DNA of 64,000 bases from Eledone cirrhosa (taxonomy: Eukaryota), in NCBI GenBank assembly GCA_964016885.1, contig OZ024741.1, positions 92,628,001 to 92,692,000 of the forward strand, in the 5' to 3' direction. The position numbers and the translations under genes are program-made. Positions within the stretch are counted from its first letter, which is position 1. Each line of letters opens with the position of its first letter. Of the stretch, positions 1 through 64,000 are shown one piece after another. A model generated the notes under the pieces. It was given only the letters and a program-made list of their open reading frames with translations. It was not told the DNA's origin and made no database searches.

Positions 1-200
1 ACCCATACCAGTGTGGAAAGCAGATGTAAAAAGATGAGGATGATATACATATACACATATATACATTTACTTTGCAAGTAGATGTTCATCACAGCTCAGC
101 AATCAGCTCCCTCCTGCTGATTATTATTATCATCATTTAATGTCCGTTTTCCTTAATAGCAAGGGTTGGACTACATACATATATATGAGTGATCTCTTAA

Positions 201-244
<44 letters not shown>

Positions 245-739
245 AAAAGAGTCAGGACCCCAACGGCTGAGCTCCAGCCGTTTCGACAGCTATGTCTGAA
301 CTAACGCAGTAGTGTCAGGATGGTAGTAGTCTAGCTGAACTTTTCAAGGGGTAATTCCATATATGGGGATGCAATGGAGCGTGATCCACCTGGTTCCTTA
401 CCACACTTCCATCGTTTTATATATATATATAAATATGTATTTTTTTTTCGTTTTTGTATTTATTTTGCAAGATTTCTTATCTGAAAATGTGTATTGAAAC
501 AGATATTGTTGTACTTTGGGAGGGTCATGCTGCCAATAAAAAGACATGCACCTGTTGGTTTTCACTTCAATTTATTACAAATTTCCAGTTAGTTTAATAA
601 CCAGATGGTTGTTTATTAGTTTATTGTCAAAGCTCTTTTATCACACATCTGTGACCTCCTCAGAGACTAATTTGTTATTTTGTGTGTCTCCTTTGTTCTG
701 TCCTACACCATCTAGTTTTTTTTAATGGATGCCCTTTTG

Positions 740-1937
740 TCATGACACCTACACAACCACTTTACAATGTGGGCTGAGGGCTTTTTGTTGTGACACCTCA
801 CCTATCCAACCACTTTACAGTGCAGGCTGGGCATTTTTTGTCATTACACCCACATGACCACTTTACAGTGTGGGCTGGGCACTTTTTGTTGTGACACCTA
901 CATGACCACTTTACATTGTAGGCTGGACGCTTTTTGTTGTGTCACCATCATGACTACTTTATAGTGTGGGCTGGGGTCTTGGGTGGGTGGGGGAGTTGAT
1001 CTAGGGAGTATGTGAGGTGGTGGGATGTTCAGACATAGGTGGAATGTTAGGACATGGGAGGTACAAGACAGGGAGGGTTGTTAGAGCATGGAGGTGTATG
1101 GAGGGAAGAGTAGTGCATACAAGATGTAAGCTTCAACCCGTGCACATGGGAAGGCAGGTCTTCTGTATTATTTCCTAATGCCAGAGATCTCGATCCTATG
1201 TCATTGCCTTCAAGAGGTGCAATTGTGCATGGTCAGCTTTTATCCCCTCATCCCAAGTCTTCCTAGGTCTCCCTACACAGTAGCATCCATCAACCTTGAG
1301 CCCTCTGCACCTTTTCATACAGCTGCTATCCTTCATACACATCACATGCCCATACCAGCGTGTTCTCCTCTCCTGCACACTGTATCTGACTCCTCTTATA
1401 TTCAGTTTCTCTCTCAGTTCATTTATGCGTTGGCGTTTATGTATATTACTATTACACATCTATAGAAGCATGGAAGCTTCATTTTTTTCCAGTCTTCATA
1501 GGTCCTCTGCACACAGCACCTAGGTCTCACTACCATGCAACATTGCTGTTCATATACACGCATATTACAATCTGCTCTTCATTTTGAGGGAAAAACCTTT
1601 TGTGGCTAGCAGCAGTTGTAGCTCCCTGAACTTTCTCCACTCTAGTTACAGTACTTTTGGAACACACACCTCACTGCTAATTTGGTTGCTCAGGTAACAG
1701 AAACTATCAACTACTTCTACCGAGCCCTCTGGGCATTTAAAAGAGTTAGTATCCTGTGGGCTGTAGCTACTTACTGCACCTGTGCAACAACCACATACAA
1801 AACATGCGTTCTTTGATAGCCTACCCAAGATCCCACTACATCTCTTGTGTATCCATAGTTTGCACTTGGGTTATAGATGGAGTTTCTACCTACTCCTTTC
1901 CTATACACTGAAGAAGGCCATTTCCTTGAGGAAATCT
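740..1937 (-). mobile_element. Older degenerate RTE LINE 3' part
   Basis: ORFs 1646..1828 (VEVVDSFCYL) and 1196..1459 (RWYGHV, GRPRKTW); ~39-bp 3' UTR repeats at 740-970. Confidence 0.85.
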
Positions 1938-2130
1938 ATAAAAAAAAATTGATGGTAAAATAGGGATTCTTATATTGCTTATATTCAAGGCCAATATTTT
2001 GTCAATTTTCACGAACTTAAAAATTCTACATAAATGAGGTGAATATTACACCGGTTTCACTTTCAATCTGAAATTTCTATTTCCTATTGTTTTTTTATGT
2101 TTTGAATGTATATAGTTTTCAAAATAGTCA

Positions 2131-2180
<50 letters not shown>

Positions 2181-2330
2181 TAATCAAGTGTGTGTACAAT
2201 TAATAAATATATCAATAAAAAGATAATGAAGAAGATAAAGAGAGAAACAATGAGGATACTAGTGGACATGACATCAATCTACTTTAGGGATAAAGTAAAT
2301 TATTGTGGGAGAATAATGGCAATACATTAC

Positions 2331-2910
2331 CTCTTAAGCTTCCTTTAGAACCTCGTCTTTTATTGCTAGTGTTGCCACTGGTACTACTAATTCCTGTACA
2401 AGCCATCTTGTACAAAGAATCCATGTGTTCTTCAATATGAAAAACAGATAGGAGAATATCTTGCAAAGATTGCAAATAATGTTTGGAAATAACAATTGAA
2501 GCTTTCCGATTCGTGCGCCTTGCTCCTGAGTTAAGTAAGCCCTGCTCTGCAGGACTAGCATAGCCTTTTAAAAGGGGTTTTTTGTGGTTGCCATCATAAA
2601 GAAATTCACTCGATGACTGTGCAGAGTTCCGATGCATTATGTCTTTGAGATCATCATATATTTCCTCAATGAGAGCTGACATCTCGTCGGCATATTTATC
2701 AAGATAGAGATCATGTATAGCCTTGAAAGTCCCTGATACTTTCTTGAACATTCCTGTGGAGAGGATGGCAAAGTCCTCGTCAATCATGCCATTGATGAGA
2801 GCTGCCAGAATTCCACAGTTCTTTGTGATTGCTGCCACATCCAGTTTCTCATCAGAAGACTGTGGTAGAAGACTGTTGAAATAACCCTCCAGTTGTTGTA
2901 CTCTCAGCAT
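2331..2910 (-). CDS. KIAA0825: KIAA0825-like protein, coding exon 5; gene probably continues left of the window
   Basis: Acceptor tcttctgtag|ATG, reads MLRVQQLEGYF...IDEDFAIL...YLDKYADEM..., probable donor GAG|GTAATG at 2331/2330. The ORF-track stop at 2284 is then intronic read-through. Motifs recall KIAA0825 IKEDFNTL and YLDTVTEEM. Confidence 0.85.
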
Positions 2911-4932
2911 CTACAGAAGAAACAGAAAAACTCAATAATGATTGAGAAAAGCAATAAAAATAACAAGATGCAGCATGTGTTTTAAGGCCATTGGAGGCTC
3001 CATATCAGGCTTTTTGAAGCAATGTTTTATGGCCAGATATTCTTCCTGGCACTAACCCTTTTAGCCACCTCTTATAACACACAGGGATACATTGTACCTA
3101 TTCTAAACTGGTAACAAACAGCATCAACAAAATAACAAAAAGGAGAAAACAAATCAATTTGAACAATCCTTACCAGTCTCAATATCTGGCAATATCCAGC
3201 CAGGAATCACTAGGTTTGAGTTCCCATGTCCTGGAGCTGGGAATTCATCACCTGCAGATGGGGAAGAGTTAGGGGTAATGTATAATGTGTAGCAAGCATG
3301 CATTAACCCTTTTGTTACCATATTTCTAATGAAAAACATTGCCTATTATTTTCAAATTATTTTGAAAATAATGAAGAATTTGGGGGCATTTAGTAAAATT
3401 ACTAATTTTCTAATTATTAAGCTGGTTTTGGGACCATAACTTACAAACAGTTCTTATATAAAATTAGGATGGAGGTTTTTAGATGAACACAAACACTTTA
3501 ACCCTTTCATGACCACATTTCTAATGAAATACACAGCCTACAATTTTCAAATCAACTTGAAAATAATCAAGAATTTGAAGGGATTTGGTAATATAACTAA
3601 TATTCTGTTTAGAATATAACTTAACATGGGGGTCTTACACAAAATTATGAAGGAAGATTTTTGGATAATATAAACACTTATATAAATAGTTTTCTTTCAT
3701 AGAACAAAGGATGATTTCAGGTAGTTTAGTAGTAAAATGGTTAAGGATAAAGGTGAAAGATTGATACAATCTCTGTGGCTTGACTTCATTGTTGACCATC
3801 AGAAAAGGTATTCATATAAAACTGGGGCAAAGTGGGGTTCTGTAAGTCTGATATACACTACAATGCTAACCACATGGTATGTAATTCTGTACAGTGGAGG
3901 CCAATAGAAGATTTTCTATATAATATAATACTGGGGTGTCCAGAATAAGAGATAAACTGTAACCTCTACCAGACTGGATAATCTATAAGACAGCCAGCCA
4001 GCAAGGAAGTTTCTACAAGGTCATTCGACTTGTTAGAAAGAGCAAATGAATTTCCTTCAAACCACACCTTATTGTTTGAAAAAGAAGGACAGAGATAGTT
4101 TCCCCGTGCAGACAGGACAGTCAGACTGGAATGCTTTGATAATGGACCAGCTTCATTAGGATTGACATGAGACTAAAGAACATCAAATTGCATTATTAAG
4201 GTAGTAGGTAAATACAAAAGTAATGAAAGCATTGATAGCTAGGTAGATAAGATAGGGGACAGGCAGCTAAGAGACCACAAGTTCTCATCATACCAGCATT
4301 GACTTAAAGAGACTGAAATGTAGATATCATTCCAATCTCCATCACCACCACCATCATCATTTTACATCCATTTTTCTATAATTGCAGGCATTTGGGAGGG
4401 ATTCTTTAGCACAGCGTTACATCTCATTTGTGCCGCGTCGTTCATGCACACTAAAGTTACTCCATCAGAGCATGCTCACTTCATTTCTTTCCAACCTTTG
4501 CAAATTCTCCACATGTAAGGCTCATGTAGCATTGCACTTTATAGTCAAGCATCTTACAATCTACCCTTCACTTTGTTGCCAGCAGCGGTAACAGCTTCCA
4601 GGTATTTTTCCACCTAGTTCATTCACACGCTAAAAAGTACTCATTTGAAACACACACCCCTACTACTAATTAGGTCACTTAGGTAACAAAAGCTACCAAC
4701 TACTTCTAGGAAACCTTCCAAGCATTTGAAAGAATTTATTTCACATACACTTCTATAGCTAACTACTCCTGTACAATATATATATATATATATATAGTTG
4801 ACAATTACTGTGTTGTTTAGCTGTAAGAGTTATGTTGTGACATCTCATTGATAAACAGATGTAAGCAGGAAAGAGCACTTGCATTAATACGATTGTGTAA
4901 CATGTCTTAATGTTTATTTTATACACACACAC

Positions 4933-4980
<48 letters not shown>

Positions 4981-5282
4981 ACCTTGTAAATATACAGGCA
5001 AAACTCTGCAAAGTAACAGGACACTATCTCAATGTTAATAAAACTACATATATATCATCATCATCCTCATCTTATTAATCCAGTTTTCCATACTAATCTG
5101 AGTTGAATGGATTTTCATGCTCTGAGACTAGACATGTTTGGTGACCACATCTTGCTTATACATTACATTTTGGCATGGTTTCTACAGCTGTATTCCTTTC
5201 CGAACACTAACCAATTTACAGTGTGGACTGGGTGCATTTTATTGTGGCCCCAACACTACCACTTTCTAGAGTGGACTAGTAG

Positions 5283-5317
<35 letters not shown>

Positions 5318-5516
5318 AGTGGAAGCTTAGTAAAATCGAAGCTTTGGCTGTGGCCAAGCAAAGTCGACCTACAATAAGGAATGAGTAGCAAAGCACTCAA
5401 TAAGGGTAAGTCCTTAGAGTAATAACATTACGTTTAAATAGCTTGACAAATTGAAAATTGCAGTAGGCAAAACCCAACCATACAGTACCAAAACAACGAA
5501 AGAACTAATCAGGTAT

Positions 5517-5890
5517 ATCATCATGATCATCATCACCGTTTTACGTCCGTTCTTCCATGCTAGCATGGGTTAGACGGGTTGTCCTGTTGTGGGCAGTGTC
5601 TGGTCGGCTAACCATGCCTTGCTCATACAGGAACTGATTTGGCTTGATTTCTACAGCTGGATGCCCTTCCTAACACCAACCTCATTTACAGTGAGTGCTG
5701 GGTGCTTTTTCCGTGGCGCCTACATGTCCACTTTACAGTGTGGGCTGGGTGCTTTTTTGCCGTGGCACCTCCACGACCACCTTGCAGTGGGAGGGTGTGG
5801 GGGCATATTGTCTATATGCTTCAGCTTGTACCCATGGGGGGGTCGGGTACTCTGTACTACTGCGTGACGCCCGAGGTCACGGTCGTGTGT
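5517..5890 (-). mobile_element. RTE family B 3' UTR fragment
   Basis: Near-identical to 19122-19490; ends in (AT)n at 5890. Confidence 0.88.
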
Positions 5891-5964
5891 ATATATATAT
5901 ATATATATATAAGAGAGTATTGAAGTATGCTTGAAGCATTGTGGAATAATAAAAAAATTTTGGG

Positions 5965-6412
5965 GGTCGTTTTGGAAGCCTTAACAATGCAGATGGGTAA
6001 ATCTCCGGGTAACAGAATCCGGTGGTGAAGAGAGAGATGTAAGGGAATGTAGAATGAGATGTATAGTGTGTAGAGGAACGTAAGAAAGAGCGTAAAAAAT
6101 AAAAATAACACGAGATAGAATTACCTTGGGAGAGATTTAATTGTCCCTATATTTCGGATTCAACAGATAACTTATATCCTCTCCGACAGATAACTTTCCA
6201 CCCCCGGAAAACCCCCCAGTTCATGGATGCGAATCCAAAATATAGGGACAATTAAATCTTGTGTTATTATTTTTATTTTTTACGCTCTTTCCTACGTTCC
6301 TCTACACACTATACATCTCATTCTACATTCCCTCTTACATCTCTCTCTTCACCACCGGATTCTGTTACCTGGAGATTTACCCATCAGCATTGTTGAGGCT
6401 TCCAAAATGACC
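5965..6412. repeat. Long inverted repeat (arms 5965-6161 and 6231-6412), probable Penelope-like terminal repeat
   Basis: The arms are reverse complements and are homologous to 28320-28590, next to the GIY-YIG fragments. Confidence 0.8.
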
Positions 6413-6769
6413 AAAAAAAATATATATATATATTACTACTAGTCCACTCTGGAAAGTGGTAGTGCTGAGAAAAAGCACTCAATCCACCCTGTAAGGTGAT
6501 TATGCTGGTGACATAACAAAAAGCACGCAGTCCATCATGTTAGGTGGTTGTTTTTGTGCCGCAATAAAAAGCACCCAGTCCACACTGTAACATGGTTGGT
6601 ATAAGGAAAGGCATCCGGCTGTAGAAAACAAGTCAAAATACAGATCCTTATGAGCATGACGTGGTCTCCAGACCTGACATGTCTCATTACATGACAATCC
6701 ATTTAACCCATTCAAGCATGGAAAATGGATATTAAATGATGATGATATATACATATATATATATATATA

Positions 6770-7080
6770 TCAGTATGTAATGAAAGTTCTGTCCGATGTT
6801 TTAAAGTAAATCTCGAATTAATAATAAGGTGTTTAAATTGTCAATTATATTTGGAATATACCGAAATCTCTAATATGTTTCATTTTTTTTTTCAAATTTT
6901 GTCAAATTTATCTGTATTGAAGCTGTTATATTGGCACCATATTCACTCCAAAAAAAAGAACACATTTGACATGAATTTCAAAATAGAGCAAATGCAGCAG
7001 TAAAATTACTCCAAAACACTTATAGAGATGACATAGTGACTGAAAGAACATGCGGGAGATGGTTTTCGCAGTTCAAACTT
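6770..7080 (+). mobile_element. Mariner transposon 5' remnant (HTH region)
   Basis: From 6970: HEFQNRANAAVKLLQNTYRDDIVTERTCGRWFSQFK, resembling the mariner N-terminal HTH (YG..V.ERTC.RWF..FK). Confidence 0.65.
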
Positions 7081-7099
7081 AACCGTTTGATAGGGAGAT

Positions 7100-7500
7100 A
7101 CAATTGTGTCAGTTAGCAGAGAACAAAAGAACTGAAGGTAGGAGGGCGTTGCTCACTCCAAGCAAAGCAAAAGAACCTCAAGGGATTACAGAGAAGGGAG
7201 ATGGACAAGACAGTGAGAACATAATTCAAAGAGAAAGAAGATGATGATTAATATTACTTTCGAATTTTTACAAATTGTATTGATCAGGAAGGCAAGATGC
7301 TGGAAGAGAATTCCATAGGTGAGATGTGCAAGGGAAGAAACTATCAGAATAGAAATTGCGATCGCATTTAGGAATTTTAACTGTAAATAGATGAGCCCTA
7401 GCTACCAATCTGGTGCTCTACAGAAGTTGCAATCATTAGTTACATCTGTAGCAATTAAAAGACATTCAAAGAGCCTGATTAACATCACTATGATGATGAT
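7100..7500 (-). mobile_element. CR1/Jockey-like LINE ORF2 C-terminal remnant
   Basis: Minus-strand translation HLFTVKIPKCDRNFYSDSFFPCTSHLWNSLPASCLPDQYNL fits the SFFPRT..LWNSLP terminal motif. Confidence 0.65.
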
Positions 7501-9007
7501 GTATTTCACTTAAATTTGAAAATTAAAATTCTTTTATTCTTTCACTTGTTTCAGTCTGCAGCCATCTTGGGGAACCACCTTGAAGAAATTTTAGTTGATC
7601 ATATCAACCCAAGTACTTATTTTATGAATCTCTTTTTGTCAAATTGCTAAATTATGGGACATAAACAAACAGTAAAAACACACACACACATATATACATA
7701 CATGTGTGTACACAAACACACAGGTGTGTAAGAGACCATGTGTGCCTGCATACGCTTCCACACAGTTTCTGTATGCCAAATCTCACTCACAACTTGAAAC
7801 TATAGTAGTAGATACTTGCCCAGGTGCCATGCATCTACTACACTTCTAAAATAATATAGAAATTATAACTTTTGTCAATATGAAGCTGCTATATGAAACA
7901 TAACTTAAGAAACATTTTGTATATAAAATTATGAAAGATGATTTTAATATAGATATGAGCACTTTAAAACAGGTGGTTTTTGTATGATAGAACTGAAGGT
8001 AGTTTCTGGTGGATTAGTATCAAAAGACTTAACCTTCAACCTCACTGTCTATGTACTCTCCTTCAATTAATCTAACAGATGAAGCTACACTACCATCTGT
8101 AAAGGAATCCAATGATCTCATAAAGAGAAAGTAACATTAGATGATGCAGTCCTTAATATATTATGCCTGAAAAGGAAAAAGATGGCATAGTTATTGGTCT
8201 GCTCAATCAATAAGTGATTCATAATATATCATGAGCTTAAGAGCTTAAAACTATTCTCCGCTCTATGAGATGAGTTACACTTCACTAGCCTCTATGAAAT
8301 GATCCTCACTTTACTCTCTCTGAAATAATCCACATTTAACTACACTTGATAAAATGATTCACATGTAAGTGGTCTTTATGAAGTAATACACACTTTATTC
8401 TTTATGAGGAAAAGAAGGACATAGAATGATCTCCGTTGGTTTAGATGATATGTGTTCCTCTTCAAAAGTCTGTCACAATCCTAGAGGTACATCAAGATAG
8501 AACTTATCCCAATTTCATGAGGTGTTATGCAAATGAGAGTACAAAACTACCATCTGGATGGGATGCTAATTTGTTAAAAGGTCTGCTCATGAAATTAACA
8601 GATAAGTGGCTAAGCATTCCATAGACACATGTACCCTTATCGTTATTCTCAAGGAGATTAAGCATAACACAGTGTGTGACATGGCTGGTCCTTTGAATTA
8701 CAGGTACAGTCCATCCAACAAGCAATCAAACAATTTCCATCTACTAAATTTCACTCACAAGGCTTTGGTCAACCTGAGGCTATGGTAAATGACATTTGCC
8801 CAAGGTGGGATTGAATCCAGGCTAGAACATTTTGAATGCGAAGCAAACTTCTTAACCATTCAGCCATGTCGCATCCACAACTCTATGAAGTAATCCACAC
8901 TTAAATACCCTCAATTGCAACACGAGTCATTAACGACATCAGTATTAAATGGTTAAACTAATTAGTAGATAGTAAAAAAAAAAGTCCCAATAAATGTGTT
9001 ATTATAC

Positions 9008-9146
9008 CTGGTAGCAGAACCAGATGTCATCGGCTTGATACAACGTGACTAAGCTCTGTAAGTATTCATATCGTTTGTGTTCTTGTAGATTGAGTTCCTG
9101 CTCAAAACCTCTTAACGGTAATTTAGACAGCTTGTCCATAAAGTAC
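9008..9146 (-). CDS. KIAA0825: KIAA0825-like protein, coding exon 4 (absent from the ORF track)
   Basis: Acceptor ttattgtag|G, 139 bp, reads YFMDKLSKLPLRGFEQELNLQEHKRYEYLQSLVTLYQADDIWFCYQ, donor CAG|GTATAA; phases 2 then 0 fit both neighbours. Confidence 0.88.
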
Positions 9147-11319
9147 CTACAATAAAAACAAATAAGTATTATTGAAATAGGAATTGTTTTTTCAGTATCT
9201 TTTGATTTATAACAATTATTAAATTTTATTTACTTTGCGTGTCATATTTATTGAAACAAAGTGTTGGATCTAAGGGGTTTTGAAAGTTTTGAAAATTAAA
9301 ATTAAAACCCTGTAATTTTAATCTTTTCGCTATCTTCTCATGAAAGAAACTACTTATAATTTTCAAATAATTTTGAAAATAATCAGGAATTTGGAGGGAT
9401 TTAGTAATATAACTAACTTTCTCATCATTAAACTGGTGTTTGGAACAACTTACATAAATTATTCTGGAAGGTCTTTAGATAAATATACATATCCTAATAA
9501 TGCACAGCTCTGTATTGTAGTTCCAGATGGTTTGGTATCAAAGATTTTTATGTTTCCTTAACATTTAGATTTATTATGAGGCCAACAGTAATAAATTATA
9601 AATAGCATATGTCAACAAATTACAAGATGGTACTGCAATGTTTTCAGCTTAATCCATCACTCAAAACATTTAGCACCCTTCTGTAAATACAAGAGGAATG
9701 TGCTGAAAATGAAAATGGGTTACGCCAAGAACTTTTCAGCACCCTCTCATATATATAAACTGTTCTGAAAATATGCATCTAGGTTATATTAATTGAACTA
9801 ATGTATATTTTTTTTTTATATCACATTTAGTAAACAATAGCACTGTTAGTTACAGTTTCCTAATAGGCCAATCAATGGTTCACTGCATTTCAGGTAATGA
9901 GAGTCACAATGGTGAGTCTAATTCAATGCAAAACAAATATATCAGAGAATTTTCTTCATAAAGACCTTGTGTTCCAGCTTTCTAACCAATGTTTACATCA
10001 TTTGCTGATTTACATTGGCAAATGATATACTCTCTTTCTTACACATATGTATGGTTAAGAAATTTTTCATAGAAGAATTATAAAAGTTATTGAAATAGGG
10101 ACAAAATCAGTGAAAGTTTCTTGACGGTCACTCAAGCCTATGAAATAGGAGCTAAATCCCTTTAAAATTACATTCTACGTGTCTAAAAATGGAAGGACAC
10201 ATTGGATAGTATAGTCATAAATACACAATATCTAGAAAAAAATAATAAAAGATGGTCACAGGTGGAATACTTTCAATGATATGACTTCTGGATCAGGACT
10301 GACCCGGGGCTATACACCAGCTAAAATAGTGATATGGAATCTACAATGTTAAACTGCATAATGAGCTGTTTTATAATTACAGATTCCAACATAGGAATTA
10401 GATATTTAATTTCTACTTCTTCACTGTAATTAGTTCCCTAGATGATTGTTCATTATCTGAGACTTCGATCAGATTTCCATTTTTATCATGTACGAAAGCA
10501 TAGCTTCTTTTGACAAGGTTTTAAAGCCTATAGTTTGAACAACAAGCATTTTAACCCTTTCATGCTCATTTTCTAATGAAATACACTCTATTTCAATTAA
10601 TTAGTAAAGAATTTTAAAGGATTAACTAAAATCATTAATTATTTCATTACTAAAATTATGTTCAAAGATTTTAATTTAAAGAGGAACCTTTTAAAATGGG
10701 TGGTTTTTGCTTCAGAGAACTAGAGCCAGTTTTGCCAGGTTGGTGCCCAAAAGGAGTGATTTTTCCCTGCTAAAGCAGAGCTTAGTCTTGCTATTCTATG
10801 AGAAGCTTCATACACATCATGGGGGTCCTTTTTGAAGTCATGTTTTACAGCTAGTGTTCTTCCTGATTCCAACCCTTTTGGTTTCCTCTTACGACATGCA
10901 GGGTTAAATTGTACCTAGTCTAAATCAGATACACAGGTGATTGTTCATTATCAGAGACCTTTATCATGTCTCTATTTCTGCTATATATGAGAAGGTTGGT
11001 TTTTGACTAGCTAGAAAAGTTTATAGTTTAGATTTAGAGCAGCAGTCATGACTGCCACTATTTTGAGTGGCCCTTAAGTACCCTAAAATTTTTACTTTAT
11101 TTTTTTTTTATTTATTTATTATTATGACCCAAACATTGAAGTAATTTCAGGTAGGACTCAAAGGCTAAAATTGCAAGTTAACTAAATCCATGATTTCTTG
11201 TATGTATTTGTATTTATAATAAATTATGCAACTCCAATAGTTGAAATTATTTTTTTCCAGATTGAAAAGGTTCCAAACACCTGCTTTAGATGAAGAGAAA
11301 AATTGGGATATTGTCACAT

Positions 11320-11548
11320 TTAACCCTTTAGCATTTAAACCGGCCATATCTGGTCAGAATTCTTTCACCTCTTTCTGTTCAAACCAGTCATAACTGGCTG
11401 CTCATACTGACGTTAAGGTATTGTTCTAAAAATAAATAACATCAAAATCTCATAGATTCGATATTATGTGAAATAATTATGTGAGGTAAAGCCTTTACCA
11501 CAAAAATACAGTAGTAGATATAGAGTAATGTAAATGCTGAAGAGTTAA
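11320..11548. mobile_element. TTAA-flanked MITE, second family
   Basis: Imperfect terminal inverted repeats TTAACCCTTTAGCATTTA and TAAATGCTGAAGAGTTAA. Confidence 0.6.
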
Positions 11549-13804
11549 ACCTTTGTCAAAAAAGGTTTAAGCGATGGGAACTTGTGTCACCTGAGATTTG
11601 AAACTAGGTGTTTTCCACTTTAAAAGCCTGTCACAAGTGTAGAAGCACATCAAGACAGAGCTTATCCTAATTTATGAGGTGTTAAACAACAGAGTACAAG
11701 ACTACCCTCTGGACAGGATGCTAGTTTATCAAAAAATTAACTTCCAGCTGCTACTGGTACTCATTGGCTAAGTGTACTGGAGCAACATAAATGGAAATGC
11801 TTTGCTCTAGGCCAAAGCACCCAGCAAAGTCTGTAGATTGAATCCCTAACCTTATGGTCTTGAGCCCAACCCCCTAACCACTAGGCAGTGCACCTTCACT
11901 TACTTTCTTCTTACTGATAAGAAAATATTGATATTTGTAGAGAGACAGAAAACAATTTCTATTTATAGATTGTGAAATGCCATAGATACACACAACTGTT
12001 CTCATACCAAACTGCCTGAAACTGCCCTTGGTTCTATGATATAAAACTTAATAGTTAACTTGTTTATACTTAAATTTAAAACTTCCATCATAATTCTATG
12101 TAAGAAAATGTTGTTATGTAATGCTTCAAATGCCACCTTTCAAATGAAAAAAATCATATACTTGACTAAATCATTCAAAATTGATTATTTTCAAAATTAT
12201 TTGAAATACTGTTTTTCATTAGAAATATGGTAACAAAATGTTTAAATGAAGTGTGATTTTCCAATAAAGGAATTATACCCCAACCCTGTACTAGTATCAT
12301 CATCATCATACATCCGTTTTCCATGATGGCATGGGTTGGGTGGGTCATCACGGTTCAAGATGAAACATGGTTGGATAACCATGTCTTGCTCATACTTTCC
12401 ATATTTTGACATGGTTTCTAGGTTTCTATGGCTGGACACTCTTCTTAACACAAACCACTTTACAGAGTATAAAAGTGATTTTTATGATAACTATGATTAA
12501 GATAGCTATCATCATCATCACCATTTTATGTCTATTTTTCATGCATTGATTAGACAGGTTGTCATGATCTCAGGGTAGACAGGCAGGTGAGAGGTTTGTG
12601 TCTTGCTCATATATTCCATTTTGGTATGGTTGCCATGGCTGGATACTCTTCCTAATACCAACCACTTCATGGCATGTACTAGGTTTGTTTCCTCGTGGTA
12701 CCACCAGTACCACCTTACAGGGTAGACCAGATGCTTTTATCATGGCACCAGCACTACCACTTTTCAGAGTAGGTTGGGTGCATTTTATCATAACACCAGC
12801 ACTTCCACATTCCAGTGTGGACTGAGGGCTAAGAACATTTTATTGTGGTACCAGTCCAACCATATTTCAACACTAGAGTGTTTGTGGCCATGGCTGGGCT
12901 CAGATGGCAGGGTTAGGAAGTAGAGAATGGGGTTTGGGGTGGTAAGAGTTGAATTTTCCTTTTTCCTAGAGGGAGATATGGGGTAGCCATAGAGTAAGTG
13001 AGGAACATCTAGTAGTATTAGGAGGTAAGCTCAGCTTTCCATGCCAGCATGGTTGAGCAAGGAGTAGAGGAATTGAGGAGTAAATTTGGCAGTACAAGTT
13101 ATGGAGGAGAAGAGGGAAGGGAGAGTAAGTGTTGGGTCGTAGAGTAATCTTAGAGAGAAGGAAAAAAAGAGTGAGCCAGCAGCACCTGGCAGTACAGTGA
13201 AGGTGCATCTGCTTTTGTGTAGGAGTCAGTGGAGAAAGACTAGATGGGTGGATGAATGACCTTAGTAGGGGAGGAGGAAATCAAGTGTGCGAAAGGGAAG
13301 AATCGGTGAAGGGAATAGCTAATGAGGAGGGGGTAATGGAAGAGGCAGCTTAAGTGTTGTTACATCTTTCTGCCTTTTACAGCCATCCTCCTCATTCTCA
13401 TTTCATCCCGCTTGTATAGGGACGCAATTCATATGAAAAGTAGTGAGCTAGTGCTAGTGCCACAAAACAATGCACCCAGCGCACTCTGTAAAGTTGTAGT
13501 GATGAACATGATGACATGATGAAAAGCACCCAATCAACCTTGTAAAGTGGTAGTGCAAGAGTAATGATAAAATGCTCCCAGCATATGCTGTAAAGTGTTC
13601 GGTGTTAAGAAGGGCATCCAGCTGTAGAAACCATGTTCCCTGTACATGCTATAAAGTAATTGGTGTTAGGAAGGGCATCCAGCCATTGGAACCAAGCATG
13701 TGAGTTGGATGCAGTCACCTGAGTGGCCTGGCATCAGCATGCAGCAGCATGTGTAACTCATGCAAGCATGGAAAATAGAATGCTGGTGATGACGATGATG
13801 AACA

Positions 13805-14435
13805 TGGCTATGATTATAAAAAGGAAGATGGCTATGATTATGACAGGTAAATTAGCTATGGTTATAGAAAGTAAGTTAGCTATGATTAATAAAAGTAAGC
13901 TAGCTATGATTATGAAAAGTAAGCTGGCTATAATTATGAAAAGTAAGCTAGCTATGATTATGAAAAGTAAGCTAGCTATGATTATGAAAAGTAAGCTGGC
14001 TATGATTATGAAAAATAAGCTATGATTATGAAAAGTAAGCTATGATTATGAAAAATAAGATAGCTATGATTATGAAAAGTAAGCTGGCTATGATTATGAA
14101 AAGTAAGCTGGCTATAATTATGAAAAGTAAGCTAGCTATGATTATGAAAAGTAAGCTGGCTATAATTATGAAAAGTAAGCTAGCTATGATTATGAAAAGT
14201 AAGCGAGCTATGATTATGAAAAGTAAGCTAGCTATGATTATGAAAAGTAAGCTAGCTATGATTATGAAAAGTAAGCTGGCTATGATTATGAAAAATAAGC
14301 TATGATTATGAAAAGTAAGCTATGATTATGAAAAATAAGATAGCTATGATTATAAAAAGTAAGCTGGCTATGATTATGAAAAATAAGCTGGCTATAATTA
14401 TGAAAATTAAAATAGCTATGATTATGAAAAATAAA
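13805..14435. repeat. 24-bp minisatellite (AAGCTAGCTATGATTATGAAAAGT)n with 20-bp variants
   Basis: About 26 units; a 280-bp higher-order duplication is visible (14001 vs 14281). Confidence 0.95.
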
Positions 14436-14818
14436 AATATAACAATATTTACTGTCAGACTATTTATTCTTTATCTACAGATCTATTCTGTATGTATATC
14501 AATATTTCTCCAGCTATATAATCAATGCTGTACACAAAAATGCAATATTAAACATTTACAGACTCTTGGTTCATGCAGTACTTTGTATGCAAAACAATTT
14601 TATTTTTTATTTTTAAATTAAATTCTATTAAATAAACAGAAAACAATACATTAGAGATATGAATATCAATTTAAAAAAAACATTAATTAAACAAAATAAA
14701 TAAATAAAAATAAAGGAACACATAAATAAAATAAAGGGCAACAACAATCAGAATATAACTAAGCACATGACTTGAGGAAAACTGGGAAAAATATTAACTG
14801 CAGACTATATCAATGTAC

Positions 14819-15030
14819 CTGCGAAATTTAAGTGCTATTTGATCCCAGTTCTGTTCTATGAGAGTTTCATGGTTGTCCTGCACAGAATTCAGAGAAGCCA
14901 CAGACGTCTCTGTTGTGTGAGGACTGAGAGCAGAGCGGAGAGGTAATGAAATACCTTCAGAAGATGAAAGAGCCATCAGATCTTCAAAGATAAGTTCTTC
15001 ACAGCCTGGATGCTTTTCAAGACTATTTTG
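14819..15030 (-). CDS. KIAA0825: KIAA0825-like protein, coding exon 3
   Basis: Acceptor cttttgcag|CAA, 212 bp, reads QNSLEKHPGCEE...SLNSVQDNHETLIEQNWDQIALKFR, donor AG|GTACAT. Resembles, from recall, vertebrate KIAA0825 SLHSVEDN...WDDIRLHLRRF. Confidence 0.88.
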
Positions 15031-15197
15031 CTGCAAAAGATAAACATTATTATTATGCTTAATATATATCTATATATCATCCTCCTCTTCCTCACCACCA
15101 CCACCACAACCACCATCATCATCACTGTTTAACATCTCTTTTCCATGCTTTTTGTTTGTGGCACTAACAGTAGCCACCTTATAGGGTTGACTGGGTG

Positions 15198-15279
<82 letters not shown>

Positions 15280-15570
15280 TCATCATCATCATTTAACATC
15301 CATATTCCATGCTTGTACAGGTTAGACAGATTGTCACATACTGAGGCTAGACTTGTCCGGTGACATCTTTCTCATATACTCTTTTTGGGGTTTGGTTTCT
15401 ATGGCTGGATGCCCTTCCTAACACCAACCATCTTTACAGCATATACTGAGAGCTTTTTATCTTGTCTCTGGCACAAACATGGCTCCAGCTCTACCACCTT
15501 GCAGGATGCACAGGGTGCTTTTATATACATACGCACATGTGTGTGTGTGTGTGTAAAAAGCACCTTCATG

Positions 15571-15601
<31 letters not shown>

Positions 15602-15756
15602 ATCATCATTGGTTTTTACATGGATTTTTCCGTACTGGCATGAGATGGAGATGTCTTTTTGAGGCAATGTTTTACAGCCGGAGGAATACAATTGAACTAG
15701 TCAAAATCAGAGGCACAAAACATGTGATAAAATAAAGAAGAAAGAATATTACTTAC

Positions 15757-15928
15757 GACATGTTGCAAAATTTTTATGATATCATCCATATCTAGGTCAT
15801 AGCAGGAACTCTTCTCTAAAACATGAGAGTTTATCATGTACTTGAGAGAATCTTGAGGAGAATTCAGACATTTTGTACCAGGGAGTTTGTTTGTGTAGGT
15901 AATTACAGCTTGTAAGCACTCATCAAGT
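15757..15928 (-). CDS. KIAA0825: KIAA0825-like protein, coding exon 2
   Basis: Acceptor tcttgtag|A, 172 bp, reads LDECLQAVITYTNKLPG...DDIIKILQHV, donor GTC|GTAAGT; phases 2 then 0 fit both neighbours. Confidence 0.85.
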
Positions 15929-16899
15929 CTACAAGACAGATAAACATACACTTGAAGAAATTCAGATTCTTAAGTGAAAATTAAGAAATTTATATTAAAA
16001 AAAAAATACAGAAAAAATATTGAATGGCAGTGCCCCAGCATGGTCGTAGCCCTTGAACTGAAGCGGCTAAGAAAGTAAAAGTAAAAGTGTACTTATTTAG
16101 CTGGAATGGTTTTTACAGATGAATGAATTTCCTAGCAAAACCTACTTAAAGGTGAATTTTAAGTGGTATTTATTATTCAATGAAACTAAGGCGAGCAATG
16201 CTACATCACTGACAGATAGAGTTTCGTAATCTGAATACAAGTAAGGAAAAAATTTCAATCAACTGTGACAGTCCTCACAATTTCATGACCAAAATTCCCT
16301 TTCAGAGTGTTGAGGTAATAAAAAGGAACCATGGACAGAACTTGTATAACCTAAGCTGATCCAAGTCACAGATCTAGGTACCTAGGTACACAACATTATT
16401 GACTTAACCATGTTCACACCAAACCACCTGAGACAGCACCTGTTTCTATGAAACAAAACCAATCATTTTAAAGAGTTCCTGTTTAAATTAAAATCTTCCA
16501 ATATAATTTAAGAACAATATGTTAAGTTACTATCTTAGTAATGAATAAATTATAATTGAAATAGAGTGTATTTCATTATAAATATAATGAAAGGGTTAAC
16601 TCTGTTGACACCAACCCATGAGGTTGCCACTAACTCTTTGATGTTAACTTCCTGTATTAAACTGTTCATGTCTAAATTAAAACCTTTATGTTCCAAACAG
16701 CAACTTAATAATAAAAAGATGAGTTATTTTACCATGAATTTTCAGAATTAAAACATGCATTATATTTCATAAGAAATATGATCAGTAGTTGACCACTACT
16801 TTTTCTTGCAGTTTTATAATTGAGACAGTTAAGAACACTATTTTGGGTTTGTGTTACAACACTTTAGTATGTCACCACTAATTTCTAAGTGTCATGAAA

Positions 16900-17123
16900 T
16901 TAACCCTTTTGATACCAAACTACCTGAAATTGCCCCTGGTTCTTACAAAACTTAGCTGTTTATTTTAAAGTGTTTACGTATATTTATGAAAAAAACATTG
17001 CACCATAATTCTATGTTCAAAACAACAACTTGATGTTATTTATTCCAAATTCTTGACCATTTTCAAAATTAACAAAATTACAACCATAGGTAGTGTCTTT
17101 TATTAGAAATATGGTAGCAAAAG
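16900..17123. mobile_element. TTAA-flanked MITE family (piggyBac-like ends), representative copy
   Basis: Ends TTAACCCTTTTGATACCA ... TGGTAGCAAAAG. Related copies near 3303-3744 (dimer), 7850-8032, 11990-12244, 16410-16780, 45465-45681, 45793-45962, 48397-48530, 58280-58650, 62430-62600. Confidence 0.6.
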
Positions 17124-17428
17124 AAAGAAAGAAAAACAGCCAGATAGAAAGAATGGTTACATTGTTGATAGAATTACTGGCCTTTAAAGGTCACATGTTG
17201 AGTAAAAATGGTTAAAAACAGCAACTTGAAAAAAAAGAGAAAGAAAGAAAAAAGCCAAGTCCAGCAGTGAGATTTACATAACAAGGCTACAGACTAACAT
17301 TTCTTGAAACCTAACAACACTTGCAACATTGGTGGTTTCATCCCATAAATGGTTTGAAATATCTGCAGAGAATCATTCTCCTCCTCATTAGCATCACCAC
17401 CAACAACATCAGCAGCATTACAACCAAT

Positions 17429-17703
17429 ATGTGTGTGTGTAGGTGTCTGTGTGTGTGTGTGTGTGTGTCTGTGTGTGCCTGTATGTGTGTGTGTGTCTCT
17501 GCCTGTGTGTGTGTGTGTGTGCCTGTGCCTGTTTGTGCCTGTGTGTGTGTGTGCTGGTGTGTGTGCTTGTGTGTGTGCTTGTGTGTGTGCGTGTGTGTGT
17601 CTGTGTGTGTGTCTGTGTGTGTGTCTGTGTGTGTGTCTGTGTGTGTGTCTGTGTGTGTGTCTGTGTCTGTGTCTGTGTCTGTGTGTGTGTGTGTCTGTGT
17701 GTG
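17429..17703. repeat. Compound (TG)n/(TGTC)n microsatellite
   Basis: Directly visible. Confidence 0.95.
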
Positions 17704-18320
17704 TATCAGTTCCCATATGTATCACAATTTTAAGTGAATAACAGATTGGCACCAAGATAGACCTCAATGTCCTGTCTAACCCATGCCAATATTAAAAATA
17801 AATCATAAAACTGACAATATATCATCATCACCATTTAACATTATATATATCACGTCTAACCCATGCTTGCGTGGAAGAAAGATGTTAAACGATGATGATG
17901 ATATATATATATATATGTATATATATAAGTAGGTCCCAAGTTGAGTCAGGGGTAACCACAGAAAATAAGGTACTCAATACATGTGTAGAGTGAAGACAGG
18001 AGTTTATATAGAAAAGGCTTCTACAGGACTAGTACTATTTTGTTCGTATGAAATCACTAGGAATGCTATGATTACTTCATATGGATGAAACAGTACTAGT
18101 CCTGTAGAAGCGTTTTCTATATAAACTCATATATATAGACATATATATACATAAATATATACATACATATATATACATATATACATACATATATATACAT
18201 ATATATATATACATACATATATATACATATATATATATACATATATACATACATACATATATATATATATATACATACATACATACATATATATATATAT
18301 ATACATACATACATACATAC

Positions 18321-18639
<319 letters not shown>

Positions 18640-18856
18640 ATATATATATATACATACATACATATATATATATACATACATATATATATATACATATATA
18701 TACATATATATATACATATACATATATATATACATATACATATATATATACATATATATACACATATATATACATACATATATATATATATACATATATA
18801 TACATATATACATATGTATACATATATATATACATATATATACATACATATATATA

Positions 18857-18895
<39 letters not shown>

Positions 18896-18899
18896 TTAC

Positions 18900-18937
<38 letters not shown>

Positions 18938-19121
18938 ACATATATATATATACATATATATATATACATATATATATATACATATATATATATACATATA
19001 TATATATACATATATATATACATATATATATATACATATATATATATACATATATATATACATATATATATATACATATATATATACATATATATATATA
19101 CATATATATATACATATATAT

Positions 19122-20296
19122 ATCATCATCAACATCATCACCGTTTTACGTCCGTTCTTCCACGCTAGCATGGGTTAGACGGGTTGTCCTGTTCTGTGCA
19201 GTGTCTGGTCGGCTGACCATGCCTTGCTCATACAGGAACTGATCTGGCTTGATTTCTACAGCTGGATGCCCTTCCTAACACCAACCTCATTTACAGTGAG
19301 TGCTGGGTGCTTTTTCGTGGCGCCTACACGTCCACTTTACAGTGTGGGCTGGGTGCTTTTTGCCGTGGCACCTCCACGACCACCTTGCGGTGGGGGGTGT
19401 GGGGGCATATTGTTTATATGCTTCAGCATGTACCCATGGGAGGTCGGGTACTCTGTATTATTGCGTGACGCCAGAAGTCACGGTCGTGTGTCATTGTCTT
19501 TGAGAGGTGTAATTGGGTAAGGTCGGCTTTTATCACCTCATCCCAGGTCATCTTGGGTCTCCCCACTCCGCGGTTTCCATCAACTTCTAGTGCTCTGCAC
19601 CTTTTTATGCAGCTGTCATCCTTCATACGCATCACATGTCCATACCAGCGCAACCGCCTCTCCTGCACACAGCATTTGATTCCTCTTATGCTCAGTCTCT
19701 CTCTCAATTCATTTATGCTTTGTCGTTCACGTATATTACTGTTACACATCCATCGGAGCATGCAGGCTTCGTTTCTCTCTAATCTACGTAAGTCTTTCAC
19801 CTTCAGCGCCCAGGTTTCACTACCATGCAACATCGCTGTTCGGATACACGCATCATACAGTCTGCCTTTCATTCTGAGGGAGAAGCCTTTTGCAGCTAGC
19901 AGTGGTAGTAGTTCCCTAAACTTCTTCCATCCCGTTCTTACCCTAGTTATTGTACTTTCTGAACACCCACATCCGTTGCTAATTCGGTCACCTAGGTAGC
20001 AGAAGCTGTCTACTGTTTCTACAGGGCCCTCCCAGAGATTGGTGGTACTTGTTTCCTGTGGCTGTTTGCTGCTTGCTGTTTCAGCACAGCTGCTGCATGT
20101 GAATCCTACATTCTTAATTAAGCTTCCAGAGATCCCGCTACATCTCTTGTGTACCCATTGTTTGCATTTGGGGCAGAGAATGGAGTTCCTACCTACACCT
20201 TTCCTACATACTGAGCAAGGCCATTTCCCTGAGGGGATCTGGGTTCTGTTTTCTCGTCTACTTACAAGGACCTTAGTCTTTGTCATGTTGACAATG
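19122..20296 (-). mobile_element. 5'-truncated RTE LINE (family B, different 3' UTR)
   Basis: Open frame [10 protein letters not shown]...KWPCSVC...FCYLG...LRWYGHV...[10 protein letters not shown]; (CAT)n tail on the plus strand at 19122-19140; both ends in (AT)n. Confidence 0.93.
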
Positions 20297-20328
<32 letters not shown>

Positions 20329-20417
20329 CATATATATATACATATATATATACATATATATATACATATATATATACATATATATATACAGATACATACA
20401 TATATATATATATATAA

Positions 20418-20465
<48 letters not shown>

Positions 20466-20475
20466 ATATATACAT

Positions 20476-21311
20476 GGGTTCTCCCTAAAAATGAAAGGCA
20501 AGTTGTATGATGCCTGCATACGAACAGCAATGTTGCATGGCAGTGAGACCTGGGCATTGTGTGCAGAGGATATACGCAGACTAGAGAGGAACGAAGCTTG
20601 CATGCTCCGCTGGATGTGTAACAGTAATATACGTGAACGGCAAAGCATAAACAAACTAAGGAAAAAATTAGAAATAAGAGGGATCAGATGTTGTTTACTC
20701 GAGAGAAGGCTACGTTGGTATGGACACGTGATGCGCATGAAAGGCGATAGCTGTATAACAAAGTGCAGGGCAATAAAGATAGACGGTAGCCACGGAATAG
20801 GCAGACCTAGAAAAACCTGGGACGAGCTGATAAACTCCGACCTCACACACTTACACCTCTCCAAGACAATGTCACTGGACCGAGACCTTTGGCGGTACTC
20901 AGTAACAGAGAAGACCCGCCTTACCTAAATACATAGTAAAACCTACTACAGCCAGTAGGCATCTCTAACAAAATACACCCCGTCCCACCACCCGCACCCC
21001 ATCCACACCACCCCGTTCTATGTAAAGTTATGTTGGTGCCGCGCCATCCAGGCCGAAACAAATGAGATCGTGTAGGTGTCACGACAAAAAAACACACAGT
21101 CCACGCTGTAATGTGGCCGTGTAGGCAACACGGTAAAAACCTCCCAGACCCACACTGTAAATGTGGATGGTGTTAGGAAGGGCATCCAACTGTAGAAAAC
21201 CTGCCAGACAGTCCTATGCGAGCAAGACAATCACTCTTGCCTCAAGTGGGAATACCACTGTCCAAACCCATGCAAGCGTGGAACACGGACGTTAAACGTT
21301 GATGATGATGA
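20476..21311 (+). mobile_element. 5'-truncated RTE LINE (family A)
   Basis: [26 protein letters not shown]...EKTRLT followed by the 3' UTR and GAT tail; bounded by (AT)n tracts. Confidence 0.93.
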
Positions 21312-21312
21312 C

Positions 21313-21343
<31 letters not shown>

Positions 21344-21380
21344 CATACATATACATATATATATATATATATATACATAC

Positions 21381-21415
<35 letters not shown>

Positions 21416-21442
21416 CATACATATACATATATATATATATAT

Positions 21443-21983
<541 letters not shown>

Positions 21984-22000
21984 CATATATATATATATAT

Positions 22001-22051
<51 letters not shown>

Positions 22052-22057
<6 letters not shown>

Positions 22058-23705
22058 AGCCATGTATAAAGAAACAGTCAGTAAGGTTAGAATTAACAAC
22101 GAATATAGTGAAGAGTTTAGCGTAAAAGTTGGTGTCCATCAGGGCTCTGTTCTTAGCCTCCTACTATTTATTATTGCCCTTCAGGCTATAACAGAGGAGT
22201 TCAAGACCGGCTGCCCATGGGAACTCCTATACGCAGATGATCTAACGCTCATAGCTGAATCAATGACCGAACTAGAGAAGAAATTCCAAACATGGAAGCA
22301 CGGCCTAGAATCAAAAGGCCTTAAAATTAACCTGGCTAAGACTAAAGTTCTAGTTTGTAGGAAAGAAAATAGGGCGGCGGTCCCTTCCGGGAAATGGCCA
22401 TGCTCAGTGTGTAGGAAAGGCGTAGGTAGAAACTCCATTTTATGTCCCCAATGCAAAGTATGGGTGCATAAAAGATGTAGTGGGATCACAGGTAAGCTAA
22501 CTAAGAACATAGATTTTACATGTGGCCGGTGCTCTGGTGCAATAAGTAGCAGCAAGTGCCCACTAAATACTAGCTCTTTCAATTGCGCAGAGGGTTCTAT
22601 AGAAATAGTGGACAGCTTCCGTTACCTGGGTGACAAAATCAGCAGTGGGGGAGGGTGCTCTGAAAGTACAGTAGCTAGAGTCAGAACTGGATGGAAAAAG
22701 TTCAGAGAGCTTATACCACTATTAGCCGCTAGAGGGTTCTCCCTAAAAATGAAAGGCAGGTTATACGATGCCTGCATACGAACAGCAATGCTGCATGGCA
22801 GTGAGACCTGAGCATTGTGTGCAGAGGATATATGCAGACTAGAGAGGAATGAAGCTTGCATGCTCCGCTGGATGTGCAATAGTAATATACGTGAACAGCT
22901 AAGCATAAACGAACTAAGGAAAAAATTAGAAATAAGAGGGATCAGATGTTGTTTACTCGAGAGAAGGCTACATTGGTACGGTCACGTGATGCGCATGAAA
23001 GACGACAGCTGTATAACAAAGTGCAGGGCAATAAAGATAGACGGTAGCAACGGGGTAGGCAGACCCAGAAAAACCTGGGACGACATGATAAATTCCGACC
23101 TCACACGCTTACACCTCTCCAAGACAATGTCACTAGACCGAGACCTTTGGCGGTACTCAGTAATAGAGAAGACCCGCCTTACCTAAATACAAAGTAAAAA
23201 CCTACTACAGTCAGTAGGCATCTCTATCAAAACACCCCCCCGTCAAAATACACCCCGTCCCACCACCTCCACCCCATCCACACCGCCCCTTTCAATGTAA
23301 AGTTATGTTGGTCCCACAACATCCAGGCCGAAACAAATGAGATTGTGTAGGTGTCACGACAAAAAAACACACAGTCCACGCTGTAAATTTGGCCGTGTAG
23401 GCAACACGGTAAAAACCTCCCAGCCCCACACTGTAAATGTGGTTGGTGTTAGGAAGGGCATCCAGCTGTAGAAAACCCGCCAGACAGTCCACGTTGTAAT
23501 GTGGCCGTGTAGGCAACACGGTAAAAACCTCCCAGCCCCACACTGTAAATGTGGTTGGTGTTAGGAAGGGAATCCAGCTGTAGAAAACCCGCCAGACAGT
23601 CCTATGCGAGCAAGACAACCACTCTTGCCTCAAGTGGGAAAATCCCCGTCCAAACCCATGCAAGCGTGGAACACGGATGCTAAACCTAATGATGATGATG
23701 ATGAT
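22052..23705 (+). mobile_element. 5'-truncated RTE LINE (family A) with a tandem duplication in the 3' UTR
   Basis: ORFs 22062..22811 and 22815..23186 are separated by one TGG>TGA stop; LLYADDL present; (AT)n on both sides. Confidence 0.95.
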
Positions 23706-24034
23706 ACATACATATATATATATACATACATACATATATATATATACATACATATATATATATATATACATACATATATATATATATATATACATATATA
23801 TACATATATATACATATATATACATATATATACATATATATATACATATATACATACATATATATATATACATATACATACATATATATATATATACATA
23901 CATATATATATATATACATACATATATATATACATACATATATATATACATACATATATATATATATACATACATATATATATATACATACATATATATA
24001 TATATACATACATATATATATATATACATACATA

Positions 24035-24113
<79 letters not shown>

Positions 24114-24433
24114 ATACATACATATATATATATATACATACATATATATACATATATATATACATACATATATATATATATATATACATATATACATACA
24201 TATACATACATATATATACATACATATACATACATATATATATATATACATACATATACATACATATATATATATACGTACATATATATATATATACATA
24301 TATATACATATATATGTATATACATATATATACATATATAATATATACATATATATACATATATATATACATATATACATATATATACATATATATATAC
24401 ATATATACATATATATACATATATATATATATA

Positions 24434-24690
24434 CATTGCTGTAGTGGAGTCTGTGCTGCTGTATGGGTCTGAGACTTGGACACTGACCAAGAAACTCACT
24501 CAGATGGTGGATGGGTGCTACATGGACACACTAGAAGAGGAAGACCAAGGTTAACGTATGTTGATGCCCTAAGGACAGACACTGGTCTGTTGGAGATGCA
24601 GGACATGGCAGCGATAATGAGGGACAGAGACCGCTGGATAGAACTCGTCCATGGATCTCGGGAATTTTACCCGCCTTAGATAGATAGATA
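24434..24690 (+). mobile_element. Internally deleted 3' fragment of a third RTE family with a (TAGA)n tail
   Basis: [20 protein letters not shown], then [11 protein letters not shown]...DRDRW; stop followed by TAGATAGATAGATA; embedded in AT-rich tracts. Confidence 0.75.
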
Positions 24691-24737
24691 CATATATATA
24701 CATATATATATATATATATACATATATATACATATAC

Positions 24738-24796
<59 letters not shown>

Positions 24797-25337
24797 CATA
24801 TATATACATATATATACATATATATACATATATACATATATATACATATATATACATATACATATATATACATATACATATATATACATATATATATATA
24901 TACAAATATATACATATATATACATATACATATATATACATATATATACATATACATATATATACATATATATACATATATATACATATATATATATACA
25001 TATATATACATATATATACATATATATATACATATATATACATATATATATACATATATATACATATATATACATATATATATATACATATATATATATA
25101 CATATACATATATATATATACATATATATACATATATATATATACATATATATATATACATATATATACATATATATATATACATATATATATATACATA
25201 TATATACATATATATATATATACATATATATATATACACATATATATATATTTATATATATACATATATATATACATAGTTGATACATATATATATACAC
25301 AGTTGAAAATTGCAAACTCGACTGTCACCACATATTA

Positions 25338-25376
25338 TGAACCTGAAGATTGCGAAAGCATGAAAGTACTTGTTCA
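25338..25376 (+). ncRNA. Minimal type I hammerhead ribozyme, U-U variant at the base of stem II
   Basis: TGAAC CTGAAGA T TGC-gaaa-GCA T GAAA GTAC T T GTTCA. 5-bp stem I, GNRA-capped stem II, palindromic stem III (AAGTACTT), CUU triplet. Confidence 0.7.
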
Positions 25377-25674
25377 ATTAACACTTAGAATTTAATATTC
25401 TATCATACGATTTCATTATAACATCATTATAATACCATTATATATTTTAAACAATTAAGTTAAAAATGTACATCTACATATGCATACTGAAATACTAGTG
25501 TGCATATGAATACACACACGTATACATATGTAGGTGTAACAAGTCTTTCACTGGTTGCTTTACTGTGAGCAACCCAGCTATTCTGTATGTAAACACACAG
25601 ACAAACCGGTTTTTAGAGTCATACTGGTTTTCGAGGGAACATCTTCCCTCTATTCTCCAGAAAGCCAGACAAGG

Positions 25675-25719
25675 AATATTGAACTAGTTTCGTTGTTGTT
25701 ACAACTCATCAGCAATATT
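25675..25719 (-). ncRNA. Minimal type I hammerhead ribozyme, canonical core
   Basis: Minus strand: AATATTG CTGATGA GTTGT-aaca-ACAAC GAAA CTAG T T CAATATT. 7-bp stem I, 5-bp stem II, palindromic stem III (AACTAGTT), GUU cleavage triplet. Confidence 0.8.
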
Positions 25720-25964
25720 TACCTATCTACCGGCCCTTCTGGAGAATTGTAAAAGCACATATCGTTATATGCTTTTTCTATGAAAATTAGTAGTGGGCAG
25801 ACTAATTTGCATAGAGTGTGAGTACGCACCGGTTCAGCGGAGACGATAAAAACAAATAACGAAACGAAATTAAATTTTGTTTCGTTTGTAACTCACTTTT
25901 GTATGACTGACGCTTAAACAATTAAGTTAAAAATGTACATCTACATATGCATACTGAAATACTA

Positions 25965-27290
25965 GACCTGACACTCATAGCTGAATCAATGACCGAACTA
26001 GAGAAGAAATTCCAAATATGGAAGCACGGCCTAGAATCAAAAGGCCTTAAAATTAACCTGGCTAAGACTAAAGTTCTAGTTTGTAGGAAAGAAAATAGGG
26101 CGGCGGTCCCTTCCGGGAAATGGCCATGCTCAGTCTGTAGGAAAGGCGTAGGTAGAAACTCCATTTTGTGTCCCAAATGCAAAGTTTGGGTGCATAAAAG
26201 ATGTAGTGGGATCACAGGTAAGCTAACTAAGAACATAGATTTTACATGTGGCCGGTGTTCTGGGGAAATAAGTAGCAGCAAGTGCCCACAAAATACTAGC
26301 TCTTTCAACTGCGCAGAGGGTTCTATAGAAATAGTGGACAGCTTCCGTTACCTGGGTGACAAAATCAGCAGTGGGGGAGGGTGCTCTGAAAGTACAGTAG
26401 CTAGAGTCAGAACTGGATGGAAAAAGTTCAGAGAGCTTATACCACTATTAGCCGCTAAAGGGTTCTCCCTAAAAATGAAAGGCAGGCTGTACGATGCCTG
26501 CATACGAACAGCAATGTTGCATGGCAGTGAGACCTGGGCATTGTGTGCAGAGGATATACGCAGACTAGAGAGAAACGAAGCTTGCATGCTCCGCTGGATG
26601 TGTAATAGTAATATACGTGAACGACAAAGCATAAACGAACTAAGGAAAAAATTAGAAATAAGAGGGATCAGATGTTGTTTACTAGAGAGAAGGCTACGTT
26701 GGTATGGTCACGTGATGCGCATGAAGGACGATAGCTGTATAACAAAGTGCAGGGCAATAAAGATAGACGGTAGCCACGGAATAGGCAGACCCAGAAAAAC
26801 CTGGGACGAGCTGATAAACTCCGACCTCACACACTTACACCTCACCAAGACAATGTCACTGGACCGAGACCTTTGGCGGTACTCAGTAATAGAGAAGACC
26901 CGCCTTACCTAAATACAAAGTAAAACCTACTCCAGTCAGTAGGCATCTCTAACAAAATACACCCCACCCCACCCCATCCACACCGCCCCCTTCTATGTAA
27001 AGTTATGTTGGTGCCACACCATCCAGGCCGAAACAAATGAAATCGTGTAGGTGTCACGACAAAAAAACACACAGTCCACGCTGTAATGTGGCCGTGTAGG
27101 CAACACGGTAAAAACCTCCCAGACCCACACTGTAAATGTGGTTGGTGTTAGGAAGGGCATCCAACTGTAGAAAACCTGCCAGACAGTCCTATGCGAGCAA
27201 GACAATCACTCTTGCCTCAAGTGGGAATACCCCCGTCCAAACCCATGCAAGCGTGGAACACGGACGTTAAACGTTGATGATGATGATGAT
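25965..27290 (+). mobile_element. 5'-truncated young RTE LINE (family A)
   Basis: Uninterrupted ORF from about the YADD motif to the stop (25947..26912 ORF), intact PHD-like finger, 3' UTR and (GAT)n tail running into (AT)n. Confidence 0.95.
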
Positions 27291-27296
27291 ATATAC

Positions 27297-27327
<31 letters not shown>

Positions 27328-27624
27328 CATATATATACATATATATATATATATTCATATATATATATATATATTCATATATATATATATATATTCATAT
27401 ATATATATATATATTCATATATATACATATATATATATATATACATATATATACATATATATATATATATACATATATATACATATATATATATATATAC
27501 ATATATATACATATATATACATATACATATATATACATATACATATATATACATATATATACATATACATATATATACATATACATATATATACATATAT
27601 ATACATATACATATATATACATAT

Positions 27625-27759
27625 ATATTTATTAAATAACAGATTAAAGTTTAAGCAAAGAATCGCTGCTTTCACCCTTAACGGGATCTTCAGAAGATCC
27701 CGTTAAGGGTGAAAGCAGCGATTCTTTGCTTAAACTTTAATCTGTTATTTAATAAATAT
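27625..27759. repeat. Perfect 135-bp palindrome (67-bp arms, 1-nt centre at 27692)
   Basis: ATATTTATTAAATAAC...GGGATCTTC A GAAGATCCC...GTTATTTAATAAATAT. Confidence 0.95.
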
Positions 27760-28712
27760 TTGCTCTACGGTTCTTATATATTTGATATATATTTATCCTT
27801 ATCGAGCCCTTTGGATTTTAGTCTTCAATTTTATTATTATTACTATATATACATATATATATATATACATATATATACATATATATATATATATTCATAT
27901 ATATTCATATATATATATATATATTCATATATATATATATATATTCATATATATATATATATTCATATATATATATATATACATATATATACATATACAT
28001 ATATATACATATACATATATATACATATATATATATACATATACATATACATATATATATATATATTCATATATATATATATATTCATATATATATATAT
28101 ATTCATATATATATATATATACATATATATACATATACATATATATACATATATATATACATATACATATATATATATATATTCATATATATTCATATAT
28201 ATATATATATATATATACATATATACACACATATATATATATACATATATATACATATATACATATATATACATATATACACATATATATATACATATAT
28301 ATACATGAGGTAAATTTCTTTAAGTCGTTTGGAAGCCTCGACAATGCAAATGGGTAAATCTCCGGGTAAGATCTGGTGGTGGAGAGAGAGATGTAAGTGG
28401 GTGTACGTTGAGATGCGTGGCGTATATAAGACGTGTCGAGGAATGAAGGAAAGAGCATAAAGGATAAAATAAAAATAACAACACGAGAGAGAGTTACCTT
28501 GGGAGAGATTTAATTGTCCCTATATATTTCGGATTCACATCCATCAACTGGGGGATTTTTCCGGGGTGGGGGAAAGGTTGTCTGTCGGAAAGGTGCGAAA
28601 CGCGTCCTCCGCTGTTCGTTGTTTTGAATATCTGGCTATTCAAAACAACAAACAGCGGAGGATGCGTTTCGCACCTTTCCGACAAACAACCTTTGCCCCA
28701 CCAGTTAGTTGA

Positions 28713-28960
28713 TATAGACGAGTTTGAGTATATTTTACTATTACAAAGCTTCATCCAAAAAGTCGAGTATTTTAAATTTTTGTCTTTTAATGACCATATA
28801 AGTTGTGATTAAGAAGTCGAAGACTTCCTATTAAAATTCGAAAATGAGCATTTGTAATTCGCAAATCTCGATTTAAATGTCGAAGAAGTTGCCCCTATGT
28901 AGTTGTATGTGTTGTTATTTGTTTTTACGGTGCATTTATACACCAAATTTCTATCTTTAG
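28713..28960 (-). pseudogene. Penelope-like element GIY-YIG endonuclease fragment (Naiad/Chlamys-like)
   Basis: RNLVYKCTVK...YNYIGATSSTFKSRFANYKCSF...STS*SQLIWSLKDKNLKYSTFW...YSNSS; one internal stop. Confidence 0.75.
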
Positions 28961-28964
28961 CAAA

Positions 28965-29635
28965 AAAATTTCTGGTTGGTTGGTTGGTTCCACAACCAGA
29001 TGATTGTTTATATATTGTCAAAGTTCTTTCGTCACACATTCTGTGACCTCTTCAGTGACTGGGGATTCTTTTCTTTGTTTTTGTGCCTCTCCTTTGTTCT
29101 GTCCTACACCATCTTGTTTTTGTGTGTGTGTTGTGTGCTTAGTTTGCGCATGTGTTACATCCGGGTGTCTGTGTGTGTTTATATTCGTTTATTTATTTGT
29201 TTATTTACATGTTACTGGTTGGTTGTTTGTTCTATGTGCGTGTGTGTTTTCATTTTGTCCTTAATTGTAAGTTGTGATGTTGCTGTTCCACTCATGTTTT
29301 CTATTTAATTTTGGTTGGAGTTCATTTATGTTTATTGCCTCTGTGATTTGTCTAAACATTGTATCTTTTCTGTGTGTAGATTCTATTTTTATTTCTATGT
29401 TCTCTAATTTACCCTTATGTTCTATTTTAGCATGTTGGTAGAGTACAGATGATTCTTTACTATCTTGAAGGTCTCGCCAGTGTTCATTTATCCGTTCCTC
29501 TATACTACGAGCTGTCTCACCTATGTACACTATATTTTTATCTCTACATTGTCCTTCAGTACATCTTATGCTATATACTACATTTCTAGTTTTACAGTTA
29601 ATATGGGGGTTTAATTTACAGATTAATTTACAGAT
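28965..29635 (-). mobile_element. Penelope-like element 3' fragment: GIY-YIG (Neptune/Poseidon-like) plus 3' terminal repeat region with a hammerhead
   Basis: NCKTRNVVYSIRC...YIGETARSIEERINEH...HAKIEH...EAI...LNRKHE (ORF 29261..29530 extended upstream); the 3' region 28965-29120 is homologous to 580-720. Confidence 0.8.
29017..29059 (-). ncRNA. Minimal hammerhead ribozyme in a Penelope-like 3' terminal repeat
   Basis: Minus strand: GTCA CTGAAGA g GTCACA-gaatg-TGTGAC GAAA GAAC T T TGAC; one extra G after the core. Confidence 0.65.
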
Positions 29636-29644
29636 TATACATTT

Positions 29645-30730
<1,086 letters not shown>

Positions 30731-30746
30731 TATATACATATATACC

Positions 30747-31070
30747 ATCATCATCATCATTTTACTGCTTTTCCCTGCTTGCAAGGGTGGGACGGGAACT
30801 GATTCTGGCTTGATTTCTACAGCCGGATGCCCTTCCTAACACCAACCTCATTTACAGTGAGTGTTGGGTGCTTTTTTTCCGTGGCAATTACACGTCCACT
30901 TTGCAGTGGAATGATAGGGACCCCAGTCCCTATCATCTCATTTCTACAGCTGAGTAAACTAGAGCAATGAAAGGTCTTGCTCAAGGAAACAACACATCAC
31001 CCGGTCTGAGAATTGAACTCATAACCTTTCGATTGCAAGGCCAATGCTCTAACCACTAATCCATGCGCCT
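30747..31070 (-). mobile_element. Same tRNA/RTE-tail SINE family, minus-strand copy; a head-to-head partial copy lies at 31622-31762
   Basis: Reverse complement of the 39921 element; both heads abut (AT)n tracts. Confidence 0.8.
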
Positions 31071-31082
31071 ATATATATATAT

Positions 31083-31424
31083 AGTATAAAAGAGAAAACA
31101 CAGTAAGCATTAAGAGAAGGATTTTATCCAGGTATTTACGACCATTTCATTGGTAAGTGCAACCTTATATTGCTATACTGCAAATAGCAGCCACTCAATT
31201 ATAATTGTTGTTCACAGTCCAAATTTTAGCTCTGGGTTTTTAACTATCGAGAGCTTGCCAGTACCATATCTGATTTTGAAAATGTGGACTGTGAACAACA
31301 ATTATAATTGAGTGGCTGCTATTTGCAGTATAGCAATATAAGGTCGCACTTACCAACGAAACGGTCGTAAATACCTGGATAAAATCCTTCTCTTAATGCT
31401 TACCTGTGCTTTCTCTTTTATACT
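31083..31424. repeat. Inverted repeat (arms 31083-31221 and 31285-31424) inside an (AT)n-bounded insert
   Basis: ~140-bp arms; contains GAAACGGTCGTA, a hammerhead stem III-like motif, at 31358-31369. Confidence 0.85.
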
Positions 31425-31549
31425 TCAAGATTGAACGGTATTCTTACAAACTTGCAGAATTAGCCCCTAACCGTACGTTAAAACCATCCATCAAACTGGC
31501 TTTCTTAACCAGGAACTGGATCACAATAAGCAATTTTTGCTTATGCTTT

Positions 31550-31626
<77 letters not shown>

Positions 31627-32847
31627 ATGGCTTAGTGATTAGAGCATTGGCCTTGCAATCGAAAGGTTGTGAGTTCAATTCTCAGACCGGGTGATGTGTT
31701 GTTTCCTTGAGCAAGACCTTTATTTCACATTGCTCTAGTTTACTCAGCTGTAGAAATGAGATATATATATATAATCACCATTTAACGTCTGTTTTTCATT
31801 GCTTGCATGAGTTAGATGGATTGTCATGTTATGAAACAAGTCAAGTCAGGTGACCTACTTGCTCATACAGATCTGTATTTTGACTTGGTTTCTACAGCTG
31901 GATGCCTTTCTATATGCCAACCACATTACAGTGTGAACTGGGTGCTTTTTTGTCAAGTCACCAATACGACCACCTTACAGGTTGGACTGGATGCATTTTT
32001 CTTATGTCCCGAACACAACCACCTTACAGGATGGACTGCGGGCTTTTTTTGTGGCACCAGATCAGCTTACAGGGGGAATTAGCACTATATCATTATCATT
32101 GTTTTAACATCCATTTTCCCTACGATCAAGGGTTGAACAGGTCTACAGAGACCAAGTCAGTACTAAAGTGGTGGGTACTGATCTCCCAAATAAGCCAGGG
32201 ATCTGTTGTCTTGCTTTTGTATGGTTTCAATTCTACCAGGTGCACAGGGGAGGTTGTCATGTTTTTGACACAACTGAAGGTCCTCCCAACCCTTTGTTTA
32301 GCAAACTTCTACGGCTGGACACCCTTCCTATCACCAACCTCTTTACAGCATGTACTTAGTGTGTTTGTGTAGATCACCAAACACTAGGGGGAAGCTGTCA
32401 TTTGGATGTGGTGTCTGTATACATATACAGTTGCAGGGCAGCTGTGTAGTAAAGGAGTTCAGTTCACAGCCAAGTGATTCTGGGATGAATCCCACTTTCC
32501 ATGAGAAACTTGAGCAAGTGTCTTCTAATATAACCTCAAGTTGATCTATACCTTGTGAGTAGAATTTGGTTGACAGAAATTGCAGATACCTGTCATGGCC
32601 AGCCCTTACTAACACGGATAACGGACATAAAATTATGATAATATATATATATATAATATAAATTTCATAAGATTGACATACTAATTGAAATCAGTAATAT
32701 TTGACAAAATTTAAATCCATTTAATGCAATATATATGTATGTGCATATATATATATATATATATATACACATACATATATATTGCATTAAATGGATTTAA
32801 ATGTTGTCAAATATATATATATGTGTGTGTGTATGTATGTATATATA

Positions 32848-35800
32848 TTTAAAAGGTCACTCTAACGAGGTTGTAGAATTGCTTGAACGTAAGGAGGTTG
32901 ATGTTTGTTGTATCCAAGAGACCAGGTGGAGGGGTGGGTCTGCTAGATTCATTGTGGATAGAAAACGGTGCTATAAGCTTTTCTGGGTGGGAAATGACAA
33001 TGGGCTGGGTGGGGTAGGAATCATGATAGCAGAAAAGTGGGTAGATAAGATAATAGATGTAAATAAAGTAAACGACAGAATAATTAAAATAAGACTTGTC
33101 CTAAATAGAACTACTGTGACAGTAATATCTGCGTATGCACGCCAATCCAGACTGCCTGGCGCTATAAAAGACAGATTCTATGAGACATTGATGCTCACAA
33201 CCTCCCAAATAACCGACAGTGACTACATAATTATTGCTGGCGTCCTAAATGGTCACGTTGGACAACATTGTGACGGCTATGACGGAATCCATGGAGGCTA
33301 TGGGTTTGGTACTAGAAATGAGGAAGGCTCCAGAATCCTGGAATTCTGTGATGCAAATAACCTAACTATCTGTAACACTAACTTCAAAATATGAGATAAT
33401 CACTTGATCACCTATAGATCAGGGGAACACGCCAGTCAGATAGATTATATCCTTACCAGAAGACGTGATAGAGTGTCTGTTCTAAACACTAAATCCCTCC
33501 CCCATGAAGAATGCACCTCCCAACATAGACTCATAGTCAGCAACCTCATAGTCAGGACAAGACGTACTCAACAACAGAGGAGGACTATCCTCAGGAGAAA
33601 AATATGGAAGCTAAAGGACCCCACAACCAGTAATAAGTTTCAAAGCATATTACTTGATGCTTTCGGCAGTAAGGAAGAGCAATTTGAGTCGTACAATATA
33701 GAGGAACAGTGGGAATTCCTGAAAGCTAACCTGCTGAAGGCAGCAGATGAAGTCTGTGGCTGGAGCAGGCCTATAGGCAGGAGGAGAGTAACATGGTGGT
33801 GGAACAGTAAGGTGGAGGAGTCAATTAAGGCCAAAAAGCAGGCTTGGAAAGTATGGCGGGATGGGGGAAGTAGAGAAGACTATCAAGTGGCCAGGAGGGA
33901 AGCTAGGAGACAAGTGTACTTCGCAAGAAGGGAAGCAGAGGAAAGAAAGTTCAAACATGTCTACAACGCAAGGACCAAAAACGTGAGGTGTTCAGGATTG
34001 CTAGGCAATGTGTCAAGGAAAACCGTGATATTGTCGGGGAGAAGTGTGTCCTTAATGATGATGGTGTACTTGCCATCACTGATGCTGATAAGAAGGTAGC
34101 TTGGAAGTGTCACTACGAAAGGCTACTAAATGAGGAGAATAAATGGGAGAAAGACAGTCTCCCCCACATCGATCCAATAGAGGGACCAACAGTGCTAGTT
34201 GAAGGTAGTATAATAAGTAAGGCAATCAAAGATATGAAGACGGTTAGGGCGGCTGGGCATTCGGAAATAGTTGCTGAAATGCTGAAAGCATCTGGAACGG
34301 TGGGACACACTATGGTCACCCGGATAGTAAACCAAGTCATACAGAATGGGGCCGTTTCGAAGGACTGGCGTAGCAGCAGCATCATTAACTGCTACAAGGG
34401 TAAAGGAGATGCCTTAGATAGGGGTAACTATAGAGGCATTAAATTAATCGACTAAGTCATGAAGGTCACAGAAAAAGTAATAGCGCAACTAATCAGAGAA
34501 CGAATTGATCTAGATGAAATGCAGTTCGGGTTTGTGTCAGGTAAAAGTACCACAGATGCTCTTTTCATTGTACGACAACTACAGGAGAAGTACCTAGCTA
34601 AAAGTAAACCCCTATACTTAGCTTTTGTTGACTTGGAGAAAGCCTTTGACAGAGTCCCCCGCTCCATTATCTGGTGGGCTCTTAGAAAACTAGGTGTTGA
34701 TGAATGGCTTGTGAGAGCTATACAAGCCATGTATAAAGAAACAGTCAGCAAGGTTAGAATTAACAACGAATATAGTGAAGAGTTTAGCGTAAAAGTTGGT
34801 GTTCATCAGGGCTCCGTTCTTAGCCCCCTACTATTTATTATTGCTCTTCAGGCTATAACAGAGGAGTTCAAGACCAGCTGCCCATGGGAACTCCTATATG
34901 CAGATGATCTAACACTCATAGCTGAATCAATGGTTGAACTAGAGAAGAAATTCCAAACATGGAAGCATGGCCTAGAATCAAAAGGCCTTAAAGTTAACTT
35001 GTCTAAGACTAAAGTTCTAGTTTGTAGGAAGGAAAATAGGGCACCGGTACCATCTGGGAAATGGCCATGCTCAGTATGTAGGAAAGGAGTAGGCAGAAAC
35101 TCCATTTTATGTCCTAAATGCAAAGTATGGGTGCATAAAAGATGTAGTGGGATCACAGGTAAGCTAACTAAGAATATAGATTTTATAGGTGGCCGGTGCT
35201 CTGGTGCAATAAGTAGCAGCAAGTGCCCACAGAATACTAGCTCATTCCATTGCACAGATGGTTCTATAGAAATAGTGGACACCTTCCGTTACCTGGGTGA
35301 CAAAATCAGCAGTGGGGGAGGGTGCTCTGAAAGTACAGTAGCTAGAGTCAGAACGGGATGGAGAGCTTATACCACTATTGGCCGCTAAAGGGTTCTCTCT
35401 AAAAATGAAAGGCAGGCTGTATGATGCCTGCATACGAACAGCAATGTTACATGGCAGTGAGACCTGGGCATTGTGTGCAGAGGATATACGCAGACTGGAG
35501 AGGAACGAAGCTTGCATGCTCCGCTGGATGTGTAATAGTAATATACGTGAACGGCAAAGCATAAACGAACTAAGGGAGAAATTAGAAATAAGAGGGATCA
35601 GATGTTGTTTACTAGAGAGAAGACTACGTTGGTATGGTCACGTGATGCACATGAAAGACGACAGCTGTATAAAAAAGTGCAGGGCAATAAAAATAGACGG
35701 TAGCCACGGAGTAGGCAGACCCAGAAAAACTTGGGACGACTTGATAAATTCCGACCTCACACACTTACACCTCTCCAAGACAATGTCACTGGACCGAGAT

Positions 35801-36232
35801 CTTTAGCGCTACACAGTAATACAGAAGATTCGCCTTGACGAAGTACAAAGCGAAACCTACAGTCAGTAGGCAACTCTAACAAAAATACACCCCTGTCCCA
35901 CTACCCCCACCCCATCCACACCACCCCCTTCCATGTGAAGTTATGTTGGTACCACAACATCCAGTCCAAAACACATGAGGTTGTGTAGGTGTCACGACAA
36001 AAAAAAACAAAAAAACACAGCCCACGCTGTAATGTGGCCGTGTAGGTAACACGGTAAAAACCTCCCAGTCCACATTGTAAACGTGATTGGTGTTAAGAAG
36101 GCCATCCAGCCGTAGAAAAGCCGCCAGACAGTCCTATACGAGCAGGACAACCAATGTTGCCCCAAGTGGGAAAACTCCCGTCCAAACCCATGCAAGCGTG
36201 GAAGATGGACGTATGATGATGATGATGATGAT
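32848..36232 (+). mobile_element. Near-full-length, inactivated RTE-clade LINE (family A): APE endonuclease, RT, PHD-like finger, 3' UTR, (GAT)n tail
   Basis: APE motifs VCCIQETRW, ISAYA, LNGHVG, SQIDYIL; RT motifs [40 protein letters not shown]; C-terminal LRWYGHV and GRPRKTW. Stops at ~33392, ~34453 and ~35804; frameshifts near 33965 and 35362. The first APE motif is missing. Confidence 0.95.
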
Positions 36233-36240
36233 ATATATAT

Positions 36241-36843
36241 TCTATATATATAAAGTTGTAGTTCCTGTCTGTCTGTTTGTTCACAAACTCCTCCTATGGT
36301 TTTGGAAATAGATCCCCATAACCATATATATTCTGAAACTACATTGCCCAGGGTACTTGGATAAGTATATTTCATTTTAATGAAAGGGTTCCCCGCTTGC
36401 CCCCCGCTGAAAATGTTTTACCTTCGATTTATATGAAATTTAAACCATAGGTAAATGACAAGATATGATGCCTATTCACAAAATTTCAGCAAGTTTCAAT
36501 ATTAAGACACCCTAATGGGGGTTAAACCCCCTATAGTGAAAATTTTGGAAGCCCATAACTTGAGTATTGGAACCTCTATTATCACAGGGTTTTTCTATTA
36601 ATTAAATGTAAATCAACAAAAAAAGCACCTCTCTTTTATAGTAAAATTTGGCTAATTTAGACATTTTATCTATAGCAAAACATCACTAGAATTATGACAA
36701 TAAAAATTATTAGTTAATGCCTCTACTTTTTAACAGTTTCCCTTTGGTTTTACTCCATAAACTATATCACCGATTTAAAATCAATCATCATTTTCTTCCG
36801 AAAAAATGTGTGAAATGCAGCAAGGCGCGGGTAATTAGGCTAG
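36241..36843 (+). mobile_element. Non-autonomous Helitron
   Basis: 5' TCTATATATATAAAG followed by (CTGT)n; 3' GC-rich degenerate hairpin GCAGCAAGGCGCGGG, then CTAG|T at 36840-36843; sits in the (AT)n after the LINE tail. Confidence 0.65.
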
Positions 36844-37902
36844 TGTATACATATATATGGTGGCTGCCAACTCGTTTTCGAGTACGGCCACTACTTTATA
36901 TCCATGTAGGAGAACCCCTACCGATGCGCTGAACGAGTGTGACTTTTTAGTCCAGACTTGAAAACTCTGGTACAAACACTACACTTGTGACAGTTACTGA
37001 CACATAGTGCTGGGCCCATGGTACCATGTGATGACAAGTGCAGAGAGATCTCCAGAAATAAAGCAATGCCTGTGCCGTGAAGCTTTTATAGTGAGCAAAG
37101 GCACTGCACAAAGCCAGTCCCACTCTCTTAACCATGATGATATTTACCAAAAAGAAGAACAAGTCAACATCATTGGATACCATCAGGGTTGCAGGTGTTA
37201 TATCAGAGTTTTCCTTCTCCTAGAATTCTGCCTTGACAAAGGCTAAGGGGTCATCTCTCCCGGTGATTTTGGATGGCCATTGACTCTTAAGAGAAGAAAC
37301 CTTGGTGGGGTTGCCAGTTTAGTCGCCAACGACCCGACCATGAGACAGGTTGTACTGTGTGTATATATATACACACACATACATGGGTGGATAGACATAG
37401 AAAGATAGCTATTTAGTTAGATATATGTTTTTATGTACATTGTACAATATGATAGGAGCGTGATGGGTGACTGTTTGACTAAGTGTGAAACTGAGTAGTT
37501 CTAATCCCTCACACTACCCCAACCTCACCAACCAACATCTGATTCCTCAACAACAACAAATTATAAATCTATTTTTGTTGCAGTTGGACTCTCTGCTATC
37601 CATTCCATCCAAGAAGTGGGAACAAACAGTCTATCAATCTCTTTTTTATGTAAACTGATAACATATCCAAAAATAAAAACCAACGATGGAAACCTGCTTA
37701 GCATTATAGAAAAATAAAAAAAATAACAATGTATATACACATCGGCATGGCTGTGGTACTAATGAGTTTACAGCCATCAACCACATGGATTCAGGTTTAG
37801 TCACACTGTGTTGCACTTTGGGTAAGTGCTTTCTATTATAGCCATGGAATTGGGTAGATGAAAACTGTAAGGAAGACTGTCGTATGTGTGTATGTATGTG
37901 TA

Positions 37903-37963
<61 letters not shown>

Positions 37964-37966
<3 letters not shown>

Positions 37967-38591
37967 ATAGTAATATACGCGAACGGCAAATCATAAATGA
38001 ATTGAGAGAGAGACTGAGCATAAGAGGAACAAATGCTGTGTGCAGGAGAGGAGGTTGCGTTGGTATAGGCATGTGATGCGTATGAAGGATGACAGCTGCA
38101 TAATAAGGTGCAGAGCACTAGAAGTCGATGGAAGCCGCGGTGTGGGGAGACCCAAGAAGACCTAGGATGAGGTGGTAAAAGCCGATCTTACCCAATTACA
38201 CCTCTCAAAGGCAATGACACACGACCGTGACCTTTATCATCACGCGGTAATACAGAAGACTTGACTTCCCACAGGTACAAGCCGAAGCTGAAGCATATAG
38301 ACAATATGCTCCCACCCCTCCCACTGCAAAGTGGTCGTGGAGATGCCACGGCAAAAAAGCACCCAGCTCACACTGTAAAGTGGACGTGTAGGCACCACGG
38401 AAAAAAAGCACCCAGCACTCACTGTAAATGAGGTTGGTGTTAGAAAGGGCATCCAGTTGTAGAAATCAAGCCGGAATCAGTTCCCGTATGAGCAAGACAT
38501 GGTCAGCCGACCAGCTACTGCCCACAACAGGACAACCCGTCTAACCCATGCTAGCGTGGAAGAATGGACGTAAAACGGTGATGATGATGAT
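37964..38591 (+). mobile_element. 5'-truncated RTE LINE (family B)
   Basis: [21 protein letters not shown]..., 3' UTR matching the reverse complement of 19122-19500, GAT tail; starts directly after (AT)n. Confidence 0.9.
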
Positions 38592-39920
38592 ATATATATA
38601 TGATCATCATTGTTTAACGTCTATTGCAGGACAGGATGTCATGTTATGAGACAAGTCAGGTCAAGTGACCACATTTTACTCATACAACAATATATATATA
38701 TATATATAATATAATATATAGAAATAAACACAGTAAATTGTGTGTTTAAAATTACAAGGGTTGAAAGACCACCTTGGTATGACGAATACAATCTATGAAG
38801 AGAGAGAGAGAGAGAGATGGATGGGTGAATGGATGAATGAGTATACATGTACGAGTGTGTTTGCATGTGCATGGTACTTTACTTTATCGACCCCGAAAAA
38901 ATGAAAAGCAAACCTAACTTCGGTGGGATTTGAACTCAGACTTTAAAATAAATAAGCTTTACAACAGGTTTACATTCGATATTTTAATTTGGGTCAATTT
39001 GTTCTAATATCAATTTAACCATGTTAGTATGTGGTGCATGGTTCCTACAAATTCAGAGGTTTATCACAAGATTTTTATTGTGTAGAAACCTGTATAACCT
39101 GAAGAGCCACCAGACTAAGATGAAATGCATGAAGATGGTCCAGCTGTCACATCACACAGGGGGACACAGGAGTTGTGCCCAGAGTTATTCGACAGTTCCT
39201 GGAACCTCCATGTGTTGCAAAATCCAGGTCTGTGTAGTATAAATAAAATACCAGTTAAGTACTATGGTGAATATAATTGACTTTCCCATCCTCAAATCGC
39301 TAGCCTTACACCTAAATTAGGTTAACTTTGCCCTTCATCCTTACGGGGTCGATAAAATAAAGTACCAGTAATACACTGGGAAATTGCTGGCCTTGTGCCT
39401 AACGTAGACACAATTATTATTAGGGTGGTGGACTGGCAGAATCATTAGAGCATAGGACAAAATGTTTAGTAGTGTTTAATTATGACTTTCTACATTCTGA
39501 GTTCAAATCCCACCAAAAACAATGTTGCCTTTCATCTTTACATGGCTTATAAAGTAACAATTATTGACCTTTTGCCTAAATTAGAAACCATTATTATTAT
39601 TATTAGGGTGATGGATTAGTAGAATCAGTAGAGCATTGGACAATATGCTTAGCGACACAGAGCTATGGCCCTTTGTGTTCTGATTTCAAATCCTGCCGGG
39701 GTTAGCTTTGCCTTTCATCTGTTTGGGGAATTTGTTATGTTTGTTTTAAATGTTTATTTTCTTAGTCTGTTATAAATTTTATTTTACACAAAAAAAACCC
39801 ACACTGTATCGTCCTGTACCATCTTTAATGTGTCCTTAATGTGAGCCCTGTGTGGCTAATAAAGAAATTATTATTACTATTATTATTGTTACTATTATTA
39901 TTATTACTATTTTTTTGAAT

Positions 39921-40265
39921 GGAGGCACATGGCTTAGTGGTTAGAGCATTGGCCTTGCAATCGAAAGGTTGTGAGTTCAATTCTCAGACCGGGTGATGTG
40001 TTGTTTCCTTGAGCAAGACACTTTATTTCACATTGCTCCAGTTTACTCAGCTGTAGAAATGAGATGATAGGGAGTGGGGTCCCTATCATTCCACTGCAAA
40101 GTGGTCGTGGAGGTGCCACGGAAAAAAACCACCCAGCACTCACTGTAAATGAGGTTGGTGTTAGGAAGGGCATCCAGCTGTAGAAATCAAGCCAGAATTA
40201 GTTCCCGTCCCACCCTTGCAAGCAGGGAAAAGCGAACGTAAAATGAAATGATGAATGATGATGAT
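39921..40265 (+). mobile_element. Full-length tRNA-derived SINE with a CORE-like central domain and an RTE family B 3' tail
   Basis: A box TGGCTTAGTGG, B box GTTCAATTC, CCTTGAGCAAGACACTT domain, GATAGGG...CCCTATC hairpin, then sequence shared with the LINE 3' UTR at 38320-38490 and a GAT tail. Confidence 0.82.
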
Positions 40266-43200
40266 TGAATTGGCAGAATTGTTAGTGTCGGACAAAATGT
40301 TTTGCAGCATTTATTCCACTTCTTGATTCAAATCCTGCCAAGGTTTTAACTTTGCCATCAATCCTTCCAGGATCAATAAGATAAAGTACCAGTCAAGTAC
40401 TAGGGGCAACATAATCGACTTTCCATCCAACAACCAAATTGCTGGCCTTGTACCTAAATTAGAAACCATTTGGCAGTATCAGTAGAGCGTCAGACACCAT
40501 GCTTTGTAGCATAGAGTTATGGCTCTTTACATTCTGAGTTCAAATCCCGCTGAGGTTAACTTTGCCTTTCATCCTTACAGGATAAATAAAATAAAGTACC
40601 AGTAATGCACTGGGGTAATTGCTGGCCTTGTACCAAAAGTAGAAACAATTATTATTAATAATGAGTAGTTATGATATTAATGTTTCCTCAATGTACATTC
40701 ACAGTCTGATTTGTTTACCTAGCAAATATTTCCTAAGGAAACTATTTCAACACATTTTTCTCTGGCGTGATATAATCAATAAAGGAAAAAAACTAGTAGT
40801 AGTAGTAGTGGTGGTGGTGGTGGTGGTGGTGGTGGGAGCAGCAACAATTTACAACTACAACAATGACAACAGTAACAATAACAATGTAAACTTTTTTGAA
40901 AAAAATCGACATTTCAAGATAACCCATATTAAATCCACGGTATCAGCAGTGAATTAATAAATAACCAAATAAATATGGAACATATTTGTGTCACCTATTA
41001 TCACCATTACTTCAAATGGTAGAGAAAGAAACCAAGAGATTTCTTCCAAATGGCACTAAATAACACACACATATACATACATACATACACCACTAATGTG
41101 TATGTGTGTCTATGTTTATGTATGAGTGTATGTATAAAAGTGTATGTGTGTGTGTGCGTTTATGTGTGTGTGTGTGTATGAGTGGTAGAGAAAGAAACTA
41201 AAAGATTTCTTCAGAATGGCACTAAATAACACACATATACACACCACTAATATGTATGTGTATCTATGTTTATGTATGAGTGGGTATGTAGGTATTTGAG
41301 TGTATGTGTGATTGGTTATGTTGTCTGTGTATTAGTGGTGTATGTGGTTGGTGTTTGCGGTGTGTGTGTGTGTGTGTGTATGTGTATTAGTGGTGTATGT
41401 GTGTGTTGTTAATGATGATGTGGAATGTGTGTATTAGTGGAATATGTGTGCATGTATTAGTAATACATGCACTACTAATACACACACCACATCAACCACC
41501 AACACAAACACCAACCACTCATACACATACACATACACACACACAGGCACACACATTACACCAACCAACCAAAAATCAATGAATGAACCTCTCCCTGTCA
41601 TATCATATTGTCCCTTAGAATTTGGGGTGGAGGGAGTTGTTGTTATATTCCTTCTTGGTGTAAGATTAGAAACAAGAGCTGATGAATTGATTGATTTAAG
41701 TGGTGGTGGTGGTGGTAGTGGTGGCGGTGGTAGTAGTGATGGTAGTGGTGGTAGTAGTAGTGGTGGCGGTGGTGGTGGTGGTGGTTGGTAATGACAAGGA
41801 AAAGCTACCAAGCGACATCATTTGGGTGTCTGCATGTGTTTTTGTTTTAACATGATACACAAAGGAGAATGTTATATGCCATACCTTTCTAGAGAAGGCA
41901 AGTTACACTGTATTACTATATTACTTTGTCCCTCTAGTTTAGTGTCTCCTTACTTAATATAACATTTATCAAACTTCAGTATAATCATACAAGAACCCAT
42001 ATACTATACGTTTACGTATAAACATACATTTAGTCTCATAGCTGTGAACACGTCACAGCTACCTCAGGCCTTGCTATTAGTATTTAAATTGCAACCACAT
42101 CATAGCTATAAGACTAGATGTATGTTCATTATACATAAATATGGGTCTTATATATACCTGAATTCTGAACTATGCCACATGTAACCCAGTTTTTAGAATA
42201 AATGCACCATGTCCCTGCATATTGTAAGAAGCGCATAAAAGGGTTGGCGTCAAGAAGGGTATTTGGCTATAAAAGATTGTCTCAAAACAGCCAATCCAAC
42301 ACATAGCAGCATGGAAAATGGGCATAAAAACGATTATGGTGATGACAATCATAATAATAACGATGATGATGATAATGATAATTGTTTCTACTTTTGGCAC
42401 AAGGCCAGCAATTATCCAGTGAATTACTGGTACTTTATTTTATCGACCCTGTAAGAATGAAAGGCAAAGTTAACCTCGGCGGGATTTGAACTCAGAATGG
42501 CAAGGGCCGTAACTCTATGCGTCAAAGCATGACGTCCGACCCTCTACCGATACTGCCAATCCACCGCCTTTGATGATGATAATGATGATGTGTTAGTACT
42601 ATTGTTTATATCGTACATTAGAGTCACAACTGATATTAATGTTACTGGGAAGGTGACTGACTTGCTAGAATAAGTACCTAAATGCCTAACAGTACTACTA
42701 TGTCTGGCCTTCTGTATTTTGATATCTAAGAGGATGTTATAATTTGCTTGAAACATGGTGTAAAGTCTAGAAAATTGTGCTTTGTTAGAAGGCTACCACA
42801 ATGTTCAGAATATAGCTTAGATAGATGCCATGTAATCTATTCACCACTTCCAGTATTGAAAGAGAAATTTCAAAATATGGTAGCTTAACAGCGAGAAAAA
42901 ATGTACAGCTCCAAATTAGCTACTTCTATTAATCTTTTGATAAAGGGATTTTATCATGAAATATAAGGACCTATAAAGAACTCGAAGGTAACATCTTGAC
43001 ATCATTGTTATCATATTTACTGTCCAATTCACATTGTCGTAGCCATCCAACAAAACATTATTTTCAGACTTCTAATCTTAAAATCAAACACAGCTGAGTA
43101 ATCAGGTTGCAAGCATTCAAGCCAGGTATCCAACTGGAGGATAACTTCATAAAGGGGTTGATAGTAACAATGTAGGCTAGAGAGGAGACTTTAGTCATGT

Positions 43201-45278
43201 TTAAAACTCGACAACCTATCTAGCACTGATGCTTCAATAAATGTACCCAGTACACTCTGTAAAGTGGTAGGCAATCAAATGTTACTAACATAGGATAGAG
43301 AAGACTATTTAATCAAGTCTAGGACGCGACAACCTCAAGTGCTGGTGCCACATTAAAAAAAAAACACCCAGTACACCTTGTAAGGCAGTTAGTTTTATAA
43401 AGAGCATGCAATTGCAGAAATCATGCCAAAAGGGGGCATGAGACTTGGTCCCCCAACTTGTTTAAGGGGACGATACTTCTGAATAAGTGCAGACCTAGAT
43501 TGTAAGGATGGTGGTGATGTTGATGGTAATCAAAATAATGATTGTAATGATAATGATGATGATGTTGATGATGATGATGCTGGTGGTGCAGACGATGATG
43601 ATGATGATAGTTACTCAAACAAATGAACAGACATCAACATACAGAGGGAGAGACTACACAGAAATGTAGTTTATGCCAGTGCAGAAAAACAAACCTGATG
43701 ATGACGATGACATTGATGAAGACGATCACTTCACACATAGAAACATCATAATTTATATTTTAGAATTTATTTATTTATTTTTAGTACGTTTGTCTTTTAT
43801 GGTATTGTCATATTTTCACAAGAATTTCTTTTCACAGAAAATCTTTACTACACACTCACATACCCACACATATACATACACACATACATCTGCACACACT
43901 CACACATGTACATATATGCATGTGCATACACAAACATACATATCTATACATACACATACACACAAATACATACATACATGTGCACACACACACACATACA
44001 CACATACATGTGCACACATTCATTCACACGCACCTTCACAAAAATGTTCACGCATACATGTGCTCACACACAGATGTACACACACATACACATATGTTCA
44101 GGGAGGGGAGATTAATCTACCTGTGTATGGTTAATTAAAAGCTATCAAGGGTATGAAGGCAAGATCTAAAATATGCCTCCACCGCCCCTATTTAACTGAG
44201 ATTAATTAGACTCCAATCTAATGAAGGATCTCATTTATAACAGATGTCGATATTGTAAGAAGATTAGCAACAACAACAGCATCAACAAAAGCATTAACAA
44301 TAAAAAAAAAAAACAGCAACATGATCTCTGTAAATTCAGTTTGACATCAAACTGCCTGTTACTATTCCTGGTTCTACGAAAACTGTGTTTTAACGTGTTT
44401 ATATTTACGAAAGACCCTTTCATCATATTCACATTTCAGACCTTTGACTTAATTTCATTTCTTTTGGCATAATTTTTGTACCCATCAAATAGAATGCTTT
44501 GTGGTATTCATTCAGGCTATCTGCGTTCTGAGTTCAAATCCCACCAAGGTCAACTTTGCCTTTCATCTCTGAGGTTGATCAAAAATGTACCTGTCCAGTA
44601 CTGGGAGTCAATTCTTCCTCACCCTCCACTTTCTCTCTCTCTTTCTCTGAAAGAAACTGGCTGTGTTGAAACCTGGAGAGCGATGGGCAGCACAATGTTT
44701 AAATGACCCAATATGTCACAACAGCACTCTTACAACTCCCCCAGGAGTTACAAGTCCATACGTATATACAATTTTTCTAAGGGCAAACAAAAACTATACC
44801 CTTGTTTGTTCTTCAATTCTTCAGTTAATATTTTTAACTTTTATAGAATTTAAATATAACCATTGTCAGTGAAGGCACATGGTTTAGTGGTTACAGAATT
44901 GGATTCACAATCGTGAGACTGCGAGTTTGATTCCTGGACCGGGTGATGCATTGTATCCTTGAACACGATACTTTATCTCACCTTGCGACCAGTAGATAGT
45001 ACCAGCAATGGAAACACTGTTTCCTTGATCTGATTTGCGAATAAGGTCTGAGATCTTGTCAATTGATTTGATCGAACCGTTGGCTATGTATATCTTTATG
45101 TTCATCAAATAAATTTTCAGTGAAGGGGCAAGGCTACAAAGAATTGTGACATAGTTGTAACTCTTTATTTTTGTAGCCTATTCCCTTCCTTCACCGTTTA
45201 TCATAATTTTATACAGGAACCTATGTTTATACTTTCTGGGTAATTGCTGGCCTTGTGCCTAAAGTAGAAACATTTATT

Positions 45279-45463
45279 ATTGGCAGTATCGGTAGAGGGT
45301 TGGACGCCATGCTTTGACGTATAGAGTTACGGCCCTTGCCATTCTGAGTTCAAATCCCGCTGAGGTTAACTTTGCCTTTCATCCTTACGGGGTCGATAAA
45401 ATAAAGTACCAGTAATGCACTGGATAATTGCTGGCCTTGTGCCTAACGTAGAAACAATTATTA
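45279..45463 (+). mobile_element. Second SINE family with a MetaSINE-like domain and (TTA)n tail (representative copy)
   Basis: TGGCAGTATCGGTAG A-box-like, GTTCAAATCC B box, GCCTTTCATCCTTACGGGGTCGATAAAATAAAGTACC domain. Other copies near 39320-39725, 40265-40655, 42380-42570(-), 47155-47375, 50955-51362, 57550-57720, 61395-61525, 62300-62420(-). Confidence 0.72.
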
Positions 45464-47556
45464 TATTTCTAATGCCTATATCTTTCAAATAAGAATTTGG
45501 AATTTAGTTATATAACTAACATACTCATTATTGATCTGTTGTTTAGAACATAACTTAAAAAAGGTTCTTACATAAAATTATGATAAAAGATTTTTTTGAT
45601 AAATATAAACACTTGAAAATAAACAACTTTGTATCATATAACTAGGAGTAGTTTCAGCCTGTTTCTTATCAAAAGGGTTAACATTTATAAACAATATCCA
45701 TCCATGAAGAAGATTAACAACAGCAACAATAGTAGCAGCAATAACAAAATAAAGTAACAGTAACACTATGTATCCTATAGGTTCAATTGTATTAATGCTT
45801 TTGATATCAAGCTACATGAAGCAATCTTGGTTCTACGATATAAAACTGTTTGTATTTATACCATCACAATTTTATGTAAGAACTTTTGTTAAATGATGTT
45901 CAAAATTATTTTTAAGCCACAGGCAGTGTCTTTCACTAGCAATAAAGTAACAAAAGAATTAAGCTGTTTCACACACCTGCTTAATAATGCTTTAATAATG
46001 AGAAAGTTAAGTGACATTACTAAATCCAGTCAAATTCTTGGTTATTTTCTCAAAAAGGACACTATAACGAAACCTGTCATGCAGCTTTAGTAGAGAAAAC
46101 AACATCAAAATGTTTATTATTGTTGTTTTTCACTCGAAGTAAGGTGTCAAAAGGGTTAAGCAATGCTATAAACAACAGCTTAATAAAGAAAAAGTTAGTT
46201 ACATTACAAATCCTACCAAATTCTTGATTAGTTTTTAAATTAATTAAAAATCAGTGTTTTCATTAGAAACATATAACAAAAATGTAAACTAAAGGTGTGA
46301 TTTTCCGACACAAGAAAGATACCCAGCTCTGTACTTGTATCATAGGCAGTGTATTTCATTAGAAATGTATGGTAAAGAAAGGGTTGTAGCATAAAAATCT
46401 TCAGAAACGAATTTTGTATGAAGACAGTAGTAATGAACTAATTGACTCATATTGAGATTGATCAAACTGAAGTAGATAACGAAGTTTAGAAACAAACATC
46501 TGGCATGAATATAGTCATACCATTTAATTGTGTGACGTATGTGTGCATGTGATGCGAGTGTAATGTGTGTGTAATGTGTGTGTGTGTGTGTAGTGTGTGT
46601 GTGTGTGTGTGTGTAGTGTGTGTGTAGTGTGTGTGTAGTGTGTGTGTGTAGTGTGTGTGTGTGTAGTGTGTGTGTGTGTAGTGTGTGAGAGAGAGAGAGA
46701 GAGACGAGATGGGGAAACCCTACACTCAACACCCAACAGAGCAGCAGCCCCACACCACACTACACTATTGATTACATATACTCTATAACTATGAGTCAAC
46801 TATATGAGAAGTGATGAAGAATCCAAGGGATACCTCGCTATATGTTACACAAAATTTGGCAGGGAGCGTGCTTGGCAAATTATTTTGGCACAATAATACA
46901 CTGTTAGAAGCATATAAATTTATATTTATATATATATGTGTTTGTGTACACATACTTATGTGCATGTAAATATATATCCATATACAAATATATATTCATA
47001 TGTGTGTGTGTGTGTGTGTGTATAAACAGGCAGACATAAATATGATTTTATCTCTGTTTTTCCATGCTGCCATGGATTGAATAATATATAAGAGTGTGTA
47101 TGCGTATGTGCTTGAGGATAGATATAGTTAGATATAGATATATAATTATTGGGGTGATGGATTGGCAGTATCGGTTGAGCGCCGGACAACATGCTGTGGA
47201 GCATAGAGTTACAGCCCTTTACGTTCTGAGTTAAAATCCTGCCGAGGTTAGCTTTGCCTTTCATCCTTACAGGGCTCGATAAAATAAAGTACCAGTCACG
47301 CACTGGGGTCGATTTAATCGACTTTCCCCTCACCCCAAATGCTGGCCTTGTCCCTAAATCTGAAACCATTATTATCCTGATCGTTTTTATGTCCAGTTTT
47401 AGAGACAGTGTTCTATGATCAGATACTTTTCCTGACACCAATCCTTACATATTTCTTTTAAGTAAGGTACTCATCTTCACACATCAAACTGCAAGACTTT
47501 TTGTGTGTTTGACATAAATATCATCACTAGCAGTGTAAATTGCTAAGAAAAAAAAA

Positions 47557-47589
<33 letters not shown>

Positions 47590-48730
47590 GCTGAGTGGTT
47601 AGAGAATTGGATTCGCAATCGTAGGCGATGCGCTATGTCCTTGAGCAAGACACTTTATTTCACGTTGCTCCTACTACCTGGAGTTACGACCGATAGATAG
47701 TATTAGCAATTGGAAAGACCAACAGAAACATTGTTCCCTCGGTCCGATTTGACGAAAGTCGATCGTGCCTTTATATACATATATCAAACTGAACACACGC
47801 ATGCTTTTTCTCCCCAAATTCTTTTTTCTGTTTCTTCTTCTTTTCATTCTCCTCTATCCTTCTATTTCTTCTTTTATTTCTCATTCTATCTTCTGATGAA
47901 AGACTAATATCTGAAACATCAAAACTCTTTTTCCTACTATAATAACCATTAAAGATAATATATATCTGTATCATTTGCTATGTTCTTTTCCATGTGGTGG
48001 TGGTGTTTGAGAAGGAATAAAATGAAAAATAAAAAGAAAGTAGTGGTGATGATGATGATGATACTGATGATTATGATGACAGTAATGATGAAGAAGAACA
48101 TTTACATAGTAGCAGTAGTGGTAGTGTGTCTACTGCTTTGTTCTTTGTTTACCAATATCATCAGAGATTGGTGTCAGAGTAACATTTTGTGCTGCAGAAA
48201 AGCAGTAAAACCCAATCATCTCAAGTTAAGAAGAACATAATAGTTATTCTTAGCCAGTGAAGAGAAATGTTTTCAGCTTCTTTTTGAAGTTGGAATTAGT
48301 CTGAGACTTGATAAACAGCTATTGGCAATGTAGTCTATATTTTAAGACTATAATTTGCCATGTATTTACCACATATAACGTTGCAGATATTCTAAGTTAA
48401 CCTTTTTGATACTGAACTGCCTGTAACCACCCACTGGTTCTATGATACAAAGATGTTTTTTTAAGAGTTTATATTTATCTAAAAACCTTCCATTGTAATT
48501 TTATGTAAGAACCTTTCTTAAGTTGTTCCAAACATCATCCTCATCATCAGCAGTTTTTATATCCACTTTTATATGTTGGCATGATCTACAGTCAAATGCT
48601 CTTTCTGACACCAACCCTTTTAGTTGCCTCTTACAACACACAGTGATATGCTGTATCGATTCTAAAAACCAGGATACACGTCAGATAAATAATGAGAAAG
48701 ATAGTTATATTACTTCATTAGAAATATAGA

Positions 48731-49036
48731 CCACCCCTTTCTCTGTAAAGTTATGTTGGTACCACAACATCCAGTCCTAAATAAATGAGGTCATGTAGGT
48801 GTCACGACAAAAAAACACAACAGTCCACGCTGTAATGTGGCCGTGTAGGTAACACAGTAAAAACCTCCCAGTCCACACTGTAAACATGGTTGGTGTTAGG
48901 AAGGTCATCCAACCGTAGAAAACCTGCCAGACAGTCCTATACGAGCAAGACAACCAATCTTGCCTCACGTGGGACAATTCCCGTCTAAACCTATGCTAGC
49001 ATGGAAGATAGACGTTAAACGATGATGATGATGATG
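48731..49036 (+). mobile_element. RTE family A 3' UTR fragment
   Basis: Matches 35930-36230 and ends in (GAT)n. Confidence 0.85.
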
Positions 49037-52000
49037 AATGAGTTAAAAAAGAATTGACGCAGATTTTCAGAAAATGATTAGAGGATCAATCAAACATAAA
49101 AGAGCTAAAATAGTGATTGATACTTTGTAGATAGGATAATATTTTGTGTTAAATATTTTATCAGTAGGTGGGTGGCTTAGTGGCTAGAGTGTTGGCTTCA
49201 TTATCCTAAGATTACAGGTTCACTTCCCAGACCAGGCAGTGAGTTGTGTCTTTGTGCAAGCTAACTTATTTTCACATTGCTCCAGTCTTCTCTGGTTTAA
49301 AAAATGAGTACCAGCTGCAGGGAATTAACCTTGTGACAGGAAAGGGGAAAGTTTTGTGCTCTCAGTCACTTAACACCTCATTAAATTAGTATAAGTTTCA
49401 GCCTGGTGAACCTCTAGGCTCAAGATAGACTTTAACTAACTAAAAACGTTTATTAGGAAACAACACAAGTTGACTTATATAAAGGATAACCCTTGGCAAT
49501 AACAGTTGTTTCATAGCTTTTGAATGTTCTGATGTTTTACATTAGGCATCAAGGAGGATAATACACTGGCAAAGTCAATTTCATTTGTCACTCTACCGAC
49601 TGAGTCAATTCCAACCACCACCATTATCTGGAGCAGTAACATCTCATACTTATATCCTGATTACTTTGATGAATGGAAGTTATAATTACATGCTGAGATG
49701 ACATATAACTCATTTTCTCAATTAGTTTTTTTCTACTTATTTTTTCTCATGAGGGAAATACAAATGATTGAAAAAAGTTATACTAATCCTGTACTAATGC
49801 TGCCATTTGAACTGGAGTAATCTGAAATTTAAATACACAAATATAGCTAATTGATAGTGTTGGTGTTGACACATCATCCTCTCCATTGTCATCACCACTT
49901 TACACCTACTTCCAATTTAGGCATGGGTTGGACAGGTTGTTACAGTCTGAGTTAGTTCTTATTCAGAGTGACTGTTCTCTTAAATGGGTTGGAAGTTAAT
50001 TAGTTAATTAAAAGAAGCTCATCAGGAATTAAGCAACTGGGAGTATGAGACTCCACTATGGCTGGGACAACAGACTATTGCAGGATTAACCCCCTTCCTT
50101 CCAGCTACTGTTGCTGGTACTCGTTTTCAGCTGAGTTGACTAGAACAACATGAAATGAAATGTTTTCCTCAAGAACACAAGACACTATCTGGTCTGGGAA
50201 TCAAACCCCTGACATTACAACTGTGAGCCCAAAACTTTAGCCACTAAAAGAACATATCTCACTCATACATTCCAATTCCTGGCATGGTTTCTATGGCTGA
50301 ATGCCTTTCATAATACCAGCCACAAGTGTACTGGTTGTATTTTATCATAGCACCAGCACTAGAGAGGTTGCCATGTCCTTGACACGGTCAAAGAGCTCTC
50401 TCTACCTTACATTGTTTCTATTCGATCACCAACCATTTTACAAAGTGTACTGAGGGCATTTTATAATGATGACAGCACTAGAGAAGTTGCTTTGCTCCCT
50501 GGATGACAAAACGGTCCTCTCCATTTTATGTCATCCCCATGCTTTAAGCGCAAAAATCCCTTCAGGGTATCTATCAATATAACCTGCAGCATGTAATCTT
50601 TATTCAACCAGTTTCTTTATATATACATGCTGGTTCCAATGACAAGTGTCTCAGTTGTTTTTTTTATTAACAAAACATAATTCTCGGGAAGATTCAGTGT
50701 GACACACTGTGACAAAGCCGGCCCTTTGAATTGCAGGAATAACTCATTTTTGCAAGCTGAGTGGATTGGAGCAAAATGAAATAAAGTGCCTTGTTCAATG
50801 ACACAACATACTGTTGGAAATTGAAATGATGATCATACGATTATGAAACGGACACCCTAACCACAAAGCCATGCACCTTCACTAAACATGACATACCATT
50901 GTTACAAAAAGTGGTTGGAATATTCTGTCTTTATATTGAAGAACAATGGCAATGGATTGGCAGTATCGGTAGAGCATCAGACAACATGCTTTGCAGCATA
51001 GAGTTAATGCCCTTTACGTTCTGAATTCAAATCCCACTGAGGTTAACTTTGCCTTTCATCCTTACGGGGTCGACAAATGAAGTACCAGTAATGTACTGGG
51101 ATAATTGCTGGCCTTGTGCCAAAAGTAGAAACAATTATATTGAAGAACAATGGATTGGTAGAGCTGTTAGAGCATCTGACAAAATATTTTGCAGCATTTA
51201 GTTATGACTCTTTATATTCTGAGTTCAAATCCTGCCAACGTCAACTTTGCCTTTCATCTAGGGTTAATAAATAAAATACCAATCAAGTATTAGAGTCGAT
51301 TTAACTGACTTTTTCTTCCCCACTAAAATTGCTGGCCTTGTACCTAAATTAGAAACAATTGTATTAAAGAACAGTTAGGTAGTGGTGTTATTGTTTAGCT
51401 CCAGGTCAAGTGTAATTGACCAGACTTCAATCCAATGTGACCTGGAGACTAACTTACATGAGAGAATTTGTCACCCACTTAAAAATCACCACTTAGCTCC
51501 TGGATACTTTTAGCAGATTTCCACACTATTGCAAGCATTCAGAACACAGATCCACTTTAAGGCTACTTTAATCACTCATTCTCTACTACCAGTTTCAAAG
51601 AACCTGAAAAGTGTCATAAGGTCACTGTTCGTCCCTCTCCTAACTAAACAGTAGAAAAAAATCAAAACAATCCAACTGTGACCATCCTGTCTCTTTTATT
51701 TTTTGAAGCATGGGGGAATAGTATGTCTAAGACTTACCCAACGAAGCCTTCCTTTTTTTAAAACAGTAAGGTTTGATATCAGGGAGATTTTGCTGTTATT
51801 TCTAACAGATCAAACAACCACATACGGTTGGGTGTCTGCTGGCAGAAATTATAAAGTAGTGTTGGATTAAAAGCTTTATTTAGTCTCATATCTATACATT
51901 CCAGTGTCAACTTCATTGTTCATTCCAGGCACTATCATCATCATCGCTTTTACGTCAACTTTTCCATGCTGGCATAAATTAGACAGGACTTTTTGGGGCA

Positions 52001-52627
52001 AAGTTTTTCAACCGGATGCTCTTCCTAACACCAACTCTTTTAGTTGCTTCTTACAACATGCAGGAATATAGTGTACTTATCCTAAACTAGATACACTCAG
52101 GTGTCAGAAATGGCATCCAACAATAAAACACTGTGCCAGACAGACCCACCCGACCTACACATGCCAGCATAGAAAAGCAGTCATGAAAGCAATGACAAAA
52201 AAAATAACTGAAAAGAAATAAAAAAGATAGATCACACTATCTAATCTATGAGATTGCATTTCAAAGGGGGGTTCTTGGGTGTTTTAATGATAGAGGCCAC
52301 AGTTCTATCATTTACAAAGCAATGTGAAATTAAATGACTTGCTCAAGAACACATGCCCACTAGTCCAAGAATCAAACACATGATTATATGACAGTGAAAC
52401 TAAAACCCTAAGCAATGTACCTTCATCATTGTTATGACAATAATGATGATGATAGTCAACATTGTTATGACAATAATGATGATGATAGTCAACATAACTA
52501 TAATTAATTTCTTCCAGGTAACTCTATGTAATCATACTTCTAATAAAAGTGATTGGATTTAATCTTCGATCAGAGACGCTGCAGAAAAAAACGTAAATCC
52601 AAATCTATAACATAACAGATAGTAGCA

Positions 52628-52915
52628 ATGATGATGATGTTGATAATGATGAGGCTGTTGGTGTTATTAATGATGATGATGGTGATATTAGTGATGGTGT
52701 TGATAATGATGTTGATAATGACGATGTTGTTAATGTCATTGATGCTAACGATGCTGATATTGTTGATGATGATGTTGATGTCAGGTGATCATGATGATAT
52801 TGTTGATGATGTTAATGGTGATGGTGTTGATGATGATGGTGATACTGCTGATGATGATGCTGTTGGTGATGATAATGATACTGATGATAAAGATGACAAT
52901 GATGATAATAATAAC
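52628..52915. repeat. Degenerate (GAT)n low-complexity tract
   Basis: Directly visible. Confidence 0.9.
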
Positions 52916-54094
52916 TCTTAATAGATTCCACACAACTAACATAGAAGCTTCAATCTTTTCATCTTTAGACTTCAAAGGTTAAATCAAAGAAGCTTGCAGT
53001 TGTCATATAATGCATAAGTAGCTCCACACTGCACCTTTAATTGTGACACCAAGAAGATACAGACTAATAAAATAGGTAGATGAGGATTAATAATACACTT
53101 TGAATGAGAGCAACTTTGTAAAAGAATCTTAATTGTTAAGTTGAAAAGGATAAAGTATAGAGTAAATATCAGAGCATGTGCAGAAAGATGGTGTGTGGTT
53201 AAGGCGCTTGCTTTTCAACCATGTGGCTTCAGGTTCAGTTTCTTTGTGTGATACCTTGGGCAAGTGTCTTTTACTATAGCCATGGACTGACCAATGCCAT
53301 GAGAGCAAAGTTTGGTTGACAGAAACTGTGCAGAAGCCAATCATGTGTGTGTCACAGCAAAAAGTACCCAGCCCAAACTGTAAGGTGGTCATGTAGGTGT
53401 CAAAGCAAAAAGCACCCAGTCGACACTATAACGTGGTCGTGTAGGCATCATAACAAACAGTACCCAGTGAAGGGCATCCAGCTTTAAAAACCAAGCCAAA
53501 ATCAATTCTGTATGAGCAAGGCATGGTCACCTGACCTGGCATTGCTCACAACAGGATAACTCGTCTAAACCATACCAGCATGGAAACATGGACGTTAAAC
53601 GGTAATGATGATGATGATGATATATATATAATAATAATAATAAATACAAATAGCAAAATCCAGAGAGGACTCAACATGGGTTGTATATATAGTATAGTAT
53701 ATATAAATCCATAAAGCAAATATTTATTAACACAGATTAAAAGTTTAAGCAAACAGTTTCTGTTTTCACCCTAAAGGGAGATCTTCTGCAGATTCCATTT
53801 TAGGGTGAAAACAGAAATTGTTTGCTTAAACTTTTTTGATATGTGCTAATAATACATATATATATAATCATTACCATTTTACATTTGTGTTCCATGCTGG
53901 CATGGGTTCCAATGGATTGTCACGTTCTAAGACTAGACAAGTCAGATGACAGCATTTTGTGCATGCTTCTGTTGGCATGGTTTCTACAACTAAATGCTCT
54001 TTGTAATGTCAACAATCACTTTACAGTATGTACTGGATGTACTTTATTGTGACATCAGCACTACTACTTTACAGAACAGGCTGGGCGAGCATAT

Positions 54095-54483
54095 ATCATC
54101 ATCATCATCATCATTTTATGTCCGCTTTTCCCTGCTTGCAAGGGTGGGACGGGAATTGATTCTGGCTTGATTTCTACAGCTGGATGCCCTTCCTAACACC
54201 AACCTCATTTACAGTGAGTGCTGGGTGCTTTTTTTCCGTGTCGCCTACACATCCACTTTACAGTGTGGGCTGGGTGCTTTTTTGCCGTGGCACCTCCACG
54301 ACCACTTTGCAGTGGAATGATAGGAACCCCAGTCCTATCATCTCATTTCTACAGCTGAGTAAACTGGAGCAATGTGAAATAAAGGTCTTGCTCAAGGAAA
54401 CAACACATCACCCGGTCAGAGAATTAAACTCACAACCTTTCGATTGCAAGCCCAATGCTCTAACCACTAAGCCATGTGCCTCC
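54095..54483 (-). mobile_element. Same tRNA/RTE-tail SINE family, minus-strand copy
   Basis: Reverse complement of 39921-40265 with one extra ~50-bp UTR repeat unit. Confidence 0.82.
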
Positions 54484-54499
54484 ATATATATATATATAT

Positions 54500-55420
54500 A
54501 TTAGGTAGAAACTCAATCCTATGTCCCAAATGCAAATTATAAGTACACAAGAGGTGTAGTGGGAAATCAGGCAGGCTAGTAAAAAGGAATCAAATGCTGT
54601 CTGTAGGAGAGAAGACCGCAATGGTATGGGCATGAAGGACGACAGCTGTATAAAAAGGTGCAGGGCACTCGAGGTTGTAGGATGCCTCAGAAGAGAAAGA
54701 CATAGGAAGACGTGGAATGAAATAATAAAGGCTGACATGGCACAACTGAACCTTTTGACGGAGACAACATAGGACCGAGACCTCTGGCATTACGAAATAC
54801 GACAGAAGACCTGAGTCAACAACCCAGTCCAGCTCACACCATAAACATGCTTTGTGCTTTGGAAGGGCATCCGGCTGTCATGAAATCACAGTGTCCTGAC
54901 ATGGCTGCAGTCTAATGATTGTAAACTTTGGTGCTGAATATGTATCATGAGCAACTTCATTGAAAAGCATGGGTTTTTTGATTTTCTTGCAAATGTACAA
55001 TATACATTAACAGTGGATGCACACACACATATTAGTAGAACCCCTTCCTTGCACAAATCCTAACTGTATCTCATCTAATTTAAATCTTTCCCAATTTAGC
55101 TGTGTTAACAGTCTTTCTGTCACTTTCATAACTTGATCCATCAGTTTTATGCCTCTGTAGTTGTTCTCTTCTAAAGCATCATCTTTCCCTTGTGATAATT
55201 AATGATTATACTGCAACACCAGTCATTAGATACAACATTATCCTGTATTACCCGATTGACTTTGCAGTTGACTAGCTTATGCCCTCCTTCACCAGAAAAA
55301 TTCAGCATTTCAATGACTATAACTGATGGCCCAACAGCTTTACCATTCTTCATCCCCTTACCTATTAGCTGTCAACTTCAATAACCAGTTCTTCTGTTAA
55401 GTCTACTGGGGAGTAGTTCC
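54500..55420. mobile_element. Degenerate RTE fragments (plus strand 54500-54880, minus strand 55030-55420)
   Basis: Remnants of [10 protein letters not shown] and RKTW on plus; MKNGKAVGPS...IEML...YHKGK on minus. Confidence 0.7.
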
Positions 55421-57905
55421 TCTTTATAATACTCACTCATTCCCTCTTCTTTCTACTTATTCATATACCCTTAAAGCCTTGTTAATACTAAAGCTCCACT
55501 ACATTCTTTATCTAAATTTTCAATACACAATTTCAACAATGCAATGAAATATTTCTACAGAAGCTAACCAAAAGTAGCTGATGTTGAAGAAGATAACAAT
55601 ACAGCTCACACCTATGAAGAATTAGCTGGCCTGCTACAAGGCTGCATCTCATAAGAGGCTTCTTGAGAGTTTTAATGATGGGGTTCCAGTCTTATCATGC
55701 AGAGACTCACAACTGAACCAGACACCAGTCAATTGCAAGAGTTAATCCCCAGTTCTCACTAATACTCATATTTTTCAGCTGAGTAAACTGAAGCAACATG
55801 AAATGAAGTGTCTTGCTCATTGCTCAAGGACACAATGTACACAATCAAGGAATGAAACCCACAATGTTATGACCAGGAATGCAACACCTAATTACATGCC
55901 TTCACTAGACATGTAAAAGCATAAGAAACAAAGAAAAAAAAACAAAGATTTGATGTTGTCCATATGGCAAAAAAAGTAAACATATAACAACTTTGTATTT
56001 ATTTATGAGAAAGAAGCTTAGAACAAGTGCCATGAAATGTCTGAGGTGAAAGTAGAAGAGATGTATTGAGGTTAAAGAATGTTAGATACGATAAGGGATA
56101 AAATAATTTACTCTTGATAATAAAGGTTATTTGAAATAGTTATATATAAACAAAACGAAAGAGATATTGTGAGAAATCCATTTACGCAATGCCTGTGTTA
56201 GTACTTTCATTACCATATTCCTAATAAAAGACACTGACTATGGTTTTGAAATAATTTTGAAAATAATCAAGAATTTGTTTGTTTGTTGTTGTTAAAGCTC
56301 ACAGCTATGTAAGGTTCAGCTGGCCTCCTATAAGGTTGCATTTCATAGGTTTTGGAGTATTTAGTAAAATACTAAATTTTTCATTAACCTGGTGTTTGCA
56401 ATATAACTTAACAAAATGTTCTTACATAAAATTATGGTGGAAGGCTTTTAGATAAATATAAACGCTTTAAATTATACACCTTTCATCATCATCATTTATA
56501 TTGTAGAATTAGAAGCTGTTTCAGGTAGTGATATCAAAATGGAACAGATGCAGCAACGAAGTCTGTTGATATATAGACATCAATTTTTCTGTAATGGTAT
56601 GGGTTGGACGAGACATTTTGAGACGGAATTCTATGGCCAGATGCTATTCCTGGTGCCAACCATTAGTTGCCTTTTAAGTAAAGTACAGATCTTCACACAT
56701 CCAGCTTCTGAGCAGTAAGATCTAGAAAGGCAGATCCATGCTGTCAAACAGCATCATCGGGTGCTGGATAGACCGATTGATTAAATAGCTCGGGGTCTGG
56801 TATAAGGTGACAAGCAGGGTGGTCACTCTCATTTAGAAATGGGCCAAGAGGAAGCTAACACTAAAGGTCAAGCAGAGGTGGCAAACACATACATCACTTC
56901 TATCATCTACTGCTGCCTGACTGTCGTGTTGACATCTGTCTGCACCTGCTCTTTCGCTTTTAGTGGTCATGCAATCTATTTGTTGTCAACAGTGCATGTA
57001 GAGCTGGGCATGCTGTGGTTGATGGTGTACAGACATGTTCTGAGGTTATGATAACTCCCACTTTTCCTTCATGGTGAACAGGTGTGGTCACCATTTGCTA
57101 GACATGTATTTCCTCAGCTCATCTCCTTGACAGAGCTGCAGTTCTTACACAACTGAGTGCAGTTATCTGGTGGCTTCATACACTTTTGTGAGTTCTAGGT
57201 ATCTAAATAACTTTTATTGTGGCTGTTTTATATTGTTTTGTATGCTAGTTCCATTAATTCCCTTGTCTCTCTTGCTCTTCTGCAGGAACGGGCAATCAAC
57301 ATCTGACATACGGTAGGCCACTTTATTGCATGTCAGTATTTTTCGGATCTTTGTACGTACCCATTTAATTTCACTTGGTTAATGTTCAAGCTGTAAGTTA
57401 CAACTGGGACTGCTAGGATGTTTATGCAACCTATTTTATTTTTTGCATTCAGTTCAGTCTTTAGGGTGGCTGTTACTCTCCTGATACATTCTTTTAATTG
57501 CTGTTATTATTTTTAGTATTATTAGTAGTAGCAGTATTAATCCTTTGGTGGGCTTTGAGCTCAGAATGTTTAAACCATGCTGGAACAAACTTTGCCTTTG
57601 ATTCATCCAGTGTCTATAAAATAACGTATCAGTCAAGTACTGGAGTTGATATAAACGACTTTCTCCTGCCTAGCAAAATTGCTGGCCTTATGTTTAATTT
57701 AGAACCCATTGTCATTATCATTATAATTGTTTTCTTGTGGAAGTAGAATGAGGGTCAGTTGGCTATGACCTTTACAGGCCTTCCCATATGGGTAAGAGAT
57801 CAATGAAGTTAATGTTCAGACTGAATGGTAAGATCAATACTGTTAAGAAAGGTTACAAGCTGATTGAGAGAAGGTGATGAAAAATAAGGTTCTGATTGAT
57901 TAATT

Positions 57906-57933
57906 AGAAGAAGAAGAAGAAGAAGAAGAAGAA

Positions 57934-58008
<75 letters not shown>
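57906..58008. repeat. Compound trinucleotide microsatellite (AGA)n(AGC)n(AAC)n
   Basis: Directly visible. Confidence 0.95.
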
Positions 58009-58009
<1 letters not shown>

Positions 58010-59091
58010 ATGTTTACATTCTATTGACAAACATTTACTTTACATATAGATGAGGAATAGAACAAAGTCATAAGGTCAAAGGTGACTGGATGGTGGGGAT
58101 TGATGTACATTGTACATTTGTAAATATGTTGCTTTTGATAGCTTTTGTTGCATAGCTCCAGCATTCTGACAGGAATGTGGAAATGAGATAAATCTCCACT
58201 GCTATATAAGACACTGAGCAAAGAAAGAAAGCATCTATATAGTCACTCAACCTGCTAGAAATAGCAGCCAAATCTTCTTTAACTCTTCTGATACCAAACC
58301 ACATGAAACAAAATCTGGTTTCATGATACACAGTTGTTTCTTTTAAGTAATTAATTATATTATATAATAATTGTATGTAAGAACCTTTCTTAAGTTATGT
58401 TCCAAATATAAGGTAAATACAGATAAACTGATATTGCTAAATCCCTTTTGATACCAAACTGTTTGAAACTGCCTCTGGTTTTACAATACAAAGCTTTCCA
58501 TTATAATTTTATGTAAAAACTTTTGGTAAGTTCCAGAAACGAGCTTGATAATGAGAAAATTACTTATATTACTTTAGTCAATTCTTGATTATCTTCAAAA
58601 TTATTTGAAAAACAAAGGGTTAGATAAAGAAAGTCTGCCAAACAAAGGGTTGAAAAGACTTTCCAGTTGTATCAAAGAGATGACAATATCCCTAATGTAC
58701 ATTTATATATATATATACTTTAGGGATAATATCATCTCATATATTTAAATATATGTATGTATGGTTCATGTTTCTATCCATTCGGTGTAGAAAACCTGAC
58801 CTGGCTCATGTTATATGTATATATTTATTAACAGGTTAACACTCACATTACCAGCAGTTTCAAGACAAAAACACGTTGATGTCATTACATGCTTTAGAGA
58901 AAAGTAAAACAAAATAGAGAATGGAGTCTGAGGGAGGCCATGTTGTTAATGGCTTACAATGGTTAGTTCAGGTCATGTAGTGGTTCTGGTAAGTTAGCAA
59001 CAGCATGGGGGAATTTGTGTCTCAGTGGCATCATTAATTTTTATTGAGTCCAGCGACATCCAGTGTATGTTCTCCCTCTTTTATATATATA

Positions 59092-59235
59092 CTAGCAGAA
59101 TGGCCCGGCATTGCTCGGGATTTGCTCTAGGGTTCTTATATATTTGATATATATTTATCCTTATCGAGCCTCGTGAAATAAATGTTTGTTTGTATTTTGT
59201 TATTGTGTATGCAAAAACATCTGTACACGAATATA

Positions 59236-59293
<58 letters not shown>

Positions 59294-59723
59294 TAACAGA
59301 TTAAAGTTTAAGCAAAGAATCGGTGCTTTCACCCTTAACGGGATCTTCTGAAACTAAAAAAAATCAATCTCTGTACGCAGAAGTAAATATTTCAAAAAAT
59401 GTTACACACTATATATATATATACACACACACCGCGTCATAGTGTCGTAATGCAGACAGCCAGACATACACACATTATAAGGGCGCAACGTTATATCTAT
59501 GTATCAATCTAAAAAGAGAAAGACTAAAAATTATAGAGAGAGATTGCTAAATCGCCTAATGCAGTCCCTAGGGCATTGAAAATTTGAATTTTTTTTTGCT
59601 CAAAACACTCACAGAACCATAAGTATTACATATGTAAAGTTTGAAAACAATCGGTTGGGTGGTTCTCGAGTTTTAGTGATTGGACAGACAGACAGACAGA
59701 CATTCTCTGTTTTAGATATATAG
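59092..59723 (-). mobile_element. Non-autonomous Helitron containing Penelope-like terminal fragments
   Basis: Minus strand: 5' CTATATATCTAAAAC...(TGTC)n; 3' hairpin CCCGAGCAATGCCGGG and CTAG|T at 59095-59092. Internal segments 59122-59170 and 59290-59355 match 27760-27808 and 27632-27691. Confidence 0.72.
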
Positions 59724-59910
59724 TCCACAAACATAGCTTTGTTAAAGTTTGGTGAAGAAACCAAATATTACTTAAAACAATGGGTGATGTACTAGTAATA
59801 ATAAACAAAACCAGAAAACGGGGAAGAATAAAAAAAATAATATGGTGGGGGTTGGGTAAAAGCTCAGAAATAATCTAAATTTCATGTTAAACTTTTAGAA
59901 AAGAACTTAC

Positions 59911-60047
59911 TCTCTCGAGTTCTGGTGGAGTTTCCGATCAATGTGGGCCATAATACCATCAAGAGCACCAACACTGGGTAATCCATTTTCAAAGACATTC
60001 TGAAGAACAGGAAACTCTTCAGAATCCAAACCAGATGGGGATGCCAT
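59911..60047 (-). CDS. KIAA0825: KIAA0825-like protein, first coding exon (exon spans 59911-60102 including 5' UTR)
   Basis: Minus strand: acceptor ttttccag at 60104-60103; ACCATGG start with ATG at 60047; reads MASPSGLDSEEFPVLQNVFENGLPSVGALDGIMAHIDRKLHQNSR+GA; donor GA|GTAAGT at 59911. The phase-2 end joins the next exon (A CTT GAT) to give ...NSRELDECLQ. Confidence 0.8.
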
Positions 60048-60056
60048 GGTTAAATG

Positions 60057-60086
60057 TCAGTTCAGATTAACTTCATTGTTATACAT
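60057..60086 (-). promoter_or_regulatory. Upstream ORF (MYNNEVNLN*) in the 5' UTR
   Basis: ATG TAT AAC AAT GAA GTT AAT CTG AAC TGA lies in the exon and ends 9 nt before the main ATG; an overlapping MKLI* uORF is also present. Confidence 0.5.
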
Positions 60087-60285
60087 CACAGTCAATGGTG
60101 GTCTGGAAAACAAACAAACAAAAAGATAAAAGTGACAGAAAAATAAACTGAAAAAAGGGGTCTGGAAAACAAACAAACAAAAAAGATAAAAGTGACAGAA
60201 AAATAAACTGAAAAAAGACAAGTTTGTTATTTTCCGAAAATGTTTACATACGTTGTACATGTGTATGTGTGTGAGAGTGAGAGAG

Positions 60286-60540
60286 TCATCATCATCACCG
60301 TTTTACGTCCATTCTTCCACGCTAGTATGGGTTAGACGGGTTGTCCTGTTGTGGGCAGTGTCCGGTCAGCTGACCTTGTCTTGCTCATACGGGAACTGAT
60401 TTTGGCTTGCTTTCTACAGCTGGATGCCCTTCCTAACACCAACCTCATTTACAGTGAGTGCTGGGTACTTTTTTCCCATGGCGCCTACACGTCCACTTGA
60501 CAGTGTGGGCTGGGTGCTTTTTTGCTGTGGCACCTCCACG
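60286..60540 (-). mobile_element. RTE family B 3' UTR fragment
   Basis: CATCATCACCGTTTTACGTCC...GGCACCTCCACG matches the copy at 19122. Confidence 0.85.
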
Positions 60541-60739
60541 TATGGAGAAAAATAGATACACACACACACATATATATGTATATAATGTTTAATATAGAAA
60601 TAGCTTCTACAGGTCTAGAACTGTTTCATTCAAAAGAAATCATACATAACATTATTATTATAGCCACGAGGCTATACCAGAAACTTGAGGGCCATGGATA
60701 TACATCATTCTATAGGGGCATACTATATCTACAAAATAT

Positions 60740-60980
60740 GTCATCATATAAAGAGCTATGCTGTATTTATATTAGCATATAAAGAGGTATGCTGTAGTTA
60801 TATTAGCATATATAAAGGTGCTGTATTAATATTACCCTATAAAAAGCTATACTGTATCTAAATTAGCATATAAAGAGGTATGCCATATCTACATTAGCAT
60901 ATAAAGAGGTATGCCATATCTACATTAGCATATAAAGAGATATGCTGTATCTATATTATCATATAAATGGGTATGCTTTA
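60740..60980. repeat. ~31-bp minisatellite (ATATAAAGAGGTATGCTGTATCTATATTAGC)n
   Basis: About 8 diverged units; a second ~28-bp array (AAATTATTGATATGAATGGAGTAGAGAT) lies at ~61170-61350. Confidence 0.8.
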
Positions 60981-61559
60981 TCACTGAAACTGCAGGTGGT
61001 AGAGCAAAACTGATTTGGTATCAACACCCGAAATATACCCAAAATAAGTAAAACTTTCAAGACTACAAAAACGTTGATTTTTATGTTGTTATCCAGTGAT
61101 ATTGGTAAAAATAGATATAAGTAAGACTGGATTTGAGCAAAATTTTTGTTGGGGGAAAATGGGATAGCTGTAAATTATTGCTAAGAATGGAATAGAGATA
61201 AATTATTGATATGAATGGAGTAGAGATAAATTATTGATATGAATGGATTGGAAAGAAATTATTGGTAAAAATAGAATATAAATAAATAACTGTAGATATG
61301 AATAGAGTTGAGGTAAATATATATGTCCTGGCAGGAATGAGATAGAGATATATTACTCAACAATATATCATAATAGCCAATGTATGAGTACAGGCAGTGA
61401 TTTGGTAAAGATTTCAAAATGTAGAGCAAAATGTTTTGTCATTTCTTTTCTGCCACTCCAAGTTCAAATCCCACTGAGGTCAATTTTGCCTTTCATCTTT
61501 TCAAGGTTGATAAAATAAAGTAGATTGGCATTTAGCATTTTTAGTTAAAATCCTGTGGT

Positions 61560-62010
61560 GACCTACTTGGTGGTAGACTTTTATTACGTCACCCAGTTTA
61601 AAACCACCACCAAGCTCTTAGGTCCTTTTAGCAGAGCCCGCTCTGTTGAACGCATTCAAGCTATGTCTCTGGCTTGAGGATGCTTTTCTCCTCCCTCTCA
61701 ACAGTCTTGGAAGCACTGTCTTTTCTGCTCAGACTATTACTTCTTCTCCCACTTATTCCTGAGAGGGTCATGGGGGCAGAGTCCTCAAACACTTCTTCCA
61801 ACTGGTCCTGTCAGAAGCAACCCTTTCCAACTGATCCGACTGGATCCCCAAGCAAGACCAGCCAAGCTCATGGATGTTATCCAACCATCTTGCTCAGGGT
61901 CTACCCCTGGGTTTCTTGTCGGTTGGTTTTTCCCAGAAAATCTATCCAGCGATTCTTTCCTAAGACATTCTAACCATATGCCCATAGTACCAGAGCTATA
62001 CTCACTATAA
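61560..62010 (-). mobile_element. Degenerate RTE/BovB-like LINE 3' end
   Basis: Frameshifted YGHMVRM...PRGRPRTRWLDNI motifs on the minus strand. Confidence 0.6.
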
Positions 62011-64000
62011 ACCCATTAGTCATTCAAAGAAAACAATATCATAATAGTTGATATAAGAATTTTCTTATCATTATTCCTTCTCACAACAGAATACAAAATA
62101 TTATTAATGTATTTCAATTGCTATTTGAAATGTTCAAATATTTTTTCAGGCTTATTAGTTCCCATGAGAGGCCAACCTGCTGGAGAAAAGAGTATATTAC
62201 CTACCAGTCATAACTCCTGGCAGAAGCATCACCACTTTTCTACAGACAGGAGATGAGATTTTAATTCACAACTCACAGAGTAAGAACAGATACCACAAAA
62301 CGTCTCGTCAAATACTTTAACAATTCTGCCAATCCACTACTCCTGGATTGGTACTTTATTTATTGTTCTCAAAAGAATGAAAGGCAAAGTTGACCACAAA
62401 AGTATTTGAAGGCAGAATGCAGGAGGTATTTAACACTTTTGATACCAAAGTGCTTGAAACTGTATGATACACAATTGTATGCTTTAAAATGTTTATATCT
62501 ATCTAAAAAGCTTTCATAATAATTTTATGTAAGAAACTTTATTAAATTATTCCAAAATCATAAGCATTTACTTTCATTAGAAATATGGTTATGAAAATCT
62601 TACTCCAACACTAACAACTCTAACAATTTGTCACCTAGAATATAAGAATACAATATTATAATAGACTATCTAAGAATAGAATATTTCATCAACCAGTAAG
62701 TCTTCATTATTTACTGATTTCATGTATATTTCAATGTTGTTAAATATATCACATAGAATATATAAAAGACATACATCTCCAAAAATGTAATTGGAATGCT
62801 TTGATCATAGGTTGGCTCATTGAGAGCTAACTTCAGGCTATAAACAACAACAATATCAAAGTGCTATATTTATCACAGAACATTCTCGAGTCAGCACTGG
62901 CAGAATCAATGTCAGGAGTTTTGTGGTTATATTTCTAATAAGTAGACTACCTGTACATTTGTTTCAATTCATTTATAATATAATCAAGATTTTGAAGGGA
63001 TTTAGTAAAATATCTGTAACTTTGAAAGCCCTTTCCTTCATGTCTAACCATGGGATTGCATCTAGAAAGTTTCTCTTTAAGAGGCAAACCTGGGCAAGGT
63101 ATTTTTGTGGATGACCAGCAGTTGCACATAGCATGCAAGTTTCTTCTTTCCACACCACTAATGTTGTTCAAAGGAAATGCAAGGTTTGATACAGCATGGC
63201 ACCAGTGAAATCACAGAAAAACTGAGAATGCAAAGGGCCAAAAATTTAGGCAAGGCACCATATCCAACCTAGACTGGTACTTTATTTAGTTTCCATCAAA
63301 AGATGAAAGGCAAAGTTGACCTCAGAGCTATCACAGGGTTAGAACAAATACAGCAAAGACTTTTGATCAGACACTTTTAACAACTCAGTCAATTCCCCTG
63401 TAACTTTATACATTAGTATATTATGGTGTTAACCAACTAAAATATCATATCATTCATATTATGGGATTTAGATTTTAATTTAAATATAAGTATTTTAGTA
63501 TGAGGCAAGTTACTTGTACTTGCATTGACTTTCACTCAGGATGGTATGAGTCAGTTCCAACCAACAAATACACAGCATAGTGAACAGAGGCTGTCCATGC
63601 ACAGTAATCAGATATCTAAGAAGGATAGTGTCAGCCAGGCATAATTCAAACAATAGACGTCATATATGTGAGAAACAGATATTGAAATCCAACTTAATTT
63701 TTTGTACCAATGCACATTTTCAGCTGTCTGCCTTGATATTTATGCCATCACGGATGAGTTTGGCTTGTGGGTGGCGGAGTGCAAGACCAAACCAGCAGAA
63801 GAACCTTTTGAGTATGAGTTGTTGGAATGAACTGACAAATTTCAGAGTTTGGCACAAAATCTAATGTGTGAACAAGGAGGATTCATGTTAAGGCAAAATT
63901 GGACAAACACTTCCAGCTTGTGTAAGTCCATCGTTCTCATTGTCCACATCCAACAGCCATATATAGAAGGATGGTGTGAACCAGCACTCAGTAAATATAA

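Follow-up and report, generated by a model that had tools for sequence, protein, structure and literature searches.

The ribozyme-bearing segment 25299..25965 of the analyzed DNA (hereafter, the window is the whole 64-kb stretch, which belongs to the 3.0-Gb genome of Eledone cirrhosa and is dense in (TA)n repeats and LINE fragments) is not a single module: the end of a Penelope-like element (PLE), termed family B, an insertion of a tandemly repeated element, termed family A, and a LINE directly abut one another (Table 1). Family A is a new and young family of a known kind, the non-LTR retrozymes, and family B is an ordinary PLE end. We consider it probable that the minus-strand part of the segment is a young copy of a 467-bp non-LTR retrozyme lodged in a cut-off PLE end, and that this retrozyme likely spreads as a ribozyme-made RNA circle copied by a PLE enzyme into AT-rich DNA.

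The division into two elements follows from genome-wide searches. A query of 25300-25965 gave at least 179 matches (40 scored of 923 candidates), all covering only positions from 25447 onward, and a query of 25296-25460 gave a different set of at least 54 matches (40 scored of 218 candidates). The halves of the single module with convergent ribozymes proposed in the first-pass annotation thus have separate sets of copies and the module falls apart, while the accompanying suggestion that one element had been inserted into another holds, with family A sitting in the cut-off family B. The description of the DNA as ribozyme-bearing, non-autonomous, and of retrozyme or Penelope type is likewise borne out. 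The 52-bp direct repeat proved to be exact, with no extension possible on either side; however, it is not the long target duplication it had been taken for, since in every other copy examined the 52 bp are part of the 467-bp tandem unit, and the second copy is therefore the start of a second unit. A one-module reading, with convergent ribozymes and an inner part flanked by a 52-bp target duplication, draws on the exactness of this repeat and on its bracketing of the minus-strand part; its probability is close to nil, because the 52 bp lie within the unit in all copies and families A and B occur separately elsewhere.

Table 1. Features in and around the ribozyme-bearing segment, in window positions.
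Feature	Positions	Strand	Basis or remark
(TA)n-type microsatellite	24676..25298	none	sequence; flanks of other copies; families A and B usually insert into such repeats
Start of a solo PLE 3' terminal repeat of ~250 nt (family B), broken off at family A	25299..25446	plus	
Family B type I hammerhead motif	25338..25376	plus	of the PLE type, with helix II weak and helix III palindromic
Single arm of a family A insertion, amounting to 1.11 of the 467-bp retrozyme units	25447..25965	minus (RNA sense)	
52-bp repeat, first copy	25447..25498	minus	left edge is the fixed short 3' terminus of family A
Structural hairpin, non-hammerhead	25554..25575	minus	folding; compensatory pairs between subfamilies
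Structural hairpin, non-hammerhead	25634..25651	minus	compensatory pairs between subfamilies; no CUGANGA core
Long helix prolonging helix I of the family A hammerhead	25652..25749	minus	folding
Family A type I hammerhead motif, canonical size	25675..25719	minus	palindromic helix III
TATA-like element, weak in family A	25765..25771	minus	41-43 nt past the 12-bp motif
12-bp octamer-containing motif, candidate promoter element	25802..25813	minus	same sequence as the -78 element of one U6 gene in this genome
Family A tail segment, ~69 nt, with hairpin	25846..25913	minus	between the short and long termini
Family A fixed long terminus	25846	minus	internal in the window copy
52-bp repeat, second copy	25914..25965	minus	start of another tandem unit, which stops at a random 5' end
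5'-truncated LINE	25966..27290	plus	ORF 25926-26912; PHD-finger match; other window copies

As judged from its sequence, family B is the 3' terminal repeat of a PLE of the Neptune or Nematis type, the two not being told apart. Its segment in the window is 97% identical over 133 nt to the 3' region of one PLE (L155), and family B sequence lies downstream of the RT and GIY-YIG ORFs in five of the six loci of one PLE cluster. The placement with Neptune/Nematis follows from the CX4CxxC linker, a CX2-5CxxC linker being the criterion for these two types (PMC8557442; this and the sources below are represented by the accessible parts of their text). Inverted copies of family B carry a hammerhead variant and a tail of ~50 nt at one end, and each of the nine two-armed loci combines one long and one short terminus. 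The starts of 29 family B arms, from 20 loci, fall within 8 nt of a single point, which lies ~30 nt past a TATA box and 73 nt upstream of the predicted cut site; the query favors such starts, and nine second arms, which were unranked, show the identical start. Because copies begin upstream of the cut site, the family B templates were evidently uncut, and the fixed start is as expected of enzyme run-off from a linear, uncut RNA. Copies of family B (L032-L050) begin at what would be the transcription start of the PLE terminal repeat, as a SINE-like by-product of short, uncut transcripts.

In the window, family B breaks off at an AT-rich site where family A begins, and its remainder is absent. 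Only the short-terminus arm of family A has been kept; the truncated LINE stands in place of the other arm and the rest of family B, which were likely deleted when one of the elements inserted. The 5'-truncated end of the LINE, which we take to belong to an RTE-like clade, is joined head to head with the 5' end of the family A arm (25965/25966, at most one shared base). The closest other copies of this LINE family in the window (22242-23705, 20476-21311, and 32801-36232) are 89-96% identical to it, and one of them is long, with stops and frameshifts. That the neighboring LINE mobilizes family A, the 25965/25966 junction marking a joint insertion, is highly improbable: the LINE is abundant and adjoins family A here with hardly any shared sequence, yet family A lacks a 3' tail of the LINE kind and has termini that conform to the PLE pattern, and no LINE junction was recognized by eye in the 30-nt flanks of 39 other insertions.

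Family A is a young, multi-copy family present at many sites of the genome, as a search for copy number, a check proposed in the first-pass annotation, revealed. The best matches are 98-99% identical, many of them at 467-bp spacing, and the window copy differs from the family majority by two private changes. The unit has a GC content of 36.6% and contains no ORF of at least 150 aa, in line with the earlier observation of no recognizable coding sequence; a search for a tRNA gene within it found none. Arms comprise up to ~12 units. One array of ~18.5 units consists of a single haplotype, and another is built of two alternating unit types, with an identical register on the two arms. Family A-related sequence also occurs in contigs from two other organisms, in one of them with a 467-nt tandem joint. 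Internal units of two loci (L133 and L132) carry duplications of 13 and 9 nt, respectively, immediately within the short terminus; every second unit of L133 has one.

Both hammerhead motifs reported in the first-pass annotation were recovered. In the plus-strand motif, helix I is formed by 25338-25342 and 25372-25376, the core starts at 25343, the 8-nt palindrome occupies 25364-25371, and the CUU triplet places the predicted cut after 25371. This motif gave no Rfam match at E values up to 10 and on its own folds no better than shuffled sequences (z 0.0); what supports it is its location within the terminal repeat of a PLE. The minus-strand motif has its 8-nt palindrome at 25682-25689 and a GUU triplet, with a predicted cut between 25682 and 25681. 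It had been called canonical and minimal, of which the canonical size stands and the minimal form does not: helix I, of 7 bp, is prolonged into the long helix (z -4.7), and helix II has 4-5 bp with a G-C pair at its base. Such a motif fits the canonical animal type I hammerhead with a weak palindromic helix III (PMC4209133). The suggested Rfam search identified it as Hammerhead_HH9 (RF02275) at 38.6 bits and an E value of 3.4e-8, below the gathering score of 52; the core, the size of helix II, and the internal-loop-extended helix I align over the whole model, whereas helix III lacks the loop insert and the motif, unlike HH9, belongs to a mobile repeat. Rfam matches at gathering level were absent from the entire window, and all matches to miRNA models, which fell on TA repeats and hairpins, were likewise below gathering and were rejected.

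Two further minus-strand motifs had been described as hammerhead-like combinations of a core, stem II, and GAAA. Neither has a CUGANGA core, core scans missed both, and we rejected them as hammerheads. Their hairpins are real and show compensatory substitutions from one subfamily to another; in the predicted fold, the helix I extension of the family A hammerhead takes in the first pseudo-core. The claim of high structure is well supported for family A, with a circular monomer from cut to cut reaching -153 kcal/mol (z -10.7, 60 shuffles), and cofolding agrees with the idea that a palindromic helix III favors dimers, two copies of either hammerhead motif being predicted to pair there.

Covariation, another of the proposed checks, was found as a compensatory change in helix II between family A subfamilies. 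At least three further families of hammerhead repeats (C, D, and E; L172-L201) have different helices and other helix III palindromes. The 18 sequences compared, from these three families and family A, differ in their helices and have an unchanged core. Helix II is paired in 79% of the cells of this comparison and helix I in 86%, compared to a mean of 68% and a maximum of 81% after shuffling, a control that is supportive, not decisive, as it is lenient: the families are related, and the helix I register was picked for maximal pairing. Since the MAFFT alignment was out of register for family D, the counting of pairs relied on anchors.

The integration footprint of family A was read from 54 insertions, 40 of them obtained by the first search and 14 by using the tail as query; duplicates were dropped, the window locus was counted once, and two loci (L223 and L228) were merged. 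As top BLAST matches, these loci are biased to long, young copies. Inverted parts are present in 36 of the 54. One long and one short terminus were combined in 31, with no insertion having two long or two short termini; in another five a single inverted piece is non-terminal, and the remaining 18 consist of one arm. In the ribozyme sense, the 3' ends are fixed at two sites 69 nt apart, corresponding to window positions 25448 and 25846, and in most cases they adjoin (TA)n, which masks any target duplication around the copies; in non-LTR retrozymes such duplications, where they occur, exceed 4 bp. The short terminus may represent a start of reverse transcription without the tail. The arms of one insertion agree at 821 of 838 polymorphic-site comparisons (31 loci), compared to a mean of 71% and a maximum of 88% in 5000 shuffles, although fully identical arms were found in only 18 of the 29 informative insertions. 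The 93 inner 5' ends are spread evenly around the unit, none of them at the cut site, and show no convincing pile-up at the predicted start or cut site. In a separate observation, the end of the family B tail (L166) contains an exact 15-nt match complementary to family A RNA at 25715-25729, just upstream of the ribozyme; three of the 93 inner ends lie at its edge, a post hoc coincidence in low-complexity sequence.

Partial tandems, an inverted 5' copy, a tail at one end, and an AT-rich target are the marks of PLE-type integration, and all of them are present in family A. In vitro, the Poseidon PLE of the anole uses two start sites of reverse transcription, which define the tail, cuts and extends both strands, and has an enzyme predicted to be a dimer (PMC11167929). 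Two-site priming by a PLE on a single endless RNA, likely a circle, would be expected to leave the footprint seen in family A. Its template appears effectively endless because of the even 5' ends and the shared haplotypes, as opposed to the fixed start of family B. A circle is the simplest endless template, and the main rival is a long uncut multimer, i.e., the same element and PLE-type integration with a linear template and a mostly idle ribozyme. We consider this rival unlikely. A long uncut transcript of a homogeneous array would give the same shared haplotypes and flat 5' ends, the templates of family B were evidently uncut, and PLE insertion in vitro did not depend on cleavage by the hammerhead (PMC11167929). 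However, random 5' truncation can only shorten arrays, yet one young insertion has ~12 + ~6 near-identical units; family A has no fixed 5' end near a start site; and the ribozyme core is invariant over four families while the helices covary.

Spread at the DNA level, through satellite expansion, rolling-circle replication, or extrachromosomal DNA circles, would account for tandem arrays of near-identical units, and one array with a two-unit period and a 13-nt duplication may have expanded in this way after insertion. As the general mode it is very unlikely: fixed termini occur only at the 3' end of the ribozyme-sense strand, the pairing of a long with a short terminus recurs in family B, a bona fide PLE repeat, and private changes are mostly confined to single units in several arrays.

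In the cycle that we propose for family A, transcription, cleavage, circularization, and the PLE enzyme would act as follows. A tandem array would be transcribed, probably from the octamer and TATA module ~100 nt upstream of the ribozyme; neighboring hammerheads would pair by the palindromic helix III and cut out RNA of unit length; and a host ligase would close it. A PLE protein might then nick both strands of a (TA)n site and use the two fixed sites of a single RNA for priming, a different site for each strand, after which each cDNA would run a random length around the circle and the two cDNAs would join head to head. It speaks against this cycle that of nine retrozyme dimers tested in Xenopus only one was cleaved (bioRxiv 10.64898/2026.07.22.740005).

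Family A has every testable defining feature of a non-LTR retrozyme, with cleavage and circles as predictions: a hammerhead in each tandem unit, multimers, and neither coding capacity nor LTR organization. One such feature is found in many family A insertions and not in the window copy, which has only one hammerhead. Like the animal non-LTR retrozymes described in the accessible parts of PMC7229834 and bioRxiv 10.64898/2026.07.22.740005, family A is a non-coding tandem repeat of a few hundred bp with low GC content, one canonical type I hammerhead with a weak palindromic helix III per unit, a strong monomer fold, and co-existing PLEs. Its unit is just above the range of 150-450 bp in the first source and within that of 51-972 bp in the second. 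Paired termini, one-haplotype inverted arms, and a promoter motif do not feature in these parts of either source, and a wider literature search, in which subscription papers and supplements were thinly covered, found no paired termini or U6-type motif for retrozymes. Mobilization of retrozymes by PLEs has been proposed from co-occurrence and sequence kinship (PMC7229834; bioRxiv 10.64898/2026.07.22.740005).

Family A also resembles the PLEs with a C-terminal GIY-YIG domain (the anole Poseidon PAc, PMC11167929; PMC8557442; PMC4209133) in its partial tandems, inverted 5' copy, tail at one end, and AT-rich or microsatellite targets; those elements have a hammerhead in their terminal repeat, and family B is such a repeat. 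In contrast, family A codes for no protein, and its tail of ~69 nt (~50 nt in family B) is longer than the 30-40 nt of these elements. Its sequence also matched no sampled PLE end, i.e., none in any of nine PLE clusters, which comprise the 46 loci parsed in a sample of 50 from 10,595 GIY-YIG candidates. Matches similar to families A and C in three PLE loci (L162, L163, and L075) were rejected as PLE ends, being separate insertions.

A candidate driver of transcription emerged from the comparison of family A with family C (2673 candidates), which aligns with it at ~70% over 118 nt. Upstream of the ribozyme both contain the same 12-mer with an octamer, which we take to be a POU/Oct binding site. 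Allowing at most one change, this 12-mer was found at -77 to -79 in eight of 12 U6 loci and at -271 in the other four, and also at -77 to -79 in the single MRP locus and in the best of six U6atac loci. Of 3000 shuffled units, 3 contained it by chance, and 218 kb of background sequence had a single occurrence. It is not a general snRNA element, being absent within two changes from the 330 nt upstream of 12 U1 and 14 U2 loci. Among the small-RNA gene loci compared (L101-L126, L232-L245), those of U1 and U2 have in common a short element at about -56 and, at about -30, a TATA-like box; U1, U2, and U6 share a distal motif at about -250 to -267. In the U6 cluster on contig C19 (L119, L120, L122-L124), four or five loci have ~190 bp extra between the motif and the gene.

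A genome-wide pattern of motif plus hammerhead core, written to exclude the main alleles of families A and C and, as it demands the motif, blind to motif-less families, gave 698 matches, compared to none for a reversed control. The first 30 of these sort into four or more families, with a spacer identity of only 30-44% in ungapped comparison; these diverged families have retained the motif upstream of the hammerhead and probably share one origin. Two pattern matches on viral contigs form neither helix I nor helix II and were taken as chance. A TATA-like element lies 40-42 nt past the motif in 23 of the 30 repeat loci, at 50 nt in one, and is lacking in six; in five genes (U6, MRP, and U6atac) the spacing is 46-48 nt, so the repeats are off by ~5 bp. 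For a U6-type Pol III promoter the upstream element is thus present, and a TATA element at the fixed distance is not; in insects the spacing of Pol III promoters is tightly conserved (PMC1761439). There are no T runs for 215 nt past the cut site, and the full family A unit has two T5 and two T4 runs; in family D, T runs follow soon after the ribozyme. In families A, C, and E the motif also pairs as the arm of a hairpin, with a matching change in family E (by eye), and family D has kept the motif though its pairing partner differs. Copies of family A with a change at motif position 11 evidently still spread.

Among the interpretations of this motif, a Pol III type 3 promoter element is tentatively suggested, as tentatively as a Pol II octamer and TATA promoter; a role in RNA structure, or a relic, is possible if somewhat doubtful. 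Convergence on an optimal POU site would explain the match with U6 without capture. Internal promoters are described for two other tandem repeats with hammerheads, an snRNA-type Pol II promoter in newt satellite 2 and a Pol III promoter in the schistosome hammerhead satellite (both cited in PMC2220036). The family A motif differs from these in matching the upstream element of U6, MRP, and U6atac, which U1 and U2 of this genome lack, and in lying closer to its TATA-like element.

The value of family A lies in its unusually clear integration footprint and its testable promoter candidate. We tentatively suggest, as an idea that may well fail, that the retrozyme superfamily in this genome expresses itself through a shifted U6-type element, with read-through, circles cut by the hammerheads, and a dimeric Penelope enzyme priming both strands at two fixed sites on the circle. 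If this is true, the strict combination of one long and one short arm of a single haplotype would be direct genomic proof of the way in which animal ribozyme circles are integrated, and the promoter would explain the constitutively high expression of retrozymes. The write-back of retrozyme circles and its enzyme are an open question in the accessible text of PMC7229834 and bioRxiv 10.64898/2026.07.22.740005. Given a young family A, priming sites mapped to a few bases, and PLE ORFs in this genome that are open for 844-1096 aa, the existing in vitro assay could test two-site priming on circles. The strict pairing of termini also constrains the mechanism of PLEs themselves, and the shared octamer motif offers a concrete candidate driver of retrozyme transcription and maps the U6-type upstream element of this animal.

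Further PLE-related sequence lies downstream in the window. Inverted pieces at 27630-27846, 92-96% like the locus L080, include a hammerhead-like core on the minus strand near 27657-27693. A minus-strand fragment at 28936-29625, with a hammerhead motif near 29020-29055, is 93% like the PLE locus L060 and 86% like L154, and a long, near-perfect inverted repeat at 28584-28683 is probably the junction of another two-armed insertion.
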